NCBI RefSeq assembly: GCF_963676685.1
Contig: NC_092351.1
Location: 27,714,001-27,778,000, forward strand
Length of the DNA: 64,000 bases
Reading direction: 5' to 3'
Source: Mytilus edulis
Taxonomy: Eukaryota
The first letter of the stretch is position 1. Every line of letters begins with the position of its first letter. Of this stretch, positions 1 to 64,000 are shown one piece after another. A model generated the notes under the pieces. That model did not search any database. It saw nothing but the letters and a program-made list of their open reading frames with translations, and was not told where the DNA came from. The position numbers and the translations under genes were made by a program.

Positions 1-2523
1 AGTCATTAGTTATCTATGTTATGTCATGTGTACTTTTATGTGTCTGTTTGTCTTTTTCATTTTTAGCCTTGGCGTTACCAGTTTATTTTATGAGATTTAT
101 GAGTTTGACTGTTCCTCTGTTATCTTTCGCCCCTCTTTTGAAGTGATTCGGAGCTGTTCTATGTACTCATTACATATCCTCCAGATTTGTGTTAACTTTT
201 CCATAGTGCCTAAACTGCACATTCTGCTTGAAAACAATATTGAAAAAGTTTGAACTAGGGACACCCGAATAACAGTATAACGATATCGTTCTGGAAAACA
301 ATTATATAATTGTTTTTTCATACTTGACACAACAACTTTCAATATACGATTCCAGTTCAAGGATATGTACTTTCACTATGGTTTTTTAGTCTGTATTGGA
401 GTTTTGTCGATGATTGAAACTAAAATGAAACTTGCTTAAAATTGGGATGATTCGAAGCTCCTGTTTTACACATAATTTATTCACGTGCATTGTAACACAA
501 CCGTTCGTAAAGTATACGTAGCAAGTCAAAATCACCAATGTGCAAATGATTCACGTTTAAAGTTAATTCCTCTCGAAAGAGTACAATGTATAGTGACGTC
601 AATAGTTTTTTTTTCTTTCTCTTTTTACCTTGAAATATGATTTACTTGTAGGTGTACATGCGCCCACAACATAAGGTAATATTTTAATTGTCTCTGAACA
701 GATGAACATAGAAAGTAATGACAGTATTACACAACTGTCCATTACAGGTCATAAACAAATCATCAGGTGCGAGTCTTTGACATTTTTTGCAAATTGGCCG
801 CCGTAATTTCCACGGCTTACGATATCTAATAAACAAACTATAAAACGATGCAGTAAACTGGAGCAATTACTTCAAATAAACGATTAGAGCCATAATGAAA
901 TTGCATACGGTCTCTGAACTTCATCACATTGGAAGAAAACTCAATTAGATTCCTGTAAAATTCGCCTTAATGTTCAAATTTCCTCTGCTTCTGAGCTCTT
1001 ATTACCTTATAAACTCATCGTCAGTGGAATTAACAATTGCAAGAGCGGAAAATAACTGACATTATTTAAGTACAGCTACATTGTAACATAGCTGAGAGAA
1101 ATCAGATATATGTTATAAAGAAAAGTCTTACAACATATGTCAATATGTTAAAAAGACAGTATAAAAGCTAAGTAAAAGGTGTTTTTTCTCTTTTAACAAA
1201 ATAGTCATGATTATAAGTATCTTGAATTTCCAAATTATTTTTTCAAAGGAGATGATATGTAAATAGAATACATTTTTGACACAGCAACGCATAGTCAACA
1301 ATATGCACCAGAAACTAGGCATACTAAACAATGCTGCCCGTTTTTTCGTGTATCCGTTAAAGTACATTCACACTATGTAATTGAACGAAAGACATTTCGG
1401 ACGAAAGCAATATTTTATTCATTACCAGATTCATGGAAAAAAATAACACTGGAGACTTTCGCAACCAATGAATAGACTCCTAGAATGTTGAACGGATATA
1501 TAAAATGAGTTAAATAATTACTTTCCCAACCAGCATTATGTATATGTTGTTTATTGTTTTTCGATCTTCTTCGTGCTATCGAAATTCGTATTGCCAGAAG
1601 TTTCAGGGTTTCAACAAATACATCTCTTTTTATTCATATGAACTATTAAAAAGAACCTATAATCAAGTTAGCGTTTGCTTCAATTTACTATCAATGCGAG
1701 TGATGTTTTATTGACATGAACTGAAAAGACCTCGATTAACAATTAAAAATCCATGTTTTCCTAAATAAGTACAATGCTGTACTACGTTTAACTTAATTTT
1801 TACAGTTTATTATTGTTATTATTGATTACTGTTGTAAAAGTAAACAATAACAATAAACCTGCATATACTAAATCATGTTAAAGTGCCAATTTAGGAAATT
1901 ATCTGAGGCGATACAATTCCATACTGGGAAGCACTTAATGGACGCGGATCAATTGCGTGTATTAGAGCATTATAACCGATAAGAAACAAAGCATATTATC
2001 GTTATACGATGTAAGAACTTGTTCCAATTAAACCGTTATAGATTACAACTGTCACAGAATTACTCCTGTCTTTCAATCAATATTTAATAGTTTTTCTGTG
2101 TTGATGGACCTTTTTCATTTATAGAGCATCACTGTTTGAACTATACAGGTTTAATTGCATCTACATGCGACTTGGATTCTGTAACACCGATATCAAACTA
2201 AGATCTGATCATTTCATTTGGAATCTTGAACGGTTATTTTTCGACACGAAACTAGCTTTTCTATTTGTCTAATGTTAAGCCGCGCATCTTCAAATGACTC
2301 CGCCCCATAATTAAAATGTTGAACGGGAAAAGACGAGACAGAATTCACTTATGGATATTGATGATATACAGTGATTCAATAAAAACATCAACAATTCATC
2401 TATCAAATATGATTTTTGACGCATGAGGAAGTCCAAGATTGATACTAAGAAAACGTACTTAAAAGCTCAGAATTATCAAACATCCCAAATGAACGGATTT
2501 AAACAGCGCTATAACATACCGTC

Positions 2524-2569
2524 ATGTCTTGGATGGTTTTATTTGCCTTGATACTTCCAAAATCTTTTG
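2524..2569 (+). CDS. CA10: CA10-like exon 1 (signal peptide MSWMVLFALILPKSF)
   Basis: ATG at 2524, hydrophobic stretch, donor G|GTAAGT at 2570; phase 1 matches exon 2 and completes S-F-A, a plausible cleavage site. Confidence 0.7.
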
Positions 2570-5500
2570 GTAAGTTTTTTTCTTATCTTGTTTTAATTCC
2601 CTCTGGAACATTTGATATAATCTTTTCCAATAATTATCGTTTTTGTCTAAAACAAAAATGTTGAAATATAAAATGCTCGGTTTATTGTCAGTAAAATCAT
2701 GTTAGCCTTGTGTTTTCTTTCAAAAATGTGCAATTATGTTTTTATTACTAAATACGTCACAAATATTGTGTACAAGTGTTAATTATGCATCCTTATCAGT
2801 TCCATGAATAGCGTACTACATTTTGTACTTTGTGACAATTGAAATCTTTCCCTTTTTCATAAAAATCTTCTCCCTCGACACATACAAGTGTAATAAATAA
2901 AATAACCATTCATTTAACCACAAAATGAATAGACGAAACAAGTGTTGAACAAGCTTAAGCCGTCATGCATACATGTAGAAATATTGTTATTTACTGTTTA
3001 TGTCAATTAAAGTCAAAAGTTGATTATTTACAAGAGTTCAGAATAAAATACTATCTACACCTGATATGAGTTAAGAATAAAATACTATCTACACCTGATA
3101 TGAGTTTAGAATAAAATACTATCTACACCTGATATGAGTTCAGAATAAAATACTATCTACACCTGGTATGAGTTCAGACTAAAATATTATCTACACCTGA
3201 TATGAGTTCAGAATAAAACATTATCTACACCTGATATGAGATCAGAATAAAACATTATCTACACCTGATATGAGTTCAGAATAAAACATTATCTACACCT
3301 GATATGAGTTCAAAATAAAACATTATCTACACCTGATATGAGTTCAGAATAAAACATTATCTACACCTGATATGAGTTCAGAATAAAACACTATCTACAC
3401 CTGATTGAAGTTCTATGATAACTCAAGCAATCAACGACTCCTTAATTTATTTGTCCAAACTAAAAAATGATTGAGTTCTTGATTTCGATTTTCTTTTTTT
3501 TATCACCCCCAGTTTTTGGTGGGGTTCGTGTTGCTTAGTCTTTAGTTTTCTATGTTGTGTCTTCTGTACTATTATTTGTTTGTTTGTCTCTTTATTTTAA
3601 GCCATGGCGTTGTCAGTTTATTTTCAATCTATGAGTTTGACTTTCTCTCTGGTATCTTTCGTCCCTCTTTTGGGTTCGACTTGTTGTTAACAGCCCTGCT
3701 CTTACATTTAATGTTTCAAATTTTTTAATTAAGCGGCAAATTTTAACACTCACGTCGCACATTGTAACATTTTTCATAAGTAGCTGCCGTATTCAAATTT
3801 CTTCGTTTGCGGTATAGATAGACACAGAGCGAAATTCCATTTTCAGTACGTACATTTTGTTTAACCTCATCACACATTGTGCTTGTATCAAATCATGTTA
3901 TCTTGACCATGAAACATGTATGTTCACTCTTGCTTGTATTTGTGTAAATGTCTATCTGTTTAAGAATCGGACGTGGATGGTTGAAATGGGTGTGTTTTCT
4001 TATAGTCAACAATCTTGATGGTAAATTTTGTCATTCTTTTATGAAATAGTATATATCCACTACTTGAAAAGAAACTTCTTTTTAATGTTTGAAGTGCACA
4101 TGTTTAAATATGTCTACATCACACGGGACACTGCAACGTGAAAATCAAACCAAAATTATAATGCATGAACATATAGGTTTTAGTGTTTTAACTGCTCATA
4201 TGTTAATTCAGGGTCTTCCCTAGTATTATCATATTTAGATATATGAAAACCATTCCTTCATATGTTCTAATTGTTTTACTGAAGATTTAAGAAAATATAG
4301 AAACAATTCAATCATAATATGCAGAGCAATTTTTGGAACTTATACTTTATCATATGTTTTCTGTTTTGTGTTTATCATTCAATTTGTATTCAGTTCGGCA
4401 GTAACATATAATTTCAGAAGTCAATCATATTGCAATGATGTTAACATTAATATTGTTATAGGAATTTCTAAAGGGAAATCATGTGTGTATCTGTAAGGAG
4501 GCTTTTAATGGGTTTCATTATGCAAAGATGCTCTTCGCTAATCTTTCACGATACTATCTCCGGATTTTTATTGAAGTTTTCCTGTATAACTTTGTGAAGA
4601 TTTAGTTTGCACTACCTGACGTCTCCTTTGATTTAATATTTATCAAGCAATCCTTGCATGTCATTGGTCTATCTGGGAATATCACGCTTTTAATGAAATA
4701 CCTTTGTTCTTATTACAAAACGGGGAAATAAGACGTTTTTATATGCCTGCTTCTCATAAAATGTTTTAAGAATTTATACAGCTTCTAAGAAATCCTTAGG
4801 AAATCCTTTTAGTGTTTTCACAATATAAATCAAGAGACAGAACAGTGAGATATGTAATACATACAAGAAAAAGTAACAAAAATGACATACATGTAAGGTA
4901 TTAAAGAATTATGTTAATGGAAATACATGTACGCTATTATCATTTGCTTCTAGTTTACAGCAGGCACACATTTATTTGTTTTGGAAATTTCAAATTACTA
5001 CGCCGTGTATGGCAATTCAATTATTTTATTATTGTAGCATTCTGATGAATATAAAGTTACTATCGCAATTCATCAATCCTTAAAACTCCACCTACACAGC
5101 AACATTTACTATATATCAAACATCTCGGTACAGTTACAAATATTCTTAAGTTTATTTCAGTTTTTAACTCACGCAAATGAAAAGACTGGCGTCAGAAGAT
5201 TTCCTTTCAAGAAATACTTAAGTAAGGACAGTCATTTGATACAAATTTCATATCCGTATTGACTACTTATAGTCCATTAATGTGCAGAATTTCAAAGCAA
5301 TCAAAAATCAAACATTTTAATTGGAAATCAATGTGTTTGTTATTTACCTCTTTAGGTTTGCCATTAAAAATAAATTAAAGGTAAATAAGGAGCACACATG
5401 CAATGTGATACTTTAAAATCTGTCTGTGTTTTCTTTTGTTCCAACAAAGACTTTACATCTTCCAAAGTTTACTTGAGTAAAGGAAAGACTTTAAAGTCTT

Positions 5501-8500
5501 TCGTGAACATTTGAAAAACTAACATGCATGTAAATAACCTATAATTTTGAAGAAAAAAAGTTAATGTACCAATTCTGAAACTTTGTTACCTCATGCATGG
5601 GAACTAACTTATGTGCAGTTCTGACTGCTCTAAACACGAGTCATTAACGAATATGTCACAATACAACCAGTAGAAATACAGGGTGAATTTTGATGAGTTG
5701 ATGGTCTATTTTGATTGTACATGTATAAGAAAATGCCTGTACCAAGTCAAGAAAATTGTTATTCATTCGTTTGATGTGTTTGAGCTTTTGATTTTGACAT
5801 TTGTTTGGAACTATCTAGTTTTGTGATACGTTGTACAAGGAAAACCTAACTTCAAGTAAACAAATATTTAGATTAGTGACAGTATTTTGATATTAAATAA
5901 TATCCATAGGCCAAATTTTGATATTAAATAATATCTATAGGCCAAATTCTGATAATATTGAAATAATCCCATGATGAAGATTTATAATAGATTACTTTCG
6001 CGTGAAACATTTTTATTGACTTCACATTTTAAAAAGTATCAAAATTAAAACAAGGCCTTGGTGAATACTTGAATCATAAATACTCCTCATTAATTCTAAA
6101 TTATAAAAACAAATTTGGCATTATCAGCTTTAATGTCATAAAAAAATCCCAGTTGTGAATCTAAAAATTCAAAGAATATACAGTTCTACTTTTGATGTTC
6201 GTAATTTATATCCATTTGAATGTACGCCTTCTACTTCTATTGTCGAATATTGAACATGTACATGTATGTGATGAAAAATATGTTCAAATTAGGAACAAAT
6301 AAGTAACAAGTGATCAGTCTACAGCAATATGGAGTTAATTAGCACTTACATAGGACTGAGGAAAACAGAAATGTATTAAGCCGTCAAAATTGCATGTAAT
6401 TCAAATTCAATAATAAAGTTGAGAAAGGAAAAGGAAATTGGGAATGTGTCAAAGAAACAACAACCCGACCATAAAACAGACAACAGCAGAAGGTCTTCTA
6501 TGCAGCGAGAAATTCCCGCACCCGGAGGCGTCCTTCAGCTGGTCCCTAAACAAATATACTAGCTCAGTGATAATGAACGACATACTACACTTCAAATTAT
6601 ACACAAGAAACTAAAATTAAAAATAGTACAAGACTAACAAAATATAGATTATCGGGTTTTCTACATATTGCTATCGTAAAATATCAGCCATGAGCCACAA
6701 TGTGAACTTTTTTGGCGAGTGAGCCCAGCAAACGACCAAAAAACTTCACATTGTGTCGAGCGGCTGATATTTTACAATATCTATAACAAAAAAACAAGAC
6801 TATCTGTTTATCGTTCTATAACTGGTCGCTTTCCCCTCTCTTAGGCAGTTTTACGCTTGACGAAAGCAAATTTGATAACCTCTCCTCTCACATTGTGACG
6901 TCGCCGATAACTTCTCCTAAGACATTATGACGTCGCTGATAATGCATGTTCTCGTCTCTAAGCCGTGATACAAGAAAAGACAACTTTCGAGTTCAATGCA
7001 TTTCCGTCAAAAACTTTGGTTTAAGTGAACATCATATTCGTGCGTTTAGGGCTATCGTTACTTCCGTTCCTATGTTGAGCGAGTGGTTGAAAAACTATGA
7101 TGCCGCTATATTGCACGAATTATTTGGCAAATTAAATTCTCATAATTGACAATTAGCACTGCTGTCATTAGAAAATTCTGATTAAATACTTACGAAACAA
7201 ATATTATTTCTAGTTCTTCATGCACAATGCCGATCACTAAGACGCTTGATGAACGTTAATAATGCAGGAATACAGGCGATTCACTCTATCTGGTAAATGG
7301 CGTAATAAAGGCGGGCATAATTGACGAAAGGACAACTCAAAAGAGGTCTATTACGGAGCGACTGAGCAAGGTGACAAAGGCGTAGAGAAGGCCGATTATA
7401 AATAAAAACCTAACGTTGAGACAGTAAACACGTTTATAGCATGATTTCGCGCTGAAAAAGTTAATGTTTAGTTTGCACACTTGTCACTTGAACAAAAAAT
7501 TTATGAAAATTATTAAAATTATTGAATACCAAATTGCTCAACTGCTGATAACTTGAGACTGCATTACAAAATTACAAAATACATGTAGAAATAAATTGGA
7601 TTTAAACAGATACTGCATACAAAGTGTTTCATGCTAATGATATTGACAGAGGAACAAAGGTAATAATTAATAAATGAATGTTGAACACTTTACAGTAATT
7701 AACACATTGAATATTCACGTCACACTCATGATCTCTCTGTTATACAAACGAATATTTCTTTTACAGTTTCTATGAACTCAACGTGATCAATTTAATTCTA
7801 ATTCTCACAAAACTATGTTTTATTTTGCCCTTGCCATTTAATGAAAAAATAAATATCTTTACTAAATACCACATAACTCGTGATCTTTCTCTTTATAATC
7901 AATTTTGCTCTTCAGTAAATATTCCCTTTGAGATGAAATTGTCAATGATTTTTCTCTTGATTATTCTTCCGTTGAGGAACACTATTCGAAATGCATTATG
8001 CAACCGCATTATATTAACATGTTTTTTCAAATTGACAATTCCCGTTGTAAAATTTTCGATTTGGAATGTAACTATTTTATTACAAAGTTTTAATAGATCA
8101 TTTTGAAAGTACGATGGAATTACAAATGATTAATTTAACGTTACATGCTTGCACTAGTATTTGATTGAACAGATAAAAAAAAAGATATATCGTTTTGTAA
8201 ACATGTATAAATAAACAGGTTTGCTTTTTAAAATATTCATATCATTGAACAATTTATATTGATAAGACTTAAATGTGTGTGGTACAAAAGCCAGTGAAAA
8301 CTATCCACCACAGACCAAATGGCAAAGACAACTTAATTCACAGTATGGCCTTCATCGATGACGAAACTTGACCCAATTGGTTAGTTATAATATGGACATA
8401 GCGCGCAAATACATGACCATACTTTTTCGAAACTTTTTCACCAGGATCGGAGGGTATTAAAATAGATTTAAGTAATTTGAACAACTGTATGTACTTAATT

Positions 8501-11500
8501 CCCGTTTGAAAAGGACTATACAGATACACAGATAAATTGTACGTGATTCCACGTTTAAAACCCTAATATAAAAAAGGTTACTATGATCTGAAAAAAATCC
8601 CGTGTCGAGGCTATTAGAAGTTAAATCCTGAAATGTATTATTCGTGCATTAGTGATATAAATATTTACTTCATTGCAAACAAAAAATTATTTTTATAGAA
8701 TATCATGGGTTACGTTGAATATCGCAGCTATTCAGTAATCCTATGTAGATGCACTTCGGTTTCCGTTGGCAACGAAGTTATCGGCCTTTATCCTTGTCGT
8801 TCATTTTTTGGAAAATTATTCATTTCATGAATTTTCCCAATTGATAAGATATTCCCGTGCTTGTATTTCCTATCATGATTTCCTTGATAGAGGGTTGCTT
8901 CTCACAAGAAAGCTATTAAACCAAGAGTTCCAAATAGTGAAGTTGCACTCGTTCCTTCGTAAATTTTACGGACGTCATAACGAGGTGGTTGACTGTAATG
9001 TAATAACCGTTTCACAGAAGATATCGGATATGTTCCTTAAGTCTTTACTACAATCCCCTTCCCTTTTTCATGAATGTGACCTACCAAATTAGACTATTTA
9101 CCAGGTTTGTAATAACATGAGCAATACGACGGGTGCCACATGTGGGGCAGGATCTGCTTACCCTTCCGGAGCACATGAGATCACCCCTAGTTTTTGGTGG
9201 GGTTCGTGTTGCTTAGTCTTTAGTTTTCTATGTTGTGTCATGTGTGCTATTATTTGTCTGTTTGTCTTTTTTATTTTTAGTCATGGCGTTGTCAGTTTAT
9301 TTTCGATCTATGAGTTTGACTGTCCCTCTGTTATCTTTCGCCCCTCTTTTCCATATATTCTTGTCTTGAATATGCATGAAATATTTGCATCTGAACGTTA
9401 AACGAATAGCAACCAATCGATTAATAATTATTGTTGGATGCTTTGAATGTCGGACAACAGACTTGCGTTTACATCGTTGCATTAATGTAACCTTCATTGA
9501 TGAGCGATACTTGCAAAAACAATCTATTCATTCTATGTAAGTAAGAAATATAAGAAAAAAAATATTCAAAGCAACGAAAGCCATAGGAATCAACATTTGA
9601 ATTAGTTTATTCTCTCCGTTAAAAGAACACTAAAATTTGTATTATAGGGAATACATAATTATGATATAAAAAACTCAACAAAATAGTGAAAAAATATTTG
9701 ATAGAAGTAAACAGTTCAAAACTTATATAGTATCATGAATAAATCAAATGTTTTGACAATATCACATTTTGTAGGGAACTTCAAGGATATAAATCAAACT
9801 CTTAAGAATACTTGGGGAATTGCATAACTAAGATTTACTTATTCCCATATACATTTTCTTTTGAAATGGTCCCTGAATTAACGGAACATCATGTCAATCC
9901 TTGTAAGCAGGAGCTACAATTAAGTTAACTTATTAAATGTTACTTGCTATAATTAGACATGTTTCATATCCTTCCTTACTATTGACTTTGGATTTCTTTA
10001 ATACTTTAAAACCATACATGCCATACATCATTCAGATTTCTTTGCTTTCACTTTCTAAATAGCTTAGAAATTAATAACTAGATTTTAAATAAAGCGGTAA
10101 GAGGATTGCAAATATTATGAGTATACAATAAAACAAGGATTTCCATTTAAGCTTCCCTTTCAGTCTTTACATTTTATTATACTATAAAAGATTGAAGTCC
10201 TACATCATAATTAAAACCAACTAACGTAGGATGTAGATATGGAATGCTTGATCATATATCGTCTGCTGTCATTTTATAAAATCTATAATTCTTAAAATGA
10301 AAGTCATGAAAATGAAGATGACAAATTAATACAATTATAGAAGATACTAATAGAATTGTCAACCTACAACTAACTATGTTTTTATACTTAATATGTAGAC
10401 AATAATAATAGAATTGTCAACCTACAACTAACTATGCTTTTTATACTTAATATGTAGACAATGATAATAGAATTGTCAACCTACAACTAACTATGCTTTT
10501 TTTACCTAATATGATACCACACTCCCACTGTGTATAGACAATAATAGTGCATTGACTTGACATATCAACGATATAAGGATGAGGCTTAAAGACGGAGAAA
10601 TGCGAGGCTGTGCCGAGCTATTTCCCTGTTTCGGGCCGAATCTTTATATCGTTGATATGTCAAGTCAATGCACTATTATTGGATTTATACTGCAATCTAA
10701 AAAAACATTGTTTAATGCGTTAAGGTTATTTATTTGATTTAAATATCTCCTTTAAAAAGGCCTCATATCATGCTCGCGGAGAAATATACAACACAATGAA
10801 ATGTACATTTGCCTGTTGAATTCCACACTCGATGGTGAACGAAATCGTTTGAGTATGGACTAAAATATCAACCATAAGCATAAAGAATTGAATTATAGGT
10901 CGAAAACAAAAAATATTAACAAATGAAATATGTTTTTCCAATAATTGCAACGGAAACAAGGTTGAGTCGTTCCACTAATCGTTGTATGCTTAGGAAACAA
11001 GGACAGGTTGAAGAGGTCGTATGAATAATTAAATATTATTTCGGCAACTTCTATTTAAATATTCATGAGAAAAAGTGATATCGGGTCAGTGACTGTATAT
11101 GACATAGAAATATACAGTCAACGCATTTAAATAGAACGAGTGCAGTATAAACCAAAATATTAAATGCAGCCATTGGCTTGCAGGTAGTTGTGGTGACTAT
11201 GTAAAGCTAAGCAGGGGCGGATCCAGACATTTTAAAAAGGGGATCCGCCACTGCTAAGATACTAAAGAATTATCAATCTGTTTCGTTGACAATAAGATTG
11301 TTATAACTTAATCATATGACCTTTATGTAAAAAAATCATCATTTAACATCTTCTTTCAGTAAATATGACATTGTTACACTGATGTGAGTTTAAAAGATCA
11401 TACGTGAAGACAAATATGAAAGACATATAATGATATCTGTCATATTAAAAAATGTATGGATTTGACCAAGTCTTTTATACATCGTGAAATAATTTAAATG

Positions 11501-14500
11501 ACCAGTGACTTGGGTATTTTTTTCGGCGGAGCATGGAGTGTGTGGTTGTTATGGTCTATTATACGGTCCAAATAGATATAGGAACATGTGGTGTGAGTGC
11601 CAATGAGACAACTCTCCATCCAAATAACAATTTATAAAAGTAAACCATTATAGGTCAATGTACGGCCTTGAACACGGAGCCTTGGCTCACACCGAACAAT
11701 AAGATATGAAGGGCCCCAAAATTACTAGTGTAAAACCATTCAAACGGTAAAACCAACGGTCTAATGACCAACTCCTCTTTATTCCGCCAAACAGACATTA
11801 AAAATATTGTTTAGAAGTTTGGAAGAAGCTATTGCAATGTAGATACCATTACGTGTATGTCCTTAATCATATCAATTTGCAATAATTTCAAAATGTCTTC
11901 CTTTCTGCACTTTTAATTATTGATTGTTATTAGAATGCTTTAGCATCAAGATTTATTTTGCGACATGACAAATGATAAATTTGTTTTATTCGACCTTTAT
12001 CTGTTGACTTTGATGTTGTCCGATTTCCTCGACTAGTTTTTTTTTTTCCCTACCCCATTTGCATCTTTTTACTGTTTTACGCGAACTTTGATTAGTCTTA
12101 TATTTACATTTAAAATTTCATTATTTGAAAACCAGTTGGTTGGGTTTTTTTTTAAACTTCATTTTGAAATTCAGGTCAAATCTTTAACATCTGATAGGTA
12201 TACTTAAAAGTGAAATTTAAAATCATTTTTATATATGAAAAAATAAAACGAAATTTATGTACTTGAACTTTTTTTTCTATTTCAGCCAATGAATTAGGAA
12301 AGGTCTGGGGATACGATTCTCATCTTGGTAAGTTTTACTTCGTGCAATAATGTATAGCCAATAACTATATTTTGCAAATGGCCTTGCACGTGGCAAGAAT
12401 TTCACGATTTCCATATATAGATATTTTTTTCTTGCGATCAGTAATTTGTAATAATTTATATAAAAACAAGCAGAAGTGGTATGATTACCAATGAGACAAC
12501 TCCCCTACATAGACCAAATGACGTAGCATTTTTTAAAACTTTATGTCATTGTACGGCATGCAACAATGAGCAACATCTGGATGTTTGCCCCTGGTCGCTA
12601 TTCCTACAGTGTACGACCTTTTCAATATTTATTTATAAAGCATTATACGTATTCGATTGTTTTTGATGATAGTGTATCTTATCCGTGACAGAACATATAT
12701 TATGTGGCTGTGTATAGTTGTGAAATCTTATCACAACCACTTTGTCATGAAATTGGATATTTCTGTACATACAATATCAACACAGATGATAACTTCGCAA
12801 TATTGACATAATCTCTTCGCGTATAAAATACTAAATATGTAGCACGTTAAACTTTGGTATGTGTTTTATATTAGTCTTTGTCTTAGATCCCCTGGCACAT
12901 GCCCATTATCATTCAGTTGTGTTATGACCAGTTTTGTCAGGTTTCACGTAGTTTTACACAGCTTCGCAAGATAAATTGAAGGCGACTAGCATCGTCCTTG
13001 AACCCAACTTCCTCTTTAAGAGATGTCATCCTTTCGCTGAACAATTGATTTTTTACAATGTTATTGTTAAAAGAATTCCCATTTTGTGACTTTGTTGACT
13101 GCAACCTTTTCCAATGAACTTAAATTTCAAACTGTTTAATTTACTTCCTGTTTTAGGTTGTACTTTTACATCACTGTCTCAGTTAGGATTGGTTTAAAGT
13201 TCAGTAGTTGTAGTTGTCGTTGGTCTCTGTCAATTTTTTGTTTATTGTTTTATCATAAAAAAAATCGTTGCTGTTTTCGTTTGAATTGTTATACATTTTG
13301 TCGGTACCATTATTAGGTTATAATACGGAATGGATTTTGATCATTGTTGAAGGCCCTTAGGTGACGCATGTTTGCTTTTCTGGTATACGGTATCTAGAAT
13401 TCAAATCTGAAATAATAAACATCTTCTATCTTTATAGACATACATTTAAAGGTGTTAGGGAATCTACCTGGATTTGGGTAATGGTTACGGAATATCTGAT
13501 TGAGAAATGACTACAAAATTTTCCCACTGCCGTAACCACAATTCGATTATCCTTTCATTAATTGTTATATTATCGAAATCGAATTATTGCCGGATTATAT
13601 TAATGACAAAACGACGGATGCTACATGTCAGTGACTAGTAAAGTTGGAAATGCTTGAAAGGCAAGCATCCGAGACCACCACCGATTTTTAACGGGATTTG
13701 TGTTTCTCATTCTTTTGTAGTCTACGTAATATTTTGTAATTATTATCGTTGTTTTTTTACTTGCCGTCGTGTTGACCGCCTTTATGAAACTTGAAATGTA
13801 ATTGCCCTTTGTGTCCCCTTATTATCTACTTGCTTCATTTCTCATGGTTTTGCTAGATTCCATTTACTCCTACCCTTGAGTCTTAATTAGTTGACTATTA
13901 TCTACCAATAACTATTGGAATATCTGATTTGTTTGTGTGCCTGTGCTTAGTCTTACTGTATTTAAACTACTTCAGTATTCTATTAATTTAGTCATATTAA
14001 AATTTATAGAGTAAGATACTCGTACATGGTAAATAGAAAACATGTACAACAGCCATACTCATTTCTCTGAACGTTTTTCACGAAATTGCTTTCATTGGTT
14101 CTTTTTATGACCAGAAAACATATGTTTACAATGAATTATATCTGTTTATTCCTGCATGAGTTGTTTTTTCTTCAGTTTTCTAAATTATATGAATGAGTTA
14201 CTATACTTGTAATAAATGAGGTTTTGTCTTTTCCAACAATTGCAAACGACTTCGTGCGTAAAACTAGACTGAATGTTGTCTGCTATTTTTATAATTGGTT
14301 TTATGACTTTGATACATTTGGTGACGCGTAAATATTGATATCATTAATATGTCTTCTGCTTTGTGATGTGGAATAAAGTGTTTTTATACATCATATAATG
14401 CTGTACTGTAGCAAATAATAAAACTTCATTTATATCTAGAAGTACTACATTTTGGATAATATTGTAAATCAATATGAAAAAAATGTCCGTGCTATTTTCA

Positions 14501-17500
14501 TTGTCTACTGCATCAGTATGCTTGAATAATTCCGCTCTCGTCTACTTTCTATTTAAAAAAATCTTTTGGCATCCTCTGGTTTTATCGTAATCCAACGCTT
14601 CTTCAATCATTTATTGGCTGATGTAATAATTACCAGAAAGGAGTATGAGCTTTGCTCATTGTTGAAGGCCGTACGATGACCTATAGTTGTTAATTTCTGT
14701 GTCATTTTGGTCCATTGTGGAGAGTTGTTTCATTAGCAATCATACCACATCTTCTTTTTTTATATTGTCAGATTGTTGTATGCTTCGTATTAACTCGCGA
14801 TCTGTTTTTAATCATGCACGACAAAAAATGTTAAAATACTGTCAAGAGCAAATTTTATGTTCCAAAATAAGTTTCTTCCCACAAGCCTTTATAAAGAAGC
14901 ATTACATATATATGTATATGATAATTGATATTTCATTTGAGCATTTACTTATTCATTTTTGTATTCAGATTTTAATTGATGCTGGAAGCGACTCAATTTT
15001 CATTGTATAAGTAATACCGCCATAAAGACCTTATTTTTCAATGATATTTCAAATAAACCATTTTATGCAAATATCATATGTAGTGTATTATGGAGCACCT
15101 GAGATCACCCCTAGTTTTTGGTGGGGTTCGTGTTGTTTATTCTTTAGTTTTCTATGTTGTGTCGTGTGTACTATTGTTTTTCTGTTTTTCTGTTTGTCTT
15201 TTTCATTTTTAGCCATGGCGTTGTCAGTTTGTTTTAGATTTATGAGTTTGACTGTCCCTTTGGTATCTTTCGTCCCCCCTTTTTTTTTTTAAAGATATCC
15301 ACAAGTGAAATAAATCAAAATGATATAAAGATTCGAAGCATAAGGATGATAGACGCATGCATTCTTTTTGTAAAATGGAGTTACCTGTGATTATTGAAAT
15401 ATGCCTTCTGTATCATGTACTTTTGTCTGATCTTTTAACCAATAGGATAAATAAATAGGGTATTTTAATTTAAAATTCAAATTTCACAATTTCTTTCTAC
15501 TTGGTTTACTTAATAACAGCTTGAATCGTTATTAAGTTAGATTTCGAACGAAAATGTCAGCAGTGACACATTTTTACAATTAAGCGAGCAATTTAGAGAA
15601 TAAATGTGCTTCCTAATGATCGATGTGAAAGTGTTCATTCTTCTGGACAGGAAAAATGAACAAGAAAGTTTGTCATGTCACGATGTGACAGGAAGTTGCT
15701 GCTAAGAACTCTTAACTCTGTAGCAATTTATTGACATAAGATGAAAAATGAAGTCACAAACGTTCTATTGACGAAAGATTGTCAGGCTATGTAACATGAT
15801 TGTTACATTTGTTGATCAAATGTATTCGTGTACTTTGTAGTGTTTACTGATGTTGCTTTGAACACGATAAAAATAAATGTTCGTTAATGCTTGTAAAGAA
15901 TTTCTTTGGAATAAATTTGAACAGAGGTGGAGAGGTTTAGTTAGTATAATGTGTCTAGCTAGCTGTCTATAATTGCAAATAAATTAACGGTATTTATAAA
16001 TGAATACATTGTTATACCTCTTTCATCCTGTTTCCGAACAAATGCGCTTTAAACAGTACTGTGCAGTTAAATTGTTCAAATCTTATATCTCAATTATTGT
16101 TTGAAATGACTGTAAGCCAGATAAATTATTAAGACTGAAGGTAATATTTCAACGCCTGCAAACATGTTCTAGCCAGTTTCTAATTATGGATTGAATAGTT
16201 TTTTAATGTGATTCTCACAAACACTGTACTTTTCTTCAGACATATAAAGGTTAACTTAGCATAAAATAAATACGTGTGTCCTTAGACAACATCAGCTATT
16301 TGGATTCATGGCCTTAGCTTGTGCGCTTTCTTTGAGTTTAAAAAAAAATATGTTGGTCTCGATTATTATAGTCAAAGACTATATATAAAAAGAAGATGTG
16401 GTATGATTGCCAATGAGACAACTCTCCACAAGAGACCAAAATGACACAGAAATTAACAACTATAGATCACCGTACGGCCTTCAACAATGAGCAAAGCCAA
16501 TACCGCATAGTCCGCTACACTAGGCCCCGAAATGACAATGTAAAACAATTCAAACGAGAAAACTGACGGCCTTATTTATATTTATATATAAAAAAAAATG
16601 AATAGTATGTTAGCATATTGAAAAGTTCATGTATATATTACAGAAAAAAGTAATTGACATAAACATATTTATTTTACGTATGAACTAGGTTAATAATCTG
16701 TAAAAGTAAGTTTGAAGTTTGCAAAAAAATAATCTCGACCCACAGCTAGGGAAATATCTTACTTTTTATGTTATACATCTTTTTTTTTCAAATATTTCTT
16801 GTAGCACCAGAATATTGGGGCAAATTACACGGCAAGGAATGGGATCTATGCAAAAGTGGCAAACACCAATCTCCTATAGCAATAGATCCTAGTTTATTAT
16901 TGTTTGATCCAAACTTAACGAATCTGCATATCAATACAGCTAATGTAAGTATATCATATAACAAAAATTAATTTATAATGAGACTGGGGAATATTTCAAA
17001 AAGACAACACCCCGACCAAACGACAGAAAACAACCGAAGGTCACCAATGGGTCTTAAACACCGTGAGAAAATACCACAGACCATTAATCTAAAGTTTTGC
17101 TGCAGTTAGTGCACTTTTCTAGACTAACCCTGACAAGGCTCATTCTGATTTCCTATTGCTAATTTTCAGATTTCGGACGGTGATATTCCTCGGCTTTTGT
17201 CTTACGGTGTTAATATAAAATACCTATTCATTTGTTATTTTCATTTCTGTAAGGGCGTTATAGATTTCAAATATATGATAATCTATGTATTATTTGTAAA
17301 TTATCAAGTCAGGGTTTCGCTACCACAATTTGAATAACATTCTTTATTGAATTATTTCATAATTTCAAAGATTTGGCTAAGCAATTTTACAGAACCAGTA
17401 GAAAACTTATAACAAAAGAGAGGCGATAGAGACATTCAAACTAATGAGTCGAAAACAAAATGACAATGTCATGGCTTAAAAAGAAAAAACCAAACAGATG

Positions 17501-20500
17501 AACAACAATACACACAACACAACATAGAAAACTAAAAACTGAGCAACATAAACACCACCAAAAGTTGGTGGCGATCTCAGGTAGATCCTGCTCTACATGT
17601 TATATCCGTCGTGTTACCCAGTAACAAGGACAAACGGATGTTACATACAATTATGTCTCTAAAACCAGAGGCATCTGTTTGTCAGTGAAACCAAAATGTT
17701 GACATCGTATTGCTTTTTTGTGTCTTTGAGTTGTTGTTAATTTGATGTGTACTCAACTTATCCATATGTAGTTTTAATCCTAATACATTTACATAAATAT
17801 ATGATTTAAGGTTAATGGAAGATTAGAAACGAATGGATTAGATATTACATTTAGTTTAGACGAAGACACACAACACTTATTTAATATAACCGGAGGTCCG
17901 CTCTCATATTCGTATAAAATTACAGATGTGAAATTTCACTATGGGATCAAAGGTTATGCTGGATCTGAACATAAGATTGGAAACAGGACATTTCCAGCTG
18001 AGGTAATAATGCAAAAAGGAATAAGAATATTAAATTTTCACCCAGTGATCATTGAGATACTTACTTGTTCATCGTTCTCGAGTTCGTACTCAATAAACCG
18101 CATTGGTAAACATATGTTTCCGTATTGGTTGCTCCAAAAACGTTCAAATACTTTTTAATGTTTTCTTATTGGACAATGTACTTTTGTTTTGTCATATATT
18201 AAGTCCACTCTTATGGTAAAAAAGAAAGAAATTCAAAACCAAAATTTAATAACATAAAAACTAACAACCATTAATAAAACAAAGCAACACGAAACAGGAA
18301 ACTGAAAATGTAGCAATAAGAACCATTTTACTAACAGGGGTACAGTAGGACAACCGGAAGCGCCTGAGTAAGGATTTCGGTGCTAAGTGATACGGTTCAC
18401 TAGACGGTAAGTTCCAGGTATTGACATCAGATTTCCACCACCTAACCCTTGTAAATGTACAATAAGTCGTTTTTGGTTTGCGCTAGAATAAAATGTTCTA
18501 TTTGTGCCTCAATAAAATATTTCATTTGGATAAAAATGAAAATATATTCTACTTGCGCCTGCAATGCGCAAATAATACAGACTAGTACGAGTATAAAATT
18601 GAGAATGGAAATGGAGTATGTGTCAAAGAGAAAACAACCCGACCATAGAGCAGACAACAGCGTAATGCCAACAATGGGTCTTCAATGCCCGCACCCGGAG
18701 ACATTCTTCACCTGGCCCCTAAATAAATATGTTACTAGTTCAGTGACAATGGGCGTCATACTAAACTCCGAATTATACACAAGAAACTAAAAAGACTAAC
18801 AATGGCCGGAGTCTCCTGACTTGGGACAGGATCCTCTTGTATGCATGTACTATATATGCGCTAATTAGTTTGGGATAAAAAAGAAAAAAATTGTTTGCAA
18901 CACTTTTGTAAGCCTTTATTAAATATTAACCTCATCAATGAATAGATGAAGGTAGCATATATACGGTGTAGATCGATGATTTCACAAAAATTAAGTAGTC
19001 AGATAAAAAAAAAACGTTTGTAGTTTCTGCTTGCATAATATAAGTGTTCAGAAAGGTTTTGCAATCGTCCTCGAAGTTCAGTTTTTTTGTGATTTTACTT
19101 CTCGACTTGCAAAAAAACATGGGACTCAACCAACACGGACATAGCTTTGTCATGCACATTTAATAAATATAAGCATGAATGTGTGTTTGTATATCCTGCA
19201 AAACCGAATGGAAGCACTACTTTGTCAAGAATTCACTGCAGTACAGGAGAAGTCAAGAGCTGACCCTATTTTCGTGCCTCGTGCAAGTCTTTGGTTCTAG
19301 ACGATTTAGAGCACTCATATGCATACAATATAGGGGTAAATTGTTGAAAATCTGGTTACATTGTGCCTCAAAATTCTGCAGAACGATATTCCTACAATCA
19401 CTGTTGTTTGTCTTTTCTTTTTTATTGGCAAAGGCGTTTTTCGACTTATGTGTGAATTGTTCTTTGATATTTTTTGCCTCTTTTTATCATGCCGTTAAGT
19501 TAAAAGTAATTGAAATTAGTATACAATAAAACACTTTAAATAAAGGTGGTTAAAATTGAAAGAGAAACAGAAAGAGGGGGTATTATGTTTTGCTGCTCAA
19601 TTTTCTAAACCATAGCAATTACGGTTGGAAATAGGCCCATAGCAGATATATATGCATATTTAAAGAGCTCCTTGTAATAATAAGACTTTCTGTTGTCTCT
19701 TTGCTAAATAATCAATACATTTTAATCACTTGGATGAGTAAGTTACTACTAATGAAAGTCATATATTATTCTCAGACATGATTTCAATTTTCAAGTCAAT
19801 TAATATCACTGGAAATAGTTTTTGTATTAAATTCAAACTGTACGCTGATTACAAAGTTCATATCTTCAATAGCTAACGGGTATCATACATGGTAGATTGT
19901 TCCTGAATGAGTTATTATAACTTAACATGTCTCACTTTTCATTGGTTTTCTCGCATATACGGAAGTTCAGATAAATGGGATAAACGTCTGTATTGGTAAA
20001 AAGGGGAACATTTTAATCATAAATCCTAATTAGCTTTTGAAACAAAGCACATTTTATAAAATTAAAATTTATTACTCAATTTATTTGTTTTTTGATATAA
20101 AATAGAAATGTCGTAATTACTAAATTAATTAGTATTTTATATTTTACTTCCTGTTTTTATCGTAAATCGAAAAGTATGCCATGATTTCAATGCTTTATAC
20201 ACAAACATGAGGCTATTAGATTCTCAGACCTGTTATGTATAACTTTTGGCATTTCTGATGGCAACATAAAAACATAATGATTTTTTTTCATTCTTCTTTT
20301 TAATCGTATATAGGTACACATGATAGGATACAACGACGACGTATATAAAAGTAAACCCGAGGCAGAGATTGGTGCTAAAGGAATAGTAATTATAGCTGTT
20401 TTTCTAGAGGTATGTTTCATTTGACATTATAATTATTTGAAAACAGACATGTTGAAAACCTTAAACTGGATTTACTGGTAGATGAACAAATTTAAAGATG

Positions 20501-23500
20501 CTAATTTTTGAAGGTCGTACGGTGACCTATAGTTGTTAATTTATGTGTCTTTTGTTCTCTATGAAGAGTTGTCTCATTGGCAATCATACCACGTCTTCTT
20601 TTTTATAAAGGTACAATACAAAAATCAAGAACTATCATCATTTACATGCATTATGAAATTTTTATCACTTCTACATTCTTTCTGGGTGCGGGATTTTCGC
20701 TTCGTTGAAGACCCATTGGTGATCTTGGGCTCTTTCAGCTCTTTGGTCGTATTGCAGAGTCGTATTGTATTTTTTTTTAACAAATTCCTCAATTCTGTTC
20801 TTACAAATGTAATTGTCACCCGGGATCCTGTATACGGTTCTATATGTCAAGGGGTTTATTCATTGTTGCACACGGTACGGAGACCAGTCACAGAAACTGA
20901 GCTTTGGTCGTGAATGGATAGTTATGTTGCAATTTATCGCGCACCCTTATTATTATACAAGTGATTGAATTACACTGAAACAAGCAAAAACAAAATCAAA
21001 AATACAGACTAAACCTTAAATTCGATAATAGGAAAATCTTTACAAAGATTGAAGTAGTATTTGTATCAACAGAAAAGAAAACAGAATGGTTGTCATAGTC
21101 TTACCAATATACATGTTACTAATTAATAATTAAATATCTGCTTGCCCTTCCGGAGCACATGAGCTCACCCCTTGTATTTGGTAGGATTCGTGTAGCTTAA
21201 TCTTTAGTTTTCTATGTTGTGTCTTAGGTACTATTATTTGTCTCTTCTCTTTTTAGCTATGTCGCCCCTCTTCTTTAATAACATAGTCATGTACTTGCTT
21301 CAATTGTTTTGTTGTAGATTGGAAGCAAACCTAACTATGCAATGGACGAAATTGTAGATCATCTTCCTGGCATGAGAAAAACAGGTATAATTTTCGATTC
21401 CTCTGCCTTAAAATGTTTCTAAACATATAATAGAAGTTAAGGTAGAGAAATTCTTAGGACACCGATTCATGATTTTTAAGAACACTAAGTATATAGAGTA
21501 AATTTAACAACTCGTTTGTTACTTATCATAATACCACAGAGACTAGAATATAATTAGTCGCATGATTATGATGTAACAAGATCAGAGATAAGATTGGTAT
21601 CTAAGCATTACTTAGTATGACTAACTAGTAGCCCTTTCATTCTAAATACCCATGTATAATTCAAAAAGAAATGTAATTTCGCAGACAATACTGTTTGGTG
21701 TAAATGAACAGAAACATATATTAGACCAACTGCATGGAAACTACTTAACTCTACTTTACGCTATATAGATGATGTTCTTTCACTAAATAATTCAAAAATT
21801 GGCGACTACATGTATGTTGAACGCACCTATCCCATCTAACTAGAGATAAAGGATACAAAAGATACAGTTAAGTCGGCCTCATATCTTGACTTACATCTAG
21901 AAATTGACAATGAGGGTCGGTTGAAAACAAAACTTTACGACAAAAGAGATGATTTCAGCTTTCCAATTGTGAATTTTCCATTTCTAAGTAGCAAAATTCC
22001 AGCAGTCCCTGCATACGGGGTATATATCTACCAATTGACACGATATTCCCGTTCGTGCATTTACTATTATGATTTTCTTGATAGAGGGTTGCTGATCACA
22101 AGGAAACTATTAAACAAAAAGTTCAACTTCCAAATGGTGAAATTGAAATCATCCCTTCGTAACTTTTACGGACGCCATCACGAGTTGGTTTACCGTTATG
22201 AAATAACCGTTTCACAAATGATATCGAATATGTTCCTTACGCCGCAACTACAATCCCCTTCCCTTTCATGAATGTGACCTACCGAATAAGACTATTCACC
22301 GGATTTGTTCTAACATGAGCAACACGATGGGTGTCACATGTGGAGCAGGATCTTCTTACCCTTCCGGAGCACCTGAGATCAACCCTAGTTTTTGGTGGGG
22401 TTCGTGTTGCTTATTTTTAAGTTTTCTATGTTGTGTCATGTGAACTATTGTTTGTCTGTTTGTCTTTTTCATTTTTAGCCATAGTGTTGTCAGTTTATTT
22501 TCGATTTATGAGTTTGACTGTCCCTCTGGTAACTTTCGTCCCTCTTTTACGAGTAAAGCGTCTAAATTGTCATACGGCTTCACTTCAAACACTGTCATGC
22601 AAGTTTAAAGTATGTTAAAAAAATTTATTCTCTCAATTTAATAACTTCAATATTTCAGATTACAAAGATATGAACACAGTTTACGGTAAGTTAAAGTTAT
22701 TTTAAAATCTGTCCTACTAAAAATGCAAAAATATTATCGAGAAGAATATATTCTTCGTGTTTTAATTCTAAACAAGTATAAAATCTTCCATACGCTATAT
22801 TCTGCAATATTTTTTGTGCTAAATATTCTTTATTTAATCATATTCATTCTATGTTTCAAAGGTATACAAATTAAATAAAACAACAATATTATGTCAAATC
22901 ATTCATGATCCTTACTGTAGAATATTTTTATTTTTTAGAGAAATTTATTAATTCTTGGGATCTATCTCATCTCCTACCAAATACAGACCAATATATTACA
23001 TACGAGGGTTCATTTACTCAGCCTGGCTGTCAGGAGACTGTCACATGGATAATATACAATAAACCAGTATATGTCTCAGAAAACCAGGTATATCACATAG
23101 ATAATATACAATAAACCAGTATATGTCTCAGAAAACCAGGTATGTCGTGTGGATAATATACAATAAACCAGTATATGTCTCAGAAAACCAGGTATGTCAC
23201 ATGGATAATATACAATAAACCAGTATATGTCTCAGAAAACCAGGTATGTCACATGGATTATATACAATAAACCAGTATATGTCTCAGAAAACCAGGTATG
23301 TCGTGTGGATAATATACAACAAACCAGTATATGTCTCAGAAAACCAGGTATGTCACATGGATAATATCCAAAAACCAGTATATGTCTCCGAAAACCAGGT
23401 ATGTCACATGGATAATATACAATAAACCAGTATATGTCTCAGAAAACCAGGTATGTAACATGGATAATATACAATAAACCAGTATATGTCTCAGTAAACC

Positions 23501-26500
23501 AGGTATGTCACATGGATAATATACAATAAACCAGTATATGTCTCAGAAAACCAGGTATGTCACATGGATAATATACAATAAACCAGTATATGTCTCAGAA
23601 AACCAGGTATGTCACCTGGATAATATACAATAAACCAGTATATGTCTCAGAAAACCAGGTATGTCACCTGGATAACATACAATAAACCAGTATATGTCTC
23701 AGAAAACCAGGTATGTCACATGGATAATATACAATATTAAATTACTCTGGTAATATGTTATCTCGTGGCTCTCTGTACTTTTACATCCGGTTATTGTGCT
23801 ATTGTTTTCTAGATTAAAACACAATGTTGATTGCTGTACCCATATTTTTGATATTTTTACTTATTATGACTGTTTGTTTTGTTCACACATCGTTGCCACT
23901 ATAAAGGTGTTTGATGCGACTGCCATACAAGTGAAAGGCTTAGCTAGTTTTAAAACAAGGTTTAATCCACCATTTTCTACAAAAAGAAAATGCCTGTACC
24001 AAGGCAGAAATATGACGGGTTTGATCCATTCGTTTGATGTGTTTGAGCTTTTGATTAGTACATTTGATTAGGGACTTTTCTTTTGAATTTTTCTCAGGGT
24101 TCAGCTTTTTTTTTTTTCACAATAAAAAATCTCCTTGTAGTGTTATATCGTCGTATAATTACAGAAAAATTCAAATACCTGGTACTATATATTAATATTT
24201 AATGACAGGCGACATAGACGCGGTATTAAAATATAGCTGTCGTACAAACTGTCTGTATTGCTTAAAATCTTGACAGATACATTTAATTCATTTAAAAGAA
24301 ACAACATATGCTGAAAGTTATTTGCAATGCATTCTATGCAAATGTAATTCATAATGGCTATCATACATGGACACAGACAGTTTTTATCTGAATATTTAGC
24401 CTAAATAAAAAGCACAAGCTATCATGATGTTTTGTTTTGATTTGAAAAAATAATTGATGGCATTTCTTTATCATTTACCAACATGCTTCTATTTTTAAAA
24501 TCACTTGCTGTATAAAATAATTCGAAACTAACATTGCATCTTCGAATTGATTTTAAAAGGGTGAAATGTCGAGACGCAAATAGCGACAACATTTAATACT
24601 AATCATTTAATGAAGTTGCATCCACCAGTAGTCAGTAGACAGGTTTATCTTTCAGCTTGACTTATTACGAACTCATGGTAAAGGTGATTGGAATTATAAA
24701 AACACACGACCAGTTCAGTCCATTAATCAGAGAGCTGTTCGAACGAATATAAATTTTAAATCAAAGGTAAGATTAAAGAAAGCTTGTTTTGTTCATTAAT
24801 TAGTTAACTTACATGGTTTCTTCACCAGAGATGTTTTTATTACTTTTATTTTGTATGGCCATTATTACAGTTGTTTGATTAAATCGTTGAAATACTACAG
24901 ATGTATGTTCATACTTTTATTTTTTACGGTTAAACATGCATGATAAATCTCGACCATCAAAAATCTGATCTTTGATTCTATGCATCAATTGTCCCATTTT
25001 GAGCAAGTCAAACAAACGTTCGTGTAATGGAAAACGGCTTTACCTAACTAACACGCAATCAGTATTAAAAAGAAACTGAACTTTTTGTATTGAGTTGATA
25101 AATAATTGGATAGTTGGGAAACTTTTCAGTGATACGAATATTTCACAGAAGAGATACTACTGAAAAACGTAAATATGTTGAAGCAAAAAATATTAAATAA
25201 ATTTTGACTATTTTAGTTCATTTATATGTTTTGGAGTTTAGTATGACGTCCCTTTTTACTGAACTAGTAGACATTTTTATGAAGGGATCAGCTCAGGCCC
25301 ACTCCCGGTTGTACGATTATTCCGCTGCGTTAATATATGTTGGTTGCATTTGGCTGTTATCTAATCTTTAATTGGGTTGTTGTCTATTTGACATATTCCC
25401 AATTTTCATTCTCAATTTTATCTTGATGTCCGAGGCTTCATGTATGAAATACAATAGCTCACTCTAATCTCTATTGTATTTGGCTTTCCAGTTCTAAGCT
25501 TTATCATACGTGATGAAGGTTAATTGATGAATTAGACATATTTACGAATTTTGTATTGATATCAATTTGCTTGGACGTACCCTAGATCTGTCACCAAATA
25601 ACTTTTTGACGTCACAAAACAATCACGTTTTTGATAATTGCGTCAATGTATCAAATTGTGAAAAATGTTTTGTTGGAAATCTGTTTGACTTTGAGTAATG
25701 GCGGACTAATTTCGTACAAGTGTAAAAAGTAGAATAAAAAAATACCAAGTTCCAGGCAAAATTCACAGCTGAAAGTGAAAGTCCTCAAAATCAAAACCTC
25801 AACATATCAAACAATGAAAAATAACTGTCACATTCCTTAATTGGTACATTTATTTTCTATATATTCAAAGGTGAATGAATATAAATAAGATGTTGTATAA
25901 GTGCCAATGAGACAACTCTCCATCAAAAATACAATGAACAAATGTTAAAAAGGTAAAACAATATATAGATTAAAGTACGGCCTTGAACACAGAGCCTAAG
26001 TTCCCACCTGACAGCAAGCTATAATGGGCCCAAAATTACCTTAATGCAACTATTCCAACAGTAGAACCCACAGTTTAACCTATATGAAAATCGAGAAACA
26101 GGAAACACATATAAACCACACCAACAAACGACAATCACTGAACACCGGGCTCCTCACTTAGGAAAGGTGCATAAACATGCAAACCTGGTTTTGTAGCTAG
26201 ACTTTTTACTTTAAATGGGTCTATTCGTTGGACACACCGTATTTCGAAAATGTTACCTGCATTTTCACTATCAAAGGCGTTCTTAATGAGAAATGAATAT
26301 ATATCTCATTTGAAACTTAGGCATTGACCGATTTGTTATTTTGGTAAATTGCAATTTTGAATAATGAAATGATACATTTAAGTTCAGCACATGTCTCTTT
26401 GGTTCAAAGTAAAAAAATATTTCATTCAAAATCAACTCTTACTTTTTAATTCTAAAGAAAAATATTTTTCAATGTAAGATTTTCTAAAATGGATAAAGAT

Positions 26501-29500
26501 ATCTTTGTGGAAACAAACTGTATGAATTTCTTTTTCTTGACATTCAGCTACTTATTTACATAACCTGATAAACTAATATGAAAGAATTTAACATGGATTC
26601 TTTCAAAATCTTAAAAGTTTCATCTCTCTTAGGAAAACAGATAAACCCTCTATATGCTCCATCAAGACATTACTAAATGGCAACTAGTAATTTATTGGAT
26701 GCAAAAACAGAGCCTTAGATCCAGGATTAAAACACAGTATATTAATGAGTTGATAAAATTGAACTGTTTAGTTACCATATCTAGATTGAAGTAAATCTCG
26801 CATTTAATGGCATGGCTATATCGCAGTCACATGCAAATAACCAGTAGTATTTAGTTGAATAATCTGGTTAAAAGTAGGAACATACTGATTTTATACGTGA
26901 GAATCTGAGGAGTTCCTATTATATTACTGCTATCCTCTTTTCCTCATTATGAAATCACTGAATAATTTATCATTAAAAATTTTCTGCCCTGAGTATTGTT
27001 GACTGATTTTGGACTTTTCGTCTTTTTTACCATTGTTTTTTCTTATTTTCTTATAATGTGTTTTGTTTATCAATTTGGTATTTGTTTAATCGTTTTTTGT
27101 ATATATTATGTAAAAAGTGTTATTATACAATTATTGACTTTTGATGAGGTTCATACAATGATTTATCACCTTAGAGATACGATAATCATCGAGGCCAAAG
27201 TGAATATCATATTTCTGCCGTTGATAAATCATTGTATCAACTGAAATCTAAAGGCAACAATTGTGTATTATAAGAAGTTCTATCCTCAAGATACTGTAAA
27301 ACTGCTGCCTGCTTTATACTAAATATATCATGTGCTTTTGCAGTTGTTAATATTCAAAAGTCGAATGATTTTCAAAAAAGTTTACTAAAAACAAATACAT
27401 TAAAAACAAGAAGAAAAGAAAAAATACATCGAAAGAAAGAAGAAGAAAGAAAAGAACTGGAATTTACTTGACGTCATAAACCTAGCTACGACATTGACGT
27501 TGCATGGGAAAATCTATATTTGGGTATAGGGACGCTGTTCTAAATCTTATATTAACCTCTCGTGAGTTTTTGCCGCGGTGAATAAAACGTTTTATCAAAA
27601 AGGATTTCCTATGCTTTTAGCCAATGAGGAAACAGAAAATTGATTGTCACATAATAAAACAAAATAACGAACTCTAAGGAATAACGGAAAGTTCGTCGTC
27701 AAATGGCAAAATTAAACGCTCAAACGCATCAAACGCATGAATAACAACTGTCATATTCCTGACTTGGTACAGACATTTTCTTATGCAGAAAAGGGTGGAT
27801 AGCTAACTAAACCTAATACTTGTATGACAGTTGCATACAATTCCATTATATCGACAAGGCTGTGTGAACAAAATTAACAGATATCTAAGGTTAAAATGTC
27901 AAGAATATGGGTACAGCAGTAATTATTCTGTTATATTTTTAATCAGTGTAAAATCAAAAACAAATATGTAACAAAGAAACACATAAATGCATTTACATTC
28001 AGATATCGCAGATCAAATTTATTCGTTCATAGTATATTAATTTACGCTTTTTTGATTGAGTTAAGCCTGCCAATTGATATTTTATCGTATGTTTTTCTAT
28101 GTTGTGATGTTATGCTATTGTTTCAGAAAAAGGGAGAAGGTTTGGTACCATTAAAACGTTTAATCCCGCTGCAAATGTTTGCACCTGTCAGGAATCTGAT
28201 GTACACTACTTGTCGTTTGTTTATGTAATTTATACGTGTTTCTCGTTTCTCGTTTTTTTTTATATAGATAAGACCGTTGGTTTTTCTCGTTTGAATGGTT
28301 TTACACTAGTAATTTTGGGGCCCTTTATAGCTTGTTGTTCGGTGTGAGCCAAGGCTCCGGGGTGAAGGCCGTACATTGACCTATAATGGTTTACTTTTTT
28401 AAATTGTTATTTGGATGGAGATTTGTCTAATTGGCACTCACACCACATCTTTCTATATCTTTATAGACGAAGCACGTTAACAAAAATGAAAAACAAGAAT
28501 ACAAACATTTTACCATGAGACAAAAAATGGGGAAAAAATATAATACACGTACGAATTCTAGTTAATGATGCATCAAAATTTATATAATTAATAAAAGGAT
28601 GATGATGTGTGATAACAATTGTGACATCTACACACAAAAAGAGTCAAAAGTTAAATAAGTTATCAAATATATGTCATTGTACGACCTTTACCAAGTCCAT
28701 ACCAACTATCAATTGTAAAATACCTCGGATACCAATATTTTAAACAATACAAAGTCAGAGAAAGCTAACCACCAGATGTAAGCTTATAACATTAATCGAA
28801 TAACAGTGATGCGGTATGGGCTTTACTCATTGTTAAAGGCCGTACGGTGACCTATAATTGTTAATTTCTGTGTCATTTTGGTTTCTTGTCGAGAGTTGTC
28901 TCATTGGCAATCATACCACATCTTTTATTTTCTATGACACACGGCAACTGATACATGACATCTTCTGCTACAAATTAAACGTAAGAATTTATTTGTTTAT
29001 TTTTACAGTCTCGATTTTGCTCAATGGAGAGAAAAGTGAATTACAAAGGTGAGTATCGAGAAGAGATTTAAGTAATGTTCAGTTGATTACATGGTTTACA
29101 ATTAATTTTTTAAACCTCTAGTGAAAAATGTTTAAAGAGTAATCGAAAATAAACTGACGCGCCATGGCTAAAAAAGAAAAAGTCAAACAGATAATTCATA
29201 GAAATTGAAAATTCACCATTTGGAAACTGAAATAGTCTCTTTTGTTATTAAGATTTGTTTTCAATCTACCCTCATTGTCATTTTCTAGGTGTAAGTCAAA
29301 AAATGAGGCAGACTTGTGACTGTATCTGTTGTATCCAGCTCTATCTCTAGTTCGGTTGGATAGATGCGTTTAACATCGTCACCAAATTTTGAATTATTTA
29401 GTGAGTGAACATCATCTATATAGTGGACATTAAAGTTAAAGGATATTGGTAACTTCTTTTCCTTTTTCCTAAGAAGTTTCTGTATGGTTTAAGTTACCTT

Positions 29501-29609
29501 TCAAATTGTTAACCACGTTTCCAAAATGTATTCATAACGAAAATGTCTAGGTGATAAATGTGTAAAATAACATCTTTGTTTTTCAGTAAATTCATTCCTT
29601 GACAGCTGA
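2524..29609 (+). CDS. CA10: Carbonic anhydrase-related protein, CA10/CA11-like; whole gene span, 11 coding exons, 933 nt, 310 aa, secreted
   Basis: Manual splicing of 11 GT-AG exons with consistent phases gives one ORF: MSWMVLFALILPKSFA-NELGKVWGYDSHLAPEYWG...CKSGKHQSPI...FNITGGPLSYSYKITDVKFHYG...GSEH...FPAEVHMIGYN...YITYEGSFTQPGCQETVTWIIYNKPV...NTRPVQSINQRAVRTNINF...CSMERKVNYKVNSFLDS*. Alpha-CA motifs plus the FDP-L, RTNINF and Y-VN features of CA10/CA11. The symbol marks the family; orthology is untested. Confidence 0.9.
3034..3405. repeat. 34-bp minisatellite, 11 copies, in intron 1
   Basis: GAGTTCAGAATAAAA(T/C)A(C/T)TATCTACACCTGATAT repeated with exact 34-nt period. Confidence 0.95.
6411..6641 (-). 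mobile_element. 3'-tail copy of the 62780..64000 PLE family; others at about 16972-17072 and 18592-18830 (-) and 25200-25420 (+)
   Basis: Matches 62780-63015 (TGTCAAAG..ACAAC.ACCCGACCAT...TTATACACAAGAAACTAAAA). Confidence 0.8.
8833..9350 (+). mobile_element. Truncated copy of the same PLE family as 21745..22548
   Basis: SQLIRYSRACISYHDFLDRGLLLTRKLL... followed by the same tail. Confidence 0.88.
10349..10512. repeat. Tandem repeat of about 59 bp, about 2.8 copies
   Basis: AATAGAATTGTCAACCTACAACTAACTATG... occurs three times. Confidence 0.9.
10539..11151. mobile_element. Long-hairpin non-autonomous element, class uncertain
   Basis: 38-bp perfect inverted repeat 10539-10576/10644-10681; second IR TTTATACTGCA (10684-94)/TGCAGTATAAA (11141-51); 11-bp hairpin at 11090-11120. 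Confidence 0.6.
11212..11253. mobile_element. 42-bp minimal MITE
   Basis: TIR CAGGGGCGGATCC/GGATCCGCCACTG (1 mismatch) flanked by the direct repeat CTAAG. Confidence 0.7.
12286..12327 (+). CDS. CA10: CA10-like exon 2 (ANELGKVWGYDSHL)
   Basis: Acceptor TTTTCTATTTCAG, donor G|GTAAGT, 42 nt, phase 1-1; carries the N-terminal W-x-Y motif of alpha-CAs. Confidence 0.8.
16805..16944 (+). CDS. CA10: CA10-like exon 3 (APEYWG...CKSGKHQSPI...FDPNL)
   Basis: Acceptor TTCTTGTAG, donor GTAAGT; P-x-x-W, conserved Cys and QSPI motifs. Confidence 0.95.
17811..18002 (+). CDS. CA10: CA10-like exon 4 (VNGRL...GGPL...KFHYG...GSEH...FPAE)
   Basis: 192 nt, phase 0-0; GGPL, F-H-Y-G, GSEH and FPAE motifs. Confidence 0.95.
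20314..20409 (+). CDS. CA10: CA10-like exon 5 (VHMIGYN...GIVIIAVFLE)
   Basis: Pyrimidine tract plus TAG acceptor, donor GAG|GTATGT; His119 equivalent and the G-x-x-x-x-A-V-F strand. Confidence 0.93.
21318..21384 (+). CDS. CA10: CA10-like exon 6 (IGSKPNYAMDEIVDHLPGMRKT)
   Basis: Acceptor TTGTTGTAG, donor AG|GTATAA, phase 0-1; contains the conserved Asn followed by a helix. Confidence 0.85.
21745..22548 (+). mobile_element. 5'-truncated Penelope-like retroelement (RT YIDD plus thumb plus tail) in intron 6
   Basis: RYIDDVLSLNN...SYLDL...KLYDKRDDFSFPIVNFPFL...YGVYI with an in-frame stop, then the tail ending CCCTCTTTT. Confidence 0.9.
22659..22685 (+). CDS. CA10: CA10-like exon 7, 27-nt symmetric microexon (DYKDMNTVY)
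   Basis: Acceptor TATTTCAG, donor G|GTAAGT, phase 1-1, no stop. It is not needed to keep frame. Confidence 0.65.
22939..23087 (+). CDS. CA10: CA10-like exon 8 (...YITYEGSFTQPGCQETVTWIIYNKPVYVSENQ)
   Basis: Acceptor TTTTTTAG; Y-x-G-S-x-T-x-P-x-C-x-E-x-V-x-W motif; donor CAG|GTATAT. Confidence 0.95.
23039..23736 (+). repeat. 52-bp minisatellite derived from the exon 8 3' end plus splice donor, about 13.4 copies
   Basis: Unit TCACATGGATAATATACAATAAACCAGTATATGTCTCAGAAAACCAG|GTATG; the first copy is the coding exon end. Confidence 0.97.
23755..24110 (+). repeat. Interspersed repeat family; copies at about 5728-5810 and 51915-52100 (+), 27660-27990, 35190-35420 and 50295-50410 (-)
   Basis: Shared AAGAAAATGCCTGTACCAAG...CATTCGTTTGATGTGTTTGAGCTTTTGATT. 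Confidence 0.75.
24656..24766 (+). CDS. CA10: CA10-like exon 9 (LDLLR...NTRPVQSINQRAVRTNINFKSK)
   Basis: Acceptor TCTTTCAG, donor AAG|GTAAGA; N-x-R-P-V-Q motif. Confidence 0.93.
29009..29048 (+). CDS. CA10: CA10-like exon 10 (SRFCSMERKVNYK)
   Basis: Acceptor TTTTTACAG, donor AG|GTGAGT; resembles the C...Y-R/K-VN tail of CA10/CA11. Confidence 0.8.
29130..29490 (-). mobile_element. Degraded, deleted PLE fragment of the same family, in intron 10
   Basis: Minus-strand YIDDV-SLNNSKFGD region plus a piece of the tail. Confidence 0.75.
29587..29609 (+). CDS. CA10: CA10-like exon 11 (VNSFLDS*)
   Basis: Acceptor TTTTTCAG, phase 1, TGA at 29607-29609. Confidence 0.78.
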
Positions 29610-30249
29610 CACTAAACATGGAGAATTAGCTTCACAACAATAGGTGCTTTCATTAAGAAGTCAGATTCATACCGGAGACAACACTAGCTATTATAAAATG
29701 GTACACGAATTTGTTATACAAAAAGTGTTTGTAGTCTTCCAAGTGTGACTGAATGTGATGATAAAACACAATACATAAATGATATTCAGTGAATAGGACA
29801 AAATAATGTGATGAAAAGTAAAATTTTAACACAGATTTAGAACATCCGTTAGTGTCATTCATTTTTGTACATTTAGTAATGAACAATAGGTATGTACTCA
29901 TCTATCATCTGAATCTAAATATAGTTTTTGTACAACATTTGTGTGCGGATTCAGATACTTTAAGATGATGTTTATTTTGATTTGACCGATGTGTTACTTT
30001 TATTGGACTGTATAAGTTCAAAATCTAATACCACATATGTGCAGGTATTTGTATATCAATACAGTTTCAAAGAATAATGTCAATGATTTGCATTATGAGA
30101 AGTTAATATTTTAATTTTAAACAATAGATTGTTACATACTGTATATCTTGTACACGTTGTATTGTTTTTAACAGAGTTTTATATATTCAAGCTAAAATAT
30201 AACTTTAAAATGTATACTTTACCAATCATTCATAAAGCTGTTTGAAAAC

Positions 30250-30255
30250 AATAAA
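30250..30255 (+). terminator. Candidate polyadenylation signal of the CA10-like gene
   Basis: AATAAA about 640 nt after the stop, followed by T/GT-rich sequence. Confidence 0.4.
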
Positions 30256-31899
30256 GTTTAATTGTTAATTATTTTATTGTTATTTAGAGACACTATGTGT
30301 GTATTAATATTAAAGGGGAAATTGGACGTCCGATGAACAATATGTCCAAATTGATTTAATGTTGCGTCCTTTTAAAGTGGCAAAAACTTTTGTATGACAA
30401 TATAGAAAATTGTTAATACATATTGTGATCAGTGTGTAGTTATGTGAACATCAATATATCCGCTGAAAGAATAAAGCATAATCAATCACAGTTCAATGTA
30501 ATAATAACCGTGTTTTAATTAAACAAAATCCATATAAATACACAAAAGTATTTACGTCTAAATCAAAGTTCAACTCGTGAAACAGTTTTCTAATTGAATA
30601 AAGCAGTATATTTCACAAGACATATTTCAATATTTAATTAACGGTGTAAAAGCTTAAAATGAAATTCCGATACAAATTTAATACACAATTTCAGTGAAAA
30701 AGGTTTGTATTGCTGTAAAGCAATAGATCTAATTGCTATCAGCGTACTAGAACATAATATGCCCAACACTGTTACAAAAGTTTCAAAATTTTAAGATGAA
30801 ATGCACAGTTTTAATTTTGTTATATTTTATTATGATAATTCGTAAAGGTTTTTTATACCCTTTTGTACACTAATTATCGACTCCCAGGAGTCGATATTAG
30901 AATTGAACGATGGACAATCAGTGCATGAATTTTTCTTGCTACCTGATTGGAAGATATTACTTGACGTGAATAATCAAAGTTAATTGATTGGTAAGGACAA
31001 TCCGAACCTATTAAATGTCCTTCAATCCCGTAGAATATCGGATTTGTCCTCTCTGTTTTAGCAATTAGATTTTGCCCGGTCATTAATCATGCATATTCAT
31101 GATATTGGTACACAGGTAACTTTTATCTATAAATAGTCGAATCTTCTGAAATTTCGTAAACAACAACGTTAAACGATATATACTACTTCATAACGTGTGA
31201 CCTCACGTGTGTGGTAAAATTTGTTGATTGATGCACGTGGCTATTCTAGTAAATGAATTAATCTACAAAGCGAGAGCTACATTTTCATCAGCTAAGAGTC
31301 GACTAGCCCTTTTTGAAAGGCTAATGCTTGTTACACTTCTATTATACGCTCAGAAGATTGTGTATGGCATAGATTAGTCCGTTTCAGATTTAAATTCAAC
31401 TATTGAATGTTGAAAAATATCGTATTACACGAGAGTTTGTTGTAGCATCAGTTCTGTGTTTTTTATATACAGACAAACCTAATCCTTCTATTCCAATTGT
31501 ATTCGAAAAAAATGCATGCTTTCTTGACGTCATAACAGGAATGCAAAGGGAAGCAAGAAAATCTGACTTCATATTTTAATTTTGGCCAATGAAGATATGG
31601 AATGAACAAGCCACACGTTGATTAAAAAAGATATCAGCATGTCTGGAAACGGACAAATGTATAGAAAGTATGTAACAAAAACAATATTCTCGATCATCGT
31701 AGAAACAGAGTACCCTAATTGTTCGTACGATAGGTCAACACGTTAAGATAATTTGAGATCTGCACCAATATAGTTTTTCCACAGTATACACTACATTTAT
31801 TTAACGGGGTGCATGAAAAAAAATCACAGATTTACAAATGGAATTCCAATTACACATAAATTAACTCATCGTAGATACCAGGATTAAAATTTTATATTA

Positions 31900-31945
31900 A
31901 TGCCAGGCGCGCATTTTGTCTACAAAAGACTCATCAGTGACGCTC
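31900..31945 (-). other. Degenerate minimal hammerhead inside a repeat fragment (about 31862-32080)
   Basis: Minus strand GCGTCA CTGATGA GTCT-TTTGT-AGAC aAAA TGCGCG cC TGGCA; the core is mutated at G12 and U16.1. Confidence 0.6.
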
Positions 31946-34900
31946 GATCAAAAAATGTTTAAAAAGCCAAATAGAGTACGAATTTGGAGGGCATTGAGGA
32001 CCGAAAATTCCTAAAACTTTTGCCAAATACAGCTAAGGTAATATATTCCTGAGGTAGAAAAGCCTTTGTTTTTTTTCAAAATAAAACTCGTTTAAATCCT
32101 GTCAAATGTTTGAAAGAATTATAATATGATTCTTTATTCTACTTTTTACAATTCATGAATTCCGATCGAATTTGGCTTACTTAGATTTTAAAAATATAGT
32201 TAAAATAATTCCTAGACAAAATCAGATCTTAAAAAGACGTATCGTTAGATAAACACTGCAGTCAGGTGTATAATGAGAATTAGTGATATTCATTAAAGGA
32301 CAATTACCCTTCAGACGATTTGATATGTTCTATACAGAAGATTAATTCCCTTCCTTTGGTTCAACAATGATAGATCTTCCAATCGTTCCTTTGATTAATG
32401 TTATTTTGGGGTTTTTTTTGTAAGGTTTTATAGACTTTCTTCATTTTTAATTTTTTTTTTTTTTAGTTTGGTAATTTTGTTATAACGTTGGTTTAGGCGG
32501 AAGAGGGGTTCAACAGCACCCATTGTATAAGGAGCAACCGTTAATTCAGAGATTACGTGTACGTAAATTATGCTAATGCATTGGATAGAATTCAAGCTAA
32601 ATATTCTTGAGTTAAAGCAATTTTAGGTGGGTATGATTTAGAAGCAATGATAATTTGCCTATGTCCAAATCTTTTACCGACAATGCAAATCCATTGGCCG
32701 TCAAAATGCTACTATGAGAAAAAGACAAAATCAGTACAGATAATACCACTTTTATGGTAGCTAAAGATTGCACTTTGTAAATACTAAGTACATATGTTTT
32801 ACAGGTCACCCTCTTCTGGGTAGAAATTTATAATTAATATATATTTTGTTTTGTTTACCTACTGGTTTAAAGATATGATATTTACACATAGACTAGTTAG
32901 TGTTTGTTTTTGTTGCACTTCAGTGTTCTTGTTGTTCATTTGTTTTTCCTCTTATAGTTTATATACAAAATCCCTCGGTTTAAGCTTATAACCCGGATTT
33001 CGTTTGGTCTCAGTCGATTTTTGTGTCTTTTGAGCACCTGTATAACCGTTGTCTTTATGGATTGCGGTCGAATTGAATTCTAAGTAAGATCCAACGTTTA
33101 ATGAAGTTACGGTTTTGAGTATATTTAAATTTAGAGATCTTTGAGGCAATTAAATGTTGAAATATACCGAACAGCACCATGTTTGACCTTTTAAAAAATT
33201 GAATCCCATTTTAACTTTCGATTCTAGGATATATTTTTTACCGAACTTTATAGTAAAATTGCACAGTGTAAGCCGTTAAAAGAGTTCATATGGGAAATTA
33301 CATTGTTTATATTTACTGAAGTGTAACCTATAGATACACAACCGTGTATGGTTTTAGTAGAAATATACAGTCTATAAATGAGACAACTCTCAACATGAGA
33401 CCAAAATGACACAGAAATTAACAGCTATAGGTCACCTTACGGTCTTCAACAATGAGCAATGCCCATACCGCAAAGTCAGCTATAAAAAGCCCGACATGAC
33501 AATGTAAAACAATTCAAACGACAAAACTAACGGCCTATGTCAGTTATATCTTTATTGACATACATCTAAAGATTCTATGACATAGGAGTTATTTAGTGAC
33601 AGGACATCATCTTTATTTCTTATATGAAACTTTGCCATTATTTGTTTTCTTCTTTTCTATCAGCACAAAACAAGTCCGTCTTAGGAGTAAAAAAAGGGAA
33701 CATTTTCACATTGGAAATGAAAAAAACCCAAAAACTATCGAAATGAATCAGAGAATTTTTTTTTCTAAATCTGTTCTTGAAACAAATTAAAATATAATCA
33801 TTAACGATGAAAAGAAGTAAATTACAGTGGTTTCATTCAAACATTACATCTAATCATATACGTTGATTGTGAGTTTTAGAAGCATTACAATCATGTGGTG
33901 TTCCAAACGCTTTATTCATTTAAACGTGTTGTAGCAACAAATTGCAATAGTGTGAGCTTTCTAAAATATGCCAATTTTATTCACAGATTGTTCTCAACAG
34001 CTAATGGTTCAATGGCTTATAATATGTATATAGATTACTTCAAGATTTTAAACATGACAACTATTACTTATTCCCCAAGACTCTTAGACTATATTGGTAA
34101 TGCACGATTGGCAGCGTATAGTTATTCTACATGGCTTTGCAACTCTAATTGATTTAAAGGAGATAGAAAACAGGTCTTACACGTTGGAAGCGATAAAGAG
34201 ACATTTTCTCAGTCTTTCTAGTTAATTTACTTGTAAAAATCCAAGACAATGCATAACTGTAGAAATGTCAGCTACCAATTTAGTTGTCACTGCTACGATT
34301 TCATTTCTCTAAAGAACCATAATGTATTTTTGTCCAAGGATAGATCAAATTGTAAAAAGTCGTTCTCAGCTTCAGACAAACCAAAATATCAATGTCGGTA
34401 TTGTGTCTGTCTTTTTGTATTTACATAAAGTTACAGTTATCATTACAAACCTCACATAAAATTAACCAACAGAAATATACCTGAGATAGTTAAAAACCTA
34501 CTTGTATCACGTCCACCTCAATTTTGCATTAAACAGTAAGATGTTGACGTTCTTGGGGCTTGCAATGAAGTAGAAGATAAACCATGTAACAGTTTGAATG
34601 ACGTTGTATCAGAATACAATCAAGTGGAACTATGTAAAGCCGTATCCGCTATAAATAAAAACAATATATGTATTTTACAACATATATCAATTGTTGCAAT
34701 TATCTATCATTTGCGTGAAATAAGATTTTGTTTTCTTCTTCCGAAATGACCTGAAACATTGGTACATTTATTTGTCTATTTTTTATGTCGTGCGTATAAT
34801 GTTAACTTGATTGTTTGTTCGTGAATATTGCATGACTGGAGAAATAAAATCTAAGAACTTATAATCCAGTCAAACAAGATTGGATCTTATGAAACGTACC

Positions 34901-36059
34901 ATATGAAATGGAAACAAAATATAACATCAAATGACATATTATACTGATTATTTCCAAATAAAGATAATCAGCTTAAGATGTTGTATAAGATCTCTGTTTG
35001 CATTTGGAAACTAAACAATGTAATGTAACATCAAATACGCTCAGATTAGGAGAGATCAAGTAAGAATATAATAAAATACAAAGAATAATACGAAAGTGCA
35101 TCACAAAAAACGTAGAAAATACAACAAATGTAATTGTGCAGAGAATCAAGTTTCGAGATAAGATTGTAACGTATATAAAAAAATAAAATAACAAAAATAC
35201 CGATCTCCGCTGAAAATCAAAAATGGAGAGGCCTTCAAAAAATGTCAAAATTAAAAGCTCTAATAAAAAAACCGAATGGTAACAACTATCATATTTTTAC
35301 TTGGTACAGTCATTTTCTTATGTAGAAATGGTGGATTAAATTTGGTTTAATAGTTAGCTAAACTCTCAATTGTATGACAGTCGCATAAAAATCCATTATA
35401 ATGACAACGATATGTAAAAAAATAATCGTTCATTAATTTACAGAAATTTCTTTAAAACTTACCTTAAAAAATGTTCGATGAGTGAGTATATATGTAAAAA
35501 ATACTCATGTGAACAAGAAACCTACCATTTTATACCATATCTTTTCACTATCAAGCAAGAAAAAGGGGAAATCAACAACTGAAAAATAATACTTGAAATG
35601 AATAAAACAAAATATAGAGGAAAGAAACCATACGAAAACACAATAAAACAAAGCAACACAAAAAAAAAACAACCCTTAAAGAACCAAAAATAAAAATAAA
35701 AGAAACTAACGTTTAAAAAAATAAAAATGAAACCAAATTTGAAAGGGAGGAATTCAATAATCTGTTAAAGTTATTGTTAAGGGTTTGGTTATTTCCAATA
35801 TTATGTTAAAACTAGATAATTTAGACACGACGTCATTCTACCGACGTCACAATCGGAGAGTTACTTGGTTATAGTTAAGTGTTACATTTGTATCGTCGAA
35901 ACTGTTTTACACTTATTTAACCTTTTCAGGTTGCACTGGTCTAACTATAACAAAAAAACTTGTGAAAATTAGATGCAATAAATAAAGAAGGACGAAGTAA
36001 TTTATGAAGGTACCGACAATAACTTAAGAATTATTATCGTAAATTAGTTTAGTTAGAAT

Positions 36060-36330
36060 ATTACCGAATTAGACTATTTATCGGATTTGTAATCACATAA
36101 GCAACACGACGGGTGCCACATGTGGAGCAGGATCTGCTTACCCTTCCGGAGCACCTGAGATCACCCCTAGTTTTTGGTGGGGTTCGTGTTGTTTATTCTT
36201 TAGTTTTCTATGTTATGTCGTGTGTACTATTGTTTGTCTGTTTGTCTTTTTCATTTTTAGCCATGGCGTTGTCAGTTTGTTTTAGATTTATGAGTTTGAC
36301 TGTCCCTTTGGTATCTTACGTACCTCTTTT
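36060..36330 (+). mobile_element. PLE 3'-tail copy; other copies at about 1-139, 3503-3671, 15092-15290, 21138-21275 (+) and 17413-17620 (-)
   Basis: GGAGCACCTGAGATCACCCCTAGTTTTTGGTGGGGTTCGTGTTG...CCTCTTTT, shared with the tail at 22360-22548. Confidence 0.85.
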
Positions 36331-39300
36331 AATTGATGTATCTGTTCAAAAACATGACCTACCAAAATATGTTTCTTGATTTCAAGGCTATATTGTTATG
36401 TTTGAATATTACAAATTTAATCACGATAGTTTAGACTGTCGCCATTTTTTATTGTCTATAATTAAAAGAGTTCATAAAAGGCTGTATTCTCATCTATGCG
36501 TGATAGATTGAAGAATTCATTGATATTTTAATTCACCATTTGAAAAATAAAGCCCGAGATTTTTAAGCAAAATTAAATTAAAAACGCTTGGAAACTTTTG
36601 GTCAATAAGAAGATGTATATATTTGATCTAAATGATAATAGAAAAATAAATTATTCCAACAAAATAAAGACCGAACACAAAAACACAAAAAATGCTATTG
36701 TATTTGTGTTTACGCGACATCCCTTTTTATTCATGAATATAAGGCAATTCAAACCCAACTAAAATGGGGATTTATTTAGCTCCTCGAAAGAACTAGCCAT
36801 TAACTTTTGACTTTTTGCAACTGTCCTGTAGCAATAGTCAATAGCAAGTTATCATAAAAGATCTGATTTAAATTAGTTATGGTATTATGTATGAAGTTGA
36901 TAAAAAGTAAATCAAAAAGTATCCAAAGAGTCAAATACAAGCCAAGTATCTATGTTACATGTACATGTCAAGGCCTCAGTTGTTAGATGTCAACAAAAGT
37001 TGTATATTATCTTAAGTGAGATATCACAAAAGAAAAAAACTGAAGAAAAGAATTAGAGAACCAATGACCAATCATGGAAATGTAGAACTATTGTGGTAAA
37101 CTAATTATTAATCATGATGTTAAATAATTGCAATCTCAATTACTCATTTGATCTTCGATCGGAATAAAAGTAAGCGTCACATACAGGAAACTATAATAAA
37201 ACTTGCAGGGTTATACAATGATTTATTTTTGAATGTTTTGTGTTTTTTTTCTACATTTAGTATTTTTTTCAAATTTAAATACAGGAAAGTTGTATACTTT
37301 ATTTCTTACATAAGAAGATATTTTGTTTACATTGATTGTTGCATTTTCACAGACTTGGTAACATGCCGTTTAATTTGAAAATAAGATTCTTGTAACATGA
37401 AGTAAGTCATTTTCGTAATGAAATATTTCTATCCTAACTGTTTTCATTAGTTTGCTTATATTGATGTATTTTAACCTTCTGGTCAGCTGCCTATTTACCA
37501 TTAGTTAATAGCTCAACTGTCAAATCAAAACATTTACGATCCCGACAGATTGACATGTTCTTTTCATGGTGTTATTTATTGCTCACCGTATAAAAGAGGC
37601 TTATCGATATATAGATTACAACACTTTCATGAGAAAAAAAGGAAAATCATTTCGTTTTTGCATCATCGGAAAGTTAAAATAATAAAGTAACGTTGTACTG
37701 GTTTATATCTATTATACAGTGTAGTTCTCAAAATGACGTTTTTTTGCAACCCCGAAAAAATCCTATAACCTTTAAAATAACCAAGAACGGGTATCTCGAT
37801 TTTGAAACGTCTTCGTGCATTTTATCATCATTTCTATATTAATTATTAGATATCGTGAGCCATATACAGTTTATGTGTAGTAAAAAAAAACATTAATAGT
37901 GCTCTAATCATAAAAACTTGTATTTTCCATAAATTAATTATGAAAAAAACGCCAATAATATCAATAAAGTCATTATATGTATGTGTGAGGGGGGTTTATG
38001 TATCGGGTTGAAGACATTGGCGAGGTGTTGACACTCGAGGTCTTATATTACTAATTCCGTCTTTTTCTAATGATTAGATACGATACTAAAATAGAAAAAC
38101 TAATTTGCCGTGTTTAAGACATGTACATATAGAAGTTGAAGAAAATAATTTTCGTTTTACCAGAAATTGCACAGTTGTATATACAACATGATTTGTCTTG
38201 ATTATTTTAACTGGCCATGGTGTCGTGTTGTTTAGTTGCAGTCATTTTTGCAGTTAAATATCTTAAAATAACTCAAATAATTGTAGCAACATCTATATTT
38301 GTATATTGTAATACTTGTATAGGCATTTAGTACTTTACACAGTAAGTTCGTACACTGGATGTCGAAAAACAATGAACCGTCAAAAAGGAAGGATCACACA
38401 TCCTGCAGTTTTGCCCGTAATGAATACAATCTAATTGTTGATCGGTCTTATCTAATGCATTCGTAGCAGTGATAATGACAAATGATGATAAATTTAGTTT
38501 CTTGATTACTCATTCCCGTGGATAACAAAATCTTACATTGATTAGGTAAATCAGATATCAGATTTTTAATTCTTAAAAGTACGTTTTGTCTAAGTGTTAA
38601 TTCCTTTGCAGGAAATACACTTTCATCCCTTTTATAAAAGGTATCCTGAGCCGAAGCTTCTCAGTTATACAATATTGTTTCTTATTTACATAATTTCATT
38701 CTAATCGATACTCATTGGTTTATTTCTTTTCCCGCGAATTATACGTTCATAAATAAGTTTTGTTGTGTTGTAGTTTCCTACTTTCCCATTTTTTTAAATG
38801 AGCTCTTTGCTTCTGTAGTATACAATAAAGGCAACAGAAGTAAACCGCTGTCAAATAATCGTAAATTCGTTTAGCGAAAACAAATCCTGGTCACGAAACC
38901 AAAACTATTTGTTGACACTGTTACTAATTATTTTGTACTGTGACATGATATACCGAATACTACGCTATTTAATGAAAATGCAAAAATTGTAAATCTATTC
39001 CTTTTACGCTTGTGTTTACGCTAAACTGTTGGCGATTTTGTTTCTCATTTGGTTCGAATGTATCGATTTCGGTATTATAAGACATGAGCCTGAGGCATTG
39101 AACATCAATAGAAATACGTTAGGTAGAAGAAACTCTAAGCTAACACAGTTGCTTTATTTTTTTATATTATGGAAAATATTAAGATGAAACTTGTTAAAAT
39201 TTTGCACTTAGAAGCTCCACCATGCAAGAAATTCGTGTTCGGTCATATCGTGTTTTTTGGGGGAAATAGTAGCTTACTACCAACTAAAATATGAACAAAA

Positions 39301-42300
39301 ACATCGGTAACAATAATTCAAATGTAAACTCAAAAAGAAGATTTGGTCCATTAATCCTGGGATAATAGTCAAAAAGCAATTAGTCGACTATATCAACAAA
39401 CAGAACGACTGAAAGAGTACTGTCATGTTCATGACTAGGTACACACATTTTCGAAGGAAATAAATTTTCGGTTAAATTTTGATTTATAGCTAGCTTAGAC
39501 AAGTGTGAAAGTGTTATTTGATTATCCACTTTCTTCAATGTTGTACAATTGAAATTGTAAAAAAAACGTAGTAAAAGTAGTACGCACAAATTCGTGACAT
39601 CAGCAAAGGTTAGCGTAATTAACAGCGCCAAAAACCATCGAATTAATGTTTTGGGCATCCGATTTTGCCATTTAATAACATACTTTTAGATTTGAATTTT
39701 CCTTTGAGTTCCGTATGTTTCTTAATTTTCTTATTTATTGATCATCTATTTCAATTACCCGTATACTAACGATTAATACAATCCTTATTTTATGTACAGT
39801 TAGATCAGCGATTTATCTTAATATTATAGTTGTAGCAAACATCTAAATATCTATATGGTTTGGATATATGTCTGAATATGGAAGTAATTTTGTCTCTTTA
39901 TAATATGAAAGTTTAATGACTTGTTTTTGTAAAATATTGTATTCATAAAAAAAAATAGCCGTCTCCAGAGATATCAGAACCAAATAAATTCGTTATTTTG
40001 GATGATATTATTTTGAAATTTATCATTCAATGACGCATCCAAGCAATTAAACGATGATGCTTCCAAAGTTTCTGTTTCCTATATTTGCATTCAAGTATCA
40101 TTCACTCCAGACTTAATAACCTACATTCAGCATATTTTGCATATTCAATCAACAATAAATACTGCTGGACGATTATAAAAACAAACTCGATCATCAGTAT
40201 ATACTACAGCAATATTAACGGACCTCAAATAATTTACATAAGAGACTCTTATACTCTCTTACTTCATTAACAAAAACATAAGATTCAAGATTAAAAGTAT
40301 TGATTTGCTTTGCTGGAAACAATATTTGAAGAGCTTATATAAAATAACGATATATGAACTATTACGGAACGAAGACGGATTAAAGGTGACCTATCTCAAG
40401 CACCAAAAAAATACACATTAATGGAAACTTTTAAGACAATCATTATACGTTTTCTGTGTCACTCATGTTTTTAGTTATAAGTCTAAGTCTTTTCAATCTA
40501 AGTATGAATCCTAGGCCTTGTAACATAATTGTACATAACTGTCAATAAATGATCTTTTGTGTTCGATAACAATTTAATGGTATTAAGAAAATCTTTTTCA
40601 CCATGAAAATAGTTAACAATAACATGTACACATACTTTCAAAATTCTAAAATTCTATCAATGAGTAGACCAAATTCTTAAATTTAAGAATTTGGTCCCTC
40701 ATGATCAGTAATGTCACAGAATGTAAATATGATATAGTTGAAATATTTTACTGAAAATATCAATATTGCATTAAGGTAAAATGTGTATGAGCAACCGTTT
40801 TTAAAATGATAGCATATCACATTAACGTTTTTAAACTTCTTAAATGTTGTGCTTCAAAACAAATACATGTACTATTGAGTAGACCCCATGTCAGTAAAAA
40901 AATGAAAACAATACGTTAAATAATTTCTTGCGTACGGAGCGCTATTCTGGATTTACTTTCATTAGGAACACTCAAAGACACACTATGTTCGTACTGTCAA
41001 ATTTCTGTGTTCAATGATCCTTGAAATACATATTAAAATTCTGTTCTGGCATATCTCTATAAAACTAAACTTTATCTCCAAATGATGAAATGTCTAAAAT
41101 TCAGGTTGATAAAGCCACAACTGCATCTAAATCCACTTAACAGAAATTTGCTAAGAGATGAACAGAAAATAATTATGGTGCCCCTTTCTATCATAGCCTG
41201 GGCACTAATCCACTGATAGGTTTACTGTCTACGGAAAGGCACAAAACAGCTGACTAAGTGTAAAACGTTCTGTAATCCTCTCTTTTAAAATCACCTAGCC
41301 GACTATTGAGATATACACAAACTGTTCTACAAAATAAATTCTAATATGGAAGCCCGTTTATTGAAATAAAAAAAACTCAAATGGCAAAAACTATTTATTT
41401 TTATGATGTTTTCCTAGCTAAATTTCAGTTCAAAGAAGGAACTAAACAAAAAGTTGTGTACACCTTTTTTTTAACTATAATGTGTTGTTGTTCGATTATT
41501 GTTCCAACAAGTGTCTTGTTCTGAAACTTCTGTACAAACAGTGAGGAAACTAGAAGGAATAAAATTTTGAAGGTTTTGATTTCAATATCTAATTTATCAG
41601 CGATTTAATTGCATAGAAAATTATTCGGATATAAATCGATCCGAAGGTCTAATAAGCAAAGTAAATAGTAAGGAATTATAGAAAGAGATAAAGCTAAAAT
41701 CAATAAGCGAAAATATTATTTGTGCGTCTGAGTTATGAGAAAACGTAACCTTAGCCCTAATTCTATGTAACGGCGCTGTGTTTGCCTCAAGTATGAAATT
41801 AATCTACACATTTAATATTTGCTATTGCAATAAATATCCCAAGCACTGAAAAGGAACATCATTTCTTTAGATTGGACTACATCTTAATTTGACAGCAGAG
41901 AGTTATCAAGTTACGGCAAATTTACCATTGGCCATAAGGTTACAATTTATCAATATTAACATGACTGTAGTGGCAAGTCTAAGCAAAACTATCCAATAAT
42001 AAGCTTGACCTCCCGTATTAGCAAGAAAAGCAATTTGTAAATCTAGGATTTAGATTCTATAGTCAACAAATGTGCGAGTGAATACTGATTAAAGAACGTC
42101 AAAATTGTTACGTAAGATTCCAGACAGTTTGCGATTTATAAGTTTGAAATGAAGTGGTACTCCTTATTAGCATAGTTTTGATTTCAAATATAATAACCAT
42201 CAATCACGCTGTCAATTAAAACAATAACAATTGATAGTTAAAGATAACATACGAAAATGTGACTTGACTTCAACAGTAATAAAACTGAAGAATGTTAAGA

Positions 42301-45300
42301 TAATGCACTTAGCAGTAAAATCACCACTAATACCATGACTCTATCAAAGTTAGAAATAAAATTTAACATTTACCAACTAAACTTCTTTTTAAAAAAGTTA
42401 TAAAGATATTAATATAATGTTTGTAAAATTCATAAATCAGCAATTAACTTGCTATATACATCAATATTTAAAGATTCGAAATAACTTTTTTTCATTTTCA
42501 GTTGCAATCGAATACAAGAATTTGAAAATTGGTCAAAATTGTGCTTTCTTTATCCAAATTATGACAAAACACTTCCATCTCCTTATTTTGCAGGATTAAG
42601 TTTATTTAAGAAAAAAATAAGATTTTAACTAGACTTGATTACATCGTTGAAATTAATACATTTCCTTTTACAGGAAAAACTAATATTTTGTAATTAGAAT
42701 TAATCTTGTTTACTTGAGTAATGGTACTGGTAAAATATTCTTTTGGTTGAGAACATGTACATTAAGACATGTCAAGAACCATATACAAACACATAGATCA
42801 ATTGAAAATAAGGCTTGCACTAATGGAAAGAACCTTTAGGTATTCTTTTCATAAGGCTTATCAATATTCGCATTTGACGGAAACGAATTACTCACTGATC
42901 GCATTAACATTGTCTAAACACAGGTTTACAAGACCATTATAAATTGGTTAATTAACGTTTTAAGTCAAACAATCATCCTTTGTAGATTATAACGTCTTTG
43001 AATATGACATTTTGAAATGAAAAATTCAATTCAGGAATCGAATTTTTATTTATACAAAAGGTTTAATCTCACTCTATCACATGAAGTAACATATAACCCA
43101 TTATCTTTGTGTAAATATGTCGCTAGTTAGTTGAGATACTGATACACCTCATGTGTCTACCCCTCCCCTTATCTTTTTTTAAATAAGATTTGTATCTTAA
43201 AAATTTTGCCTTGAGCATCACTGAAGAGATATTGACTACCAAAACACGCATCAGAAAATTGGTACCGTTTATGTTTGCTTTTTCTTTTCTTAATAAAATT
43301 TTGCTTTAATTGAATTCAAAATGTTATGTTATCGTGTTATTTTTTATTTTGTTTATCAATTTCAAAATAATAAAATCTTTTAGGTTATATGCATTCAAAC
43401 CATCTAATTTGATTGGTCGATATTTTGGTTGAACTGATGATTTTACAGAAATCTTTGGCATTAACAGATGACATGATTGTGCTGTATAAAACAGTTATAA
43501 TATAGTACAGGTTCACCGAATTAATAGATAAAAGAAGATGTTGTATAGGTGCCAATGAAACCACTCTCCATTCAAGTCACAATTTATAAACGTTAACCAT
43601 TATAGGTCAAAGTAAGGTCTTCAACACGGAGACAGGGCTCATAGCAATTTTTTTCTTATGTATTATAGCATAAAGAGTTCGGGGAAGTGAGACAACGTGT
43701 TAATTGAATTTCGAGACATAATTTAATAAGGAGATAATAATAAAACATATGACATTCGAGAACAAAACAAGAATACATATTTTCCATACTGTCAAATCGC
43801 TATGAATAATAATATATGTATTTAACAAAACACCCTATTTTTATTTATAGATATTTAAGTTTTATTCACTAGTACTTTCCAAATCTCAGACACGTTGCAT
43901 TTAACCAGCACAAAGAATGTTCTACGAAGACTTAAACTTCCAAATACAAATGTAACCACTTCATCATTGTCTGGAAAGCAATGACTTAAAAGAAGGAAAA
44001 TCCCGTCTTTCAATTTGGAGATTTTAAATGATACTTTGTTGAAAAACAAAACTAGTTTGCAATGTATCTAAAAGCCTAATGTTTTCGTTGTTTCAATTTA
44101 AATGTATTTTGAACATGTTCAGTACATGTGATTGATATGCTTCCATCTAAAGAAATAATAGTTAAGAAAAGCAAAAAAAAAATACTGTATCCATTAGAGT
44201 GATCTTATAGTGGCAATAACATATATAGTCATTTGTTGTTGCACAAATATTAATGGGCAAGTTCACAATGACAGACAGAACAGTTAAGGCTTTTGCACTC
44301 ATTGTTCTAAAATCTTTCGAAATATATTTCTTTGTGTTATAAGCCAGTTAAACCGCTTTTAATAGATTAAAAGACAAGGTTATCAAGTTCGTGCTTTCCT
44401 AACAGAAAAACTCATAACAAAACATTTACAACACATGCTCAACACATTGAATACCTTTATGACTAAAATGTACATGTTGTACCTAATAAAGATCTTATTC
44501 TATCTAAGATCTTCTTTGCCATGTATGATAGGAGTTGCAAGGATACTACCAGAGTTAATAGAGAGGGAGTCGTTATCCCGTGATGATGAATCCAAATACG
44601 AAATTGGCACACGAATAGACTTTTGATATTGGTTGTGTTAATTTGAAACCAAAAACAAAATACAGCTAAGGTAATCTATTCCTGAGGTAGAAAGCCTTAG
44701 TATTTCAAAAGGTCAAAAATTTGTAAACAGTTAATTTATAAGCTACACTAAACCGATCAGTAAACGGGTGTGATCTCAGGTGCTCCAAATGTTTTACTAG
44801 TCGTTTTGTGCATGCTATTACAAACTCGTTGCTACGTTTTACTCTCTAGGTAACATTTGCGGAAAAGGGACCAGTTTGTAGATGTTACAATTGGAACATA
44901 TCCGTCGTCATGAGTAACATATATTCTATTACAGTCAACCAGGTCGTGATGGCGTCTGTAAAATTTTTGAAAAAGGGTGGGGGTCATATTCACCACTTGG
45001 AATAAAGCTGAGAAAAGAAATGGGTAAAGGAAGTCTTAATTAAATAGCTTCTTTTTGAAAATACAGGTGTTTTATGGGTTGTTCCACTTGATGTAGGAAA
45101 TACAATTCAAAATATCGATAAAAACATAAAATGATTATGCGTTAATGATTCTATATGTCTTCCAAATGAGAGTCTTTTCATATACATTTTGTAAATTTTG
45201 CCTTTGAAATAATTTGATGAGGTGGAAGCCGTATTCATATTTTATTGAAATAATGGAATTATAACTTTTGCTCTAGCTAACAAGGTATAATCCAAGTTCA

Positions 45301-45679
45301 TATTTGATGATGAAAAGATACGATATATTTTCAGAACCCAATAAATATTTCTTTAGATCGTTTAATCCGAGTTTATTTAAGTAAGACTTTTTTTAATCAT
45401 ATAATTTTATATCATAAATCAGATCAATAAAATATTAAGCCATTTCAAAATAATAAACGGCATTTTAATGATATTTGAAAAATAAAGAATTTTTTTTAAG
45501 AACGTTATTAAACATTATTGTTCATAAAACTGATTGTTTATTAACCCTAAAGTTGTTATATATTTATATATTGTACACAGTGACGCCTTCAATATAGTCC
45601 TAATACTCAACATTGCCAATTTAAAACGACCCTTAACCCCGGGTTAGGTAGAACGTTTGCTATTGTTATTATATTGTAA

Positions 45680-47984
45680 TTATTAAGTCTTTCCACTTTT
45701 CTGTGGAAAGACTTATTGTTTTTCTTCTGATTATTATTATTATTATTATTTTTTTTTTCCGCCAAATTTTGTTCTTGCGATAAATGTTTGTTTCGCAATA
45801 TGTCGCTTAAATATTTCTCATATGGTATCGTATAGTTTATGCGCTTTTAAATTTTACCCTGCTAAGCCGAACCATTTTCTTTGTAAGAGTTATCTCCCTA
45901 TTCACTGTTTATCATCTGTGTGCATCTCCTTCGTAACAAAAAATGATAGCGACAAAATTCTTTTTACAAATTGTTCGTTACATCCTCAGTAATTTTTGGC
46001 GCATTTGGATCGAAGCGATTCGATGAAATTTTATAGGAGTTATCTACCTTTACAAAATAAATTTGTCGGTATGTTTAGTTAACTCATAAACCGTTAACCG
46101 TATAACCCTGGAATGTTTTTATTTGAGTCCAATGGGTCCTTACTTAGAAAATGAGGTCAAGGTCAAAGGTCAAGGTCAAGTTCTAAATTGTGACTTTTGC
46201 TTGTTTTTGCATTTTCTCCGACACTTTGAGAGATACACATAAAAGAACAAGTGCAAAATGTCAACTTTATTGTAATGAAGATATGTTACATTTAGTCTTA
46301 TACAATTAAATGGCATCTTATAGGAGTTGGTGCCCCTGAAATGTCTTGATATGAAGTTATTTGATTATAACTTCAATTAAGTTCATTATAAAGACATTTG
46401 ACCTCATACAAAAGGTTAAGTGACTAATGACCTTGAAAAATGACTACCGGAAGTGACCTTTAGAAAACCGGAAGTAGCTATTTTTGCAATTTCTTTCACC
46501 TAAAAGTACCCAGAATCCATATATTTTGTCATATAGATACATGAACAGATTACTGAAGACTAAAAATGACTTCCAACAAACCGGAAGTGGCCAATTATCT
46601 CCCATTCTACATACAAAAGTATATAGAAACTATATATTTTTGGAATCAGTGTGAAAGAAGCTATCATATGAGACCGGATGTGACATTAATTTCACCGGAA
46701 GTAGCATATTATCTCCCTTATATCACTCAAAAATATAATTAAACCATCATTTATCGCATCAGTATAAAGAAACTACCTTCTTATCCAAATTACTTTAGTT
46801 TGGAAAGACTTTCAATTGTTCTCTGAACAATTGGTTTTTAATTATTAAGTCTTTCCACTTTTCTGTGGAAAGACTTATTGTTTTTCTTCTGATTATTATT
46901 ATTTTTTTTTTTCCGCCACATTCTGAAATTTTTGTTTCGCAATATGTCGCTTAGATATTTTGTATATTGTATCGTATAGTTTACACGGTTTTAAATCTCA
47001 CCCTGCTAAGACGAACAATTTTCTTTGTAAGAGTTATCTCCCTATTCACTGTTTATCATCTGTGTGCATCTCCTTCGTAAAAAAAAAAGATAGCGACAAA
47101 ATTCCTTTTACAAATTGTTCGTTACATCCTCAGGAATTTTTGGCTAATTTGGATCGAAGCGATTGCATGAAATTTTACAGGAGTTATCTACCTTTACGAA
47201 AAAAATTTGTCGGTATGTTTTTTTAACTCATAAACCGTTAACCGTATATCAGTGGAATGTTTTTATTTGAGTCCCCTAGGTCCTAACTTAGAAAATGAGG
47301 TCAAGGTCAAAGGTCAAGGTCAAGTTCTCAATTGTGACTTTTGCTTGTTTTTGCATTTCCTCCGACACTTTGAAAGATACATACTAAAGAACAAGTGCAA
47401 AACGTCTGCTTTATTGTAATGAAGATATGCTACATTTAGTCTTATACAATTTAATGGCATCTTATAGGAGTTATTGCCCCTCAAATGTCTTGATATGAGG
47501 TTATTTGATAATGACTCCAACTAAGTTCATTATAAAGGCATTTGACCTTGTACAAAAGATTAGGTGACAAATGACCTTGAAAAATGACTACCGGAAGTGA
47601 CCTTGAGAAAACCGGAAGTAGCCTTTTTTGCAATTTTTTCATCTCAAAGTACCCAGAATCAATATATTTTGTCATATATATACATACACTGATTGCTGGA
47701 GACAAAACATGACTTCAAACAAACCGGAAGTGGCCAATTATTTCCCCTTCTACATACAATAGTATATAGAAACTATATATTTTGGGAATCAGTGTGAAGT
47801 AAGCTATCATATGAGACCGGAAATGACATTCATTTCACCGGAAGTAGCATATTATCTCCCTTTTATCACTCAAAAACATAATTAAACCATTATTTATCTC
47901 ATCAGAATGAAGATACTATCTTCTTATCAAAATTTCTTTGGTGTGGAAAGACTTTCAATTGTTCTCTGAACAATTGGTTTTTAA
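45680..47984 (+). mobile_element. Tandem dimer of a Helentron-associated non-autonomous element (HINE/DINE-1-like), about 1.15 kb per unit
   Basis: Each unit has a 5' stem-loop AAGTCTTTCCAC/GTGGAAAGACTT, an (ATT)n microsatellite, a 3' subterminal repeat TGGAAAGACTT, a 3' hairpin CAATTGTTC/GAACAATTG and a T-rich end. The second unit starts near 46842. Confidence 0.8.
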
Positions 47985-50900
47985 TTGTATTTATTTATGT
48001 TGATTTAATTTGTGTTGTGTGGCCTGATAGCTGTTTACAAAATAATCACTGGAACAATCACAGGTACTGATGGAATGATTGTAACTTTCCATTTGACTTA
48101 CATAACGATTCAAGAATGATTCTAATAAAAGATGCGATATTTAAACTTCTACATTTTTTCTGGAAACTTGCGTTGTAGTATTTTAGGACTTTCCATTTCT
48201 AGAGTGTTGTAGAGATTTCCGTGACAACTATATATAAACTGACACTTAGGTTAAACTTTCTGACTAAGACATCGATGGACATTAGTATTCACAGCATTTG
48301 GATTGACACTTTTATTACATAAACAACATCATACTAGATTGTGACCTTAGTAGTGGACGTAATTTTCTGATTGGATTACCGAGAAGATTTCCGGATACAG
48401 ATAAAGATAAAAGATTGGACTCATATTTTGACAGTTAAGTTGACAGTAATATATATGTAATACTTCTTGCAAACTTTTGTATAATAAATATTGTTAAATT
48501 TTATTATTGACTTTTGTTTTTTGTTGGCTACAATTAAAGGTGATTTCTGGCCGTGTTGTTCGATCACGCTATAATTGTGTATTGGGCTGGGTTGTGATAT
48601 CAACAAATTTTGTTTTAAATCTGGAAAAGAAATCTATCAAATACTGTCATAACAAAACAACGACATGATTAAGAGAAAAATGACCAAAATACAAATAATA
48701 GTTAATTCCCAAGCAAAAATATATATCGCAAACTGCACGGATCTATCAGTGGCACCAATTGTGTTATTTCTACCACGTGAAGGTCCAGAAAATGTGTCGG
48801 AATTGGTAATGTACTAAATAATAATAAGACGACGTGTCTACAATAGATGAAACATATCTATCGACTCAATCGGTCTCGCTATGTTTGGAAGTCACACTGT
48901 TCCATCGGAATGTCGACATTATACATATTTTTTGCATTAGATGACAATTAGCGTACACTTGTATGTTTGTTTGTAATCGTATGTGTTACTGAAATGAATA
49001 AGTCACATATCATATATATCCTATTTGCTTCGGTTACTTTAAGTAATCATATATGACATTGTCTTTGTGATATGAACTTGCAGTTATGCGATGTGTGTGT
49101 TTTTCTTTGGGATATGACTCTACTTTGCTTACCCGTGGATATCGACGACCACATTAAGCATTCGACTAAGCATCTTCTGGTACCACCATCTTGGAACTAT
49201 TGTTTAATTTGTAATTGTAATTTGGACAACCGTGTGGCACACACATAATTTACGAAGTAAATTGCTGCAACTATCTTATGATATCAAATAATTACTAACG
49301 AAGTGCACTTGACGCTGAAAGTTTTCATAAATAAAAGATTTATCTATTTGATCTGTGGAAATAGCATTTGAACAAATGTAAATATTCAGGCTGGTTAATT
49401 AAAAAGGGTAATAACAGCTAGTTTAAACAGTAGGTTTGGCTAGCCACAAAACCAGGCTCATTCCACCATTTTTCTTTAAATTTCCTATACCAAGTTAGGA
49501 AGATAGCAATTGTTATTGTCTTTGTTGGGTTTTTTTTGTTGCACTTTAGTGTTTCTGTTGTTTCGTTGTTTTCCTCTAACATTTGATGTGTTTTCCTCAG
49601 TTTTAGTTTGTTACCCGGATTTGTTTTCTATCAATCGATTTATGACTTTGAACAATTGTATACTACTGATGCCTTATTAAATACTCCTTTTTGAATCAGG
49701 GGGAAACAAATGCTTATTATATATTTGAGAATTTTGTACAGTTTTCATTTTTTGTTATAAAAATTTTATATTCATTTATTCATATATGTACATTTATAAC
49801 TCATATTAGGAAACACGTAAAACAATTAAAGCGATACCTTTTATTTCCTGCGTCCTTGGACAATATAGAATAATAAAATATATGGGATATGAAGACGGCG
49901 TTTCAAGATATATGACGTTGTTATTCAAAGCACATTTTGCAGTACAAATATGGCGTATTTTATACGATAGTTAAGTGTTTCTAGTCCGTTGCTTTTGTAA
50001 TTAGATTGTTTATTATTTATACATCTGGTGAAGCGCTTACATTGGTATCATTAATATGTCTTATGCTTTGTGGTGTGGAATAATCTGTTATTATCTGACA
50101 ATATAACATGCATTTAGTTTGTAAACAGATTCCATATGATGTGTACATATTAACTGAATATTTAAAACAAAGGATGCATCTCAATTGTATCAACCAACAT
50201 TTTCCCCTATGTTGCTGAACCTGTAAATATAACTTTCCAAATTTTAAGTGTAATGTTATCAAGTTATTTTATAACTTTTCAAAATTTATTCAGTAGAAAG
50301 TAAAATCACAAAAATACTGAACTCGGAGGAGAATCCAATCGGAAAGTCCATAATCACATGGCCAAAATCAAATGACAAAACACATAAAAGACGAATGGAC
50401 AAGAACTGTCAGATTTCTAAACTTATTATCTATTGATCTCTTTTGTCAACATTGTTGTTCTATATTATCAATTCTAATTATTATGGTAATCATATGCAAA
50501 CTCAGAAAAGTTTATATGTACATATATCTTTGCATTTTTGTGCAGAATATTTAAGTACATGTATTAATATTTTTTCAATAAAAAGGCAGAAAATAACATA
50601 AGAAAAAAGGATGGAAAGATCAACTGCAAACTATCAAAAACAGAAAATTTACAACTGAGAAATATTCTAAGTTTAAATCGAAAACAACGTTCAAACCTAT
50701 GATTGCGATAAACACAGCAATTTTTATACGTGTGCATGTAACAATTTCGTTGTAGAGGCGTCTAAATACAGCACAACCAACATTTTCCAAAAGACCAAAA
50801 GAGTGAGAAAAAATATTTTAACAAAACGCATTTGACTAGCAGGTTGAACAGCTGATGTTCTTAAACCCGATATATAGTTGCATGCATAGTTTTATCCCGG

Positions 50901-53052
50901 TAAGTATAGTAGTATTTGGTTATTTGTCAAGTGGATAGAATGGTACGATATGGTCGTTTCAAAAATTTCATTTACTCTTAAAATTTACATTATCCTGCTT
51001 TATTTGTCAAACAATTTGTTTACATTGTATCGGCAACAATTAGAACATATTAATTGTATAACTTCATATATCTATATTTCAAATGCTTCTGGGACTTAAT
51101 ATTTTTATGAACAATATCCTGGTTTATGAGTAAAACAATTTGTGGTCAATTAAAAGTATGGTTTAACTTTAAAATTGCCAACTTTGTTTTGGTATTTCAC
51201 TTTATTTGAAGTTTGCGTTAACTATGATCGGGATCTGTTCAGTGCGTCCTCGTTTCTTTCTTTGGGTGAGAGGGGATATGATCTGTAGCTGTGTCTTTGT
51301 ATAAATTAATTGTATGATCTACTATTTATTAAGGTTAACTGCTATGTGTCTTTTTTGTAATTTCTCTTGATGCGATAGAATTTTGCATGTACAATTTTGT
51401 ATGTATTATTTGTAATATAGTTGTAAGGTTTCAAAAATGATAGATGCGTAGTTGTTTAAAATTGTCATTTGTCTGATTAAAATAAATTGTAGCGACACTG
51501 TCACGTTCTGGTGCCATTAAAAAGAAAAATACTGACTGAAATTTGTAAAAAATGTGCTTATAAATTTTCTGTCTTATGAAAAGAAAAGATGATCTTAAAA
51601 ATCGTTTGCATGAGACATTGTCACGCAATGGAATATTACTGAATTATAAAATTGTTTCCTAACATTTTATCATTTTTCATAAATTGTTATGTTTTCTTTC
51701 TTTGTGGGAAAACACATTCCCGGCTCTCCCTATGCATATTGCATAACTGTCCAAGAAAATGTGATGCAAAACTATTAAGATAAATTCAAAAATAGAGTTC
51801 CATAAAAACAAACCTGACAAAACCAAACATATCAATCAACAGAATGAGTAAAAATACAACTGTCATATATCTTATTAGTACCGGCATTTACTAAATCAAA
51901 TTGATTGATCGGTTATACAAGTGAGAGGTTTAAGTAGCTATAAACCTAGTTTAATCCACCATTTTCTACTTAAGAAAATGTCTGTACCAAGTCAGTAGTA
52001 TGATAGTTGATATCCATTCGTTTGATGTCTTTCAGCTTTTGATTTTGTCATTCGCTTACGGACTTTCTGCTTAGGTGTTCGGTATTTTTATTAATTTATT
52101 TTTAAAGATGGTTTTATAATTAGGTTAACATTGTATTACAAATCAAAGTATAGATACTAGTCCAATCTTTCATTATGAAGCATATATGATCATTCCGATT
52201 ACTTGTCAATCTCATGTAAATGTTAAATCTAATGAAATTTCAGCCCGATTCGGAATTTCCTTATGGACATTTCCAGACTTCATAGATGATATTCAAAACT
52301 TTGTTTTCTCCTTCTATAGCTGTTCTCAGATTAAACTTTCAAAGGCAAGTTTTACATGATTTCAACTGTGTAATTTGAAAAAAAATTAGCTTCTCTATCT
52401 CTTCTCTATCCCTGGTAGGTAAGCGTTTCCAACACTTCGATGAGCACTGCGATAATGACCTGAAATCAAATCATTACTGGTGAAATTGAGTAAATTGCAA
52501 TCAGTTCATTAAGAAATAACACAATTTTAGACGATAATGATGTGAAGTGATTTTGGTATTAAGGGCAAATTTATTGTCGCTGTTTTTATGTCTAGGTATC
52601 CTATCAATAAAATATGATGAGACACATTTTTTGTATTATATAAGTTTTCAATGGTATGATTTTGTCTATTTTTCGTTGTTAATCAACTCATAATATATAA
52701 ATAAAAAGTTTTTTTCAGATCTTGCTAATTTACCATACACGTTAAAAATAATAAATCATTTTAAACACAATAGGTACCAGATTTAAAAGTATTCTGTGCC
52801 TCATGTGTCTGTATATCTAAACAGATGACAATGATTCTGTTATAGTATGCGTTTTAAATTACAAATGGTAGGCATTCAGAACTGAATATTTTATCAAGCA
52901 TGCTAAGAAAACGTTAAAACTGAACGTTAATGTGTCACACTTTCATCAGACGGAAAATGGACGAAACATATAGTTAATAGTACAAAGTCAGCATTAGAAC
53001 ATGTAAATCTACCGAGGAAACTAAAATTTACGCTTTATATATATATAGTGAA

Positions 53053-56000
53053 GCCCAGGTGGTCGTGTGGTCTAGCGGGACGGCTGCAGTGCAGGCGATT
53101 TGGTGTCACGATATCTCAGTAGCATGGGTTCGAATCCCGACGAGGGAAGAACCAAAAATTTGCGAAAGCAAATTTACAGATCTAACATTGTTGGGTTGAT
53201 GTTTAGACGAGTTGTATATACATTATGTACACAGCCATGTATCACCATCATTGATGGCGATCCGATGGACACATCTGTTGTAGAGTTGTCACTGACTCAG
53301 ACGTACTTATAAATATAATTATTTTCTGTGACTGTATATTACATTAATTTGTAGGATCTTTTACTATAGATAATTTAGCTGATCTGTAACAATAACATCT
53401 TCATGCCTTATATATATATCATGTACTGTAGTACGCCGCTAGATTAAAACTGACGAGGAAAGGTAACACACGGCCAGCGAAAGCTCTTTTAATTGAGAGC
53501 CCAGGTGGTCGTGTAGTCTAGCGGGACGGCTGCAGTGCAGACTATTTGGTGTCACGATATCACAGTAGCATGGGTTCGAATCCTGACGAGGGAAGAACCA
53601 AAAATTTGCGAAAGCAAATTTACAGATCTAACATTGTTGGGTTGATGTTTAGACGAGTTGTATATACATTATGTACACAGCCATGTATCACCATCATTGA
53701 TGGCGATCCGATGGACACATCTGTTGTAGAGTTGTCACTGACTCAGACGTACTTATAAATATAATTATTTTCTGTGACTGTATATTACATTAATTTGTAG
53801 GATCCTTTACTATAGATAATTTAGCTGATCTGTAAAAATAACATCTTCATGCCTTATATATCATGTACTGTAGTACGCCGCTAGATTAAAACTGACGAGG
53901 AAAGGTAACACACGGCCAGCGAAAGCTCTTTTAATTGAGAGCCCAGGTGGTCGTGTAGTCTAGCGGGACGGCTGCAGTGCAGACTATTTGGTGTCACGAT
54001 ATCACAGTAGCATGGGTTCGAATCCTGACGAGGGAAGAACCAAAAATTTGCGAAAGCAAATTTACAGATCTAACATTGTTGGGTTGATGTTTAGACGAGT
54101 TGTATATACATTATGTACACAGCCATGTATCACCATCATTGATGGCGATCCGATGGACACATCTGTTGTAGAGTTGTCACTGACTCAGACGTACTTATAA
54201 ATATAATTATTTTCTGTGACTGTATATTACATTAATTTGTAGGATCTTTTACTATAGATAATTTAGCTGATCTGTAAAAATAACATCTTCATGCCTTATA
54301 TATTATGTACTTTAGTACGCCGCTAGATTAAAACTGACGAGGAAAGGTAACACACGGCCAGCGAAAGCTCTTTTAATTGAGAGCCCAGGTGGTCGTGTGG
54401 TCTAGCGGGACGGCTGCAGTGCAGACTATTTGGTGTCACGATATCACAGTAGCATGGGTTCGAATCCTGACGAGGGAAGAACCAAAAATTTGCGAAAGCA
54501 AATTTACAGATCTAACATTGTTGGGTTGATGTTTAGACGAGTTGTATATACATTATGTACACAGCCATGTATCACCATCATTGATGGCGATCCGATGGAC
54601 ACATCTGTTGTAGAGTTGTCACTGACTCAGACGTACTTATAAATATAATTATTTTCTGTGACTGTATATTACATTAATTTGTAGGATCCTTTACTATAGA
54701 TAATTTAGCTGATCTGTAAAAATAACATCTTCATGCCTTATATATCATGTACTGTAGTACGCCGCTAGATTAAAACTGACGAGGAAAGGTAACACACGGC
54801 CAGCGAAAGCTCTTTTAATTGAGAGCCCAGGTGGTCGTGTAGTCTAGCGGGACGGCTGCAGTGCAGGCGATTTGGTGTCACGATATCACAGTAGCATGGG
54901 TTCGAATCCTGACGAGGGAAGAACCAAAAATTTGCGAAAGCAAATTTACAGATCTAACATTGTTGGGTTGATGTTTAGACGAGTTGTATATACATTATGT
55001 ACACAGCCATGTATCACCATCATTGATGGCGATCCGATGGACACATCTGTTGTAGAGTTGTCACTGACTCAGACGTACTTATAAATATAATTATTTTCTG
55101 TGACTGTATATTACATTAATTTGTAGGATCCTTTACTATAGATAATTTAGCTGATCTGTAAAAATAACATCTTCATGCCTTATATATTATGTACTTTAGT
55201 ACGCCGCTAGATTAAAACTGACGAGGAAAGGTAACACACGGCCAGCGAAAGCTCTTTTAATTGAGAGCCCAGGTGGTCGTGTGGTCTAGCGGGACGGCTG
55301 CAGTGCAGACTATTTGGTGTCACGATATCACAGTAGCATGGGTTCGAATCCTGACGAGGGAAGAACCAAAAATTTGCGAAAGCAAATTTACAGATCTAAC
55401 ATTGTTGGGTTGATGTTTAGACGAGTTGTATATACATTATGTACACAGCCATGTATCACCATCATTGATGGCGATCCGATGGACACATCTGTTGTAGAGT
55501 TGTCACTGACTCAGACGTACTTATAAATATAATTATTTTCTGTGACTGTATATTACATTAATTTGTAGGATCCTTTACTATAGATAATTTAGCTGATCTG
55601 TAACAATAACATCTTCATGCCTTATATATCATGTACTGTAGTACGCCGCTAGATTAAAACTGACGAGGAAAGGTAACACACGGCCAGCGAAAGCTCTTTT
55701 AATTGAGAGCCCAGGTGGTCGTGTGGTCTAGCGGGACGGCTGCAGTGCAGGCGATTTGGTGTCACGATATCACAGTAGCATGGGTTCGAATCTCGACGAG
55801 GGAAGAGCCAAAAATTTGCGAAAGCAAATTTACAGATCTAACATTGTTGGGTTGATGTTTAGACGAGTTGTATATACATTATGTACACAGCCATGTATCA
55901 CCATCATTGATGGCGATCCGATGGACACATCTGTTGTAGAGTTGTCACTGTCTCAGACGTACTTATAAATATAATTATTTTCTGTGACTGTATATTACAT

Positions 56001-56228
56001 TAACTTGTAGGATCCTTTACTATAGATAATTTAGCTGATCTGTAACAATAACATCTTCATGCCTTATATATCATGTACTGTAGTACGCCGCTAGATTAAA
56101 ACTGACGAGGAAAGGTAACACACGGCCAGCGAAAGCTCTTTTAATTGAGAGCCCAGGTGGTCGGGTGGTCTAAAAGCAAAAGCAAATTTACAGATCTAAC
56201 ATTGTTGGGTTGATGTTTAGACGAGTGG
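53053..56228 (+). mobile_element. Head-to-tail array of a 442-bp tRNA-headed, hammerhead-containing unit (retrozyme/SINE-like satellite); 7 full units plus 1 internally deleted partial unit
   Basis: Units start at 53053, 53499, 53941, 54383, 54825, 55267, 55709 and 56151. A box TGGTCGTGTGG (53060-70), B box GGTTCGAATCC (53127-37), hammerhead core at the end of each unit, (TA)n on both flanks. Confidence 0.85.
53438..53500 (+). ncRNA. Candidate type I hammerhead ribozyme (copy 1 of 7 identical copies; predicted cleavage after 53486, 53928, 54370, 54812, 55254, 55696, 56138)
   Basis: Stem I ATTAAAA/TTTTAAT; CTGACGA; stem II closed by G-C; GAAA; palindromic A-G-C-U stem III; CUC cleavage triplet. 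Stem II is weak. Confidence 0.65.
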
Positions 56229-57474
56229 TATATATATATATATATATATGTCACTTCTCTAAGACCACTTCTCGAAAATGGATGCAAAGAATGTAATGCG
56301 ATAGGTGTTTTGAATATGAATCTAATAAACTAGAGAGAAAAAAATACAACTAAAGGCTGCAAGGATAGTAGCAAGGCTTACAAAAGTTTTATTTTAGAAT
56401 CCTTATATTTTGAAATGGGTTGGGGAAACTGCAGCAGAAAGGTGTAGAAAACGAAAATGAACAGTTTAAAAAAAAATACATGATAACTATTACCCCCAAT
56501 TTTTAATCGATTGTCTACCTCCAGTTATATTTTATGTCAGTGGATACAACCTCAGAAATAAGGATATGTATACACCTCTAGATGTAGACTACGAATAACT
56601 AAAACGTCGTTCGTACCATCTACAGTACTGTCAGAATATAGAATAATTTAAATAAAACTATAAACAAAAACCAACAACTATCCCAAAATTCAAACGACAA
56701 ATAAAGGGTGAATCTTTTAGATCGCCAACATCTTATAATTAATGGGAAGGGTTCAGATGAGTGATATGATTAATTTGTTGAATAGTTCAAAATTGTCCTC
56801 CAGTTCTCCTGAAGAAAATGCCATTCATTACCTTCTAGAATGACAATCATTTTATTACAAAAAAAATATCCCTGGTTAATGATTCTGCAAATCGTAGAAT
56901 ATATATTGACATTGAAAGATGATTGTTTTGAAAAGATACAAATAATTACGAAATTTACTCCAAAATGTTCAACAGATATAGGAAAATGTGGTATGAGTGC
57001 CAATGAGACAGGTTGGACAACTCTAAATCCAAATAACAATTTATAAAAGTAAACCATTATAGGTCAAGGTACGGCCTTCAACACGGAGCTTTGGCTCACA
57101 CAGAACAGCAAGCTATAAAGGGGCTAAAAAATTACTAGTGTACAACCATTCAAACGGGAAAACCAACAGTCTAATCTATATAAAAACGAAAAACGAGAAC
57201 CACTTATGATCCACAAAAACAGACGTCAATGTGTTATTAAACAGTTATGCATATTTTAACATTCCAAGTCAATAGTTTTTGTTTTGTTTTGTAATCCAAT
57301 GGCATACCAATATGTGACTGCTTTCTTTATTTTCTATATCCGAAACTATATTAATTATGTATTTACTGTCAATATTTATAGATTATCGTTGAGATGACCA
57401 ATGATAATCTGTTTATCGCGATTTCATCGTGACGACGTTGTTAATTTCATAGACATCAAGCACGTGCGTCCTTA

Positions 57475-57966
57475 TTTTTATGCCCCACCTACGATAGTAG
57501 AGGGGCATTATGTTTTCTGGTCTGTGCGTCCGTTCGTCCGTCTGTCTGTCTGTCCGTTCGTTCGTTCGTCTGTTCGTTCGTCCGTCTGTCCGGCTTCAGG
57601 TTAAAGTTTTTGGTCAAGGTAGTTTTTGATGAAGTTGAAGTCCAATCAACTTGAAACTTAGTACACATGTTCCTTATGATATGATCTTTCTAATTTTTAA
57701 AGCCAAATTAAACTTTTGACCCAATTTTCACGGTCCACTGAACATAGAAAATGAAAGTGCATGTTTCAGCTTAAAGTTTTTGGTCAAGGTAGTTTTTGAT
57801 GAAGTTGAAGTCCAATCAACTTGAAACTTAGTACACATGTTCCCTATGATATTATCTTTCTAATTTTAATGCCTAATTATATTTTTTATCCAATTTCACG
57901 GTCCATTGAACATGGAAAATGATAGTGTGAGTGGGGCATTCGTGTACTTTGGACACATTCTTGTTT
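57475..57966 (+). mobile_element. HINE-type element with a GTCY/GTTC microsatellite and two internal repeats of about 170 bp
   Basis: 5' ATGCCCCAC...GGGGCAT stem-loop, tetranucleotide microsatellite, internal repeats at about 57595 and 57765, 3' GTGGGGCAT, hairpin GTGTAC-TTT-GGACAC, ending TTCTTGTTT. Confidence 0.85.
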
Positions 57967-58567
57967 ACAGATGATTTTTTATATCACTCTACTGTGCTGA
58001 GAAAAGAAATTATCAATCAGTAAGATCCAAGGAAATTTTCGTAAAATAGCGATAAATATGTGTATTGTATTCATGATTAGAGAACTAAATATAAGTTGTT
58101 TTAACTTGTTTCTTATCATGTTGCTTGATTAATGCAATGCAATATTATTGAAGTATAAATAAACTCCCTAAAGCGACCTTAGACGGATTTTAACTATTAT
58201 TTGCTTTTCTGATTTGGTCGAATGGCTCTTCAACTGGTTTTCATATATCTGTATGTAAATATGCGACTTGGGCATTACTGATAAAAGGCTTATGCGGAAT
58301 CAATTTGGAAAGAATGTTTTCATTATTTTCATACGAAAGACAAAGGATTGTTACTCTATTCCAAACGTAAATATGGAGAGCAGGTGTAGCTAACTTAATA
58401 TGCATCTTTAATCATTTTCATTTGTTTATCGTTTAAGTTTTTGGCTTTTATTTAATCAAATTTTAAAATTTTAACCGTTTTTGATTGATGCTAAATTCAG
58501 AAAAGTGTTCCAGGCGAACTCCATTCATACAGCGTTGTTCTCTTTACTCTTTTATATGAATAAGAGT

Positions 58568-59040
58568 ATATAGATATACGAAGATGTGGCGTGAGTGCCA
58601 ATGAGACAACTCTCCATCCAAATAACAATTTATAAAAGTAAACCATTATAGGCCAATGTACGGCCTCCAACACAGAGCATTGGCTCACACCGAACAACAA
58701 GCTATAAAGGGCTCCAAAATTACTAGTGTAAACCTATTCAAACGGAAAAAACCAACGGTCTAATCTATTTAAAAAACGAGAAACAAGAAGCACGTGTTTT
58801 CATAAACAAACGACAACTACTGTACATCAGATTCTGACTTAGAACAGGTGCAAACATTTCAGCGGGATTAGACGTTTTAATGGTACCAAACCTTCTCCCT
58901 TTTTCTGAAACAATAGTATAACATCACAACATAGAAAAACACACGATAAAATATCAATTGGAAAGCTGAACTCAATCACGTAATGTAAATTAACACACTA
59001 TGAACGAATAAATTTGATCTGCGATACCTGAAAACAAATA
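58568..59040 (-). mobile_element. Abundant interspersed repeat, probably a PLE tail; copies at about 27995-28460 (opposite strand), 11573-11765, 56972-57225, 25885-26190; related family at 16388-16575, 14640-14762, 28810-28932, 33375-33538
   Basis: Shared GATGTGG..TGA.TGCCAATGAGACAACTCTCCA...GTACGGCCT.CAACA core; lies just downstream of the 59.8-61.8 kb RT in the same orientation. Confidence 0.7.
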
Positions 59041-59799
59041 CAAATGTATTACAAATAATAATGTTAATGAAATATTCAAGGCCAAAAAAGCAATCAAACA
59101 AGTCCAAACAAAGCCATGGCGAGACACTACCGCAAAATACTAAATAACCCTTCGAAAATAATCACTTTTGAAAAAAAACGGTTTTCATTATATACACAGG
59201 TAAATGAAAAATAATTTTGTCGTTTTAGCTATACTGCTTCTGTGTACACAAAATTTTCCAATAATTAGGAATACCAAGAAAGTTCTGTCAAATAAATACC
59301 TAATTTAACACTAGATATATATGGGGTGAATATCAACAATAAAACTATATAATTAGAGCTAGATAAAACTTCCCTGTACAGATTTAAGAAGAATAACTTA
59401 ATGTTCATACAAATATAGTACAAAGAAGTAAAAATTAGTAGATTTCCAAATAATCAAAGCTGGTATATAGACAAGATCCATCATAATATAAAATAACAAA
59501 AAAGCATTACAAATAGTATCAACAGGTCAAATTAACAAGAAAGTATGATTTAATAGTACTCGCATTTACTGACAGCTAGTTAAAAGCCAAAAACAATTAA
59601 TAATAATCATGCATCAGAAATTAGAATAAACTAAAACACATCCCAGGGATTTAGTACTTTAACGTCATGAACAGTTAGAGAAGCAATGCAAACAATATAT
59701 GAATCGACAGGTAGTAGGATAGTGAGGAGCGACTTCTTTAGAGAAAAAAAATAACGCTTGTGTGTCTCTATACATCCCGCCTCAAAAGAAGATACACTT

Positions 59800-61790
59800 A
59801 AGTTATGTTTCAATTTGCTAATGAAATAAATCGATATTAGTGCCAATGTATACTATATTCAGAGTTCTAATTACAATATTGGTACGATAACCCTTACTTA
59901 TAAGTTTGTTTAAAGGTTCGATGAGTTTACACGGATCACATAGTGATTTCCGCGCTTGAAGTACAATAGTACCGTAAAATTTAGGATGTGAAATACCATT
60001 TTAAATAAGTTTTCTACAGGTACAGTCAAATTTACTAATTAAATCTTTGTACCTAATGAAAGCATTAGTAAAAGTTTTAAGTAATTTATGGTATCGAAAT
60101 CCCTGACACAATAATTTCTCAGTGATGCATTGATTACGTTCGTTAAAATCTATGACATCAGAACACACACGGGCATACCGAACGAGTTGGGATATGTAAA
60201 CACCGTATGATGGAGCCCAAGGCACATCGCCGTCTAAAAAAGGGCAACTGCTGCTGTTTATGTTAGATTTAGTTAAAGTTAGTTCTTTTGGGTAAATTTT
60301 GGAAGTATATTAAGAGATCTCTGGATTATTTAACGAAAAAATATCATCCAGATAACGGTAGGTATTGTTGAATGTATTAACCATATATAATAATGATTGG
60401 TTTTTACTGAGTTTGGTCATAAACTGAGATTCATAGCAATATAGAAATAAATCTGCTTTTTAAGGGGCACAGTTAATGTCCATAGGAATACCTACTACCT
60501 GACGATACTCTTTATCGCCGAAATGTACACAAATGTTATCTAGCAGATAATTTAAAGCTTCAATCATATCCTCACATTTCCAGTCAGTGTATCTAGCATA
60601 CTTTCCTTTTTCGTTACAGAAAAAAGGCTTTAAACGAGTTACAGCAAATAAAATTACAATGAGATTTTTCGAAAGACCAGTTGATCAAATACAAAAACTT
60701 TTTCTTTTGTAAGATTGTGTGGAAGTGTAGTGTACAGAGTAGAAAAATCATAACTGTCAACAGAATCATAAGGACCATCAAAAGCATGTGTTTTATCTAA
60801 AACCTCTAAATAATTTTTAATACTCCAAAAATAATTAATACTTTTATTTTCATAAGCTTTATTACAAAAGTTAATAACCAGTTCTTTGATAGTAGTAAGG
60901 AAGGTAGTTAGAAGCACTGATAGATTAGTAGTAGAACACTTACTCGATGCGGAAATGAAACGGAATTTAAATGTTTTTTCGTGTAATTTCGTTAACCATT
61001 ACATGGTACGGGCTTTCAAATGTTCGGAAGATGTTTTAAAGGGGCACTAGCTACGAGATATATAAAAAATCTAAAGTTTGATTTTTTTCTGTTCAATCAA
61101 TAATGAAAGTAAAATATTGAAATAACCTTTAGCTTTTTGCAGCCAAAAAGGTTCAATTTCGTCAAATTACGCTAAGAAACATTGATAACTACTTATTGAC
61201 TTGCAAGTGAATGAGTCGACCTCTATAAATCCGTATTCATGTGAACTTCAATTTAATCCCTAGCTAGAGATTGACAACGCATGCATTGTACGTGTACGGG
61301 TTATTTAAAGAAAACGAATGTCAACAATGAAAGTGAAACTACGGTAAATCATTTGATTACTAATTCGATGCACATAAAATCATTCTTAAACGGTTAAAAA
61401 CAATGAGAAACATCTATTTTTAATCTATAAAATAAAATCAAACAGACCTATAAAAATCCAATTGCACGTGTTGGTTTAATATATTCATATCTTTATTTAT
61501 GTTTACATCGCTTATATGGTCATCTGATGTCAAATCGATAGTTAATTAGATGGCGTCTAGACTAAAATACACACAAAACGAACCTATATACTATCTACCC
61601 CATGCTCTGTAAACTGTTTATTTTAGACTTTTGATAGTTTGGATAAATGTTTTACATTGTTATAAATCAAATATGAGAATTTGAGTCAAATTGGTGACCA
61701 TGAATTTGACAGCTAGTGCCCCTTTAAGCTCGGTAGTGGCAGTGGTATGCTTGTTAACGATTTGACTCTCTGTGATATGTCTAGTACAAA
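59800..61790 (-). mobile_element. Decayed Penelope-like retroelement RT, interrupted by the MITE
   Basis: Minus-strand motifs WLTKLH...FRFISAS, YDFSTLYTTLPH, GIPM..NCAP..ADLFLY, RYLDDIF, YGVYISQLVRYAR; stops, frameshifts and an internal deletion. Confidence 0.9.
61040..61723. mobile_element. MITE with 13-bp TIRs and TTAA target duplication (Kolobok-like purine termini)
   Basis: TTAA|AGGGGCACTAGCT ... AGCTAGTGCCCCT|TTAA; non-coding interior; interrupts a PLE ORF. Confidence 0.85.
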
Positions 61791-62779
61791 TAACACTGGG
61801 GCGTGACTGCGGCATAATAGACCAGAAATGTGGTCTCACCGATATTTCGCAATAATAAACCAACTGATGATTTGTCCGTAAATATCCGATAGAATGACTC
61901 TTACTTCATCATTTGGAAAATATGGTTCAAAAGCTTCCCTGTAGGCAGCAACATAGTCGTTCGACTTAAAGTAGATCTACTAATGCAGCTTTTTTGATCT
62001 TACAATATGCATTTGTTGTTTTAACATTTGCTATTATTCGATCAATCCTATGGGGATGAAGATCGTAAACTATGGTTTGCACCAAGGTCTGACATTTTAA
62101 TGATTCTTTGCATTCATGTTAATATAAGAATTAATCTTTAATCTTTCAGAAAAACAACTGACAAGATTAAATATTTGTATGCATTTGAGTAATCAACAGT
62201 GATTTATTTTTATTTGTTTAGCTTGTATAAGTTTGTTGCATGGCTAAAGAAGTAAAAGAGAATAATTCGTAATCTTGTCACCTGAGATTAGTTTATATAG
62301 AACCATTAGTGCAGATCAGTAGAAATTTTTTTTTTTTTATTTTTTTTTTTTAATATATCAAACGAATTATGTCTAAATTCAAGTTAATAAATGTAAAGGA
62401 TTACGTATACATTCTTGCTTCTTGTATATTTTTGTGTACGCTAAAAGCTAAGCAACAAAAACAAAGAATGTGAAGTTAACTGAACCAGAACCACTTTTAA
62501 ATTATTCATGATAACTGGCGTCCTACACATTGTCTTTTGTATTTAATTGAAATACACATGTATCGTGATTATATCATATTTTAAAGGATGACTTAGACAA
62601 TGGGTTTTTGTACACAATACAAACTATACAAAATATCAGTCGTAGCCATAATGTGAACATATTTACTAGTGAACGAGAGCGAGTGAAAAAGGCTTCACAT
62701 ATTGTCGAGGGGCTGATTTTGTACGCCTATATATAAATATATATTTACTTATAAATCCGGATAATCTATTGATCGTTAT

Positions 62780-64000
62780 AATAAAATTGAGAAAGGAAAT
62801 GGTGAATATGTCAAAGCGACAACCACCCGACCATAGAGCAAACAACAGCCGAAGGCAACCAATGGGTCTTCAATGTAGCGAGAATTCCCGCACCCGTAGG
62901 TGTCCTTCAGCTGGCCCCTAAAATATGCATAATAGTACAGTGATAATGGACGTCATACTAAACTCCGAATTATACACAAGAAACTAAAATTTTAAAATCA
63001 TACAAGACTAACAAAGGCCAGAGGCTCCTGACTTGGGACAGGCGCAAAATTGCGGCGGGGTTAAACATGTTTATGAGATCTCAACCCTCCCCCTATACCT
63101 CTAGCCAATGTAGAAAAGTAAAACAATAACAATACGCACATTAAAATTCAGTTAAAGAGAAGTCCGAGTCTGATGTCAAAAGATGTAACAAAAGAAAATA
63201 AATAAAATGACAATAATACATAAATAACAACAGACTACTAGCAGTTAACTGACATGCCAGCTCCAGACCTTAATTAAACTGATTGAAAGATTATGTCTTC
63301 ATCATATGAATATCAGGTACAATCCCTCCCGTTAGGGGTTTAGTATCATACTATCATAAAATATATGAGAAGAACATAACCCGTGTCATGCCAACAACTG
63401 TTTTTTTAAGAAATAAATGTGTTTAGTTCCGATGCAAAGACCCTATCAGTGAATCAATGTTAAAGCCAAAATATGCAATCTTTAATGACCTGACAACAGT
63501 ATCGTAACTATATCCCCTTTTAATAAGTCTATTTAAAGGTTTTGTTAGTTTCTGAGGAGAATACTGACATTTTTGTGCTTTATAAAGAATATTTCCATAA
63601 AATTTTGGATGTGAAATACCTGAACGTATAAGATGTCTGCATGTTGAGTTATATTTACGAATTATTTCCTTATACCGGTGATAAAATTTAGTAAATGTTT
63701 TGACCAGTTTGTGATATCGAAAACCCTGGTGTAATAATTTTTCAGTAATACATAAATTTCTCTCGCTAAAATCTAATACATTGTTACATACACGAGCGAA
63801 TCGTACAAGTTGAGATATATAAACACCATAAGATGGTGACAAGGGAACGTCACCATCTAAAAATGGATAATTAACAATAGGAAATGAAAAATCATCTCTT
63901 TTATCATAAATTTTTGTATTAAGCTTCCCGTTTATGATATAGATATCAAGATCGAGGAAAGGGCAGTGGTCATTGTTATCATTAGCTTTATTTAAAGTAA
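62780..64000 (-). mobile_element. Penelope-like retroelement: RT C-terminal ORF (63423 to window edge, no stop) plus about 640-bp 3' tail
   Basis: CPFLDLDI...TKIYDKRDDFSFPIVNYPFLDGDVP..SYGVYISQLVRFAR; the frame stays open to 64000. Confidence 0.9.

What the first reader, a model, noticed from the sequence alone, without database searches (positions are those of the whole stretch)
53053..56228. Candidate tRNA-promoter plus hammerhead retrozyme array (circular-RNA replicon), 442-nt monomer
Seen: seven near-identical head-to-tail units. Each starts with a tRNA(Leu/Ser)-like head (A and B boxes, acceptor stem broken) and ends in a full hammerhead consensus: ATTAAAA-CUGACGA-G...C-GAAA-GC-UC^-UUUUAAU. 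The cleavage site lies 12 nt before the next tRNA head. The hammerhead segment is invariant in all 7 copies while other parts vary. Known: tandem hammerhead repeats exist in animals (newt satellite 2, Schistosoma Sm-alpha with a Pol III promoter, non-LTR retrozymes that yield circRNAs), and PLEs are proposed mobilisers. Inference: multimeric transcripts self-cleave into six 442-nt monomers that can circularise and be retrotransposed. I cannot tell whether this family has already been described.
Basis: partly seen in the sequence, partly recalled or inferred. Interest (0 to 1): 0.9.

Follow-up and report, generated by a model that had tools for sequence, protein, structure and literature searches.

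The report
tRNA-headed tandem retroelement, hammerhead doubtful
The seven-copy 442-base repeat is real. It belongs to a very abundant mobile element of this mussel-like genome that carries a tRNA-type promoter and inserts into (TA)n repeats the way Penelope-like retroelements do, but its "hammerhead ribozyme" is most likely a look-alike sitting inside a conserved long RNA stem.

Summary
In detail: there are 7.1 head-to-tail units of 442 nt at 98% identity, each with A- and B-box matches and the CUGACGA...GAAA...UC boxes.

The family is large, with about 4,500 units and about 2,600 arrays in a 1.37 Gb genome of 14 large contigs. Arrays share a fixed 3' end at unit position 183 followed by (TA)n. 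Their 5' starts vary, their upstream flanks end in (TA)n, and inverted partial copies are frequent. [quoted passage not shown] This is a PLE-style retrotransposition signature.

The hammerhead fails the comparative tests:
- Rfam gives no hit.
- Helices II and III are not canonical.
- 56% of units have U at core position 9, and only 31% have CUGANGA.
- The "helix I" 3' strand is a T-run of variable length with no compensating change.
- A sister family with a 475-nt period lacks both boxes.

The same segment instead forms a long stem with the tRNA-like head. That stem is 97% paired and 13 of its pairs show compensatory changes. The hammerhead pairing shows none.

The best reading is a Pol III-type, rod-forming, PLE-dependent, SINE-like element. 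No RNA data could be obtained. Other readers of this scan noted the same family on other pieces of this genome.

The parts
53036..53047 (.). (TA)6 tract directly upstream of the array: the remaining upstream half of the (TA)n target microsatellite
   Evidence: In most of the 16 independent loci examined the upstream flank ends in (TA)n.
53048..53486 (+). Unit 1. It starts at about unit position 8-12 (GTGA-AGCCCAGG), just upstream of the tRNA-like head. This is a possible full-length 5' end, at about the expected Pol III start.
   Evidence: 97.5% identity over unit positions 12-442.
53487..56138 (+). Six full 442-nt units, with frame position 1 at 53487. Inner units share array-private alleles, which indicates in situ amplification after insertion.
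56139..56237 (+). Terminal partial unit: positions 1-34 and 122-183, with an internal deletion of most of the head. It ends at the family's canonical 3' end (unit position 183).
   Evidence: The same 3' end is found at most of the independent loci examined.
56229..56248 (.). (TA)n tail, which is also the downstream half of the target microsatellite
53514..53524 (+). A-box-like element (TAGTCTAGCGG) of unit 2, repeated every 442 nt
   Evidence: Read from the sequence and compared with the TRGCNNAGTGG consensus (established knowledge). No tRNA model hit.
53573..53583 (+). B box (GGTTCGAATCC) of unit 2, repeated every 442 nt. Unit 7 has one change.
   Evidence: 6 matches against 0.04 expected.
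53443..53493 (+). Hammerhead-like box arrangement, first of seven: AUUAAAA 53443-49, CUGACGA 53450-56, GAAA 53479-82, GCUC 53483-86, UUUUAAU 53487-93
   Evidence: The forced hammerhead fold scores -1.1 kcal/mol against an MFE of -9.4 kcal/mol. It has no covariation.
53487..53490 (+). T-run at the unit junction (T4 here, up to T10 at other loci): a candidate Pol III terminator. It lies in the loop of the junction hairpin.
53848..54014 (+). Conserved long stem. The 3' region of one unit (positions 362-442) pairs with a head (positions 11-86). Across a junction this is a hairpin. In a unit-length transcript it is a terminal panhandle.

Best explanation
The array is one insertion, later enlarged in place, of an abundant non-coding retroelement. 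Each 442-nt unit carries a tRNA(Ser/Leu)-derived head with Pol III A and B boxes. Each unit ends in a T-run that may act as a weak Pol III terminator.

The unit RNA folds into a rod in which the head pairs with the last 80 nt. The 'hammerhead' boxes lie in the loops and strands of this conserved stem. They are not needed for spread and are probably inactive.

Copies arise by target-primed reverse transcription into (TA)n microsatellites. Synthesis starts at the UAUAUA tract at unit position 177-183 of sense-strand RNAs longer than one unit. These are most simply read-through transcripts of existing arrays. The cDNA 5' ends are joined at variable points.

Shown: the anatomy, copy numbers, insertion ends, stem covariation and association with the PLE. 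Inferred: Pol III transcription, the read-through template, PLE dependence and ribozyme inactivity.
For: Family size: 4,504 3'-region motifs and 7,129 tail motifs, with reversed-pattern controls of 0. The excess of tails implies about 2,600 array ends.

Insertion signature: in the roughly 16 independent arrays examined, the 3' end is at position 183 plus (TA)n in most. The 5' starts fall at 12, 42, 64, 159, 176, 208, 295, 301, 316 and 368/369. Upstream flanks usually end in (TA)n, and several loci have adjacent inverted partial copies. Published PLE features match: preference for (TA)n, partial tandems and inverted 5'-truncated copies (PMC8557442).

Association with the PLE:
- 7 of 30 loci of 3.2 kb centred on GIY-YIG hits hold this family, and 3 hold sister family B. 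My estimate from the copy number is that about 0.2 would do so by chance.
- Element tails face the PLE tail across (TA)n in L039, L044, L045, L052 and L059. In L053 a family B array abuts a 5'-truncated PLE directly.

Rod structure:
- Unit MFE is -127 kcal/mol, z = -3.2. The head pairs with the 3' region.
- Family B has the same architecture.
- RNAalifold predicts 39 pairs.
- On 56 sequences, 97.2% of cells are paired and 13 pairs changed on both sides. None of 500 shuffles reaches this, and slid controls give 22-45% paired.

Against the ribozyme.

Growth in place: array-private alleles are shared by the inner units.
Against: - No RNA data, so transcription, RNA ends and circularity are untested.
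- The tRNA origin rests on box matches and resemblance. No tRNA model scores.
- The PLE link could reflect only a shared taste for (TA)n. The matching control on LINE loci could not be run, because no more genome sequence could be fetched.
- The PLE and the element share no evident 3' sequence apart from (TA)n.
- The structure-fitted alignment leans towards the rod, and the family B rows count as one lineage.
- Viroids and retrozymes also bury active hammerheads in stable rods, so the rod alone does not exclude catalysis.
- 31% of units do keep both boxes, and a few have a better helix II base (CCACC).
Confidence: 0.6

Rival explanations
1. One reading: a working retrozyme. Multimeric transcripts self-cleave at CUC/U through a minimal type I hammerhead acting as a dimer (palindromic AGCU as helix III). 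The 442-nt monomers are circularised by a tRNA ligase and copied by a PLE reverse transcriptase.
For: - All core boxes and a 7-bp helix I are present in the window's subfamily. About 0.003 such arrangements are expected per 64 kb.
- 1,396 units keep CUGACGA.
- A helix III of 1 bp with a 2-4 nt palindromic loop is typical of metazoan and PLE hammerheads that act as dimers (PMC4209133).
- The tandem, AT-rich, highly self-paired unit and the co-resident PLEs fit the published description of non-LTR retrozymes (PMC7229834).
- A circular template would explain multi-unit cDNAs.
Against: - 56% of units have U9 and still form long arrays.
- Family B lacks the boxes, and its shared CGUG suggests that U9 is ancestral.
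- Helix II is 1 bp, then a 4x2 internal loop, then 3 bp. Positions 15.2/16.2 are G/C, not Y/R.
- Helix I is reduced to about 4 A-U pairs in most loci, with no compensating change.
- No Rfam hit.
- The hammerhead fold scores -1.1 kcal/mol against -9.4 kcal/mol for a competing hairpin that covaries.
- Units within arrays are heterogeneous, unlike rolling-circle copies of one circle.
- No insertion end maps to the cleavage site.
Confidence: 0.12
2. The same SINE-like element, but mobilised by a LINE with a (TA)n tail rather than by a PLE. The closeness to PLE copies then reflects only a shared (TA)n target.
For: - A fixed 3' end, 5' truncation, microhomology at 5' junctions and inverted copies (twin priming) are also LINE hallmarks.
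- The genome holds at least 2,329 candidate APE-endonuclease hits.
- Bivalve tRNA-derived SINEs use several LINE partners and can form tandems (PMC11481361).
Against: - Direct abutment of a family B array to a 5'-truncated PLE without an intervening (TA)n.
- Recurrent tail-to-tail pairs with one PLE family.
- In the fully listed part of contig C1 (0-36 Mb), 2 of 6 GIY-YIG hits lie within 2.5 kb of a unit, against 0 of 8 APE hits within 5 kb. This is a very small sample, and the APE domain lies far from LINE 3' ends.
- A (TA)n preference is documented for PLEs.
Confidence: 0.15
3. Spread at the DNA level. On this view the element is a satellite-like repeat dispersed by extrachromosomal circles or rolling-circle replication, or carried by a Helitron/Helentron-type element. 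Arrays would be seeded at (TA)n by microhomology.
For: - Bivalve genomes are rich in short satellite-like arrays carried by Helentrons and MITEs (titles listed).
- The window's array clearly grew by local duplication.
- Junctions coincide with TA-rich microhomology.
Against: - The ends are strongly asymmetric on the strand that carries the Pol III boxes in sense: one fixed end and one variable end.
- No conserved flanking carrier sequence at 16 loci.
- Chimeric junctions with a retroelement.
- About 2,600 dispersed short arrays.
Confidence: 0.06

Closest known systems
Metazoan non-LTR retrozymes (Cervera and de la Pena 2020, PMC7229834), including the Mytilus galloprovincialis 350-390 nt family
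   Same: Short, AT-rich, non-coding tandem units present in thousands of copies. The unit RNA is predicted to be highly self-paired. The genome also holds PLEs. A hammerhead-like type I box arrangement spans the unit junction.
   Different: The published mussel hammerhead (construct Mg353) has a regular 5-bp helix II and an ACGCGCGU helix III, and has no sequence similarity to this motif. Here the core is mutated in most copies, the helices do not covary, and Rfam is silent. This family has a tRNA-type head, which that paper does not describe for the mussel retrozyme.
Schistosoma Sm-alpha SINE-like element (tRNA-derived Pol III promoter plus hammerhead); recalled from the literature, not re-read here
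   Same: A tRNA-derived head with A and B boxes combined with a hammerhead-type motif in a repeated, non-coding retroelement.
   Different: The Sm-alpha ribozyme is canonical and cleaves efficiently. Here activity is doubtful, and insertion targets (TA)n with PLE-type structures.
Penelope-like elements with (TA)n insertion bias (Neptune, Naiad; Craig et al. 2021, PMC8557442)
   Same: (TA)n targets, partial tandems, inverted 5'-truncated copies, and 'HHR-core-only' motifs that fit no stem descriptor.
   Different: This element encodes nothing and has its own Pol III-type promoter. The PLE found beside it has a C-terminal endonuclease, so it is not a Naiad.
tRNA-derived SINEs of bivalves, including tandem-like SINE structures (PMC11481361)
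   Same: A tRNA-related head, a non-coding body, a 3' tail ending in a simple repeat, and occasional tandem and palindromic arrangements.
   Different: The unit is 442 nt. Multi-unit arrays are the rule. The body pairs back onto the head as a covarying rod. The likely partner is a PLE, not a LINE.

Membership tests
Hammerhead ribozyme (type I) | Conserved core CUGANGA ... GAAA ... UH | tested here: inconclusive
   Present in all 7 window units. Family-wide, only 31% of units have CUGACGA and 56% have CUGACGU. Sister family B has neither box.
Hammerhead ribozyme (type I) | Helices I, II and III formed and kept by compensatory change | tested here: not met
   Helix II is G-C, then a 4x2 loop, then 3 bp. 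Helix III is 1 bp with a 2-nt loop. On 56 sequences no pair changed on both sides, and no measure exceeds the shuffles. The hammerhead fold scores -1.1 kcal/mol against an MFE of -9.4 kcal/mol.
Hammerhead ribozyme (type I) | Match to the curated covariance models (Rfam hammerhead families) | tested here: not met
   No match at E<=1 in the window region or at E<=10 in four related loci.
Hammerhead ribozyme (type I) | Site-specific self-cleavage | not testable with these tools
   Needs in vitro transcription or RNA end mapping.
Non-LTR retrozyme | Short non-coding tandem repeats dispersed in the genome, AT-rich | tested here: met
   (the window is 68% A+T).
Non-LTR retrozyme | Expressed as unit-length linear and circular RNA | not testable with these tools
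No paper was found on this family.
tRNA-derived SINE | Head with internal Pol III promoter (A and B boxes at tRNA-like spacing) | tested here: met
   The B box is exact, with 6 matches against 0.04 expected. The A-box-like 11-mer lies 48 nt upstream. The head is conserved between families A and B. It is not recognised as a tRNA by ARAGORN or Rfam.
tRNA-derived SINE | Retrotransposition signature: fixed 3' end with a simple-repeat tail, 5' truncation, dispersed copies | tested here: met
tRNA-derived SINE | 3' tail shared with a partner autonomous element | tested here: inconclusive
   Only the (TA)n tail is shared with the adjacent PLE family. No other similarity was found in 30 PLE loci. LINE 3' ends could not be fetched.
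PLE-mobilised element | PLE-type insertion structures: (TA)n target, partial tandems, inverted 5'-truncated copies, chimeras with PLE copies | tested here: met
   compared with PMC8557442. Dependence on the PLE enzyme itself is inferred, not shown.

The most novel reading that the evidence does not exclude
The youngest subfamily, which includes this window's array, may have acquired a weakly active dimeric hammerhead from a non-ribozyme stem-loop through a few point changes: U9 to A, and creation of the CUC/UUUU junction. That would be a natural case of a hammerhead being born inside a Pol III-transcribed, PLE-dependent rod RNA, with older subfamilies and the sister family preserving pre-ribozyme states. 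Separately from catalysis, the element may be the first clear Pol III 'SINE' that rides on a Penelope-like element.
Probability: 0.1. Interest if true: 0.8.

Novelty: new variant of a known kind. Interest (0 to 1): 0.4.

Why it matters
Retrozymes are proposed to depend on Penelope-like elements, but direct genomic evidence for that dependence is thin. This family has thousands of copies and PLE-style ends. It sits tail-to-tail with one PLE family, and one junction is chimeric with a PLE copy. It could therefore serve as a model for how PLE reverse transcriptases pick up non-coding RNAs and build tandem copies.

The case is also a caution. A perfect-looking hammerhead box arrangement in a repeat can be a by-product of another conserved RNA structure. 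Box matching without family-wide variation and covariation would overcount ribozymes. If the ribozyme were nevertheless active in the young subfamily, the family would record the stepwise origin of a hammerhead.

Tried and rejected
- Rfam cmscan at permissive thresholds and ARAGORN, on the window and on related loci: no hammerhead and no tRNA.
Full-length PLE copies and LINE loci could therefore not be fetched, and the LINE control for enrichment could be done only crudely, from coordinates on part of contig C1.
I replaced it with shorter patterns.
- The supplement of the PLE paper is not held, so no published consensus was available for comparison.
- Literature searches found no description of this family.
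- I rejected identity with the published Mytilus retrozyme Mg353, because its hammerhead and body are different.
- I rejected rolling-circle copying of a single circle as the source of this array, because its units are heterogeneous and the inner units share array-private alleles.
- A MAFFT alignment of families A and B was out of register by one column in the stems. I replaced it with a covariance-model alignment.
- Not used: complex prediction, protein structure tools and protein homology searches. The element is non-coding, and the window has no ORF of 180 aa or more.
Full report
**1. What is there**

TRF reports an array at 53052-56172 with period 442, 7.1 copies and 98% matches. Read against the unit, with frame position 1 at 53487, the array has three parts:
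- a first unit that starts at about position 8-12;
- six full units (53487-56138);
- a last partial unit (positions 1-34 and 122-183) that ends at 56237.

A (TA)6 tract lies just upstream (53036-53047) and a (TA)10 tract follows (56229-56248). The 64-kb window has no ORF of 180 aa or more and is 68% A+T.

**2.

The B box GGTTCGAATCC occurs 6 times, against 0.04 expected. An A-box-like 11-mer lies about 48 nt upstream of each.

The box arrangement AUUAAAA / CUGACGA / 22 nt / GAAA / GC / UC / UUUUAAU occurs in all seven units. A scan requiring only the boxes and at least 6 contiguous helix I pairs finds 1 hit in 24 Mb of Markov sequence scanned on both strands. That is 0.003 per window, but tens per genome of this size.

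Rfam gives no hammerhead or tRNA match at E<=1, and ARAGORN finds no tRNA.

Read strictly, the motif deviates from a canonical hammerhead:
- Helix II is G10.1-C11.1, then G.G and A.A, then three pairs.
- Helix III is A15.1-U16.1 closed by GC.
- Positions 15.2/16.2 are G/C, where the published descriptor expects GAAAY/RUH (supplement of PMC7229834).

The forced hammerhead fold scores -1.1 kcal/mol. The MFE of -9.4 kcal/mol uses a competing hairpin, GCUCUU/GAGAGC, and helix I pairs have an ensemble probability of about 0.001.

The reported invariance of the segment is not informative. Only 12 of 442 columns vary among the six full units, so a 58-nt segment is free of them by chance with p of about 0.19.

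**3. The family**

The window lies on contig C8 of a 1.37-Gb assembly with 14 large contigs. I read this as mussel-like, but that is only an inference.

A 28-place pattern spanning the core region, with the 8 core places left free, matches 4,504 times, with a reversed-pattern control of 0. The tail motif matches 7,129 times, and 2,545 of those continue into the next unit under a longer and therefore stricter pattern. The excess of tails over 3' regions implies roughly 2,600 array ends, so there were thousands of separate insertions.

**4. How copies are made**

In the roughly 16 independent arrays examined, the 3' end is at unit position 183 in most of them. It reads ...GACGAGTTGTATATA followed by (TA)n of variable length. 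Rarer ends lie at positions 165 and 282, and some arrays end at inverted junctions.

The 5' start varies: 12, 42, 64, 159, 176, 208, 295, 301, 316 and 368/369. The upstream flank usually ends in (TA)n. Several starts coincide with TA-rich places in the unit. Several loci have an inverted partial copy beside the array.

The fixed end is the 3' end of the strand that carries the A and B boxes in sense. This is the signature of target-primed reverse transcription of sense RNA into (TA)n.

Craig et al. describe the same set of features for endonuclease-bearing Penelope-like elements (PLEs): (TA)n preference, partial tandems and inverted 5'-truncated copies (PMC8557442).

**5. Link to a PLE**

The genome has at least 858 candidate GIY-YIG hits. 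Of the 30 loci of 3.2 kb fetched around the best hits, 7 contain this family and 3 contain a related family B. From the copy number I estimate that about 0.2 loci would do so by chance.

The neighbouring PLE has RVT_1 followed by a C-terminal GIY-YIG domain. Its 3' UTR is followed by (TA)n.

Element tails face the PLE tail across the (TA)n tract in L039, L044, L045, L052 and L059. In L053 a family B array abuts a 5'-truncated PLE copy in the same orientation, with no (TA)n between them. That arrangement is what a template switch during reverse transcription would leave.

I could not run the same test on LINE loci, because no more genome sequence could be fetched. PLE dependence therefore remains an inference.

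**6. Family-wide test of the hammerhead**

- Of the 4,504 units, 1,396 (31%) have CUGACGAG, 2,531 (56%) have CUGACGUG (U at core position 9), and 577 have other changes.
- U9 units form long arrays, for example at least 15 units with period 443 on C1.
- The sequence after GAAAGCU differs by subfamily: CUUUU plus a T-run of 4 to 10, UUAUUAUU, or CAUUCUU. AUUAAAA is constant, so helix I is not compensated.
- Some older subfamilies have CCACC rather than CCAGC before GAAA. That would give a better helix II base, but they lack the helix I match.
- Family B has a 475-nt period and is 62-72% identical to the unit in BLAST matches. It keeps the head, the T-run and an AAGGTAACAC block, but has neither CUGANGA nor GAAA. 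Its shared CGUG suggests that U9 is the older state.

**7. What the segment does instead**

The unit RNA folds with MFE -127 kcal/mol, z = -3.2. The fold is a rod in which head positions 11-86 pair with positions 362-442:
- GAGC with GCUC;
- UGGUCGUGU with ACACGGCCA;
- AGUCUAGCGG with CCGCUAGAUU;
- GCUGCAGUGCA with UGUACUGUAGU.

The hammerhead boxes fall in the internal loops and strands of this stem, and the T-run lies at its tip. Across a junction the structure is a hairpin. In a unit-length transcript it is a terminal panhandle followed by U residues.

All ten family A representatives and all three family B copies fold the same way on their own.

RNAalifold on family A predicts 39 pairs. 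Three pairs in the tip stem have compensatory changes, and one of them involves the supposed cleavage-site C.

With a covariance model built from family A, 56 matches including family B were aligned. The two rival structures were then counted on that one alignment:

| Measure | Rod | Hammerhead pairing |
|---|---|---|
| Cells paired | 97.2% | 86.5% |
| Pairs changed on both sides | 13 (47 cells) | 0 |
| Comparison with 500 shuffles | none of 500 reaches the observed values | no measure above the shuffles |
| Slid controls | 22-45% paired | 31-59% paired |

For the rod, six of the eleven pairs of the outer stem are changed on both sides in family B and still pair.

Caveats: the alignment is fitted to the rod, family B counts as one lineage, and viroid-like RNAs can hide active hammerheads in rods.

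**8. This array**

Its inner units share alleles that are rare or absent at 17 other loci (for example at positions 55/57, 98, 350 and 376/384). The edge units look like the family consensus. The seven copies therefore partly reflect local duplication after insertion. They are neither rolling-circle copies of one circle nor seven separate events.

**9. Mechanism proposed**

Pol III starts a few bases upstream of the head. The T4 run is a weak terminator, and subfamilies with UUAUU have no T-run of four at the junction. Read-through therefore gives RNAs longer than one unit that run through the terminal (UA)n of the source array.

A PLE endonuclease nicks a (TA)n tract. The exposed DNA end pairs with the UAUAUA tract at position 177-183. 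Reverse transcription then runs for a variable distance, and the cDNA is joined at TA microhomology.

Only the anatomy and the end statistics are shown. The transcription model, the enzyme and the inactivity of the ribozyme are inferred.

**10. Comparison and novelty**

The published mussel retrozyme (Mg353) has a different, regular hammerhead and a different body. Sm-alpha of Schistosoma is the closest in design, but it has a canonical ribozyme (this is from memory).

I found no paper on this family, and I could not query Dfam or Repbase.

Other first-stage notes of this scan describe the same family on other pieces of this genome. Two read it as a hammerhead retrozyme and one as a rod-like, Penelope-dependent Pol III unit. 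My tests agree with the latter.

**11. Verdict**

The array and the tRNA-type head are real. It is a PLE-style, (TA)n-targeted, SINE-like tandem retroelement. The hammerhead reading is not supported by comparative evidence, but without RNA or bench data it is not excluded for the young subfamily.

Noticed in passing
L053:2084-2897 (minus strand); L044:1978-2400 and L052:1974-2300 (minus strand): Sister family B: a 475-nt tandem unit with a clearer tRNA-Ser/Leu-like head, the same tail design (...CAGACTTATA plus (TA)n) and the same rod fold. It lacks the CUGANGA and GAAA boxes.
   Followed up: partly
L052:1-1961 and L044:679-1977 (same family in L045, L050, L053, L055, L059): [quoted passage not shown] One search reports intact 784-aa open frames for this family. 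It has a 3' UTR of about 195 nt followed by (TA)n. I saw no canonical hammerhead by eye in this 3' UTR.
   Followed up: partly
L044:568-661: A near-perfect 94-nt palindrome centred on a short (TA) tract. It produces spurious high-scoring Rfam microRNA matches on both strands and probably marks an inverted duplication at a (TA)n insertion site.
   Followed up: no
window 57520-57592: A (CGTC)n / 16-nt-period microsatellite about 1.3 kb downstream of the array.
   Followed up: no
G000:C1:54353016-54359765 (coordinates only): An array of at least 15 units with period 443 made of the U9 (CUGACGU) variant. It is much longer than the window's array.
   Followed up: no
L017-L020 (G000:C11:13855444-13862389): An array in which 434-nt units with an 8-nt deletion in the head (GGTG-GTCTAG) are interspersed, often alternately, with 441-nt units. 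This looks like a higher-order repeat.
   Followed up: no
window 1-64000: No open reading frame of 180 aa or more on any strand, and 68% A+T. The array lies in a long non-coding stretch.
   Followed up: no
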